Part shown: positions 1 through 64,000 of the stretch, piece after piece
Layout of the letters: the number at the start of each line of letters is the position of its first letter
Position numbering within the stretch: position 1 is the first letter of the stretch
Source: Octopus vulgaris
Taxonomy: Eukaryota
Direction of reading: 5' to 3'
DNA: 64,000 nucleotides
Assembly: GCA_951406725.2 (NCBI GenBank)
Contig: OX597815.1
Span: 172,980,001-173,044,000 of the forward strand
Notes under the pieces: model-generated
What the model was told of the DNA's origin: nothing
The model's database searches: none
Seen by the model: only the letters and a program-made list of their open reading frames with translations
Made by a program: the position numbers and the translations under genes

Positions 1-33
<33 letters not shown>

Positions 34-77
34 TACATACATACATATATATATACACATATATACATATGTATATT

Positions 78-133
<56 letters not shown>

Positions 134-188
134 AATATATATATGTATATATGTGTATATATATATATATATATGTATGTATGCATGA

Positions 189-244
<56 letters not shown>

Positions 245-245
245 A
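1..245. repeat. (AT)n microsatellite
   Basis: Direct inspection. Confidence 0.95.
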
Positions 246-359
246 TCAGCTGAAATTGCAAGGATGATCCGGTTCTTGACTGAAGATTGAAGGTTTTGAA
301 TGACCCGTCCGTGTTTTTTGTATCGTCTTCTAAATGTTTTGCGTTCTTGCCCCAGTTTG

Positions 360-409
<50 letters not shown>

Positions 410-439
410 GTGGCGTATGTACCCTCTCTCTCTTATATA

Positions 440-955
440 TATAATAGAGGACCTGCCAAGCCAAGTGAAATCATAGCCATGGTAACCCAAGCTGGTGGCA
501 TGTAAAGAACACCTATTGGCATTGGGCTTCATGGAGGCAAAGTAGCTGAGTTCTTTTCCAGTGTTGGGCCTCATGGAAGCAATGTTACTGAGTTCCTTTT
601 GAGTGTTGGGCCTCAAGGAGGCAATGACCAAGACCTTTGGCATTATGTCATACTTGAGACGAAGACGCATCAAGTCGAGCAAAATTACAGTCATGGCAGA
701 TACCAGTGTCATGCAAATGACACCCATGCCAGTGGTATGTAAAAGCACCCTGGGGTCACATAAATACCATCTATGCCAGTGGTATGTAAAAGCACCCATT
801 ACATTCTCAGAGTGGTTGGCATTAGGAAGAGTATCCAGCCATAGAAAACGATGCCAAATTAGACTGGAGTCTGGTGCAGCCTTCCAGCATGCCAGCCCAG
901 TCAAACTGACCAGCCCATGCCAGCATGGACAACAGACATTAAATGATGATGATGG

Positions 956-986
<31 letters not shown>

Positions 987-1055
987 GATGATGAAGATGA
1001 TGATGGTGACGACGACGATGACGACGATGACGATGACGACGACGACGACGATGAT
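440..1055 (+). mobile_element. RTE 3'UTR/tail copy with expanded (GAT/GAC)n tail
   Basis: Same 3' end as 51250-51430 (GAGTGGTTGGCATTAGGAAG...CATGCCAGCATGG...TAAATGATGAT). Confidence 0.8.
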
Positions 1056-1644
1056 GATACAATTACACACACAGACACATGCACGCACATGCACACACAG
1101 AAACACACACAATCACATAGGTATATAGTCTGACTTATGTTCCAGTACATAACATTCTTGACCAGCTTGCATGAGTACATAATACACATAAATGATTGGC
1201 TTCATTTCACTATGGCAAGTCCTTGACGAACATGCTGTAAGTGAATTCAATTTTTCATTTCCCCTTGGAAACATATTCTCATATTGCTATTGCAAAAGTC
1301 ATGAACAACACAACCTTCTATTTCCTTTATTATACAATTGCTTTGAATATAATGGAGAACAGCTATAGTTATTTTATGCTTTGCTTGTCATTAGAATAGT
1401 ACAATTGCTTATGATTGCAATGTAGTATTTAATGCTATGCTATTATTTTTCTCCTTTTTCCACTGATATGTCTTAAGATCATATCAGCTGCAGTTTCTAG
1501 AGACAGACATCAACCTTAGTGACAGTACAAATAGCTGTGACAATAGACATACGCCTAGCTTAATGGTAGCTGCTTGTAGCTTTCTCTACTCTAATAAGAA
1601 TGTTACTAAACTCATGGTACTGTAAACAAAGTTGATTGCTATAT

Positions 1645-1701
1645 ATACATGCATACATACAGTATATATACATGTGTGTGTGTGTACATATGTAAATATT
1701 G

Positions 1702-1755
<54 letters not shown>

Positions 1756-2302
1756 TTAGATAGATATGCATATGTAATTGTATATAGGTGTGTATGTGTG
1801 TGTGTGTGTGTATGTATATACATACATATCTTCATCTTCATCATCATCATTATCAATATCATTTTTACATCCATTTTCCCATTATGTATTTACACACACA
1901 CATATGTACATATATGTATGTATGTATGTTTATATATATGCATGTAAGTATGTGTGTACATACATATGTATGTACATACACATGTACATACATATATTTA
2001 TATACATATATACACATATATATAGACATACATACACACATACATATACATATACATGCACATACATACATACATACATACATTCATACATACATACATA
2101 CATACATACATACATACATACATACATACATACATTCATACATACATACATACATACGTACTTACATACATACATACATACATTCATACATACATACATA
2201 CATACATACATACATACATACATACATACATACATACATACATACATACTTACATACATACATGCATACATACATACATACATACACACATACATACATA
2301 CA

Positions 2303-2352
<50 letters not shown>

Positions 2353-2395
2353 TACATACACATACATACATACATACATACATACATACATACAC
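1645..2395. repeat. compound (GATA)n/(TG)n/(TACA)n microsatellites
   Basis: Direct inspection. Confidence 0.95.
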
Positions 2396-3474
2396 GAAAC
2401 ATTCTGCTTCTGGCAGTATGGGTTTTTCTTTGCTTTTTTTTTATTTTGTGTTTTTGCTTGAATTTTGTTTTGTTTTATGTCATGTAATAGAATCTGACAT
2501 GTATTTTCTTCTGGCTTCACACAACAAAACACTCAATAATATTGATTTGCTGGCATTAATAGTGCAAATGGCACTTGCAGTAACAGACATGCTCATCTGT
2601 TACCAAATAACACATCTGAAGTCAAACTCTTTAAGAGATGGTTGTATATACACAAAGATGATATATTTCATCCCTTCATGAACACTTTTTAATTTGCATT
2701 TAAATATGCATAATTCGTATGAGGAATATAATTATATCCATGAAGTAGAATGCAGCAATTGCTAATCCTTCTAATCTATTTATATATTTTCAGGTCTTCT
2801 CATTCACACACACACACACACACACACATCAAACTCATCTTTATCATCATCATCATCATCACCATCATCGTCGTTGTCATCATTGTCGTCGCCGTCATCA
2901 TCATTATAGTTGCTGTCTTCATTGCTTTCATCTTGTTAATGGTGATGGGATAACAATAATGTCACCATTGGTGATAACAGTACCAATGGCAATAATGAAG
3001 AGAGAAAGAGAGTGAACAATGATGATAATTAAATATTTATAGTGTATAATGGATAAGGATCTGTCACATGACTCATTACTGCTGGCTTCCAGACGACTAA
3101 ATCTTAATTTGTTAAAATTATCTCCCCCTTTTTCTTTGTGAGTTTCTAACAATTTCCATTAGGATTTTGTTTTCTTTCTCCAAGAGTGAAACAGCAATTC
3201 ATTAAGAATTTTTTGCATACATCATTCATATAATCTTATTTAATTTCTCTTAACCTATGCCCCTGTCTAATTTGTGTTATTGTTCTTAGCTCAATTTTGC
3301 TTAATTTTTATAAGTTGCACAAAATCTTTTATAGAATAAATTTTGATTTGAAAGTTATTTGTTCTCAGTTACAAAAAGCAAGACTTTTCCTTTTAGTTTT
3401 GAATACTGTCACTGAAAAAAGCCTTTTGAGTAGATTTAATAGACAGAAAGATGGAAATTGAAAGCAAGCAGCCC

Positions 3475-3531
<57 letters not shown>

Positions 3532-4124
3532 CTGAATTTGTACCCCACCACTGCTTGACAACTGGTGTTGATGTGCTTATACCCATGTAACTAGTGGTTC
3601 AGCAAAACAGATCGATAGAATAACCACCCGGCTTAAAAGAAAAAAGTACTGGGGTTGATTCAGTCGACTAAAAATTCTCCAAGTGGTACTTTAACATGGC
3701 CAAAGTCTAATGACTAAAACAATTAAAAGATAAAAGGCATATATGTGTGTATGTGTGTGGTAAAGATGTGGGTTTCCAATGCAGAGGATTTGCAAAGACC
3801 AGAAAGAAATAAAGTAAGTATGCTTCACTGAGTATGTAATTATCAGTGTACCTATATGGCAGAGTAAGAATGATCTGAAGGAGAAACTGAGTATAAGATG
3901 AAATCATCTGCAGTGTGCATGAAAAATAAACTTGATGTATACTTAGAATAAAGTTGTAGGGACAAACTGAAAACAAATTAACCATTTATTATTTCAAAAC
4001 ATTTGACAAAAATACCATCCCATAAACTTTTTATCATAATGCTGAAAGATTCTGTACATAGTGGTAGAATAGCTTCATTTTTTAAAAAAATACAAACTAT
4101 TTAGAAGATAGCCTGTTGATTTAA

Positions 4125-4125
<1 letters not shown>

Positions 4126-4195
<70 letters not shown>

Positions 4196-4254
4196 GAGAA
4201 GAAGAAGAAGAAGAAGAAGAAGAAGAAGAAGAAGAAGAAGAAGAAGAAGAAGAA
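4126..4254. repeat. (AAT)n(GAA)n microsatellite
   Basis: Direct inspection. Confidence 0.95.
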
Positions 4255-4525
4255 AATGATAAATATACTAATAATAGAACAAGGTGAATTGGTTCTTATC
4301 AAGGCCAAGGTCAGTTCTTTTCAAGGCCAAGGTAAGTTCTTTTCAAGACCAAGGCCAAGGTCAGTGCTATCATTGATCACTAATAGTAAACACATTTGAC
4401 CTCTGCTGACCCCAAGTGTGTGAGGCCTCTTCAACCCTTACATATTTATGATTATCTCAAGTACAAGACAAAAGTTAAAGCTAAACAACATTTTAATAAT
4501 AATTGAAAATAAAAATAAAAATAAA

Positions 4526-4573
<48 letters not shown>

Positions 4574-4699
4574 TTAGCCAAAACTCATGTCAGATCAGAG
4601 GAAATATTAACAATGACAAATAGTAAAAAAATGAAAATAATAATGTCAGTGATGATAATAATAATAATAATGAAAGGAAGTGGTTGGCATCTCCCCATG

Positions 4700-5345
4700 T
4701 CCTGATTGATGATACATCTAGTGATGGTATCACGATAAAAACACTGGTAATTGTGCAACCTGATAATCACGACCTCATATGAGTGACAATGAAAAAAGAA
4801 AATATTGTGAATAACGGTGGTAATGAAACTGAAGTCCTTGATGGTGACAGTGTTGCACTCGGCAGGCTCAAAGATACTGGTCCGACTCCAGCCGTCGTTA
4901 TCCAGCAAGGGACCAGCACACATGGTGTAGGTGGAACAAACAAGTCAATGCTGTGGTCATGGAGAGTTACTACCTGAGCAACCCTGTAGATGAAAATGGT
5001 GTTCATATTAAGGGATACCAACAACATATGTATGATCAATGGAGAGAAAGAGGATTGCTTCAACTCAGGGAACAGAAAATGAAGAAGGTGAGGATAGTGC
5101 CAATTATTGGTGGGTCCTTGGGGACAGTATCAGAAGGTATCAAGAGGAATATAAAGGAAATTGGAATAGAGTGCCCAGTAGAACTGTTACAAAAGTTTGC
5201 CCCCTTAGCATGGCCAGAATAATAGAAAAGTATTAGATAGCTGAAAAGAACGGATAGCATGGTACCGTAAGCAGCAAGTAGCAACTGTTATACATGCAAG
5301 CCTCCAGGAGTGCAAATAAAATCTGTGATAAAAAGAAATAACAAT
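4700..5345 (+). mobile_element. R4/Dong-type 3' fragment between (AAT)n arrays
   Basis: KVRIVPIIGGSLGTVSEG...PVELLQK. Confidence 0.6.
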
Positions 5346-5346
5346 C

Positions 5347-5395
<49 letters not shown>

Positions 5396-5608
5396 TAATA
5401 ATAATAATAATGGGTCCCAAATTTTAGCACAAGGCCAGCAATTTCAGGGGAGGAACTAGGTCAGGGAGGGGCATCGACCCCAGTGTTCAACTGGTACTTA
5501 TTTTTTCACTCCAGAAAGGATGAAAGGCAAAGTCTACCTCAGCGGAATTTTGAACTCAGAACATAAAGATGGATGAAATGCCACTAAACATTTTGCCCAT
5601 CTTTACAT

Positions 5609-5654
<46 letters not shown>

Positions 5655-5655
<1 letters not shown>

Positions 5656-6130
5656 ACGTATTGTATACAGTGCTCAGGTGCACTACAACTCATTAGAATA
5701 GGTAACCAAGAGTAACATGTGCAGTACACAGAATAATGCATGAAAAGTCAGGAAAGTGAACAGTGAGTCAAAAAAAAGGAACTTCAAGTGCAGTGTTGGC
5801 AAATTTCAAGAAATATGGAAGTTTTGAAGGAGGTAATATCCTGTCAGCTAACAACTGATGTAGATAGATTATTTCATGCTTCAGCAATTCCGAACAAGAA
5901 AATATGTTCCTGAAAGTCATGGATGCTGTGCTGTTTTATGATTTTGTAAGCATGAACAAAACCTAAGAGCTGGGGAAATTAGATTTAGACAGCAATACTT
6001 TTACAAAAGAATTGTTGGAGGCTGACAGCTATTTGTTGATACTTACCCCAATAAAGACAGCCAGTTGTCACTCATGTGAAAGCATGACTTGTGGACATGT
6101 AACATACTTTTATGAACTGTTTTAGGTGTC
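5655..6130 (-). mobile_element. degenerate LINE 3' fragment
   Basis: Reverse strand with C-terminal RT-region-like remnants next to a (TTA)n tail. Confidence 0.35.
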
Positions 6131-7063
6131 TATGTAGCCAACAATGGACATAGACATCCTCTCAGCCTCTTTGTTCTTGACCCAGGATATGAGAACTGGA
6201 GCAAGAGAAAAAGAGAGATCTGTACCAATACCTAAATGATACTGGTTACAGCTGAGTAAACCAGAGCAATGGGAAATGAAGCGCCTTACTCAAGGACAGA
6301 ATGTGCTACCTCGTCCTAGAATTGAGGCCTGAACTTTATGATCACGAGCTGAACAACTATAATCACTAGACTATATCTTCACTACTTAATACTATATTAA
6401 TAGAAACATTTAAAGATTTTACATTCACCAGATGGCAAATATACTCTGTCTGGACAGATCTAATTAATGTATTTAGCAAAGTATACCACATTCATTAAAT
6501 CTATATACTCAATCATTACATCATTACAACTTCTATTAGCAATTGATAAACTACATTTAGCAATTGATAACTTAAAGAGAGTGCAAAAATAATGATCAGA
6601 ATATTTATTAAGTAATGATCTGGAGACAAAATAATTCTTCTTTAGGATTTATTTATTACAAAGATATCCAAGATAATTTTAGACCTTATATATACATTAT
6701 CTATAGTCTAGCTCAAAAATTATTTTTCCATTCCTTGTCTGTCTATATCAGATAAAATGTCTCCTGACACGTTTCATTTAAAGTATAAATGCAGAATAAA
6801 GACAAGTAGATAGTAAACTTATGAATTTTCCTAATCATTGGAAATGTAATTGTGATTTCCAATGAGATCAAGTATATAGGTGAAAATAAATTAAACAGTC
6901 ACTTGGACACAAAACTTGATCATGACAAACAAATGATACCATGAAATACGGGATTTGTATTTTGTTTAATATTTCTGTTATGGTTATATACATACAGGAT
7001 AGAAATCCCTTAAACCCAGTATTGATGAGATCACCCATACAAAGGAGAACTCAATATATTTAA

Positions 7064-7274
7064 CCCTTTAGTATTTAAACTAGCCATATCCAGCCCAAAT
7101 ATTCTACCTGTTTTATATTCACACTGGCCAGATCCAGCCTTTCATACTTAGCCTACTATGTCATTTTGAAAATAAACAATTGGATCATCGAAATCTTGAA
7201 GCTACAAGATTACGCATGATTAATTCAAAACAATACAACTATACATTTGACAGAGTAATCTTAAAGTTAAAGGG
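7064..7274. mobile_element. piggyBac-type MITE
   Basis: TTAA-CCCTTTA...TAAAGGG-TTAA. Degenerate relative at about 35068-35283. Confidence 0.85.
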
Positions 7275-7321
7275 TTAAACATGGAACGTTTATATAAGAA
7301 TATATGTATATGAGAGAGTGC

Positions 7322-7389
<68 letters not shown>

Positions 7390-7640
7390 ACATATATATA
7401 TATATATTTTTTTATTTATGATGAGGGTATTACAATACATAAATGCCAGGCACTAGGAGGGACTCTTAAAATCAAAACTACCAAAATAAATAAACACATA
7501 GTATCGAATACAAGGGAATGCAACTCTCGAAGCGAGCCTTTTAAAAACAGAATTCAGCTGCATATCACATGATTTCATAATTAGTGCACAAATGCACTTT
7601 TTAATCCTCATTTTTAAATATACATATATATATATATATA

Positions 7641-8156
7641 TACATAAATTATTAGAGAGTTACCACTATGTGGATAGCTCTAGTGCTAAAAATAGCTCCG
7701 ATAGTATACGTTTCCAATGAGTCTTAGCATGCTTTTCGCGGGGAATTTGAGGCATAACTAAAAATGCAATTGGTTAAACCGCACGTGTATTTGACGCTTG
7801 TGTAAGTCTAATAAATTGTATTTAAGACAAACCTCTGCTGATGATTTATAGATGTCTATGTAAGTAAAATTACATATTACATTAGTAATGAAACAATTTG
7901 TTCAGGGTCAATCTATTTATTCGTTATGTTTCACTTTCCTTCCGTTAAATGTAATGTTATTTCTAATTGGAAACATCTTTTCTGTGGCTATACTATCAGA
8001 GCTATTTTTAGCACTAGAGCTATCCACATAGTGGTAACTCTCTAATAATTTATGTATAAATTTGTATTTTCTCCCTAGTTTTTTGTGCTAAGCCACTTGG
8101 TGTTAAATTAATGGTATTATTAAATTAATATCAATTTTTCACCCTCATTTATAAAT
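7641..8156 (+). mobile_element. Penelope-like non-coding fragment with a partial inverted duplication, in (AT)n
   Basis: 68-bp inverted repeat 7641-7708 vs 7989-8056 (1 mismatch) enclosing a hammerhead motif; (AT)n flanks. Confidence 0.6.
7831..7908 (+). ncRNA. type I hammerhead ribozyme motif
   Basis: Stem I CTCTG/CAGGG; CTGATGA 7838-7844; long stem II with TATGTAA/TTACATA hairpin; GAAAC-AATTT-GTT 7890-7902 (GUU triplet). Confidence 0.65.
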
Positions 8157-8627
8157 ATATATATATATATATATATATTAGTAATAGAAGCAGTACTGGT
8201 TCAAAGTAGAAGTCAGTATATCCAACTTAATGTGGATATGCTGCTGAAAGCTACAAACTACAGTATTCATTTTGAGAAAGCTTCTTGTACAGATTTATGA
8301 TGCTAAATAAGTTCAGATGTTTGTCAGCACCAGACAAAAGCATCCAGCAATCGTGGTAGAATTGTTAAATCATAATGTCTGTCTTTGCATGTCATCAGTA
8401 GCAAGTATCCACTCTCAACTGCATGCTTTGACAAATTTAGCTTCTACTAATATAGAAAAATAGTGATTAACAAAATTCATTATTCATCATTAGCAATGGA
8501 AGCAGTATTGGTCCAGAATAGCATTTGGTATATGTTACTTAATATGAATGTACTATCAAAGGCCACAAAACTAGTTTACATGGGAAAACTTCTTGTGTAG
8601 ATGAATACTGTAGTTTTGTGACTTTTG

Positions 8628-8730
<103 letters not shown>

Positions 8731-8967
8731 ATTGACAAATTCAAGCATAGGCATGGCTGGGTTGAGGAGCTAGTAGTAGTAGTAGTTTTGGATTGGCAGA
8801 TTCAAGCATAAGCATGGCTGTGTGGGTAAGAGGCTTGCTTCCCAACTACATGGTTTCGAGTTCAATCCCACTACATGGTACCTTGGGAAAGCCTTATACT
8901 ATAACCTTTGGCCAGCCATAGCCTTGTGGGTGAATTTGGTCAGCAGAAGTTCTGTCATGTGTATATG

Positions 8968-9211
8968 TCGTATCATGAAAATTGTTCGAAAACAATTATT
9001 CGAAAAACAGTTATTTGAACTAAATATCATTTGTGTTCTTGATTTTTAATTTTATCATTTTTGTTTAAATAAAATAAAAAATTTAGAATAATTAGCATTT
9101 CGTATAATTGTCTTTTTGAATAATTTTCATTCATACAATTTTCCATTTGAATAAATGTTTTTCGAATAATTGTTTTCGAACAATTATTTTTTAACAATGT
9201 TCACATAATCG
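8968..9211. mobile_element. MITE-like element with repetitive subterminal inverted units
   Basis: AATTGTTCGAAAACAATTATTCGAAAAACA (about 8979-9009) is inverted at about 9156-9186. Confidence 0.55.
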
Positions 9212-9214
9212 TAT

Positions 9215-9705
9215 ATCATCATCATCATCATCATCATTGTTTAACGTCTGCTTTCCATGCTAGCATGGGTTGGACGATTTGACTGAAGTCTGGCGAACCA
9301 GATGGCTGCACCAGACTCCCATCTGATCTGGCAGAGATTCTACAGCTGGATGCCCTTTCTAATGCCTAACACTCCGAGAGTTAGTGGGTGCTTTTACGTG
9401 CCACCGGCACGAGGGCCAGTCAGGTGGTACTGGCAACAGCCATGCCCAAATGGTGCTTTTTATGTGCCACCTGCACAGGAGCCAGTCCAGCAGCACTGGC
9501 AACGACCTTGCTTGAATGTTTTTTCACGTGCCACCAGCACAAGTGCCAGTAAGGCAGCGCAGGTAACGATCACACTCGAATGGTACTTTATACATGCCAC
9601 CAGCACGGAGGCCAGTTTGTTGCTCTGGCAACAATCATGCTCGTATGGTACTCTTAGTGCTCCACTGGCATGGATGCCAGTCATCGAATTTGATTTCGAT
9701 TTCGA
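9215..9705 (-). mobile_element. RTE 3'UTR/tail copy
   Basis: Reverse complement of the same tail, with internal GTGCCACCAGCAC repeats. Further copies at about 11618-11935(-), 29890-30326(+), 33110-33330(+), 38640-38970(+), 45327-45510(+), 47760-47985(+), 59238-59420(-). Confidence 0.8.
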
Positions 9706-9947
9706 TTTGTATATGTATGTGCGAAAGTGTTTCTGCCTCCTTTGATTAGAGCACAGGACAAAATACCATGCAATATCTGTTTCTGTTCTTTACCTTTAGA
9801 GTTTAAATTTTTCCTAGGTCAATGTTGTTTTTCATCCTTCCATGGGTGTGGTTGATAAAATCTAACTCCAGTGAAGTACTGAGGCTAAATCTCATCAACT
9901 GACCTTTTCCTTCAAAATTATTGAACTTATACCTAAATTAGAAATTG

Positions 9948-10152
9948 TCATCATCATCATCATCATCATTATCATCACTGTCGTTGTTGTAATTGTCATC
10001 ACCATTGACATCACCATTGTCATCATTATTGTCATCATCATCATCATCATCACCACCACCACCACCACAACCACCACCATCATCATCATCAACATCATTG
10101 TTATCATTGTCACCATCTTCACCAACACCAACACCACCATCATCATCATCAC
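9948..10152. repeat. degenerate (CAT/CAC)n repeat
   Basis: Direct inspection. Confidence 0.9.
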
Positions 10153-11939
10153 TATGTGCATGCATGTGTTTATTCCATAACACTGTATTGATTCCTAGTT
10201 GAAAGTGTTGCACTTTATTTATACACTACTTGTGGTTTTGGGAAAAGGATGAATGCTGCTATGCTTTTTCTCTCTTCAATGAGTTCAGTAAAGCAAATTA
10301 CCTATTAGACCATAGTTCTGATGTTAAAAGTCAAGTGGAATAGCAGTTATTTGATGTTTGACTCTTGTACTTCATGCCTGTGAAAAAATCACATGAATAT
10401 AGTTATATATATTTATGAGTATTTGTGCATGTCTATGTGAGTGTGTGTTAGTGTATTTGTGTATTTGTTAGTGTATTTGTGTATTTGTGTATTTGTGTGT
10501 GGAGGCTGGTTTATGTGTATGTGCATGCATTTATTTGATTTTGCATGTATGTGTGTGAGTGTGTGTATGTGTGTGTATTTATGTATTATAGAGACACTAT
10601 CTATCTATGTTGCTCTGTTTACTCCACTTGCTTCATTTTCTTCTTTTTAAAGTTGGCCTACATTTCCCCTTCCCATTTTCATCCTAAGTCTATAACTCTC
10701 CAGTTTTCTCCTTTACACAGAATAACTTCAACATCCAAACTATCCCACCTGGTAGCCTATTTAAACTTCAACACATCCTTTTGATTTACGAAGTGTATTC
10801 AGCATTTCATAGTCACTTACTTTCTCAGTAGCCTTCTTGCTCTACCTACCTATTCAAACAACATTTTTTTCTTATGATGATTTTATATATTTCTAAAATA
10901 TATATAAACATTCAACTTACTTGTTAATTAAAAAAAAAAAAAAAGAAATCTGTAGAATTAAACTAAAATAAATAAGTAAATGAATAAAAAATAAGATAGC
11001 TCCATAAATGGCAAAATGCTTTGCTTGAAAATACCTGAATCACAAGAAGAGGATGAACTATAGGGTTCCTAGGATAGTCAGCTACCCACTCGCACATGCT
11101 TCACAAGCAGCCTTCCAGTGATATCATTGTCAGAATCACTTTGCTAAATAATCAACATCATTATTAGGAAATTGAATTAATACATCTCGTGAATAAATAA
11201 TATATTTACATTAAAATTATGAGGCTATGAAGAAACAGGTATGTAGTCTGTGTATGTTAAAAGGACTAGAGTGGTAGCTGTCAGTACAGATATCCCCCAC
11301 ATTGCATTCCTGAAAATCTTCATGTAACATGGAATTCTGTAACGCAAAATATATTTCCTGTTGATTAACATGTCACATGCAAGTCAAGGGTGCTTTTGCG
11401 TTCTGGAATTTCATATTACGGAAAGATTTTCATAAATGCAACATTTCCATAATGAATGGTATGCCTCTGGCTGCTTTTTTTAAAAATATATTTTGGGTTT
11501 TTTGTGTGTATAATACGTTTTTACACTTTGATATAGCTCTACCATTGTGAGCTGAGGTTGAAAATAAGCTACATCTATGAAATTAAGAAAAAATGCAAAT
11601 ATATATATATACATATATCATCATCATCGTCGTCATTGTCGTCATTTAGCATCTGCTTTCCATGCTGGCATGGGTCGGACAGTTTGACTGAGGGCTGGCA
11701 AGCCAGAAGGCTGCACCAGGCTCCAATCTGAACTGGCAAAATTCCTACAGCTGGATGCCTTTCCTAATGCCGACCACTCTGAGAGTGTAGTGGGTACTTT
11801 TTATGTGCCACCAGTGTAAGGTCCAGTTGGGTGGTACTGGCATCGACCACGCTTGAATGGTGCTTTTTATATACCACCAGCACAGGAGCCAGTCAGGTGG
11901 CACTGGCAACAATCACACTCGAATGGTGCTTTTTACCTA

Positions 11940-12410
11940 TGTGAATTAAGAGTATTGCCGTCTGGGAGATATCTTATGGTAGAGGAATAGTATTTAACTG
12001 CTATTTCTAAATTTCGGTATGTGATGAAGCAATTTGCTGAATCCTAATTATAATTATGCTTATAATTATAGAATTTTTGTATAAGGTTACCGATAAAGGT
12101 TCATTTAACATACCAAACTACTTGGTAAAATTATTAATTATTAATTAATTAATTGATTTTACCCTTTATTATTATCGAAAATATAATTCACTCCCTGATA
12201 GTAAACTGCGTTTTCTGCGGGATTGCTCATAACACGCGTGAGTGATTGGGGAAGAATGCATGCTCTCACTCATCTGTATAAATTCGGAAGTGCTGGTTTT
12301 TGGATATTAGCTATTCGATGTTGCTTGGTCGAATATGTATTTAATTATTAGTACTTTCAAATTTACAATTGAAATACTACACTGAAGATGGAAATAAGCA
12401 AGTAAAAATA
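11940..12410. mobile_element. probable Penelope-like non-coding fragment
   Basis: CpG-containing insert similar in style to the other such pieces. It ends just after a CTGAAGA at about 12382 with no GAAA-UH partner. Confidence 0.3.
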
Positions 12411-12469
12411 AAAAAAATTTACATCTCTTTAATTCTTGTAGAGCATACATATTTTCTGCCTTCCAATCT

Positions 12470-12867
12470 TTTACCTTATACTTGTTCCAGTCAGTGGACC
12501 GTGGCCATGCTGAGACATTGCTTTGAAGAAATTTTAGTCAAATGAATCAACCCCAGTACTTTTTTAAGCCTAGTACATATTCTGTCAGTCTCTTTTGCCA
12601 AACTGCTAGGTTACAGGTACGTAACCACACCAAGACCAGTTGTCAAGTGGTGGTGGGGGACAAACACAGACACACACACACATAGATGTATATATACATA
12701 TATATATGACTGGCTTCTTTCAGTTTCTGTTTACTAATACCACTCACAAGACTTTGGTTGGCCCAAGGCTATAGTAGACATTTGCCCAAGATGCCGCACA
12801 CTGGAACTGAACCCAGAACCATACGATTAGGAAGCAAGCTTCTTACCACACAGTCACATAGCCATGC

Positions 12868-12870
<3 letters not shown>
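12470..12870 (-). mobile_element. SINE family A
   Basis: Reverse-complement copy. Others at about 27781-28178(-), 30610-31055(-), 27613-27780(+), 8813-8960(+), 41090-41310(-), 36150-36305(-). Confidence 0.85.
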
Positions 12871-12903
<33 letters not shown>

Positions 12904-12904
12904 A

Positions 12905-13560
12905 TAGATTAGATAAGTTACTTAGATATGTTTCAACCAAAGATTGGGCATGTCTAACTTAATAGCACCACCTGATAGGATTAGCTAAAACCTTTTTAAG
13001 CCAAGTTTTGTAGTATCATGGTCCATTCAAGTGGGGAGTTCTTGTTGAGTGAGTTGTATCTAGGTATAGGTGGCTTATCTGGTATTCATTAAAGAAATTT
13101 GTCCAGATTCTGTTTAAAGGTGATGGGATCCTTTTCCTCTTTGAACTGTTTCAATACAATGTTAAATAGGGCAGAGCCGGTTGAGGAAAAGAAATTGTGT
13201 TGCAGTTTATTTATGTGTTGTGATCCTGGATTGGGTTGGGGACATATGGCCCATTGTCCTAGTCATGTCCTTAATTCTTTTAGTGAATGTCCTCTGGGGT
13301 GATTCAATTTTCAGAATGTTTTGTTTTGTATGGAGAGACCATGGAAGGGCAGCAGTATTCGAGATGTGGCCATAGAAAGGAGCAGAAAAGAGGAATGATG
13401 ACACCTTGTTCTCTGGACTAGAAGATTCTTAGGATCCAGGAGTTCATCCTATGAGCTACATTGCCCTTATTGTTGATGTGGGTACTCCAGCTAAGATCGT
13501 TGTCAACAATTACTCCTAGGTCTCTGATATTATTAGATGCTGTGAGTGTTTCCCCTGAAG
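12905..13560 (-). mobile_element. CR1/L2-group LINE 3' fragment
   Basis: HNFFSSTGSALFNIV...DPITFKQNLDKFL C-terminal motif. Confidence 0.65.
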
Positions 13561-13569
13561 GAAGAGAGT

Positions 13570-13590
13570 ATGTATATACATATATCTATA

Positions 13591-13624
<34 letters not shown>

Positions 13625-13704
13625 ATAGTTATCGCCATACGATGTAGACTTAGTAATTTTAATATTTCTATTATATATACATATATACATATATATACAT
13701 ATAT

Positions 13705-13775
<71 letters not shown>
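13570..13775. repeat. (AT)n array with a short insert
   Basis: Direct inspection. Confidence 0.9.
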
Positions 13776-13779
<4 letters not shown>

Positions 13780-13976
13780 TAAAATGTTTAAGTAGTTGAA
13801 TGAATTATCCTAGTATGGATAATTCGGTTAACCGATACCCGGTAGCAAATTTACGTCAGAAAGCACGGTTGAAGCTACATGCCAAGGGCAGAAATCACGT
13901 GCTTTCATGTGGAAATTTGTGTGTTTTTTTACTATAGATAAATGAAAGAATGGAGTCGAACGACGATTTAACAAAA

Positions 13977-14075
13977 TTCCTTTATTCTCGACACATGTTT
14001 CGAAGACTGCATATTCTCAATTCCGAAGGAATAAAGGGTGCATTATGCCGTCTTCTCATCAGGAAAGACAAGGAA
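13977..14075 (-). ncRNA. type I hammerhead ribozyme (mirror copy)
   Basis: Reverse-complement copy of 14177-14275 in the left arm of the inverted repeat. Confidence 0.85.
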
Positions 14076-14176
14076 CTTATGTCAGCATCAAGACGAACAA
14101 AAACTTTTAGATGACTGCTATGGACTCCGTGTGGCAGTCATCTAAAAGTTTTTGTTCGTCTTGATGCTGACATATG

Positions 14177-14275
14177 TTCCTTGTCTTTCCTGATGAGAAG
14201 ACGGCATAATGCACCCTTTATTCCTTCGGAATTGAGAATATGCAGTCTTCGAAACATGTGTCGAGAATAAAGGAA
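14177..14275 (+). ncRNA. type I hammerhead ribozyme (intact core)
   Basis: Stem I TTCCTT..TTTC/GAGA..AAGGAA; CTGATGA 14190-14196; stem II GAAGAC/GTCTTC extended by GCATA/TATGC; GAAAC-ATGT-GTC 14251-14262, with predicted cleavage after C14262. Confidence 0.85.
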
Positions 14276-14308
14276 TTTTGTTAAATCGTCGTTCAACTCC
14301 ATTCTTTC

Positions 14309-14347
<39 letters not shown>

Positions 14348-16825
14348 ATAATAATAATAATGATGGTGGTAATGATGAACTTATTGTAAACAGTACTCAG
14401 GTGTACTGCATCTCATCAGTAAAAGTAGATATATATATATGTTTTTATATATGAATGTGTGTGCATGTGTTAACAATTCATCTTACATATAGTATGTAGT
14501 ATATATAAACTATATGTCATTTATTTATCTTTATATCTGTATGTAATCTACATTTTTTTTTTTTTTTTGGTTTTTCATTCTTCTAGCTTTATCCTTCTTT
14601 TTACTCATTCTTTACTATATAGTAAATATAATCAACACTAATACAGATGGAATGTTGGCTTGTACTTCTTTCAAAAAATTAGGAAATAATATAACTATTT
14701 AACCAAGCACTTCAAATTCCATACATCATATTCCCTATGTGTACTTTTGTACAAAACACTTTTTTTATCTATAATTTTATAATCCTCATATAGCTCAAGA
14801 GAAAAATATTTTCTTCTGCCTTAATTGAAACTTGATGAGAAAAAGAAGAAAAAACCATTTGTTCACAGAAATAATTTGATAGCTAAACACCTATCCTGCT
14901 CTGTTCTAACCTCATTATCTCAGAACTATAAACATATGTTTTGTATCTGTGCTATACTAACATTATTCACCTAAATTCAAGCTGGCAATTTTCCAGTTTA
15001 ACTTGTGTAATTTATATATTGCACCAAAAATTTAAATTTCTCAATTCCACCTTCTGATGTTACTAATTCAAAATGAAAGTATTATACTTGTATGTTTTTT
15101 CCCATTGGAAGTCAATTCAAATTATGTCAGTATTCAATTTTGATTCAAAATATTCTCCATGTGAATCATAAATTTTGTTAACTAATCACTTTAAGTTAAA
15201 TACTGCTGTCCTACAACATTATAGTTATCTCTCATAAACACACTGATTTTTACTGACTTGAAAACCATCATATTACTGTATTATTTCACATACATCAACC
15301 AAATAAGTAAACATGGAAAGCAAATCTGATCATTCTTGTCCAATACTTTTATCTGAATAATGAGAAGTTTCGATACTTTAAAATGAAATCAGAAAAGAAA
15401 AAGAAAGCATAAAAAATCACTGAAAACAAGTTCATCTCTATTATACACCAGAACTATTGATTCATTTGAAAATATCATCATATTCAGTTTTTTATACCAT
15501 TCAATATCAGTTTTTCCCATCATTCAATATCAGCTTTTCTATGTTATTATAGATTAAGAAATTATACCACTAACATATTTTTAAACCACTAATTATTTCT
15601 TCTACCAAATTTGAGGCTCATTTTTTACTTTATTCTATAGATTACAAGATATACATTTTCTGTATACCTTAGTAAGCTGTAAGCTTGGAAATGTATACCT
15701 TTTTTTTTTTTTTCGCGAGTATCAACTAATATATAATACTTCCTTATGCACAAGTCAATGAAGAAGATTCTGAGTAGTCTTTTGACCTAATAATAATAGT
15801 GGACAAATCTCCTTCACATCACATTTCATTGACTTAGAAAAGGACACATCAGATACTGTGAGTGTCTTTCCCCACACATAAGAAAAGAACAGGATGATCA
15901 TGGTTGGAATGCCTTTGATCAGAGGTCTGCTAAATAAAACAGGCCTGTAACTTCACAACAACTTCCTTGTACAGCTTGGCATTACTTTTACTAAGGTTTC
16001 TATAATATGAATAGGAGCAACACTGATTTTTACCTTATATATTCTTTCATTTACATTTCATTAATAAATAGTGAATTGACAGAATGGTTGGAGCATCAAA
16101 TAGAGTTCCTCGTGATATTTGCTCTGACTCTCTGCATTGTGCATTTGCATCAAACCAAGGTCAATTGTGCATTTCATTCTTTTGGGGTTGATAATAAAAG
16201 TATCCATCTGAGGTAGTGAATTGGCTGAACTGTAAGAACTTTGGCTAGATGTCATGCAGTATTAGCTCCAGCTTTTTACATACTTTATTGAAAGCAGAAT
16301 ATCCTCCAGTTTGAGAATAATTTCCTCCTACCACTTTCAGAAGCTCTGTGAAGAGTTACAAGAACTGTCCTTCTCTTCTGAGCACAAAAGAAAAAAAAAT
16401 TACAAATATTTTCTTGTGCTTCAGCCATGGTATGTTTTCAGCTCCTGATAAAAAAAAAATGTTTTGTTCATTACTTCAGATGTGAAGTTTAATGTTTCTT
16501 AGTTTTTATACAAAGATGATTGATGGAGCTTTAATTCAACACTACTAAGTCATTTTACTCTTAGAATTTCATGACAGGTTTTTTCAAATTATGGTTTCTT
16601 TTGAAACTTCAATATTTTTGTAACTTTTTTTTCAGAATATTCAGGTTATTTTCTATCTTTCTTTTAATTGTTTGGGTCATTGGACTGCAACCGTGCTGGG
16701 GCACTGCCCTTTGAAAGGTTTTAGTGAAACACATTGACTCCAGTACTTCTTTTTAAACCTGGTATTATTCTATTAACCTCTTTTCTTGAAATGTTATTCA
16801 CAATCCCAGGAATATATATATATAC

Positions 16826-16867
<42 letters not shown>

Positions 16868-17864
16868 CTCCCATCAAAAGAGTTTAATTTTAAGTATTTT
16901 TTCAAAATATCTATTCTGCTTGCACAATAAATTTCTACTGATTTCAACTACGCCAGTTCATAAAGGATATTTAAGGCCACAAAACCCATTTTTGGTAAAC
17001 AAGTAAGATTTCCAAAAAGTCAACAAGTGGGACGTGTCTTATTTTGAGGGTTCTGAAAATCTTAGCTTGCTTAGTGCAGCTTTAATAGTTGAATTCGTCA
17101 TTATCTAAAACGATTATTCAAAGTTTGCATGGAGAAAAGGAGTTGACTGAGATGTACTCATTCTTAGGTTTCTCAATTTATAATAACTATATTTGTAAAC
17201 ATCAACTATACTGTCGACCAAACCACGAGACATTAAATCAATTAACTCTTGCAAAAATACAAGTTATTTGCATAATCACTTGAAAACCACTCATTTTAAA
17301 TTTACTGTTGTTGTTGAGTGTCCCCATGTGTTCTTCATGAGCAGCTCTAAGGAAACTGGCCTTATCTATATTATACAAATCTTTTCACATTCCTTTAGCA
17401 TCACCAGTAGATAAGACTTTGTAATAAATGAGTATTGTGGAAAGAAATGATTTTAATCTTCTTTTTCATCATCTTGTTGCTGTTGTTGTTCTTCGTCTCC
17501 TCCTCCTCCTCCTCCCATACTCATTTGCTTTTTCTCCATCTCCTCCACCTTCACCCCTCACTTCACTACCATCTTCACCAACATCATCACTGTCATCATC
17601 ATTCTTGTCATCATTGTCCTTGCAGCTGTTGCCATGCAGCCTGAGAGGGTGCCATGCATGAGTAAATCAAAAGAAAATATCTTTATGTTTTTTATAAAAT
17701 TTTTAAAGTTAGCTGCAAGTAAAAAGATGATCAACTAATTAATACTGGAGTTAATATCGCTGATAGGAATGAAGAACAGAAGCAAATCTAGAATTGTATT
17801 CAGTGAGACTATAGTCTTCCAGGTGCTATGTAACCCACTCTTTCATATTCCTAAGAAGAAACCC

Positions 17865-18016
17865 TAAATTAGAGAATGGAGTACTGTGGCAAAAATTTTA
17901 TCACAAGTGAGATAAACTATTTCTACTGTTGACCAACTTAAAGTGGTCAACAATGTAGAAATATTTTATCTCACTTGTGATAAAATCTTTACCATAGAGC
18001 ACCATTCTCAAATTTA
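17865..18016. repeat. palindromic (hairpin) element, MITE-like
   Basis: About 70-bp arms (GAGAATGG..TTTTATCACAAGTGAGATAAA..TTGACCA / TGGTCAA..TTTATCTCACTTGTGATAAAA..CCATTCTC) with a loop of a few nt. Confidence 0.75.
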
Positions 18017-18263
18017 TGGTTCATCATTGCATTGATAAACTATTAGTCATTAAATATATTATCCATTGCAAAAATACAAGTTCTTCAAATAAATATTCAT
18101 TTTTTTTTCTTTTCTTTTCCCCTCTAAGGAAAATTAACCAAGTGTTGCTGGATTGAATTAAACTATTTTAATAATTGATTATCTAAAATGCAATACAAAG
18201 AAGCAAGCTGTTAGAATTGTTGGCACATCTGACAAAATGCTTCACAGTATTTCTTCTGATTCA

Positions 18264-18496
18264 AACGCGGCAAGCTGGCAGAAACATTAGCACGCTGGGC
18301 GAAATGCTCAGTGGTATTTCGTCTGCTGCTACGTTCTGAGTTCAAATTCCGCCGAGGTCAACTTTGCCTTTCATCCTTTCGGGGTCAATTAAATAAGTAC
18401 CAGTTACACACTGGGGTCGATATCATCGACTTAATCTGTTTGTCTATCCTTGTTTGTCCCCTCTATGTTTAGCCCCTTATGGGAAGTAAAGAAATA
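18264..18496 (+). mobile_element. tRNA-derived SINE family B nested in an older copy of the same family
   Basis: GCGGCAAGCTGGCAGAA head and GCCTTTCATCCTTTCGGGGTC..AAATAAGTACCAG domain. TSD AGTATTTCTTCTGA at 18246 and 18497. Confidence 0.85.
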
Positions 18497-18778
18497 AGTA
18501 TTTCTTCTGACTCATTACATTCTAAGTTCAAATTCAGCTAGGGTTGACTCTACTTTTCATCCTTTCAGTTCAGCATTGGTGAGGAAAGGGTGTCAATGAA
18601 TCTGACTTATCCCTCTTCTTAACATTGCTGGCCTTGTACCAAAAGTTGAAACCATTTAAAGATATGACACGACTATACACCATAAGGAAGGAAATATTCT
18701 TATTTCTTTTTCATTTGTTTTAGGATCCTCCTTCCATCCATGAATTCTTTTCTGATTTATTCACTATTTAGGCAAAGT

Positions 18779-18995
18779 AAGGTGGCATGCTGACAGAATC
18801 ATTAGCATACAGAACAAAATGGTTAATGGAATTTCATCTATCTTTACATTCTGAGTTCAAAATTCCACCGTGATTGACTTTGCCTTTCATCCTTTCAGGA
18901 TTGATAAAATAAGTACTAGTTGAGCACTGGGAGCAATTTAATCAACTTGGCCCCATTCCCAAAATGGCTGGCCTTGTGCCAAAATTTGAAACCAA
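18779..18995 (+). mobile_element. SINE family B with TSD TATTTAGGCAAAGT
   Basis: TSD at 18765-18778 and 18996-19009. Further copies at about 19592-19806, 25327-25528, 48880-49098 (+) and 5415-5600, 36625-37050, 40080-40240 (-). Confidence 0.85.
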
Positions 18996-19831
18996 TATTT
19001 AGGCAAAGTTTGTCTTTTTTTATTTATTGCTGACACTCACCTTATTTAAGAGAGCTGTTAAGATATCAACATATATTAGGTCATGTTTTGGCACATATAT
19101 TAGCACTCAGAGTTATTTACTTCGCAAAGGTGTATCATTTTGTATTCCTGGATATTCATATTTTATGCCATCTGTTTTTCTTTCTCATTGATGTAGCTAC
19201 AAAACCTCATGCTACTTGTATTTTCATAAATAATACAGCTTCCATTTATTTGTTTTATATTATCTTCAAATGATACTAAGGAGTACTGTTTTATTTATAA
19301 AAGAACTTTTTTTCCGTTATGTTTTTTTTTTTTATTTCTTTTTTTGTCATCTTCTTCAGTCAAATTTCATTATATACATTTTTGTACTATTTCACCACTG
19401 CTAATTTCTATTGCAATATAAGAACAAAATACATGATTCTTCAAGGAATTTAGCTCTATTTGATTTTGTTTAACCAACTGTAAATGATATTTAGGAAACA
19501 AGGTTCTCATGGTGGCTCAGTTGATAGAGCATAGTTATCCATATCCATAGGTTGGTGGCTCAAATCTATCCCATGTGAACCAGACTAACTAGGGCAGTGA
19601 GCTGGCAGAATCGTTAGCACACCAGGCAAAAATACTTTGCAGAATTCTGTTGTCTTGATATTCTGAGTTCAAATTCCACCAAGGTCAACTTTGCTGTTCA
19701 TCCTTTCAGGGTCAATAAAATAGGTACCAGTTGAACACTGGGGTCAATATAATCGACTTACCCACTACCCTGAAATTGCTGGCCTTGTACCAAAATTTGA
19801 AACTGATATTTAGGGAATAAGATGTACCTTA

Positions 19832-20031
19832 CAGTTCTGTATTTAAGAGATGAGGAATTATGTACATTATTTACATTATTTACATTTGACAGATATTTGT
19901 CCTCATCTTGTTTGTTGTTAGCACAACGTTTTGGCTGAGATACCCTCCAGCCTTCATCAGGTGTCTTGGGAAAATTTCAAACCTGGGTTCTCATTCCTAA
20001 CATATTTTTCGATGTTACTATTATTATTATA

Positions 20032-20072
<41 letters not shown>

Positions 20073-20245
20073 CATTATTATTATTATTATTATTATAACA
20101 TCGAAAAATACATTAGGAATGAGAACCCAGGTTTGAAATTTCCCCAAGACACCTGATGAAGGCTGGAGGGTATATCAGCCAAAACGTGTTAACAACAAAC
20201 AAGATGAGGACAAATATCCATCAAATGTAAATAATGTAAATAATG
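19832..20245. mobile_element. fold-back insertion with two degenerate minimal hammerheads and a 13-bp TSD
   Basis: Arms 19865-20017 and 20096-20245 around (ATT)n. TSD AAGATGTACCTTA at 19819-19831 and 20246-20258. GACAC-CTGATGA-A-GGCTGG..TCAGCC-AAAACG in both arms. Confidence 0.7.
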
Positions 20246-20525
20246 AAGATGTACCTTATTCTTGAATTTCAGCTGTACCTAATCTACATTACATATAAAA
20301 TGTTGAATTGAAATACTGGCAAGTCTCTTAGGTATTCTATCAGAATCCTCATGATCATGGCTGCCTTTGTCATTATCATTGTCATAATTTTTGACAACCT
20401 ACAGCCTAGCATCAGAATAATCTAACTTAGTTGCCTGTTTATGGCTTAGATGTACCTTCTTTCTTAGAGCAGAAGCTTCCTTTCAAACTGTATTATTTTA
20501 GCATGGACTGACAAGACTTTCTCCA

Positions 20526-20731
20526 GCCAGCCAAGAATTTAGACCTGGAGATCTCCATTTCCAGCGACTTTGAGGGCCACCTCCCAATGGTGTCGGGCGT
20601 CAATGAAGAGCCCTTGACTACAACAAAACGACCAAAGTTTTTTTTTTTTTTCCAAGGTCTGGGGTCTCCTGCCCCTAAGCTCTAGACCATCACCTAATCA
20701 CCCTTACCCATCTTGTTGCTTAACAACAACA
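20526..20731 (+). mobile_element. short retroposed insertion with (AAC)n tail and 15-bp TSD
   Basis: ACAAGACTTTCTCCA at 20511-20525 and 20732-20746. Confidence 0.7.
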
Positions 20732-21169
20732 ACAAGACTTTCTCCAACTCTGAACATTAACAATCAATTTGATGCCACCTCTAATAACACACACTCATAC
20801 ATATATCATCATTAATCATCATCATCATCATCATCATCATCATTAATCATCATCATCCTAAAAGTCATATAATGTAACTAAGTATCTTACAACTATAATC
20901 ATCTGAAGTTTAAGATAGTCTTGTTAAATATGAATATTAGTAGCAAAACAGCCATGAAGGCAGAAATAGCAAAAATAATAATAATATTTACACAGGTAAT
21001 GATGATTTCTGCCTTTGGCACACAGCCATAATTTTGTTATTAAAAAACGTAGTTGATAAACAGGTGTAGCATACACACCTCAGGAATACAGAGGTGCTCA
21101 TGATAGTGGGCATGAAAACATTGAAAATATGCTAATAATAATAATGATGATGATGATGATGATGATGAT

Positions 21170-22044
21170 GGAATATGAAACCTGTAAAGGTTGTGCCTAT
21201 AATAATTGGTGCATTGGGAATTGTCAAATCAACAACAGCAACAACAACAACAATAATAATAATTGAATAAGAATAATTGAAAAGTGAAGTTGCCTATTAA
21301 TTGATCTATTGTGTCCATTTGACTCCAGGATCATAAAGAAAGAAGACGAAAAACAAAAATATACAATCCCTTAAAATTTGAAATTGCAAGAATTTGGAAT
21401 GTGGAAATTGTAAAGGTTGTGCCTATAATAATTGGTGCATTGGGAACTGTAAGCAAAGATATAGACAAATGGTTGAAGGAGAGTGGAAGCTAGTGGAGAC
21501 TGAAAGCCAGTGGATACCTAAGGTTATAGGTAGTAACCCACTACCAACATAAATCCTGCCAGGAATAAGACCAAACCTGAGTCAAATCAACAACAACAAC
21601 AACAACAATAATAATAATAATAGTAATAGGATACATACAGACAGATAAATAAATCATAACAGAACAGACATCATCATCAAAGACCTAAGGCAAAAAAACC
21701 CATGCCTGTTAAATGATATGACGGTGCCTACTGATAGAAACCTCTCAGCAAAGGAATTTGAAAAACTGTTTTAAACTGATCTTGAAATTGAGATATCTAA
21801 GACATGGCAGTTAAAAGCCAAAACTATCCACGTTATTGTAGGTGCCCTGGGAATGATCAAGGAAGGTACTACTGACAAATTTTTTGACCAAATCCCTGGG
21901 AAACCAACAATCTATGAGATTCAAAAAATTGTGTTGACAACAACTGCCTAGATTTTCAGGAAGTTTCTCTCCATCTATATACATGCCTTAGGTCTCTGGT
22001 TGAGACTTGGTCAGAAGATGAAATAAAATGCGAATCAATCAGAA

Positions 22045-22046
<2 letters not shown>
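21170..22046 (+). mobile_element. tandem R4/Dong-type 3' fragments separated by (AAT/AAC)n
   Basis: VKVVPIIIGALGTVSK and NRTDIIIKD...IHVIVGALGMI endonuclease C-terminal motifs. Confidence 0.75.
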
Positions 22047-22085
<39 letters not shown>

Positions 22086-22087
<2 letters not shown>

Positions 22088-22640
22088 CCCTGATGCAGTA
22101 CCAGGCAGTGGCTCTCATGGCTTCTGATCTTAACTGATTGGAAGTGTTATCATGTACATTGTTTTGTCTTGGTATAAAAGATGGGCTACAGCAAATATTC
22201 TGCTCAATACCACAGATTTGCTTGTCAGTTGTTTGACCTTAACCAGTTGAGCATGTCCCTTAGTGGCTGACGATATGTGCATCTCTGATCACGAGCAGAA
22301 GTAGTGGGGGAGCATCATAGCCATGTGTTGAGAGGGATTCTTTGGGGTTTGAATAGTTCACCTCTGGAAACATGGGTGGTTCTTTCAACATCCTTAAACA
22401 ACCCTTATTCAGGGACCGTTTGAGCGGGATGGGCTACTCAACCTGAAGAAAATTCTAACTGGGCCCCACCTGCAAGGTCATGTGCTGTTTATCTTGATAT
22501 AAGATCGCCATGTCGCGCACATATGGTTGTGATGCATGTGCCTGGTGTACCTTTATCAGACGGGTAGTCATGATGAGTATATTGGGCTTCGTATATTTTA
22601 CCCCAGTGTCACTTTGATGGCATGAACTGCTCTCTCACTC
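22086..22640. mobile_element. interspersed repeat embedded in (AAT)n
   Basis: Sharp-edged, higher-GC insert flanked on both sides by AAT repeats; family not identified. Confidence 0.45.
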
Positions 22641-22656
22641 AATAATAATAATAATA

Positions 22657-23192
22657 ACTGAAGAGGTCACCCAGGCACTGCAAAAACTAAGTAACTGGAA
22701 GGCACCTAGACACGATAAGATCCCCAACATCTGGTTAAAATATCTGACAGGAACACACAAGCTGGCTGAAAAATTTAATGACATACTAGCAGAGTCAGAG
22801 ACAATGCCTGAATGGCTCATGAAAGGAAAAACTATCCTAATTCCCAAATATGTGGAGATGGACAAGAAACAATAGATCATATTGTCTCTGGCTGCCCAGT
22901 CCTGGCTAAGAAGGAATATATTCACAGGCATGACAGAGTTGGGACCTACATACACTGGAAGCTATGCCAATACTATGGAATAACAACAGAAAAGATCACA
23001 GAAAATGAGAAAGCAACCATACTATGGGATATGCCAATACACACAGACAGGAAAATTAAGCCCAATATAAAAGATATAGTTGTCAGAGATCATGAAGAAA
23101 AAAAAATGCTTCCTAATTGATGTATCAATACCAACAGATGACAATGTTTCTCTAAAAGAAATGGAGAAACTTTCAAAATACAAAGACCTGGA
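22657..23192 (+). mobile_element. R4/Dong-type (restriction-like endonuclease) non-LTR retrotransposon fragment
   Basis: CCHC-like CGDGQETIDHIVSGC, RHD, ILWDMPIHTD, DIVV..FLIDVSIP..EKLSKYKDLE; begins at an (AAT)n tract. Confidence 0.85.
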
Positions 23193-26092
23193 ATCAGGTC
23201 TTTGCACTCCGCTAGCACAAATGCCAGTCATCAAATTTGAGTAGTATAAAATTATGTGTGGATACTCATTAATATGTATCTACTATATATAAAGGAAACT
23301 GTAGAGAAATAAATCCTGTGTATTGTATGTATGTTATGGAGTGAAAATGGCTGAGTGTTAAACTATGATGTGTATGTTCGAACACTTTCTGCTCCATTTA
23401 AATTATTAATTTCTGTTTTGCTTGCTATAAGGCCAATTTTGTTGTTATGGGATTTAGCTGAATGAATTAACTCCAATTTATTAGTTGTAATTATTTTACT
23501 GATCCTTTCTAATGAAAGAGGAAAGACAATATTACTAGCAATAAGTGAAACACCAATATAAGACCACCACAAATGAAGTAGATCTTTTTCAGAACTCTTC
23601 TTCCACATACATGTTAATTTCTCAATCTTTCCTTGAGTTACTTTTAACACTGAAACTGATCAACAGTATGTTTCTGACATTTAATTTATTTTAATCACCC
23701 TTTCACAAACTGATGAGATTTTTTACAGCCTAATGTCTAGTAACTAGTTTTTAGGATATCAAAGGAACAATTCTCCCAAAAGAATTTATGCTTATGCAGA
23801 TGACATTCACTTATCTCATCTGACATTTCACAAATTCTCCAAGCTTACAAAATATTGCTCCTATTTAGCTTTATGCGCCACCTAAATCTATTCTCCACCC
23901 CAACCCTTTTTCAACTTTCTGACACTTGTTATTTGTAATTATGTCAGAAGTTTCTGGCCTATTGTACCTGGTTTTGATATTATAGTATCAACACTGTCTA
24001 GACATTTATCATATGTCAAGATCTAATGACTCGGTCTTGTCTCAGAATTCCACTGACTTCATAGAGTGACATTTATAAAGTTTCGATTTTTGTTTTTTTT
24101 TTGTAGATCTTCAACAAGATGTATTAGACATTATTGACTTACTCAAAGAAATATCTTTAAAAACTCAAAAAAAAAATGAAATATTTGAAACTTTACATTT
24201 TGAAAATTAAATATGTTGCTTAATGAAAGAGTAGATACCTTCTGTATCATAATTATTTTAGATATTTCTGACTAGTTATTTTTTATAATCATAGATGTAT
24301 CAATTTGCTTTGCTATTATATCCCTTAATATTTTGCTGAAAGTTTGGAATACAGCAACAGAATATTACTATCATACACTCAAAATAATTAAAAGTCATTT
24401 TAATTTATTAGTAGCTTATGAATTAGACTTTATAGTGGCTTCCAGTTCTTGATTTGAAAATGCAATTAAGTGATGTTAAATAGAATAATGGTCCTTAGTA
24501 AGGTTAAGTGGTTAAGTACTAGGTATGAACTTGAAAGTTATTGAACAACTAATACTGTGACTTACATTGATTCCTATTGAAAACTAATTATTAAACACTT
24601 TGCCTTGATAACATGAATGAACAGATTGGATAGCCACTGCTGGAAAGCTTTTCATCATGTCTACTCAATCAGAACCAAAATGAGGCTAAATGTATTAAAT
24701 GCATACTAAGTACAAATACAGCAGGTTTCAATAATACAAATACTGCAGGTCTCACATATAATATTCAAACGGTAGTGATTACCGATGTAATTAGTAGAGA
24801 AAAACTTACTCTAGTGATGTTTAAAATATAAAAACAAGGGGACCTACCCTAATAAGATTAGTTGAAACTTTTGGATGGTACAGATAATACAAATGGAATG
24901 GATCTGATTTAATCTTTAAAGCCAACAAGTGTTAAGTAATAGCCGTGATCTGGTCTTCTTTGACTTCTACATGCAATGATGAGATGAACTATATGTTCTC
25001 TTTAATGGCTGTAATAGTAAGAATTATCTGAGAGCAAACTGGAAATTGAATTTAAAATTGGTTTCAAATTTTGGCACAGGGCCAGTAATTTTAGGGGATG
25101 GGTAAGTCAGTTGATCCCTGCATTCAACTGGTACTTATTTTATGAAAGGTGAAGTCAACTTTGGCAGAATTAGAAATTGAATTTAATATTGTTAGAAGAA
25201 TTAAGTTGTTATTTAGATCAGGTCAGTTCTGATTGAGCAGATTATGATACCATATTTTATTTTTTAAGTTACAATGTGATATGATTCAGTTGAGTCTTCC
25301 ATTAAGCCTCTTTATATTAAGGCATCTCAGGGTGGCAAACTGGCAGAATTGTTGGCATGCCAGGCAAAATGCTTAGTGGCATTTCATCCGTCTTTATCTT
25401 CTGAGTTCAACTTTACTTTTCATCCTTTCAGGGCCAATAAAATAAGTACTGGTTATTTATCACTGGAATCAATGTAATCAGTTTACCCCTTCCCTAAAAT
25501 TACTGGCCTTGTGCCAAAATCTGAAACCTATATTAAGGCATCCACAGACATATATCATGTGATTATGACATCATTCTAATAAGGTAATATAAATTGGAAT
25601 CACTTTATAAGTCGGAATTACTTATTACCTCCCTGTACTATAATCTTATCAATGATTGTTTTAAGAACCTTGTTCAAGGTCTTATGTTGGAATAAAGAAG
25701 ACTTTTTCTGATTGTTAACTTCAGTACATTTCCTTCATTACACAACGTATCTAGGATTACATTGTCCAGTGTCTTCTTCTTTTGCAGATGGTAAGGTTTG
25801 ATTTGAGGGAGTTTTGACTGCTAAACTTCCAAGTCAAGCAACCATGAAGTGGTTCTCTCATATAAGTTGTTTGTTCTTATCAAATCTATTGAAATATTTT
25901 TGGAGCAGATGTGGTGTAGACACAAGCGTGGCTGTATGGTTAAGATGCTTGCTTCCAAATTATGCAGTCCCTGGGCTGACCAAAATTTTGTGAATGGATT
26001 TTGTGGACAGAAACTGAAAGAAGCTTGTTGTGTGTGTGTGTATGTATGTATGTATGTATGTATGTATGTATGTATGCATGTATGTCAAGTCA

Positions 26093-26465
26093 CTTTCGAG
26101 TGCTAGTGGTAACATGTAACCCAGTACAACCTGTTGCATGGTCAGGTCATCGGCGACTAAACCGGCAACCCCACCAAGCTTGCTTGGTGAGGAGTGTGTT
26201 TATTGGACACCCTGCGGGATGAAAAACAAAACTCGTCAAAGGGCGGAGGAACTCTTGAGAGTCAACGGCTATCCAATAAATGTCTTAAGGCTGTATCATG
26301 CGCAGGGACATAGAAATAATCGGACTGAATACCCGATCATGCGGTTAAACCATTGGGAGTGAAGGACTCCTAGCCTTTGTTAGGGCATCCTTCTAGGAGA
26401 AGGTAACTCAGGTAACTGGGATAACTCCGACATAAAACCTGCGGCTCAGTGGTTACTGATGATGT
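26093..26465 (+). mobile_element. interspersed repeat (possibly LINE 5'UTR-derived) next to (ATGT)n
   Basis: The first 245 bp are near-identical to 28674-28919. Confidence 0.6.
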
Positions 26466-27319
26466 TGTCCATTTTTCAGTCTTCCATGAAAAACATGTCT
26501 ATCTATTGAAAAATATCACCTTGTTTAGAAACAGGCAAAAGTTGGCAACAAAAAAGGCATCCAGCTATAGAAAATTAACTTCAACAAATTTGTATGTTAA
26601 ATGATGACGACAATGACAACAGTGGCAGCGTCGGCGGCGGCAGCAATGGTGGCGTCGGTGGCAGCAATGGTGGTGGCGATGGCAGTAAACATAAAACAAA
26701 ATATTTAAATAAACAGAAAAAATATAATTTTAATATACTAAGTTGTGATAGCAAACATTTATCCCAGATTTGTTTTGAAGCTATTAACAATATTCTTTAT
26801 ACTCTCTAATACATCTTTGAATTATCAACAATATTTACCTGAATACATTTAACTGGTGTTGTTTGATCAATAGATTTAATTACAGGAACAGTAAGCTTTC
26901 TCATCTTTTTTATTTATAAAGTGTTGTTAGATGTCAGTGTCATTTAATTTCATTTTTAATCATTTAGTAATAATATCTTTTGAACAAAATACAATTCCCA
27001 TATTACTCTACTTTCGGTTTTTAACAATAGAAATGATGTTATAAGCTACTTTGTCAACTCTAAAGTATTTTCTAAAACCAGTATTGTTTCATAATTTTTA
27101 ATGATATCTCCAACCAGTTTTTTAAGTTTATATTATAGGTATAAGCATGACTGTGTAAAGAAGTTTGCCTCCCAACCACATGATTTTGGGTTAGTCCTAT
27201 TATGCAGCCCCTTGGAAAAATGCCTTCTACTATTGCATTGGAGTTACAAAAGCTATCTTGTTAATGAATTTGGTTGATGAAAACTGAAGAGTTCTGTCAT
27301 GCATAGATCAGCATTTTAG

Positions 27320-27535
27320 CCCTTTTGTTACCAACCCGGCTGAAACCGGCTCTGGCTCTGAGTACAAATGTCTTGTTTTCATAAGTTTTGAATTAAAATC
27401 TTCCACCAAACCTTAGTCCCAATTTATGTTCCCAACACTAGCTTAATGATGACTAAGTTATTTTACTAAATTCTTTGTTATATTTAAAGTAATTGAAAGA
27501 AACAGAGAGCATCTCAAAATACAGTAACAAAAGGG
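27320..27535. mobile_element. piggyBac-type MITE (second family)
   Basis: CCCTTTTGTTAC...GTAACAAAAGGG-TTAA. Confidence 0.85.
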
Positions 27536-28005
27536 TTAATGTCTACTTTTCCATGCTTGCATGGGCCAGACAAGAGTATGTTGGAGCAGAATTTTCTGTA
27601 GTGGGGTGGATAGGTGCAGGTGTGGCTATCTGGTAAAAAGCTTGCTTCCCAACCACATGGCTCCAGATTTAGTCCCACAGCATGATACCTAGGGCAAGTG
27701 TCTTCCACTATATCCTTGGGCTGATCACAGACTTATGAGTGGATTTGGAAAACAGAAACTGGAAGAAGCTTGTTATATATTCTTTTACTTGTTTCAGTCA
27801 TTTGACTGCAGCCATGCTGGAGCACCACCTTTAGTTGAACAAATCGACCCCAGGACTTATTCTTTGTAAGCCTAGTACTTATTCTATCGGTCTCTTTTAC
27901 AGAACTGCTAAGTTACGGGATATAAACACACCAACATCAGTGTCAAGTGATGTTGGGGGGACAAAGACAGACACACAAATACATACATATATATACATAC
28001 ATACA

Positions 28006-28044
<39 letters not shown>

Positions 28045-28673
28045 CATGCTTCTTTCAGTTTCCATCTACCAAATCCACTAACAAGTCTTTGGTCAGCCCG
28101 AGGCTATAGTAGAGGACACTTGCCCAAGGTGCCATGCAATGAGACTGTACCTGGAACCATGTGGTTGAGAAGCAAGCATATATAGTATATATCTATGTAT
28201 GTGTCTTTGTGTCCGTGTTTGTTCCCCATCACCACTTGACAACCAGTGTTGATGCATTTACATCCCCATAACTTAACAGTTCAGCAAAAAAGACTGATAG
28301 AATACACATACATATCTGTATAGATATATATACAATACATACACACACACACACACATACTGATATATAATTAAGAGATCCAAAGATCTAAGTTTCGGAA
28401 GTTTGTAAGATTTGAGAAGTCCATGGTAGGTATAAAAAACAATGGTCAGGAACAATAATAATTTGTTGGCATTGAAGGTTGTAATCTTTTCCTATATTAA
28501 AGTTCAATAAGCTGAAAAAAATTTCCATAGCTCACGGTTATCAACTTGAGTTGCTATGAATGTGAATAAAAATCCAAACTAAAGGAGTGGAGCAGGTAAA
28601 ATTCAGGTTACATGTTTCCTACATAGCAGATCCTTTAATGTAATGTATATAATGTATGTATGTATGTATTTAT

Positions 28674-28919
28674 CTTTCGAGTGCTAGTGGTAACATGTAA
28701 CCCAGTACAACCTGTTGCATGGTCGGGTCGTCAGCGACTAAACCGGCAACCCCACCAAGCTTGCTTGGTTGAGGAGTGTGTTTATTGGACACCCTGCGGG
28801 ATGAAAAACAAAACCCGTCAAAGGGCGGAGGACCTCTTGAGAGTCAACGGCTATCCAATAAATGTCTTAAGGCTGTATCATGCGAGGGGACATAGAAATA
28901 ATCGGACTGAATACCCGAT
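28674..28919 (+). mobile_element. second copy of the 26093 repeat, embedded in (ATGT)n
   Basis: Direct alignment, few substitutions, same left end. Confidence 0.6.
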
Positions 28920-28938
28920 GTATGTATGTATGTATGTA

Positions 28939-28969
<31 letters not shown>

Positions 28970-29388
28970 ATGTATTTATGTATTCAGTTTGCAAATGCCT
29001 TTCATCATGAACAAACAACTTTTTTAACATAAAATGTTTTGGGTGATGAACAGTAAAATGAGTCCTTGAATTTCCTCTGGGAAAAATTATTTTGATTTAC
29101 AAACATTTTAGGTGATGAATGGCCTTCAGGAACAGATTAAATTCATCAACTGAGATTCCATTGTATTTATAGCAGACAGACAGACAGACGGACGGACGGA
29201 CAGACGGATGGATGGATAACTTAGCAGTTCAGCCTAAGAGAATGGATGAATGATAGAATAAGTGCTAGACTTAAAAAGTGAGCATTGGAGTCGATTTGTT
29301 CAACTAAACACTTCAAGATGGTGCCTCAGCATAGCTGCAGTTCAATGACTGAAACAAGTAAAAGATAACAGATAACAAAAGGGGTTAA

Positions 29389-29610
29389 CCTTTTTGATAC
29401 CAACCCGGCCAAAACCGCCTCTGGCTCTGTAATACAAATGTCTTGTTTTCATAAGTTTTGAATTAAAATCTTCCACCAAACCTTAGTCACAATTTATGTT
29501 CCCAACACTAGCTTAGTGATAACTAAGTTATTTTATTAAATTTTTTGTTATATTTAAAATTAATTGAATAAAACACAGAGCATCTCAAAATAAATACGGT
29601 AACGAAAGGG
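29389..29610. mobile_element. piggyBac-type MITE, same family as 27320
   Basis: TTAA on both sides, near-identical interior. Older copies at about 31660-31905 and 49562-49622. Confidence 0.85.
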
Positions 29611-32514
29611 TTAAACCTGTATGAAATATTCCAGATAAATCAAACAACTGACATATACAATTTTATAGCACTCTAGATAATTCTCACTAGAATTCTATCA
29701 TTATTTTGATTGCTACTTGCCATTTTCATTAAGAGTGTAGACTTGAAAACATAGGAAACCTATAACAAAGAGACAGTGAAATTATTTAGTAATTTTTCTG
29801 GGTGAAACTAAAGATAACTAAATGGAAGAGTACATGCTATCTTATATTTTATCAAAAACCATTATAGTACATGTAACATATAATATGGACAGTTGGGCCT
29901 CACAGAGGTAAAGTGGCCGAGTTACTTTCAAGCATTAGGCCTCATAGAGGCAAAGTGATTCAGTTCCTTTTGAGAGTTGAGCCTCATGGAAGCAAAGTAG
30001 CTGAGTTCCTTTTGAGTGTTGGACCCTATAGAGGCAATGGCCAAGACCTTTGGCATTATGTCATGCTTGAGAAGAAGACACATTAAGCCAAGCAAAATCA
30101 CAGTTGTGGCAGATACCGGTGTCATGCAAATGGCACCCATGCTGATGGTACTTAAAAGCAACCATTACACTCTCGGAGTGGTTGGCGTTACGAAGGGCAT
30201 CCAGCTGTAGAAAACCATGCCAAGTCAGACTGGAGTCTGGTGCAGCCTTCCAGCTTACCAGCCCTGATCAAACCATCGAACCCATGCTAACATGGACAAC
30301 AGATGTTAAATGATGATGATGATGATGGGGTTCTTGGTTATTAAAATGGGTCCATCATTAACTGTTTTATTTGTAGAAAACAATATTGAAATACATGTTG
30401 GAAAAATTATAACATTTGCATAGGTTTGCAGGAGGGCTTGTTCAAATTAGTTAAATATTCTTGGCTTCAGTGTGATTTGAACCTAGAATATAGAGACAGA
30501 TAACTAAATACTGGAAAGCATTTTGTTCTCCTGTCAACTGAATTTGCCAATCAGTTGCCTTTATCATTCCTATGATATTGGAGCTGCATCACAATCCTTT
30601 AGTGACTTTTATCTTTTATTTGTTCCATTCATTAAACTGCAGCCATGCTGGGGCACTGCCTTGAAGAACTTTTAGTACTCTTTAAGCCTGGTATTTATTC
30701 TATCTGTCTTTTTTTTTGCCAAACTGCTAAGTTATGGGGATGTAAACACACAAACATTGGTCATCAAGTGATGGTGTGGAGACAAACACAGACATACACA
30801 TATATATATATATACACACACATATACATTATATATATATACATACACATATATTTTATATATATATACATATATTTTATATTTAAATATATATCTATAC
30901 AATGGGCTTCTTTCAGTTTCCATCTACCAGATCTACTCACAAGGCTTTGGTCAGCCTGAGGTTATAGAAAAAGACACTTGCCCAAGGTGCCATACAGTGG
31001 GACTGCATCTGGAACCACATGGTTGGGAAGTAAGCTTCTTACCACACAACCATGCATTTTCCTATGTAGTAAAAATTCCATAACCTTTCTTCATCACTAT
31101 CTTCTCCAAAGACTAATCCCCATAAGGCAGATCTAATTTTTTTTGATGCGTCCTTCTCTCAGCTACTACATTTCATATTGTTACATTACAAATCCAGTAA
31201 GTTATTCAGATTATTCAAATTCATTCTTTTTCAAGCATAAGTCCTTTAGTAGAGAGTCTTCACCAAACAGGGACTTTCATAATGGATAGCTCAGAATCTA
31301 GGCATATTTACCAAAAAAAAGAGTAGGCATGATGCTTCTAAGATATATTGCAACAAATATATCTAAAATTTTAGCAGTCGGTAAAGGTCATACAACTAAG
31401 AGTGCAAAGTGGTAGAAGCTTTTATTGCAAAATCTGTAGTACTTTGCACAGCAGACATTATTATTGATGCAAACACTAATTGTTATTGTTGTTTGGCCTA
31501 AAGCAACGCTAATAGAGCAAGCCTATGACTACAGGAATTCCAACCGTGACCATCCTGTTTAATAATGTTATGAATAATCATTCAAAGAATCTATTTTTTT
31601 CTGAATACTACTTGACATTTAAGCTTTACAATTGAGATTAAACTTGAAAACACAAGAAACCCATAATTGTTACATATTTCAGTTGAAAGACACTGCCTTT
31701 GTTTCAATTACTTTTGAAAATAATGAAGAATTTAGTGAAATAATTATCATTATTATGCTATTGATTAGAACATAAATTGACATATATTAACATAAAATTT
31801 TCATGGAAATTGTGATGGAAAGTTTTAATTTAGGTCACTTTAAAACAGCAAATTTGTATAACAGAACCAGGGCTGGTCTCAGGCAGGTTGGTATCAAAAC
31901 AGTTAAGAGAAAGAATTTCTTTTAAAGAAACTATGGCAATTTTCTTGGTTAATTTGAAGATATCTGAATCAACTCAAGAGAATTTGCTATTTTTAAAACC
32001 ATAACATAAAACAAGATAGTACCAAAGTTATTAAAATGGGTCTACCATTAGCTGCTGAATTTGAGGAAAACAATTTTTGCAATATAATTATAAGCTTATA
32101 AGCATTTACCATATATTGCATAGAAAATAGTTTAATATAGGGACATATAAGCCCTCAGCAAAAAAAAAAATAATAATAAAATGGGTGAGTACACATGGGA
32201 ATCAAACCCATCCTCTTATTTTCACTATAAATGTGCTGACCAACTGCACCAACTTACTCCCCTTTCCAATAAATGTTGGATAATAACTATTTGTGTGGAG
32301 CTTTATAGGGATATTTAGAACTACATTATCTAATATGACTTTCACATTAAGACAATGGAGTACAAATTCATGATCTGGAGTAGATTATTTCCACAAGCTG
32401 ATTTGTCTAAATAAAGACTTCCTTATTTGCTTGATAATCACTAATTATTGAGTTAAAGGTTCATTGATTTGCAGTGCTAAGTTCAATTCCACCATCAGAA
32501 AAAAAAAATCACCT

Positions 32515-32899
32515 GCACAGGAGTGGCTGAGTGGTAAGTAGCTCGCTTACGAACCACATGGTTCCGGGTTCAGTCCCACTGTGTGGCACCTTGGGCAAGT
32601 GTCTTTTACTATAGCCTCGGGCCGACCAAAGCCTTGTGAGTGGATTTGGTAGACGTTAACTGAAAGAAGCCTGTTGTATATATATATATGTATATATGTG
32701 TGTGTCTGTGTTTGTCCCCCCAACATTGCCTGACAACCGATGCTGGTGTGTTTACGTCCCCATAACTTAGCGGTTTGGCAAAAGAGACCAATAGAATAAG
32801 TACTAGGCTTACAAAGAATACGTCCTGGGGTCGATTTGCTCAACTAAAGGTGGTGCTCCAGCATGGCCGCAGTCAAATGACTGAAACAAGTAAAAGAGT
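32515..32899 (+). mobile_element. tRNA-derived CORE-type SINE (family A), full length
   Basis: A/B-box head (GGAGTGGCTG..GGTAAG..GGTTCAGTCCC), CACCTTGGGCAAGTG core, internal TA/TG tract, tail GAAACAAGTAAAAGAGTA. Confidence 0.9.
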
Positions 32900-35800
32900 A
32901 TAATCAGACACTCGGAGAGAAATTATTATCTTGACACCATAGAAATTAAAAGCATGCACTATGAGCCAATCATTACAAAAGACTATGAAAGAATAATTTG
33001 CCCCTGGAAATTCATAAGACTTTCAGTCATAAAACCTAAAGCATCTACCATCTGTACTGTTTCTGTTCCACTATCATACACAACTTTCAATACTACATCC
33101 CACTCAATTGAGGGGGGTCTTGCTTTGAAGGTACTTAGTAACTTCCCTAGTGCTGGTGCTACAAGAAAAGTACCCTGTAAAGTGGTTGGCATTAGGAAGG
33201 ATATCCAGCTGTAGAAACCATACCAAAGCAGACACTGGAGCTCAGTGCTTCCCTCTGGTTCATTGGTTTTTGTTGAATCATCCAATCCGTGCCAGCATGG
33301 AAAAATGATGATGATCATCATCATAATGATATGTTGGCATTTTTATTATTACTTAGTTCAGGGAGGTTAGTTGTAGAATTATTAGCTCATTTGACAAAAT
33401 ACCATATGGTATTTTTTTTCCAGCCATTTACATTCTGTGTTCAAATTCAGTTGACACCAGCTTTGCCTTTAATCCTGTCAGGGAGGAGTCAACAAAATAA
33501 AATAAAATAAAATGCCAGTCAAGTACTGCAGTTAACAAAATTGACTAACTCCTCCCTTCAGAATTGCTGGCCTTTGTGCTTAAATTAGAAGCTTTAATTA
33601 TTATTTAATCTGATAGAGAAGTACAATATGTCGTCATCATCCATCATCATTGTTTTTACATCTACTTTTTCCATGCTAATATACGTTAGATAAGACTTAT
33701 TAAGGCAGTATTCTAAGGTTGGATGCTAGTTCTGTCACCAGTCTTCATTTTTCAAGTATTCTGTTTATATTCCACTAGTCTTCACATCAAACCAATGAAA
33801 CTGCCAAGCTACCAGACTTATTCTTTAGGATAAATGTGAAGAAAAGTAGCTGCTCAATGTCAATATGAAGACATGCAGAACACTTGCACACACACACACA
33901 CCATACATTATATTTACATATATATGTACACACACACACACAATAGGCTTCAATGCAGTTTTCATCTACAACATTTCACTCATTGTTAAATCAGAGGCTA
34001 TAGAAGACACTTTTCCAATGAACCATGCAATGGTATAGAACCTGAAACCACACAGATGCAAAGCAAACTTTGTAACCACACAACATTTAGTACTATAATG
34101 GTCAGCTTATGCTCTCTTTTTCTATTTATTTAGTAACCAAAAAGCTGACAGAATTCTTAGCATGTCAGACAAAACGTTTCGTAGCTTTTCTTCTGAGTTC
34201 AAATACTATTCAGCTTTGCCTTTCATCCTTTTAGGTTGATGAAAGAAGTACCAGTTGGGCACTGGGGTTGATTTAATTGACTAATCCCTGCCTTCTAAAA
34301 GTGTTGGCTTTGTACTAAAATTTTAAACCAATTTAGTAGTCCAAGATATTAAAGGTCCAGGTGACAATTATTTATTTAAAACTGACCAATATATATGATT
34401 TTTAATAATAATACTAATTGCTCCTAACATTAAACAAAAGACCAGAAATTGTGGGAAGGGGTTAATCAATTAAATCAACTCCTTTGCTTATCTTAACAAT
34501 TTTAGGATGAAAGGCAAAGCTGAACTCAGTGGAAGAGAGACTGGTTTAGAAGTGGTATGAGTAAAACATTGCTATGAAGTGTTGTAGTAGTGGTGGTGGT
34601 GGTAGTAGTAGTAGTAGTAGCAGCAGCAGCTATATCAGTAGTTTGCCATACCAGATATTTAGGCCTGTTCCATAATCAAACCTTCCTCTGTTACTCACTC
34701 ACTACAGAACATGCATTCTATTTTAAAGTTTTAGAATAAATTTTACTGACACAGAAAAAAGTTGTTTTCAGAACTCATTCACCTCATGCAAGATATAATC
34801 ATATCAAAGTACATGCATAAATATCACCGGTAACATCCCATCCAAACCTATCCTAATTACATCTCTTTATTTATGGCACCCTTATGCCTCATCTTCACAA
34901 AACTTATTGTAAACACCATTCTTAACCTAATCATTCTTCTCCAAACAACCACCTTTGTTAACATGGTCTGCAGAAGAAAGTTTAAAGAGCAAGTGTAATA
35001 CCAATTACTTTTGTCTGACCAACTCAAAATTCATGGAAAGACTAGACACAACTTCTCCTCTGAGGATTAATCTTTTAGTATTTAAATCTGCCATATTAAA
35101 CCCAAATATTCTACATATTTTATGTTAAAACCAGCTAGATCCAGCTTATCACACCTACCTTACAATGTTGTTATAAAAATAAACAATCACATCAACAAAA
35201 TCTTGAAGTTATATAATACATGATTAATTCAAAACAATGTGAATAAATAAGCATTTCATTCAACAGAGTAATCTGAAAGGTAATATTTATCCTCTCTTAA
35301 ACGTGAATCTTCTGTTAGAACAAAGTATACTGCAGTAGATACCATGATAGAAACTCACACATTGGCTTTTGGTGCAAAATGCACACTTGTTTATATTGCT
35401 AGTAGGGAGATAAATCCTTGTCATCTCCAGTACTGAGACCTCCAGTTCATGTGATTTTGACTTTCTGTGGTCTCATCAATAATGGACGCATGACCGCTGG
35501 AGATAGCAGCAACTCATCTCCCTCCCAGTGATATATAATCTAAATGCTAAAGGGCTAAGCCACAGAACTGAACCTGAGTGCTGATGAGAGAATGAGCTCT
35601 GATAAAGGCACTCAAGGTGCTAAGTAGTGGTGTTAAACTGGAAGCCAAATTAAGGGTAACACCCAAGTAGAACAAGGCAGGATCTGAACTCAGATTGCAA
35701 TGCAAAAATGAATAATAAATAAAAATACTGCAAAGCATCCAGTTCAGCATTTTTATAGTTCTGCCAATTTACAGGTCTAGATTGGTACTTTTTTAAGAAC

Positions 35801-37181
35801 CCTAAAAGGATCGAAAGTAAAGGTTGGCCTATGTGGCAAAGTTTTGCCAAATTGTGTTTGCTCTTTATTTTCAGTCAGTCATTTCATTTAATATCTATGC
35901 TTCCATGGGTCAGATGCAATTTGTTGAGGCAGATTTTCTATGGTTGGATGCCTTTCCAGTCACCAACCCTCACCTGTTTCCAAGCAAAGTAATATTTCCC
36001 CATGGCCAGACATGCTTTCATGGAAGACTGGAAATGACCAGCATTGCTTGTAGGACAGTGGAACTCATTTACAACCATCATGTAATATCAAGAAAAGGAT
36101 ACACACAAATACACTCATATACATTATGCCTATCTATCTATATCTATATGACAAACTTCTTTCAATTCCTGTCTACCAAATCCTCTTACAAGGCTTTTGT
36201 TAACCTGGGACTATTATAGAAGACACTTCTCCAAGATAGCATGCAGCAAGACTGAACCCAAGGCAACATGGTTGGGAAGCAAGCTTCTCAATCAAACAAC
36301 CACACAATTCTGAACAGTTATTTGTTTGAATAGCAAAATTAATTGATTGAATACTAATCTTTTCATCCTAAGGAAAATCAAATGCATTTTATTTTATTTT
36401 TATAACAAGGGAGTAGATAACTGTCTGGCTAGAGTGACTTAACTGGGTAATTATATTGATTGGAAGCAAATTTAAAAAAGAAAAACAATATTTGCTTATT
36501 TGAAATGAATCAAGAAATATGGGTTTCTGTTGTGATAACATTTTACTGAAGTAAAATGCCTATAACAGAGAATCCAAACCAGAGAACAAAACCAGATCAC
36601 AGGGAACTTTACAAAAATAATGGTGACAAATTTTGGCACAAGACCAGCCATTTTGGGGAGTGGGGGAGGATGTCAATTACCTTGACTCCAGTGCTCGACT
36701 GGTACTTATTTTATCGACCCAGAAAGGATGAAAGGTAAAGTCAACCTCAGCAGATTTTGAACTCAGAACATAAAGACAAGCGAAATGAAGTTAAGTATTT
36801 TGGCCATCATGCTAACAATTCTGCCAGTTCACTGCCTTACAATAATAATAAACCTTTCTACAATAGGCACAAGGCTGGAAATTTTGTGAGGGCTAGTCAA
36901 TTACATCAACCTCAGTGTTCAACTGGTACTTATTTAATTGATCCTGAAAGGATAAAAGGCAAAGTCAACCTTGGTTGAATTTGAACTCAGAATGTAAAGA
37001 CGGACAAAATGCTGATAAGCATTTCGTTCAGCGTGTTAATGATTCTGCCAGCTAGGTTTCTAATATATAAGCTGAAGGAATTTTTTCAGTGGGAGTGGGG
37101 AGTCAATTAAATTAACCCCTGTACTCTTATCAACCCTACAAAGATTAAAGTCAAAATTGACATCAGTGATTGAGGAACTGA

Positions 37182-37214
<33 letters not shown>

Positions 37215-37505
37215 AACTCACAATTTAGTAATGTTAGGAGTAAGAATATGTTCATATCACTTTCTTATAGGACTCATAGTGTCATGAAAACCGCCTTCCA
37301 TTGTAACTCGTAAGATATTTTTTTAATCTATTTTGTCAAAGAGAAATATTAAAAGCTAAAAGAGCTAAATAATAGTAAAGAATAATATCAACATATTTTA
37401 ATATGGCACCTAAGGCCATGTGACGAGAGAATAGTTAACAAAATATATATTACTGAGAGTATATATATATTACTAATGTTATCGACTCTGGAAAGTCATG
37501 TCGAC

Positions 37506-37556
37506 TCAGGTGAGGAAAATAAGGGCCGAAACTAAATATTAGGTATTTAGTCCTGA
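37506..37556 (+). ncRNA. degenerate type I hammerhead motif
   Basis: Stem I TCAG/CTGA; core GTGAGGA (C3 changed to G); GAAAC-TAAATA..TATTTA-GTC gives an 8-bp stem III; the 5' arm of stem II is missing. Confidence 0.45.
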
Positions 37557-37979
37557 CCTATAAAAAACAAAAAATAAGTTATAAACATACACACAGACAC
37601 ACACACAGCCTTATTTTGAAATAAAATAAATTGTTACTGATGTTACTGATATTAAAAATAAATAAATAAATAAATAAATAAAGACCGAATTTTCAAGCGA
37701 GCGTTTATAATCGATTGACTGGATCTAGCCATGTTACTTTAGCATGTTTTCTCACCCACATAATGATGAAAAATAAAGTCGGCCATCTAAGATTGTAAAC
37801 TCTTGAATAGCTTACTTTACACATCTATGACAGTTCAATATCGTCTATGCTATCAAACTTTATACATCAATGATTTCCGATACTGGCATGATAACAATAC
37901 TCTGTTATTTCTTCGAAGCAAAAATAATCAGTGTTGTAAATCATCATTAATGGCTATGGAAAGAACGACAGAAATTACG

Positions 37980-38230
37980 AAAATTCTGTCTCTTGGATGA
38001 TCCACATCTATTTCCATGACAACGGTGACGTAATAATCTAATTGAAAACCTTCGCGATGACGTATATGGCTAGACAATTAGTCACAATTGCCTTGTTTAC
38101 GAGTTTCATTTCCAGTCACACAGGTTCAGTGGAACAAAGTAAGGTAGATAACTCGATAAACAAGTACTTGACGCTTAGCTCCCTTCTCATGAACCTTTTA
38201 CCATGTTCTATCACGCGTTTTTGTAAATAA
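37980..38230. promoter_or_regulatory. promoter-like CpG-enriched patch with RFX X-box and CRE/ATF sites
   Basis: ATTTCCATGACAAC (38010-38023) fits X-box RTHNYYWTRRNRAC exactly. TGACGTAA at 38026-38033 and TGACGTA at 38058-38064. Local CpG excess in sequence that does not look repetitive. Confidence 0.55.
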
Positions 38231-39217
38231 TTTGTACTAACCAGAACATAAAAATTGCAGTAGCAGTTGAACTAGCCTGTGGACATGTTCCAGTAAATTT
38301 TTTTTCATTGGGAAAATACATTACTTTTTATCTATTCTACCAAAAAATTTTGTAAATTTCCTTGTATATTATTATATTTTTAATTTCATTCTTGAAGGAG
38401 TGAAGTAAATACTAAAAGTATTGCACATTTCAAACTGAAGACTAATGAAAAGAACTAAAAGTAGATTTGAATAAACTTCATCCTTCGGTACTAATGAAGA
38501 AGAAATCATTTTTAGAAGCTACATATAAAAATAAGAATGCTATAAACAAACATATTTGTGGAAGAGGGAGACTCAGGAAGACATAGGATGAAGTAATGAA
38601 GGTCAATCTCAAAACTTGAACCTTATGAAGATGAGAGGACCGAATATGTCACATGGCGGTACTTGAGAAGACCTGCCCCCCACAACAGAATTGAGATCCT
38701 AAAACCAAAGTGTCACAAAAAAAACACTGGTGTGGGTGGTGGTGCCACATAGAAAATACTGGTTCTGGTGCCATGTAAAGAGCACAGGTGATGATGCCAC
38801 ATACAAAGCACCCAGTACATTTTGTGGAGTGGTCAGTGTTAGGAAGGGCATTCAGATGTAGAAACCAAGCCAAAACAGACTATGGAACCTGGTGTGACTC
38901 CTGGCCTTTCCAGTTCCTGTCAAGCCATCCATCCAACCCATGCCAGCATGGAAATTGGATTAAATGTTGAGGATATAATTTCTTTAAAATATGAAGCTCA
39001 ATAAACACACACACACATATATATATATATATATTAAAGAATATGTACTCCTTTTGTTTTTCTAGAAGACAGAGGTGGTTTTGCTAAGTGTGACTGGATA
39101 TTTGCAGTATGTGTGTATATGTGTTGTATGATTGTGTATATGCAAAAACATGGGAAAATAAATATTACAGCAATAAAGTAAATATGGAAAACAAAATTGT
39201 GATTTCTCAAATATAAA

Positions 39218-39223
39218 TTTATT
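39218..39223 (-). terminator. candidate polyadenylation signal AATAAA of DNTTIP2
   Basis: AATAAA a few nt after the stop codon. In AT-rich DNA this could be chance. Confidence 0.35.
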
Positions 39224-39229
39224 TCTAAA

Positions 39230-39308
39230 TTATTTCTTTTTTTTATTCTTGTTTCTGTTTCTTACTTTTTTGTTTTTAGCTAGATCAGCATATTTTTTCT
39301 TGACATAT
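39230..39308 (-). CDS. DNTTIP2: DNTTIP2 last coding exon (Q|YVKKKYADLAKNKKVRNRNKNKKKK*)
   Basis: TTTCATTTCAG acceptor, 1 nt + 26 codons ending TAA. The YxxxKY pattern and Lys-rich tail match Fcf2-family C-termini. Confidence 0.9.
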
Positions 39309-41423
39309 CTGAAATGAAAACCAAAAGGCAATTTAATGATTAAAATATTAATACAATCTTGTAAATACCTATGAATAAAAATATTTTGTGCCACTGTTCA
39401 TATTGTGAATACTGTATATCTTCAAAATACTATTTCATATAAAGTAATTATAAGAGATTCATATACTAAAGATTTGATTCAACAAATAATACAACTCAGT
39501 ATCCAGCATATACAAAGAACACTTGCCTATCATGTGTCACACCAATTATTAAAAAGATAATAGAACCATTTCTATTCAAAAATGACAACTAGGATAAAGT
39601 AATAGCAATAATATAGTTCCAATCTGGAGATGAGAAACCCTGACTTAAAATCCCCTTACCAGTCTGTCTGGTTGATGAAGGCAAGGTCTCATAGATAGGG
39701 ATCTACAACTTCAGAGGTAAAATCCAAAGGACTGGATTTCTCAGGAGATTGACACAACTCCTTTTCTGAGTTAGTATGTGTGCTACAAAACAAAGACCTG
39801 GAGCCAGAGTGTGTGGGCTTAAGCCCAGCAAGCTGTCAACCACCTTAAACAAACTCATGCCAATGGCTCATTTCAGCCCCCACTTTCTTATGAATGTTTC
39901 AACTGTTAGTGCCACTGATAAAAAGTGATCACTTGAATATGAGGAATATTGTAGTCAATGCACAGGGACACACTGACCCTGCAACCTTTAAAAACCTTAT
40001 GGAAGAGCTGCTGCAGTTCCAATCTGGAATTACATTTTTCAGTGATCCAATTTAACACATAGTTCTCTTTGAATAATTCTTTCTACTGTAGGTATTTGGC
40101 CTGAAATTTTGGGAAACAGGGCTAGTCGATTACATCAACCCCAGTGTTCAATTGGTATTTATTTTATCAAGTCTAAAAGACTGAAAGGCAAAGTTGACCA
40201 TGACAGAATTTGAATTTTAGTGTGCTAATGATTCTGCCAGCTCAATGAAGTTCGTTATCAGGAACAATAAGCAGAGTAAGTTTTAGTGAAATGATCTTAC
40301 TATCGCTCTTCCTTAAGAAATAGTTATTGTTGGATAAAGGATGAGAGAGATACTGGGATCTGGATCGGTAAACAGGTAAGTCAAAGTTACAAGTTTACAT
40401 AAATGTGGAAAATAAGTGATTATAAAACTTATTTAATGATGTAGACATACAAAAATGTCAATATTCTATGATCAGAGCTTGAAAACAAATGTCTTCTAAT
40501 TCATGTTAAACTATATTAGCCTATTTCGTTTTTGAATTTGGTTTGCAAGATTCTTTATGTGAGTTTGTGTGTTGAAGCATATTCTGTTGTGTCTGGGGAG
40601 AGTTATTTTCTTTTAATGCCTTATAGAGTCAAGACTATTGAAAAGGTTGCAAGACGCAATGAAAATATTAGGAAAATAAAAATAAGAAATAAGTGGAAAT
40701 TTTACCGGTGAGTGTGTTAAATTATAAGGCACAATAACAAAATGACTCTCCCCAGACAACAGAATATATTAGCCTAAATTACATTTATCAACCAATGAGG
40801 GATCAGCTAAGTTGTTTGAATGGCAAAATAACAATTTGACCTTCAAATCACACCCTACCATCTTAAAAGTAGGAAGGGAAACGTTGACAATAAAATTCAA
40901 AGAAAATATTATTATTACTATGATGAAGACATAACTCTTTGCATTCATTGCAATACAATTTGTTTATTACCTCCAAAAATTAAGTACCCTTGGTTCATAA
41001 ATTAAATGTAATTTAGGCTAAAATGTTTAACATAACTTAGAAGACATATTTTAGCAAGTTCTGATTATAGGGTACTAACAATTTTGAAACTACTTACAGG
41101 GATGTAAACACACCAACACCAGTTGTCAAGTGGGGGAAGAGATAACAAACATAACACAAACACACACATATGTATACCCAATGAGTTCCCACACAGGTTT
41201 TTATCTACCAAACTCACAAAGTATTTGTCACCTAGGGCTGTAGTAGGAAACACTCGTCCAATATGCCACACAGCGGGACTGAACTTGGAAGCACATGGTT
41301 GCAAAGCAACCTAAGCATTTCTTCCAACAAGCTGAAGAGCTACAGATTATGGAGTCTGTTTTCCTTCAAACAAAAAAAAATATTAAAATAGCAAACAAGG
41401 ATTAATAGAAAAAGTAAACCTAC

Positions 41424-41533
41424 TGTTTCGTTTCTGCATTAGCCATCATCTCTTCAACAATATTTGCCTTTCGTTGTTTCTTTGGAATACGAGCATGATA
41501 GAAATCTGCTGCAGATTCAACAACTGTTCCCAT
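41424..41533 (-). CDS. DNTTIP2: DNTTIP2 exon, Fcf2 domain C-part (MGTVVESAADFYHARIPKKQRKANIVEEMMANAETK)
   Basis: Translated by hand (not in the ORF track). Fcf2 motif GTxV...ADFYHxRIPKKQRKxxIVEE. TTTACAG acceptor, GTAGGT donor, phase 2. Confidence 0.95.
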
Positions 41534-41779
41534 CTGTAAAATATATTGCAAGGCACATATAAATAAAATGCATAAAAATATATTTAAAAAATCATTTTTT
41601 GTCTATATAAATAATCAATTTGATGGCAATAAATATGATAATGATTAAAAAAATTATTTATATCCTGAAATTATTAATATAGAATAATTACATAGAGAAA
41701 TATTGGGCAAAATGTACAGTGACATAATCAGAAATAAATATTTAGGAACCCAAGTTAGCTAAAAGACAGGCCTTAAAAG

Positions 41780-42300
41780 AATGGATGAAAAATGTAGCAA
41801 AGAGCAACGTCAGAAAACAGCAAATATACATAACAAAGGAAAAAGCAGAAATTGTGTTTGCCAATAAAAGGATCAGAGGCATGTGGTATCCCAGATTGCA
41901 AAGCAATGTGTCAGTGTTAATTTAGTCATCTTCGGTGAAAAGTTTGTGGGGTATGAGAGGAACATTTATCCTCAATCACACTGAAAAGGAAGAGATGTGG
42001 AAATGCTACTGTGAGAATTTGCTCAATGATGAAAATGGATGAAGAAAAAAGAGGGACCACCACAAGTAGACCCAACAGAGTGATTAGCCATGGAAGTTAA
42101 CAGCTGCATATTCAGAAGAACATATAAGGTTATGAAGGCAGGAGAAGAACATCAGAACTATCAGAATTAGTTACTAAAAATACCTAGCAAAATATGACAG
42201 GTGGAAGTGACATACATAGTCAATCAGATAATACAAGGAAATGTCATCTCCAATGACTGGCATAGCAGTATCATTGAGATAAAAAAGATATTCTAGTAAG
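41780..42300 (+). mobile_element. degenerate RTE LINE remnant
   Basis: EMWKCYCENLLNDEN and NDWHSSII-like pre-RT motifs. Confidence 0.5.
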
Positions 42301-42346
42301 GAGCAACTAGATTAACATAAAATTAACAAACTAAGTTTTGAAAGTA

Positions 42347-43255
42347 TTGGGTCATCCCATAAATAATGTGATTTTTTAATACTTTTTTTATTTTTCAAAA
42401 TTAAGATAAACAAAGTTCTTTTCTAATCTAAAATATATTCTCCTTCATTTTCTACAATGCTCTTCCATTTATCTGCTAGACTTGCTAGGCCCCTCTTCCA
42501 AAATTCACTTGTCCGTAATGAAAAATACTTCTCTAGCACTGTTTTGACCTCATCTACAGAATTCATATTCTTTCCAGCCAAATGATTTTGAAGACTGTGG
42601 AATAAATGAAATCAGATGGGGCACTGTCTGGCGAATATGGTGGGTGGGGCATCATTTCTTATTCAAACTGCTCCCTTTGGATTGTCATCCTTGCTGCATG
42701 TGGCTGAGCATTATCCTGATGGAAGAACACCTTTCGTTTTAAAACCAAAGATGGTCATTTTCCAATGGCATGCAGGTGTTGATGAATGGTTGAATGACCA
42801 AATCTAAGCTTCTCTGCTAGTTCCTCAAAGGTTATGATGTGATTTTGTTCCACCAGGGTTTACAGGACATCCTTGTTGAGCTCTACAGATGTTCCAGGAC
42901 AAGGCTGTAGTTTGCGGCTTGGAATTTTTAGAATCACTGTTGACATTGGCTTACACCTATTGTCCGATCCCCATATACTGCATTAATATTCCTTACACTT
43001 TCCATTGCATAGTTGCCTTTATTGAACTCATAAAGCAAAACATGTTGAATATGCTCCTTTGCCACTTCCATTATAGGTTTGAAAGAATAACTGTTACAAT
43101 TGAACTGCACTCTTCAAAACTTGCACCAAGAACAAGTACAAGGTAAAATTACTACCTGCTTTTATAACAAGTTGATGCAGGCAGTTTATCCCCTCCCGCT
43201 CCAACTTTTAGTTCATGAAATTGAAAAAAACTGCAGTATTTATGGGATAACCCAA
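42347..43255 (-). mobile_element. internally deleted mariner transposon
   Basis: TIRs TTGGGTyATCCCATAAATA with TA TSDs. Remnants EELAEKLRFGHSTIHQHL and PSDFHLFHSLQNHL...LADKWKSIVENEGEYI. Confidence 0.9.
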
Positions 43256-43895
43256 TAAAAGAAAAAATAACACAGCTTAGGCTAGATGTTGTTCAAATTT
43301 ACAACAGGTTAGGGGGACACCGATACCCTCTTCCTAGTAAGATAACTACAGTTCTTCCCTCAGAGCAATTCACTATACTAGCATCAGTTGAGATGGAGAA
43401 CTCCTTTGACAGGGTTCTACACTCTGTAGTTAGGTGGTCACTAAGGAAACTTGGTGTAGATGAATGGCTTGCAAGAACCACACAAGCCATAAGGGTGTTG
43501 TCAGAATGAGATCAGCAACAATCTTTATAAGGAATTTAGTAGGCAGGTTGGAGTTCAGAGTTCAGTTCTTTGTTCCCTTTGTTTATTATGGCTTTCCAAG
43601 CCATACAGAGAAGTCCAAGATGAAGAAGACAACAATGAGGATAACAATGTTGTTGTTGGTGGTAGTGGTGTTGTCATCATCACTGAATAGAGAATTTTAT
43701 CCATATGATAGATACCAATGAGAAATGGTTGAAAAAATTACTCCATTTTGAGGAAACAGTTCAAGTCCTGTCATAACCTTTTTTTGCAAGTCTCTTGACC
43801 ACTATATTGCCATTTATATTACATAAATCTCTAGGGATTCTAAGAACCATGTTCTACATCTATTGTGGAATTGTAATATTAATCAATATACAGAC

Positions 43896-44060
43896 CTGGA
43901 AGTACTTGGGAAATCTCTTTCTATCATTACTTTTATAAAACCGTTTTGGATCGAGAGAGTTTCGCATCTGAATTAGGGCCAATTCATTCTTTATTGTTCG
44001 TGTCATTTCTGGTTTTCCCATGTTAAACCAGTTATCTCCAGCTACTTTACTTCTTTGTTT
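43896..44060 (-). CDS. DNTTIP2: DNTTIP2 exon, Fcf2 domain N-part (KQRSKVAGDNWFNM...MRNSLDPKRFYKSNDRKRFPKYFQ)
   Basis: Fcf2 signature AGxxWFxM...MRxxxDPKRFYK...FPKYFQ. TTTTCAG acceptor, CAG|GTCTG donor, 165 nt. Confidence 0.95.
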
Positions 44061-44137
44061 CTGAAAATGCAAATAAACAAAATAAATAAAAATTTTAAAT
44101 AACTAAATAAATAAAAATTTTAAATATTTTTACATAT

Positions 44138-44497
44138 AGGCACAAGAGTGGCTGTGTGGTAAGTAGCTTGCTTACCAACCACATTTGTTTCAGTCCCATT
44201 GCGTGGCACCTATAAGCCTCGGGCCGACCAAAGCCTTGTGAGTGGATTTGGTAGATAGAAACTGAAAGAAGCCTGTCGTATGTGTACGTGTGTGTGCCCG
44301 TGTGTGTGTGTCTGTGTTTGACCCCCAACATCACTGGTGTGTTTACGTCCCCCGTAACTTAGCAGTTCGGCAAAACAGACCGATAGAATAAGTACTAGGT
44401 TTACAAAAAATAAGTCCTGGAGTCGATTTGCTTGACTAGAGGTGGTGCTCCAGCATAGCCACAGTCAAATGATTGAAACAAGTAAAAGAATAAAAGA
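44138..44497 (+). mobile_element. SINE family A
   Basis: Same head, core and tail as 32515, with small deletions. Confidence 0.9.
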
Positions 44498-45000
44498 ATA
44501 AGAACTCTATCCTCAGAGAAATAACTGGTAACTTGAACTGATAAATTGTAATTTATCTGTCAAGTCTTTGTATATTCATTCTGTGAATGTTGTGTCAAAA
44601 CACTGGACCAGCAAATCTTTAATTATATACGTTAATGTAGATATGTTCATATTCAGGCTTTGTGGCGAACTAATTATTTCATGGTGTTTAAAAATATATA
44701 AGATGTCTGTTCAAATTATCATCAGAATTTTTTTACATTACACAAGAAGGTTAACAAAGAGAGAACAAGGCAGGTGTAAGGAATGAGTATTGGTTTAAAT
44801 GATAATCAAAGGAAAAATAAATAAAACAGATGTATAGAATATCTGTGTTCTCATAACATGTTTTTTACAGTCAGAAATTATTATCCTTCCCTATGTGAAG
44901 TGGAATAGGTATTTTTCTTTTAGCTATATAAAACCAACATTGTAATTCATAAAATACAGAATAATAATAGATTAATAAAATACAAGGGGATTTCATTTAC

Positions 45001-45078
45001 CTTCTTCAGTAGTTTTTGTTTTCTTTTGCTAATGAGTTCTTTTGCTGGATCAGGTGGTGGTGCTGTTGACTTGAGAAT
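45001..45078 (-). CDS. DNTTIP2: DNTTIP2 exon (ILKSTAPPPDPAKELISKRKQKLLKK)
   Basis: TTTCAG acceptor, AAG|GTAAAT donor, 78 nt, phase 0/0. Basic stretch typical of the region preceding the Fcf2 domain. Confidence 0.85.
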
Positions 45079-45559
45079 CTGAAACAATATCACAAGTGAG
45101 TGTCTTTATAGATTGAAATCATTAAAAGGATACAACACAGCATTTGGGACTGAATTATTTAAATATGTAGAAACTATTTTGCTGAATGTATCAAACATAA
45201 AATGTATTTCTTAGCAAAGCAATTTAAGAAACAAAATACAAAAAAAATTAGAGATTATACACACAGAAACAATAAAATTTCATGTAAAGGTAAAAAAAAA
45301 TCATTCTAAATATATATAACTAACATCCCGGTGGTACATAAAAGCACCCACTACACTCTCAGAGTGGTTGGCGATAGGAAGGGCATCTAGCCTTAGAAAC
45401 TCTGCCAGATCAGATTGGAGTCTGGTGCAGCCATCTGGTTCGCCAGACCTCAGTCAAATTGTCCAACCCATGCTAGCATGGAAAGTGGACATGAAATGAT
45501 GATGATGATCCCATCAGTTACAACAACAAAGGTTCTAGTTGATCTGATCAATAGAACAA

Positions 45560-46745
45560 CCACTTTGCCTCCATGAGGCCCAACATTCAAAAGGAACTCA
45601 ACTTCTTTACTTCTGTGAGGCCCGAGGCCCAAAGCTTGAAAAGAACTCAGCCACTTTGCCTCCATGAGGCCCAATGTTCAAAATATGTACTTTACATGAC
45701 ACCAGCACGGGTGCACTTGGCTTGACAGGTCCTCTCAAGCACAGCGCATTGCCAAAGGTCTTGGTCACCAGTCATTGCCTCTGTGAGGCTCAAAGTTTGA
45801 AGATCATGCTTTACCACCTTGTCCCATGTCTTCCTGATCTACCTCTACCACAGGTTCCCTCCACAGTTAGGGATCAGCACTTCTTTACAAAGCTGTCCTC
45901 ATCCATACACACTACATGACCATACCAGCACAGTCATCTCTCTTGCACACCACATCTGATTCCTCTAATGCTTATCTTTTCTCTCAAGATGCTTACACTC
46001 TGTCAAACATGCACACAGACATTGCACATCCAGCGAAGCATACTGGCTTCATTTCTTTCAAGCCTACACATGTCCTCAGCTGTCATAGCCCATGTTTCAC
46101 AGGCATCAAACAACATGCCTTTCACTCTGACAGAGGCCCTTTGTTGCCAGCAGGGGTAGGAGCTTTCTGAACTTTGCCCAGCCTAATCTTATTCTAACAG
46201 CTATGCTCTTGGAGCATCCACCTCCACTACTAACTTGGTCACCTAGATAACGGAAGCTACCTACTACCTCTAGCTTGTCCCCTGGCAGATGATGGAGTCT
46301 ATTTTCTGTGCATTTTCAGTGTTTACTGTACCTGTGCACCTTCCACATACAAAAGTTAGTTTCCCTGTTAACCCTTCTCTGGTGTTGCTGTCCCTTTTGT
46401 GTGTCCAAAGCTTATACTGAGTGCATCTCATGGAGTTTCTATCTACACCTTTTCTACAGATTGAGCAGGGGCATCTACCCGAAGAGATCTGTGATTTATC
46501 TACCTTCCTACTTACTATGACTTTTGTTTTTGCTAGGTTAACTCTAAGACCCTTTGATTCTAGACCTTGCTTCCATACCTGGAACTTCTCAAGTTCAGGT
46601 AGTGATTCAGCAATAAGAGAGCAAGAGGAGTTCCTAGGGGTAGCCTGTCTTGAATTCCTGTTATTGCCTGGCAGACTATGATGAACAAAAGGGAGCTAAG
46701 CACCAATCCTTGGTGAACCCCTACTTCTACCCTGAATTCCTCACT
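45560..46745 (-). mobile_element. RTE LINE remnant
   Basis: Reverse strand matches the RTE C-terminus seen at 50458 (GTCGRGR..TWD) plus the RT motif VGVHQG. Confidence 0.75.
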
Positions 46746-48452
46746 ACTTGTCAGCAGAAATTGAACTCATGACCTTACGATCATGAGCTGAATACCCTAA
46801 CCACTAAGCCAAGCACCTTCACAAATATATATAATATATTTGTAATAAAAACTTACAAAAGTTTAAATTAATTAAATCAAGGTATATCGATATTAGTTTG
46901 AGATGAGATTATGTATTTTCTAGATATCTTTAGGTTGTATATAGTCAATATTAACATCTATACTATGTTGTTTGCAATGGTTTGATCTCTGACCAATTAT
47001 AAGGTGTCTTATTCCTGGATAGTCCGCATTTTTAATCCAGCTATGAATACGAAACAATGAAAAACTGATAGAAATTTAGTGCAGATCTAATTATTATTGT
47101 AATTATATATTCAAATGATGAAAAATATAATTGCATGCATTAAATATATTCTGACATTAACCTGTTAGTCTCCAGAGAGTTAAAAATTCTTTGTCCAATT
47201 TGATCAAAAATGAGTTGAACACTTTGAAGCTTTCCTTAATCAACATGTCTAGTTTCAACTCAAATACCCAAGGTAATTTGTTAGTAGATGACTATACACA
47301 CACGTATCATCATCATTTAATGGTCATGATCCGTGTGGCATGGATTGGATGGTTTGACAGTATCCGATGGGTCTAAGGACTGAATGCCTTTCCTAATGCC
47401 AAACAATTAACAGTCTGTAATGGGTACCTTTTACATGCCACTGACATTAATAAGATGATCATGCAGCTCACAAAACTGTGAAAGCTGAAGGTAGTGAGGG
47501 CTTTATACTAGCAGACGAGGGTTGGAGTATGTATTTATAGTCTCCATGTACACTACATTAGTCATGGTCTTGCCCAGTATGTTCATTAATTACTCTAGCC
47601 AAAATAATGAGCCAAGGGGAGTAGAAGTAAGTTTAGAAACAGTCAATCTGTTCCTGCTCCCCTACTATATTTTAACCTCTTAACAACTTGCTTAAAGCAT
47701 CCATCCTATCTTTTATCTTTCCTCTCAGCAAAGGGGTCTCTACAGTATTGCAAGTTGCAAAGCAACATCATTAGTACTGGTATTACAAAACGAAAAAAAG
47801 CACTGTACAAAGTGTTAAAACTCTATAAAGCACCCTGTAAAGGGATGGCATTAGGAAGAACAGCCAGCCAAAATTGTGATACTGGAGCAAGACACAGCCT
47901 TGGAACCTGTTGGATCCTGTCAAAATGTCTTACCCATGCTAGTATGGAAACAGATGTAAATTGACGACAATGACAATGATGATGAAGCGGCAGTCAGTAA
48001 GATGGCCTCATAGAAATAGTCCATTTGTTCATCTATCAATGCACATGGTGCACAAGCAGAGATCACTGTTATACTGCCCATGACTAAACAAAGTTTCATC
48101 AGTCTGTCACATTTTCTATCACAATGACTTACCTATCCACTTCTCTACCAGCAATATGCCTACACCACCCTTCAACCAGCACAAATCTAGTCATCAATGC
48201 TCCAGCATCTCTACAATCTCTTGACATATCTCGCAGTGTGCCAGTACTGATAGTGGTGGCCCTGAAATTTTGTCCCTGGCAGAAAAGGGGGAAATATTTA
48301 TGGGTTGGTTGCTTGATGTCTTTCTACACACACATAAACATTATAAGCGTATATCTCCCTTGTATATATATAATTCATGAAAATAACAAAATAAAGATCA
48401 TTGTTGACGAATGATTATAAAATGTCAATATTAGCACAGCAAAATTACTTAC

Positions 48453-48561
48453 CTGATTAACATCTACAAGTTTATTTGCTGTAACATAATCTTTTGAGGA
48501 GTCTAAATAAGAGCTAAAGTTAAGATGAGGATCAATAGAACTGACCAATCCTATAGACAAC
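48453..48561 (-). CDS. DNTTIP2: DNTTIP2 exon (K|LSIGLVSSIDPHLNF...VDVNQ)
   Basis: TTTTTATAG acceptor, GTAAGT donor, 109 nt (1 nt + 36 codons) fitting both flanking phases. The SSIDP motif resembles DNTTIP2. Confidence 0.8.
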
Positions 48562-50457
48562 CTATAAAAAATAAAACATCATCCAGATTTTAATAGAATC
48601 ATTTGCTAAAATTTACAAACAAAAAGACAGGCATTTTATTTCTTTCAATATTCTACCAAGAAAATTTGAACTGAGAGTATATAAACAAAAAAATAATGTT
48701 GAATATAACAGGCTGCAAAGAACATAAATATTTTACTTAGCAAGAAATAGGTAAATTTAAAATTTATATGTCCTTAAGTGTCAAGAAAAAATTTTTAAAT
48801 AAAATGTTCCAAGAATATTTTAAAATTTAACAATCATTTGGAAACAGATTTATTTTAAAAATATATCAGAATACTATCTAGGGCAGCAAGCTGGCAGAAC
48901 TGTTAGCATGCCAGGCAAAATGCTGAGCAGTATTTCATCCATCTTTATGTTCTAAGTTCAAATTCTGCCGGGGTCATTTTTGCCTTTCATCCTTTCAGGG
49001 TTGATAAAATAAGTACTAGTTGAGTATTGGGGGGTCGATGTAATCAACCTATCCCCTTCCCTGGAATTGCTGGCATTGTGCCAAAATTTGAAACCAATAT
49101 TAGAATACTATTTTTTTTTATCATTTTACTTGTTTCAGTCATGTGACTGTAGCCATGCTGGGACCTGTCCTGAAGGGTTTAACCAAACAAATCAACACTA
49201 GTAATTTTCTTGCTAAGTTACATGGACATAAACAAACTAATACCAATTATCAAACAGTGGCGGTGGAAAAACACATACAAAAAACAATCATAATGAATCA
49301 TTATAAGTATATTTATATATAAGTATATATATAAGTATGTATATATATAAGTATATTCATTGGTGATAAGTATATTTGTTTTGTTCATTGTTCAGAGATT
49401 ACAAGCATTACATTAATTATGAGGAGAAAATATACTTTTCAGACTATTAAAAATATCTCTCATCAAAGATAATGACGGTATTTCTTTTTCACATTTAATG
49501 TCACAATTTCTGAAACTTGTATAACACTTACTGTACAGATAGTGACAATTAATTGGCTTTATTAACCCTTTTGTTACCACAATTCTGTTGAAATACATTG
49601 CCTCTGTTTCAATTAATTTTGAAAGAGTGGGGAGAGCAACAGAATAGTAATGATGATACACTAGACAAGAGATGGATGTGAGATGACATGTGTAAGTAGG
49701 TTGTAGGAGTAGGGTGGGGAAGAAGAGAGAGACAGGTTTAGTGCTTGAGGAGAGTGGGAGATGTATGGTAGTAAAGAGAGATAATTTGGTGGCTTTGTTG
49801 GGAATTGTGTGTGATCAACATAAAGTGTAGATTGAAAGAACAGTATTAAGGAATGAACGATGGATAACAAGTGAAATGGTTCTGGGTAAAAAGAAAAATA
49901 AATGGTACCTAGGAAGAGCTACAGATAGGTGATGGGTGGTGGTGATGCCATGACAAGGAAATTGGGCAACGGATCCAGTTGTGTGTGTATACACAACCAC
50001 ACACACACAGCACTTCCAGAACTCGTTTTTGCTGAGGTGAGCAGGTCTTTTTGAGAACATTCAAGTCCTGAGATCAGCCTTCATTTCATCCAATGTCTCC
50101 CTTTCTCACGAGTTCCATCTACAGTAGGTGATCACCATTTCTTTATACACCAATCCTCATGCATATGGATCATATGTCCATATTAGTGCACTCTTCTTTC
50201 TTACATGCTCAGTTTCTCTCTCGACACATTTCTACTGTGCCATTCATGCACACCCAGCAATGTGCATGAAAGGCAGCAAAAAAATAATTATCAGCAATCT
50301 CACCATGACTACTTGATATCTAGGAATGCCATTAAATTACAAAGTTTGTTTAGTCAGTACTCTAAACAAAAGATGACAAAGGGCTGAGACAGTATTCTTC
50401 CTGTTCTCTGCATACTAAGTTCAAATCTGCTTAAATATGCCAAAAGACAATTTAATC

Positions 50458-51430
50458 CTTGCTGAGGATATGCGTAAGCTCGCAAGAAATGAAGCCAGTA
50501 TGCTCCGATGGATGTGTAATGCCGGTACTCACACTCGGCAGAGTGTAAGTACCTTGAGAGAAAAGCTGGACCTAAGAAGCATCAGTTGTGGTGTGCAAGA
50601 GAGACGTTTGCGCTGGTATGGTCATGTGGCGAGAATGGATGAAGTTAGTTGTGTGAAAAAGTGCCACACCCTAGCGGTTGAGGGAACCTGTGGAAGAGGC
50701 AGACCCAGGAAAACCTGGGATGAGGTGGTGAAGCACGACCTTCGAACTTTAGGTCTCACTGAGGAAATGACTAGAGACCGAGACCTCTGGAAGTGTGCTG
50801 TGCGCGAGAAGACCCGGCAGGACAAGTGAGTCCATAACCCGTGGCCTTCTACATGGGATGGAGCCAGCCTACGTATGCATACCTTCCCTTCTTGGGACAC
50901 AAAACTCTACTTGTGAAGACGTGTTGAGGCAAGTAAGGATCAGAATCGAAATCGATCAATGGAAATTGCGGATGTGTTACCAGTGCCGGTGGCATGTCGA
51001 AACTCTACTTGTGAAGACCCGTTGAGGCAAGTGAGGATCAGAATCGAAATCGATCAATGGAAATTGCAGATGTGTTACCAGTGCCGGTGGCATGTAAGAG
51101 AACTTTCCATTTCGCAACCGTTGCCAGCACCGCCCCGTTTCGTGTCCGTTGCCAGCCTCGCCTGGCCCTCGTGCCGGTGGCACAAAAAAAAAAAAGCACC
51201 ATCCGTTCGTGGCCGTTTGCCAGCTCTGTCTGGCACCAGTGCGGGTGGCACGTAAAAAGCACCCACTACACTCACGGAGTGGTTGGCGTTAGGAAGGGCA
51301 TCCAGCCGTAGAAACACTGCCAGATTTGACTGGGCCTGATGAAGCCTTCTGGCTTCACAGACCCCAGTAGAACCGTCCAACCCATGCTAGCATGGAAAAC
51401 GGATGCTAAACGATGATGATGATGATGATG
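50458..51430 (+). mobile_element. 5'-truncated RTE LINE (ORF C-terminus + 3'UTR + (GAT)n tail)
   Basis: MLRWMCN...RRLRWYGHVARM...GRGRPRKTWDEVVKHDL, then a 3'UTR ending GCTAAACGATGATGAT. Confidence 0.9.
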
Positions 51431-51657
51431 AATAAAAACAAGTCAATAATGTTAAATTAATTGATGAAAATCAACACTATGCTCATATCTAATACCAATA
51501 TGATTGCAAAGATAGATTATATAGCCCTAGGTAGAAGACAAAGCTCCACAGAAATTTGATCAAACCCTAGTTATACTGAAGAGAGTTATGTTGGTGATCG
51601 AGTGCTGCATTGTTGAACAATGTGACCCAAGCAAGCGTTTGGTCTGCTGCTGATGCT

Positions 51658-51935
51658 GTTGCTGTTGTTGAGCAAATGGTCTTCGTCCCAGAGCTCGCAA
51701 GATGGGAGAAATCTGAAACGTGGTCCTTTGCTATTCATAAGACCCGCAGAAGAGAAAGCAGGTCAACCCCCGACACCGAGAGAATCGACGGATGGATGAA
51801 TGCGCATCCAGGCTCAGCGGTTGCGTAGGAAGTCGGGGACAAGAAACAGGAAGAAAGTTTGAGAGAAAGTTGGGGCGAAAGAGTACAACAGGGGTCGCCA
51901 CCACCCCCTGCCGGAGCCTCGTGGAGCTTTAGGTG
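51658..51935 (-). mobile_element. short retroposed insertion with 13-bp TSD
   Basis: TSD TGCTGCTGATGCT at 51645-51657 and 51936-51948; CAA-rich tail on the minus strand. Confidence 0.7.
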
Positions 51936-53249
51936 TGCTGCTGATGCTCCATTAATGATTGTCACACTGACAAGCTCAACAAGTGGGAGAAGTCCAGTCT
52001 CTACAAGGTTGTTAATGAGGAAATCGCAGCTTCACCACTCAAATTTCTTGGTCATTTAACAAAGAACTGAAATACACTAGAAAGACTAAATCATTAAAGC
52101 AATAGTGAATACTATGAAATCATTATTACCACTTCCATTTTAGGTGCATTATAGTTTACTAGTATACTTTAGAGCCAGTGATTTGCAATAAATACAGAAC
52201 CTCTACATTTGTGCTTGCTTCAAATATTGAAATTAAACATTATTTCCAAATAAAACGAAGGATTTGACTCTCCACGATTATTTCCCATCAAAACATATTG
52301 CTGTTAAACTTTGCTACTTTTACAATTTCATGATTCCTTGTTTTGTCTGGTTGTTTTTACAAAAACGCCAGAACACATTGACTTTAAATGCTAGCAGCTT
52401 GAATGAAATTGATGTGATTCACACAAATATGAAAGAAAATTAAGACAAGCGAGGTAACTTGCAAAATTACTTCGCATAATGGCTATGTGTCGTCTGACAG
52501 TTACCCAACTGTCTTAAAAGAGTTATGGACTAAAATCAGATAAAAACGATTGTTGAAGAAGCTGCAAACACTAAGTGCAACTGATTGGAAAATATGAGTA
52601 GATAACATTGAATATTTAGAGATGTTGTTTATTTGCTTTGCCGAAAAAGTAACAGAACCCGCAAGAACAAAATTTAGGACATGACACAGGGCAAAAGAAT
52701 CAACCAATAAGGACAAAATCATACTATCTGGTATTTTGTCATCAGCACGAGGCAAAATGCCTGGATCCAGAACAGAGAGAATATTGATTAGACAAACGAT
52801 CAGTTCATTATCTGCACATATCGGAGACCTACTTATTTTATTGATCCAAAGATAGAAGGAACTATTAACACCAGCAGGAAGTGAACCCTAAACGCAGTTG
52901 ACAGGCTTGACAAAATAATACTTCCTTTTCAATCGTTATTACTTTCGGTTTATTCCCCAAGAAAATTTGTAAATATAGCTGTTTCGTGATTAAATATACT
53001 ACAGGATTAGGTAAACACTTTACTGCCACAACGAAGCTATGCCCACAAATTATTATGAGACATATTGATACCATACGAATAACTAGCATGGATGATGTAA
53101 AGACGATGGCATAACTACAGATTTCTGCCCCCACCCCACTTTGGATGATTATAACTTTCAGAAAAAAAAAGGATATTTTTCCATGAAATTTTCTACGAAT
53201 ATGTGTTATATCATATAGATTCCGAATATACAAAATTTGGCGAAAAGTG

Positions 53250-53701
53250 GGCACAGCCATGCCTTTGGTTGTCAGAAGTGAAAGTAGTCAACTTCGTGTA
53301 TTTCCGTCAGGTTTATACCTTCGTTAATTTACGCCGTTTATTTACGTACCACCACGCTGTTAGGTTTATAAAACAATTGAAGTTCAGTTTAAAGTTTATA
53401 AATAAATACATTTCATTCCATGTTCTGTTTAAACTTTATAAATAAATATATTCTATTCATTATTGTTTTTAAAAAAGAAATCACACCAAATCTGCACAAA
53501 TGACCACCACCACCGCGATCACATACACCAATCATACACACGTGTGTGTGTATATGTGGCTATATGTCTGACTAATGTGTGTGTGTCTGTATTTATTGTA
53601 TGTGTGTATAAGTAGTTATATGCTTATATTATCCATTATAGTAATATTTTTCTGTTGAAATCCGTTTTAAGGCGGTCAATAGTTTAATTAAAGATGTGTC
53701 T

Positions 53702-53733
<32 letters not shown>

Positions 53734-53800
53734 ACATGTGTATACATATATATATATATATACATGTGTATACATATATATATATATACATGTGTATACA

Positions 53801-53841
<41 letters not shown>

Positions 53842-54048
53842 TGTATACATATATATATATACACATGTGTATACATTACACATGAAATGTATTTATTTAT
53901 AAACTTTAAACTGAACTTCAATTGTTTTATAAACCTAACAGCGTGGTGGTACGTAAATAAACGGCGTAAATTAACGAAGGTATAAACCTGACGGAAATAC
54001 ACGAAGTTGACTACTTTCACTTCTGACAACCAAAGGCATGACTGTGCC
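53250..54048. mobile_element. non-autonomous Merlin-type MITE
   Basis: 167-bp TIRs (53250-53416 and 53882-54048, 1 mismatch) starting GGCAC; perfect 8-bp TSD GAAAAGTG at 53242-53249 and 54049-54056. Confidence 0.9.
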
Positions 54049-55273
54049 GAAAAGTGTTTTACGAAGGGGTGGAGTGGGGTATTTTGGAAAATTCACCGGA
54101 GTTCACTTCAATTCGTCTTAACTTTCAAGAAAATGAACATTTTCTTTTATGAAATTCTCTACAAATTCCGAGGACATAGGAATGTTGGGGGAGCGGGGAC
54201 CAATTGGGGGTTATTTCAGGACAAGTCGTCCACATTTGTTTATTTTCTCCGCTTTTTGTGCGTTTGTGCATCCGTAGATTTCTACTGAAACAACAAACAG
54301 GCAATGAAGTCAAATGGGTAGAGCTGGACGAGTCACCCCCACCACACACATACACACAAACACGAGCTTGCGGAATTCTTTTTTCTTTTTCCTCAGCGGA
54401 TTCCAAGGTTTTCGATGATGGAGATTCCGAATATGCAAAAAAAAATCACGTTTTTAAAATTTTTAATTCCCACCCACCAATTTTTTTAATTTTTAAATTT
54501 TTTTCAGTCTACGTGGAAAAATACGGAGATTAACAATTTGTCAAACAAAAATTTAGTTACTTTCAAATTTTATGTGAAAAACTCCAAATTTGATCCACAC
54601 ACCCATCGCCACCCAGCACACATACCTACACATAGACGCACGTGGATAAATATGGATGAAATCCCATTTTGGAAGTATGTTAAAGTTTTTAATAGACGTA
54701 CGGCGGAGAATTATTGGCGCTTCTTTAAAAGCGCACCTCTCCAAGAAAATGACGCATACTTGCCAAAAAAGTTACGAAAATGGGAAATTTGGGAAGATAC
54801 ATCTATTTTTTAAATATTTTTTACTAAAAAATAAAATACGGAAAACGGGCGCTCGAGAAAATAAACAAACATGCCAGACGATAAAAGGGGCGGTAACTTA
54901 CTTTTACCAGTCATATATTAATGATACAAGAGGCCCGACAATATCGTCTGCTAATTATAAAGAAGAGCGTTTCACAATCTTTTTCTTAAAAGTCAATTTA
55001 TAACTAATATATACTATTATGTCAAATTTTGTACTTGAACGGGTATGTTTGTAGAGAATTTCATTTAAAAATATCCATTTTCTTGAAAGTTAAGACGAAT
55101 TGAAGTGAACTCCGGTAAATTTTCCGAAATTCCCCACCCCTTCCTAAAACACTTTCTCCCCAAACATTTATATATTCGGAATCTACATGATATAACACAT
55201 ATTCGTAGAAAATTTCATTAAAAAATATCTATTTTTCCTATAAAGACAAGAAATTTAGGTATTATACCGAAAT

Positions 55274-56076
55274 GGTACTATTTAAGAAGAGTGGTCCCGG
55301 TGCGCACACTCGCGCTAGCTAGTCGTGATTAGTCGACCCTACGACTACCTAGCGCGAGTGCGCGTATGCAAATTAATAGATTGCTCTTAAAACGTCGTTT
55401 TACGTTCTTCTAATAACTTTCAATCGAATTTGTATGAACATTTGTTATAGGATCGACAAAATTTTCGGAATGGTTCACCTTGAAATGGATGCATTTTGGT
55501 GTCACATTTATTTCAGTAATCACATTGTACGCACTCCAAATTTATTTACGTTGTTTAGAAAAAAAATTTATTTAGTTTACTCTTTTACTTGTTTCAATCA
55601 TTTGACTGTGGCCATGCTAGAGCACCGCCTTTAGTCGAGCAAATCGACCCCAGGACTTATTCTTTGTAAGCCAAGTACTTATTCTATCGATGTCTTTTGC
55701 CGAACCGATAAGTTACGGGGACGTAAACACACCAGCATCGGTTGTCAAGCGATGTTTGGGGGGGGGGGACAAACACAGACACACACACACATGCATCTAT
55801 ATATACATATATACGACGGGCTTCACAAGGCTTTGGTCGGTCCGAAGCTATAGTAGAAGACACTTGCCCTAGGTGTCACGCAGTGGGAATGAACCCAGAA
55901 TCATGTGGTTCGTAAGTTTGTTTAGAAAAAATAATTTATTTACTATGTTTAAAAAAATTAATCTTTTAATTTGCATACGCGCACTCGCCCTAAGTAGTCG
56001 TAGGATCGACTAGTCACGACTACCTAGCGCGGATGCGCGAGTGTGCGCACCGGCACCACTCTTCTTAACTAGTACC
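55274..56076. mobile_element. MITE with about 100-bp CpG-rich TIRs (GGTACTA...), containing a SINE
   Basis: Inverted 55274-55376 vs about 55967-56076; GAAAT directly duplicated on both sides. Confidence 0.8.
55577..55915 (-). mobile_element. SINE family A inside a MITE
   Basis: Reverse complement of family A. Confidence 0.9.
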
Positions 56077-56079
56077 GAA

Positions 56080-57022
56080 ATTTATTGTGGAGTGCCTCGT
56101 GTTAGTGGAAGTTATTCCCGTTCAGTTGACAGAGTAACTTGGAGATGAACTGTTTGCCGCAAAACTATCAGCATACGGAAAGGCTCGTTTTTTTTTAATT
56201 TGGCAAATAATAGCTTTTACTCATTTATGGTGTATCAGTATTGGAAGAGGTCTTGGTAGTGAAGCGATAATGGTGCAATGTGAGATAACTTTATCCACAA
56301 CATAGGCGCAGGAGTGGCTGTGTGGTAAGTAGCTTGTTTACCAACCACATGGTTCCGGGTTCAGTCCCACTGCGTGGCACCTTGGGCAAGTGTCTTCTAC
56401 TATAGTCTCGGGCCGACCAAAGCCTTGTGAGTGGATTTGGTAGACGGAAACTGAAATAAGCCCGTCGTATATATATATGCGTGTGTGTGTTTGTCCCCCT
56501 AGCATTGCTTGACAACCGATGCTGGTGTGTTTATGTCCCCCTTATTTAGCGGTTCGGCAAAAGACACCGATAGAATAAGTACTGGGCTTACAAAAGAATA
56601 AGTTCCGGGGTCGAGTTGCTCGATTAAAGGCGGTGCTCCAGCATGGCCGCAGTCAAATGACTGAAACAAGTAAAAGAGTAAAGAGAGAGACTGGAATCAG
56701 TTCTGCCGTGATGTTTGTGTAGCACATTTTCTACAACATCCAGGAAAAATAGGTGGTACACGGGTTATTGTAGATATTTGACGAAACACTAATGCAAAAG
56801 CAAAAATATAATGTTGGCCGCTGCATTGAACATCAGTGAGTATTTGAAGGATACTCCCCCTCACAAAAACCTGGATATTTAGTACCAGTTGGAGACCGAA
56901 CTGCTCAAACATTGCTCCCAATTATTAATGAATTCGTATTGCCAGGTAGCATTATTTATTCAGATAAATGGAAAGCATATCAAAGTTTGTCACAAAATAC
57001 ATCATGTAAACATTTGACGGTA
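56080..57022 (+). pseudogene. Merlin transposase remnant (DDE_Tnp_IS1595-like), split by a SINE
   Basis: TISIRKGSFF (about 56165); DWNQFCRDVC...GKIGGTRVIVDI/DET (56689-56790); DRTAQTLLPIINEFVLPGSIIYSDKWKAYQSL...HLTV (56894-57022); frameshifted. Confidence 0.85.
56303..56685 (+). mobile_element. SINE family A inserted in the Merlin transposase
   Basis: Near-consensus full-length copy. Confidence 0.9.
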
Positions 57023-58386
57023 GAGGTGCGCTTCTAAAGAAGCGCCGAATTACTTAATATCGTGTTTGCTTCTATGAAAATCGTTTACCTTTAAAGCGAA
57101 AAAACAAAACCGACACATACAACAAGTATGTAAAACATGTTTCACTTGTTTCAGCCCTTCAATTTCAGTGAGCCGTAAGATTGTTCCGCACGTGTACCTT
57201 TTTTTACTGGGTGGCGAGGGGTATGTGGATTAATTTTTGAAGTTTTTCCTTTAAAATCTGAAACTAATTAATTTTTTGTTTGCCATATCTCCGTATTTTT
57301 CCACGTAGACTAAAAAAAAATTCGAAAAAAAGTTTAAAAATTGGTGGGAATCTCCGTCATCGAAAACCTAGGAGCCCGCTGAAAAGAAAAAATTTCCAAA
57401 AGCTCGGTTTTTGTGGTGAGGTGACTGTCGTCTAGCTCCACCGTCAAATGAAGTCCTCACCAGAAAACTAGTTATGCTAAAAATAACAGCTAAAGGTCTG
57501 GTACAGAGAAATATGCTGATTTTTTTTCCCCATATTAAGTAAATTCCCAGGTAAAGGTAGAAGACACCAGAAGCAAAAATAAGGAATATACACGAGCAGC
57601 TAAATATAGAAGCGTAAAGTATAATTTGTTAGATAATCTCTACAATAAACATGATATTGAATGAAATAATTCCCCATTTGAACTTTTTTAAATTACTTGT
57701 GTGTGCTAATCTATGGATGCACAAACGCATAAAAACGGGAAAATGAAACAAATATGGACTTGTTCCGAAACGGTGCCGAGTGGAACGGTTCTCAAAAAAT
57801 GACTCCAAATTGATTTCCTCCAAAATTCCTATGTCCTTAAAATTGGCGTAGCCCAAGGTATATTTGTATAGAATTTCATTAAAAAGTATCCATTTTCTTG
57901 AAAGTTAAGACGAATTGAAGTGGACTGCGGTGAATTTTCCGAAATTCCCCACCCTTTCCCCAAAAAGATTTTGTATATTTAGAATCTACATGATATAACA
58001 CATATTCGTAGAAAATTTCATTAAAAAATATCCATCTTCCTGAAAGTTATGATCATCCAAATTCGGCAGGGGGCAGAAATCTGTAATTATGCCAAGAGTA
58101 CTAGGTACGGATTAAATGGAATGAGTTCAACACAAAACACTATAAATGGGTTTACCCATGATAAAATTGTAAATAATTCAAATTTAATCAAGTCATCATT
58201 TCTTATGTATAAATACAAATGCACAAACGATAAGTGATAGATGCTAGTTATAGCCTCCTTGAACTTTTTCCGGCTTTATAATGTATTCATCATCTACTGA
58301 TACCGAAATTTAATGATAAGAGTGTCTTCATAACAAACCTTGATACAAGTAGAAAATTACATAGTTATTAATTACATAGTACTCAC

Positions 58387-58770
58387 TTGTTTTTGCGTTC
58401 TTTTTTGGTTTCCCTAGTTTTGGATTTTTGATTTAACACAGGCGTTTCTACAGATGCTTTTTCTACGGGTGTTTCTACAAGTGTTTCTGTCTTAGTTTCC
58501 GGTTCATGCGACTCGTTTAATGCATCTTTCTTTTTATGTTTAAATTTTTTCAAAATCTTCTTATCTCCTGCACGATCCAAGACGAACAATGACATAGAAC
58601 AGTTCGTTTGACTATTGCTGTCTTGTATAATTTCAGTATATTGGTTGGAGACATCTTTGGACTCCTGAGTTAAATCAATAACATTTTCCTCATGTTTCGG
58701 TGAAGAAATGTTTCCAGCAATTAAGTCCACGTCTTCCATTTCCTCACTTATCTTTCTGCCTCTTTTCGCT
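58387..58770 (-). CDS. DNTTIP2: DNTTIP2/Fcf2-family protein, most 5' recognisable coding exon (AKRGRKISEEMEDVDL...RETKKERKN)
   Basis: Open, acidic/Lys-rich frame containing LFVLDRAGD. Donor GTGAGT at 58386-58381 (phase 2) matches the next exon. Acceptor-like TTTTATAAG ends at 58771; first in-frame ATG at 58739. True start uncertain. Confidence 0.75.
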
Positions 58771-59422
58771 CTTATAAAAGTTATAATATCTATTAGAATG
58801 TTATATAGCTTTCACGAAATGATCAGGTTCATGTTTTGCTAAGAAACACATGTACTAGACTATATAGATCTCCTTGAATGAAAACTTCAAGGGTAGATAA
58901 CTCTGAATAACATCTGATTTTAAGGCCAACTCCAAATGAGCTAAACTGACAGGCTACTCTGTTCTCTGTTGTCACTCTTCTTGAACTGCTCACATTTTTG
59001 TCTTGTTTTGTTTGAAACAATTCAAATTTTAACACTTTTTTTTCCTTCACCTGGTACATCACTGCTTTCTCATTTATCTCCGACCGCTGACTCCTCACAC
59101 CATTCTTTCAACTTAGTCCCTTGCTCTGTTACTTATTCTCTCTCTCTTCTCTCTCTCATTTCCTTTAGTTAATTTAATTTTATTTTTATTAATGTAGATT
59201 ATTAAGGCGGCAAACTGGCAGAGGGATTCTAGTTCCTCGTCATCATCATCATCATCATTTAGCGTCCGCTTTCCATGCTAGCATGGGTTGGACGGTTCAA
59301 CTGGGGTCTGGGAAGCCAGAAGGTTGCACCAGGCCCAGTCTGATCTGGCAGTGTTTCTACAGCTGGATGCCCTTCCTAACGCCAACCACTCCGTGAGTGT
59401 AGTGGGTGCTTTTTACGTGCTC

Positions 59423-59463
<41 letters not shown>

Positions 59464-59464
59464 A

Positions 59465-60090
59465 GTTAAGTTAATTTTTTGGCTCAAAAAGCAAAAAGCA
59501 AGGCCATGTAGGGGGACATGGAGTTACGTACAGGGTGATGTTCATGCAAAGAGTTCAGGCCATTTCTGGTCAAGAGAGACTTTGAACTGAGCGGTCGTTG
59601 GCATCTTCACTATCTCGTCCGGCAGCTTATTCCACGGATCCGCAGCCCAGATGGAGAAAGCCCCTCTCCTTCGATTGAGATGAAATCGTCGCAGATAGAG
59701 CTTTTCGGAGTGACCCGCAGCCGATGCAATGGAGCAGGAGTGAAGAACAGCTCTTTCGAGAGGTTACACTTTCCGCTTATGATATTGTGAGCAAGAATGA
59801 GATCACCACGGCAGTAGCGTTTTTCTAGAGAATAAAGGTCGAGTGTCTTCAGCCTTTCTTCATAAGACAAATGCTTGAGACCAAGAACCATGTGGGTAGC
59901 CAGCTTCTGGACTCTTTCAGGATGATGTATGTCTTTGAGGAGATTAGGAGAAGAGGCTTGAATCCCGTACTCCAATATGGGTCTCACCAGCGTGACATAG
60001 AGCGGTAGGAATATGGCTGCTGTGAGTATTCTGAATGACCGTCGAATCAAAAACAGAACTCTGCGTGCTTTGTTGGCAGCATGGACGCAA
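59465..60090 (-). mobile_element. CR1-type LINE 3' fragment
   Basis: LYVTLVRPILEYG...ERVQKLAT...LSYEERLKTLDLYSLEKR...RGDLI, the post-RT C-terminus of CR1-group LINEs. Confidence 0.9.
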
Positions 60091-60348
60091 CAGTATATGT
60101 GTGTGTGTGTGTATATATATATGTGTGTGTGTGTATATATACATATATAAGTATATATAGTGGTAATACAAACTAAATTTTTCAAAACCATGATTATTTT
60201 TAATTTCTGCTCAATCATTGGTGGTATGCACATATTAGACACAATGAAGATTATTTTTTGTAGGGTCTCGTTGGAAAAACTGCGTCCAGTAGCTATCAGT
60301 ATTTTGTTGAGTGTTGTGTTTTTCGCAGCATGTTATGAAAGCCCTAAC

Positions 60349-62040
60349 ATGCCGCCCAAATGCGCTACAGGTTTCTGGCAGTGAACGTAAGTGCCAGACA
60401 AAGGTTATGATACCCCATGAGAAGACACAACTTTTGGATATGTTCCAAGAAGGTAAAAGTTATGCTGCAGTAGGTCGCTATTGTGTTATCAACAAAAGCA
60501 CCGAACATTACATAAAGAAGAATGAAGTGGCAAGCAGGACTAGCAGTATGTTTCTGTGAAAGTGCCATAAAGATAAGGATAGTGAGAAATAACCACCTCG
60601 TCAGGATGGAATTTGCCTTGGCATTGTGGATCAGTGACTGCTAGAAGAAAAAACATCCCCTTGAGTGGTAACATCATCTGCAAGAAAGCGCAGAAATTAT
60701 ACCAGCAGTTCAACAAAGGAGACGGAGCAGAAGGCACTAAAGAACCACAACCAAGATCATTGACAATACCAGAACCCAAAGATTTTCAAACCAGCAAGGG
60801 ATGGTCTGACCGCTTACAGAAACGGTTTAAAATAATGTGTGTTTCCCTGCATGGAGAGACAGCATCAGCCAACAAAAAAGCTGCTGAGAACTACCTCAAG
60901 ACATTCAGGTAGATCAGTGGAGGATAAGGGATACAAGCTGGAACAGGTTTTCAGTATGGAGACCAGTTTGTTCTGGAAGAAGGTGCCTTCCTGAATGTAC
61001 ATCATGAAGGACTAAACCAGAGCCTCAGCATTTAAGGCACAGAAGGACAGAGTGATGCTGGCTTCATGAAGCCAGGACATATCTACATGTCTGTGAATCC
61101 AAGGGCCTTCAAAAATAAGAATAAAAACTTGCTGCCTATCCACTGGATGCACAACCCCAAGGCTTGGATTACCAAAGGGTCTAACTTTGAATTGGTTCCA
61201 CCAATGCTTCATCCCTCATGCCAAGGAATACCTCCAAAATGTTTGCATGGAATTCAAGATGTTGCTTGCTATGGATAATGCTGGTGGTCACTTTTTGGAT
61301 TTGAATCACAAGGGAGTTCAAGTCAAGTTCCTCCCTGTCAACACCACCTCCCTCATCTAGCCTATGGATCAAGGCATCATCTATACCTTCAAAACATTTT
61401 ATACTCAGAACTCTCTCTAACACCTTGTGGATGCAATGGATTTGGACGAGAATTTCAATTTAAAGGAGTACTGATATAACTTCACAATTGCAACATGCCT
61501 GTTGGTCATCCATGCTGCTCTTTAAAGACATGAAAAAAGAAATCCTCATCACATGTTGGGAGAAGGTGTGGCCTTCTCACCTGAAGATATTCAGCACAAG
61601 ACTTTCAATAATGTGCCAAAACTGGCAAAGGTTTTGTCATCACACAAGATGAGGTCAGTGACCTCATCGATGCCCACTTGGAACCCTGATAGACGAAGAT
61701 TTGTTGGAGTTAACAAAGTCTGCCAGCTAAGAGGAGGAGAATGCACCAGATCTAGAGGCAGAGAAGGATGAAGTGTGCCTGGCAATCAGACATATCTCTG
61801 ATCTTTTAAGAACAGCAAAGGAATTGCAAGGGAAGGTGGAAGCATGGGATCCCTATATGGTTTGGTCTCTCCAGTTTAAAAATGCTACTGATGCTGCCAT
61901 GCAGACATAAAACTCTCCTCACCACCATGAAGAAACAACAACTGCAACTTCCTATCATAATGTCCCTGAAGCCCACCAAGAAGGCCTTGCATGAAGATAT
62001 GACAACACCTGAAAAAGAGGCATCATCTGAAGAGCTTTAA
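60349..62040 (+). pseudogene. Tigger/pogo (CENP-B-like) transposase remnant
   Basis: MPPK start; LLDMFQEGKSYAAVGR (HTH); FQTSKGWSDRLQKRF; MDNAGGH; PVNTTSLIxPMDQGII; many stops and frameshifts. Confidence 0.9.
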
Positions 62041-62689
62041 ATCTTCTTTGCTACAGAGTCATTACCTTCATTATTTTCATCATCATCGTCTTAAATAAAT
62101 ATCATTCATTATTGATGAGTCACAGTACCTTTTACTTTATTTTTTATTAAATTATTATTATCTATACATATAAATTTGACATGGGCGATTCTTTCTTGGG
62201 ATTCACGATCAAATGGCTGGGTGAAATTGTACGAAAAATTACACAGATGTGTAGAATAATCTGGTGGTGATGCTAGGCTTTGTATTTTTTGCATAGCTCC
62301 CATGGTTACTGAGATAATCTACTATAATAATACTCTTGTGTTTATGAATGAGAAAAGAAAGAGTGATAGAGGAATAAGGAATGAAGGGGTAGTGGGATGA
62401 TGAAAATTGTACTCTAAAAAAATAAATCAAACAGCGTTTCAATTCTGTGAATATATATGTGTGTATGTAAAAGTGGGATGTGAATGTGTGTGTGTGTGTG
62501 TGTGCGCATGTGCAGTGGAAGTGGGATGGTTTATCTTTGTTTGCTTAGTATTTGGGTTTATTTTTTGATTTCATTGAATCTTGGTTGGTTTTTTTTTTTT
62601 TTTGGTGGTCAGTTATTTTTAATGTTTTGACAGAAAAAGTCATTCTAAAATTGTTTTTTAATGTAAGCGTGCCCAAACAAGTTGAATGC

Positions 62690-63250
62690 TTACACGAACC
62701 TTAGCAAAGGCATGAGTAAAAGCAGCAGCAAAGTACAAAGAAAAGAGAGTTGGGGCAAGGATGTCACCCTGCTTGACACCATTCTCTACAGGAATGGGTC
62801 CCTCCATGGCACCACCAACGTGACCCAAGCCTCCATCCCATCATGAAATGATTTAACTATAGATACAAAGCGATCCGGACATCCAAGTTTGCCAAGTATT
62901 TTCCATAGAAAGGCCCTATTTACAGTATCAAAGGCCTTTGTTAATGAATACCTGGACAAGATCCATATTCTGCTCATAGCACTTCTCCTGCATCTGTCTT
63001 GCTGTGAAAATCATATCCATTGTCCCTCTACCAGATCGGAAGCCACATTGAGATTCAGAAAGGACATCATTTACGAGACACCCATTCAGATGGGTAAGAA
63101 GAATATTTGCCAGAACCTTGCCAGCAGCTGATAGTAGAGAAATACCTCTGTAGTTACCACACGTTGTTCTGGCTCCTTTTCCTTTATATAGAGGAAGAAT
63201 AATTGCATCCTTCCAGTCCTTAGGGATTGCACCATCCCTCCAGACTGCAC
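62690..63250 (-). mobile_element. RTE (BovB-like) LINE reverse transcriptase fragment
   Basis: DWKDAIILPLYKGKG...GNYRGISLLS, ESQCGFRSGRGTMDMIF, LTKAFDTVNR, GVKQGDILAPTLFSLYF. Confidence 0.9.
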
Positions 63251-63857
63251 TAATAATTATATGTGGTAAGTAATAATTAAAATCAAACTAAAGTATAATA
63301 TAATCGTAACATAACAAAAGTAAAAATAGCAATTGGTATAAAATTGCATCAATGACTTGAACTTGAATAAGTGGTTTCACATGAATGGGAATAAATTAAA
63401 AATAAAATTAGTGTGCAGAAATGGAATAGTCCAGATGGAGGTGTGCACATACCGTTTACTATGGCTTTTACATTAGATTATCTGCTAATTAGCTAGCATT
63501 AAGTATCTATATGAAGTTCGGCTGTATGTAATGTCTGTTTTCTCAAACAGCCGCTTCTACTGAGTACTGCTGTTGGTGTATTTCTTATACATAAAGGACT
63601 ATAGCTTCAACTGCGTACTGCTTTTTGATTCACCGTAAGGTTTGTTGTTATTATTATTACTGTTTAACTATTGTTATCACCTTTGTTGGTTCCTCGTAAG
63701 GGAAACGTTGTTGTGTTGCATTTGTTAAATAATTGTAAACTGTAACCCTCCCCATTTGGGAGAAGGAGCTTTGGTTATTGTTTAAAAATTGAATTGTGTC
63801 CCTGTTTGGGGAAATTGACAATATTTTCACCGTTTACACGGAAGCATTTTTGTTACA

Positions 63858-64000
63858 ATGCCTTCGATAGAAGAAAGTCCAAAAATGAATTTTGCTGCAG
63901 CTGTCGGCGGGTGCAAACTCATTAAAATTAAAATGGAAGAAACACAAACCTATTTCGGATTGGTCATCGACAAAGACGGTGAATCTAGGATAACATCACC
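63858..64000 (+). mobile_element. possible ORF1 start of an L1/Tx1-type LINE (runs off the window)
   Basis: Open frame MPSIEESPKMNFAAAVGGCKLIKIK... with an ORF1-like [S/N]FAAAV motif, preceded by a T/G-rich UTR-like segment from about 63520. Confidence 0.4.

Follow-up and report, generated by a model that had tools for sequence, protein, structure and literature searches.

Here, we present an analysis of a fold-back that carries a hammerhead motif on each strand of an octopus chromosome. All positions refer to the window, i.e., the whole stretch of 64,000 nucleotides that was analysed. We consider it highly probable that the fold-back belongs to a single insertion into a (TA)n tract, in which two 5'-truncated copies of a hammerhead-bearing repeat lie head to head, that this repeat most likely represents the 3' end of a Penelope-like retrotransposon (PLE), and that the palindrome is a likely by-product of integration. 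Four structural features of PLEs are present in the insertion: a type I hammerhead near the 3' end, a 5'-truncated copy in inverted orientation, a tail on one side only, and (TA)n as the target. The initial annotation, which had proposed a PLE-type type I hammerhead in an inverted insertion, is supported on these points. Its view of the 181-bp unit as a non-autonomous ribozyme retroelement is not supported, as each of the two copies is a fragment of a longer element with its 5' part missing.

Structure of the insertion

The fold-back is a near-perfect inverted repeat, as originally described, with arms of 181 bp each at 13938-14118 and 14134-14314, a 15-nt spacer at 14119-14133, and 2 mismatches, which are located solely at 14077/14175 and 13957/14295. 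The limits 13938..14314 apply to the arms but are too narrow for the insertion, which extends over 13789-14314. Similarly, the statement that the palindrome lies within an (AT)n array is correct for the right arm, which adjoins (TA)n at 14312-14341, but not for the left arm, which continues for ~145 nt of the same repeat out to 13789, with (AT)n at 13713-13774. The features are as follows (basis in brackets).

13713..13774, no strand: (AT)n target tract on the left, separated from the long terminus by 14 nt (sequence)
13789..14118, minus strand: left copy, 5'-truncated element end reaching the long 3' terminus, 330 nt (high-copy depth over the full span in four of four runs)
13789..13937, minus strand: one-sided 3' tail, ~145-150 nt, extending from the short terminus (13933-13938) to the long one (13789) (loose ends)
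13802..13825, minus strand: hairpin with a perfect 9-bp stem and a 6-nt loop, just inside the long terminus (sequence and fold)
13938..14118, minus strand: left arm of the fold-back (inverted-repeat alignment)
13976..14076, minus strand: type I hammerhead motif of the left copy, core starting at 14062, predicted cut after 13990 (motif layout and fold)
14119..14133, plus strand: spacer, which belongs to the right copy as upstream element sequence; the copies meet head to head at 14118 with 1 nt microhomology (loose ends)
14119..14314, plus strand: right copy, 196 nt, an element end with 5' truncation that reaches only the short 3' terminus (arm comparison and contigs)
14176..14276, plus strand: type I hammerhead motif of the right copy, predicted cut after C14262 (motif layout)
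14312..14341, no strand: right (TA)n target tract (sequence)

Contigs from four sequencing runs (X1, X2, X5, and X7) were aligned to the reference interval 13780-14160. Loose (TA)n ends precede 13789 in 16 X1 contigs and 13933 in 24 X1 and 23 X2 contigs, and the comparison of the two arms shows that the tail is missing from the right copy. The reverse complement of the spacer opens the loose ends behind 14118 (19 contigs in X2 and 8 in X5) and behind 14119 (2 contigs in X7); because the loose ends behind 14118 start with this sequence, the spacer represents upstream sequence of the right copy. From the spacer, the tail, and the two family termini, we conclude that two 5'-truncated copies in head-to-head orientation, one of them with a tail, make up the insertion. 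Any target-site duplication at 13789-14314 would be masked by the (TA)n flanks. No further copy of the repeat was found within the 64-kb window, and no open frame runs through the tail of the 13789-14118 copy. Except for an insertion behind 13840, none of the variants listed falls within 13793-13851, and the hairpin at 13802..13825 is possibly a recognition element for the reverse transcriptase (RT).

Both arms carry alleles that are minor in all four runs, i.e., at 14234 (1-7%) and at 14258 (18-35%). These shared minor alleles argue for a single source of the two arms; the species of the window may differ from that of the runs. The 2 differences in 181 bp agree with the young age initially proposed and suggest that the insertion is roughly 1-2 million years old, based on a calibration in which a JC distance of 0.09 corresponds to 25 My (PMC13282606); given possible arm-arm conversion and a CpG site, this is a rough estimate.

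Copies of the repeat in sequencing runs

Parts of the stretch are present in 20 of the 24 runs listed, which come from 9 studies and carry 4 organism labels. In X1, X2, X5, and X7, 3229, 1944, 1359, and 237 contigs aligned, respectively, mostly with 90-99% identity, and the arm is repeated at high copy number under three organism labels. In X1, contigs over unique junctions have a depth of 36-50 compared with 17,339 in one variant row and a peak of 940,072. Based on this contrast, the family has hundreds of copies at least and likely thousands, with summed contig depth indicating the order of magnitude only. Many other copies exist, as had been anticipated. The element goes on upstream (loose ends with a median of up to 66 nt and one of 97 nt) and, as the tail, downstream.

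We regard it as scarcely credible that the fold-back is an assembly or library artefact derived from one copy of a high-copy repeat. Although inverted PLE structures trouble assemblers (PMC8557442) and no listed piece spans the whole stretch (the best run contains 0.67 of its words), the arms differ at 2 sites and have distinct ends and flanks, and a 75-nt contig in X7 (record 32) matches 14089-14160 with 0 differences and has the 30+15+30 shape expected of a hairpin cap. This contig has 30 letters left of the junction, one below the bridging rule, and X7 may share its source with the window.

At least 9 distinct inter-copy junctions are listed, with depths of 6.6-57, a single-locus level, and one extra row is a small internal deletion. 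Of these 9, the orientation is clearly head to head in 3 and ambiguous in 5 strand switches, and a single one (in X5) is a direct tandem. One break lies inside the tail (13819-13883) for 7 of the 8 inverted junctions listed, a small sample. Separately, an identical head-to-head junction joining 13842 to 14116, with the same letters in between, is present in X1 and X2, and this insertion is therefore common to two organism labels.

The junctions also bear on the idea that the repeat is a non-autonomous retrozyme, i.e., a unit of ~400 nt that has a circular RNA intermediate and is mobilised in trans by a PLE, in which case the locus would be an inverted pair of truncated monomers. This idea, which we consider improbable, draws on the direct tandem junction in X5, the long stems I and II, the lack of a linked ORF, and the known span of 330 nt plus at least ~80 nt upstream, which is near the range of 170-400 nt (PMC7229834); moreover, a derivation of retrozymes from the pseudo-LTRs of PLEs has been described (10.64898/2026.07.22.740005). 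However, 8 of the 9 inter-copy junctions listed are inverted, none of those listed is a head-to-tail junction of high depth, the locus itself contains no tandem, the best-supported 3' loose ends are (TA)n, and the depth drops toward the 5' side (partly confounded by the end of the reference). Using Pfam, we found no PLE RT or GIY-YIG domain in 257 of the 259 window ORFs of at least 58 aa (two low-complexity ORFs were omitted). As no ORF for these domains is linked, the element may or may not be autonomous, and the label retrozyme is not supported.

None of the runs containing the stretch is listed as RNA, and RNA status of X7 is a guess. Because the substitution counts of X7 (5 A>G and 9 T>C) match those of the DNA runs, we draw no inference on transcription or editing from them. 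Pattern scans for the element gave 0 matches in viral contigs, metagenomes, and prokaryote genomes; one of the metagenome patterns fitted the minority allele only.

The hammerhead motif

The core CTGATGA starts at 14190 on the plus strand and at 14062 on the minus strand. In the right copy, stem I (14176-14189/14263-14276) comprises 4 bp and 7 bp around an internal loop, the core comprises 14190-14196 and 14251-14254 (the GAAA), a 6-bp stem II (14197-14202/14245-14250) closes a 42-nt structured insert within 14197-14250, and stem III (14254-14261) is followed by the predicted cleavage site in GTC (14260-14262). The CUGANGA and GAAA core, an NUH site, and three helices are thus all present. The G10.1-C11.1 pair is formed by G14197 and C14250, and stem II follows the core directly with no unpaired base between A9 and G10.1. 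The core is located 125 nt from the short terminus and ~270 nt from the long terminus. A descriptor of stems I, II, and III detected just these two sites in the window compared with 0.04 (loose) or 0.01 (strict) per 64-kb window in 100 simulated windows. The motif is missed by the Rfam hammerhead models, which gave no match with E up to 1 for the window or 10 for the locus, so that the Infernal search recommended in the initial annotation did not detect a hammerhead; the Rfam search yielded just simple-repeat and generic hairpin miRNA matches below threshold. Accordingly, the description of a complete type I hammerhead on each strand is upheld for the motif but not for the term intact, in view of the missing Rfam match and of a change at 14175 that is predicted to block the ribozyme.

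Two details were refined. The CUUCGG sequence in the stem II extension does form a hairpin in the predictions, but with a 5-bp stem and a 3-nt loop rather than a UUCG tetraloop. Stem III is palindromic and of the kind that forms dimers, but the required register is the 8 nt at 14254-14261 and not the 6-nt ACAUGU. In this copy, this register contains two G-U pairs, and in an energy evaluation two stem III registers tie at -6.0 kcal/mol; with A at 14258, which accounts for 65-82% of the family depth, it is a perfect 8-nt palindrome. Thus, a short palindromic stem III apparently suited to cleavage as a dimer is perfect in most family copies.

In the predicted folds, the left copy by itself forms stem II (P=0.96) and the distal part of stem I (P=0.97-0.99), while in the right copy by itself the cleavage site is covered by a helix (P=0.99). 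The latter cleavage site is predicted to be sequestered because of the change at 14175, as the left copy without this change has a probability of 0.004 for this helix. In the predicted fold of a read-through RNA, the arm-arm duplex has a probability above 0.999 and stem II one of about 1e-54. The duplex would therefore win completely, and the earlier suggestion that a transcript could fold either as a self-cleaving RNA or as a silencing or editing hairpin is not supported. Based on these models, the locus probably has a catalytically silent ribozyme. We also considered and rejected a 9-bp pairing of 14215-14223 with 14265-14273 (-8.8 kcal/mol alone); it is not populated in the folds, and two common variants break it.

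These predictions are also relevant for the possibility, to which we assign very little weight, that the palindrome is a functional or selected unit, either as a mobile fold-back resembling a MITE or, for the host, as a ribozyme switch or hairpin RNA. The near-perfect 181-bp stem would fit such a unit, and in octopus the share of dsRNA-forming loci and of hyper-editing is exceptionally high (PMC5625713). However, the ends are unequal, the junction positions vary among copies, the right-arm change is predicted to block cleavage, no predicted fold has the duplex and the ribozyme in competition, and the locus lies past the sole host gene found, ~25 kb from its last coding exon.

Among family copies, we considered 27 unphased variants at 26 arm positions, after a junction row was dropped and 3 further rows were left out. 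A pair is kept or created by 11 of the 14 variants at paired sites (p=0.08); among the common ones (mean frequency of 20% or more, a threshold chosen by the analyst), this is the case for 9 of 9 (p=0.006), with 41/72 transitions as the null. Stem-preserving variation among the copies, a point that the initial annotation had raised as a check, is thus evident for the common variants. Many copies have a U-A or C-G pair in place of the C-A mismatch at 14185/14267. In the rows listed for the four runs, no variant falls on a core position; for core and stem III together, 1 of 19 positions is variant (p=0.20), and the scarcity of core variants is not significant. From the sequence variation, the family ribozyme looks maintained and built for dimers.

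Proposed mechanism of integration

If our preferred interpretation of a PLE end is correct, the GIY-YIG endonuclease of the element would nick both strands of the (TA)n target, and each nick would prime reverse transcription on one transcript or on sister transcripts, with one start at the long site and the other at the short site, ~145 nt apart. Both cDNAs would stop early, and their 3' ends would then be joined via the 1 nt microhomology. A long-start cDNA extending past the short site would give overlapping pieces and a fold-back, while one stopping inside the tail would give an inversion without a palindrome. The ribozyme would likely act in the tandem transcripts of the element itself, as a stem III dimer and perhaps with the help of proteins, while read-through RNA at the locus would form the 181-bp duplex and be open to editing or silencing.

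Among the possible mechanisms, we mildly favour twin priming as outlined above, treat self-priming on an antisense template followed by staggered trimming, which would yield the same anatomy, as a serious although less probable candidate, and leave a small share to other routes. Self-priming on an antisense template is the published alternative (PMC3846280), and resolution by the endonuclease has been described to make the tail (PMC8557442). The spacer is in the sense of the right copy; a simple fold-back could therefore start only from the right end, yet it would not supply the left tail, and consequently either two priming events or a longer hairpin that was trimmed unevenly is needed. For an anole PLE, both strands are cleaved and extended in vitro, and two start sites define the tail (PMC11167929). 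The longer internal stretch is associated with the long terminus in an unrelated insertion at 7630-8155 (described below) and with the short terminus at 13789-14314. With one long and one short end each, the two insertions fit independent priming at two nicks from two fixed sites. Our literature search found no paper in which twin priming is applied to PLEs.

How inverted copies of PLEs arise, by twin priming or by self-priming, is an open point in PLE biology, and the long tail of this family spaces the two start sites enough to tell the two mechanisms apart via junction counts. The locus itself is ordinary retroelement debris, and the importance is modest and at the level of the family, a high-copy octopus hammerhead repeat missed by Rfam. 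Such fold-backs would be ready-made substrates for ADAR, and they occur in the animal group whose hyper-editing signal is the strongest. In a hyper-editing survey, Penelope was heavily edited in lizard, and octopus repeats were left unannotated (PMC5625713); a literature search found no paper directly linking octopus hyper-editing with PLE fold-backs. It is conceivable, but in our judgment unlikely, that head-to-head PLE ends are a main octopus source of self-contained long dsRNA and help to explain the record A-to-I hyper-editing, that a family with two fixed start sites 145 nt apart is a genome-wide natural record of twin-primed PLE integration, and that the ribozyme is a working variant with a long stem II that Rfam misses.

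Comparison with known elements

The head-to-head arrangement of PLEs has already been published (PMC4209133, PMC8557442, PMC3846280), and the standard PLE signature combines a tail on one side with a 5'-truncated copy in inverted orientation and insertion at (TA)n (PMC8557442). Likewise, the EN+ PLEs described in PMC8557442 and PMC3846280 (Penelope/Poseidon, Neptune, Hydra, and Naiad) have head-to-head, 5'-truncated insertions with a one-sided tail, a (TA)n target, and a 3' type I hammerhead; in contrast, the octopus copies are too short to keep an ORF, and their tail is ~145 nt compared with the published 30-40. Very short 5'-truncated PLE insertions are normal, with a median of 128 bp in Chlamydomonas (PMC9977147). 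For Penelope-13_HM, hammerheads are tabulated for both strands owing to an inverted copy (PMC8557442), and hammerhead pairs on opposite strands 100-700 bp apart were reported for Schistosoma mansoni in 2014 (PMC4209133).

With the minimal PLE hammerheads described in PMC4209133, the octopus motif shares type I, an enlarged helix II, the G10.1-C11.1 pair, and a palindromic helix III for dimers; PLE hammerheads are described as built for dimer cleavage (PMC4209133, PMC6466107, PMC6765202). However, the octopus motif lacks the extra base between A9 and G10.1, its helix II contains the 42-nt structured insert, and its helix I has a second 7-bp stem past the internal loop. The ~145-nt tail, the long stem II, and the lack of an extra base after A9 are distinctive of the family.

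PAc, a Poseidon element of Anolis carolinensis (PMC11167929), similarly has two start sites that define the tail, an AT-rich target, and a stem-loop near a start site; its ORF begins in stem II and the tail lies within the ORF, whereas the octopus copy has no open frame there. Hydra-1_Obim (PMC8557442 supplement) has an octopus host, a (TA)n target, and a 3' type I hammerhead in common with the family. Identity with this element was rejected because its hammerhead core and stems differ in sequence in a by-eye comparison with the supplement. Naiad_Obim/Ovul (same supplement) share the octopus host and (TA)n, but Naiads are without canonical hammerheads. Term searches of the PMC8557442 supplement returned none of 6 short motifs of the element. 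The metazoan non-LTR retrozymes of PMC7229834 have a type I hammerhead, an ORF-less locus, and a low GC content in common with the insertion, which has no head-to-tail array. In O. vulgaris, 190 PLE families make up 6.83% of the genome, and 31 were recently active (PMC13282606). We found no paper on this repeat family; Repbase and the O. vulgaris repeat library lay outside the search and may well contain it.

Other elements and genes in the window

The window contains two other head-to-head insertions, both within 7 kb of 13789-14314 and with no sequence in common with it. The one at 19832-20245 is older and of another family, with hammerhead cores at 20153 (plus strand) and 19960 (minus strand); G12 reads A in both arms, (ATT)n is at the centre, a 33-nt tail is on the left only, and a 13-bp target duplication is present (19819-19831/20246-20258). 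The one at 7630-8155 represents a third family and has one core at 7838 (plus strand), an inverted end of 79 bp (7630-7708/7989-8067), ~90 extra bases on the right, and (TA)n on both sides; in its core, a long stem II is flanked by one additional T on either side, a feature of published Hydra-clade motifs. A hammerhead core is present in 3 of the 7 close inverted pairs of the window. An old palindrome (84%) at 17860-18021 is without such a core, and at 53250-54048, 203-bp inverted repeats (93%) flank a microsatellite-rich middle in a MITE-like arrangement.

A DNTTIP2-like gene (DNTTIP2/Fcf2 family) with six coding exons occupies 58739-39233 on the minus strand. Identity over the first exon is 97% with Octopus sinensis and 83% with O. 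bimaculoides, and the host is an Octopus. An intronic position of the fold-back in this gene was rejected, the last coding exon being at 39310-39233. Broken transposon pieces recognised by Pfam are located at 22812-23117 (zf-RVT, weak), 42937-43113 (Mos1 HTH), 56840-57034 (IS1595-like DDE), 60586-61357 (Tc5/DDE_1), and 62661-63287 (RVT_1). Finally, a dispersed repeat of ~390 bp with 69-88% identity, which we presume to be a family resembling an octopus SINE, is present at 12470-12857, 27776-28177, 32515-32900, 44136-44497, 55576-55916, and 56302-56682.
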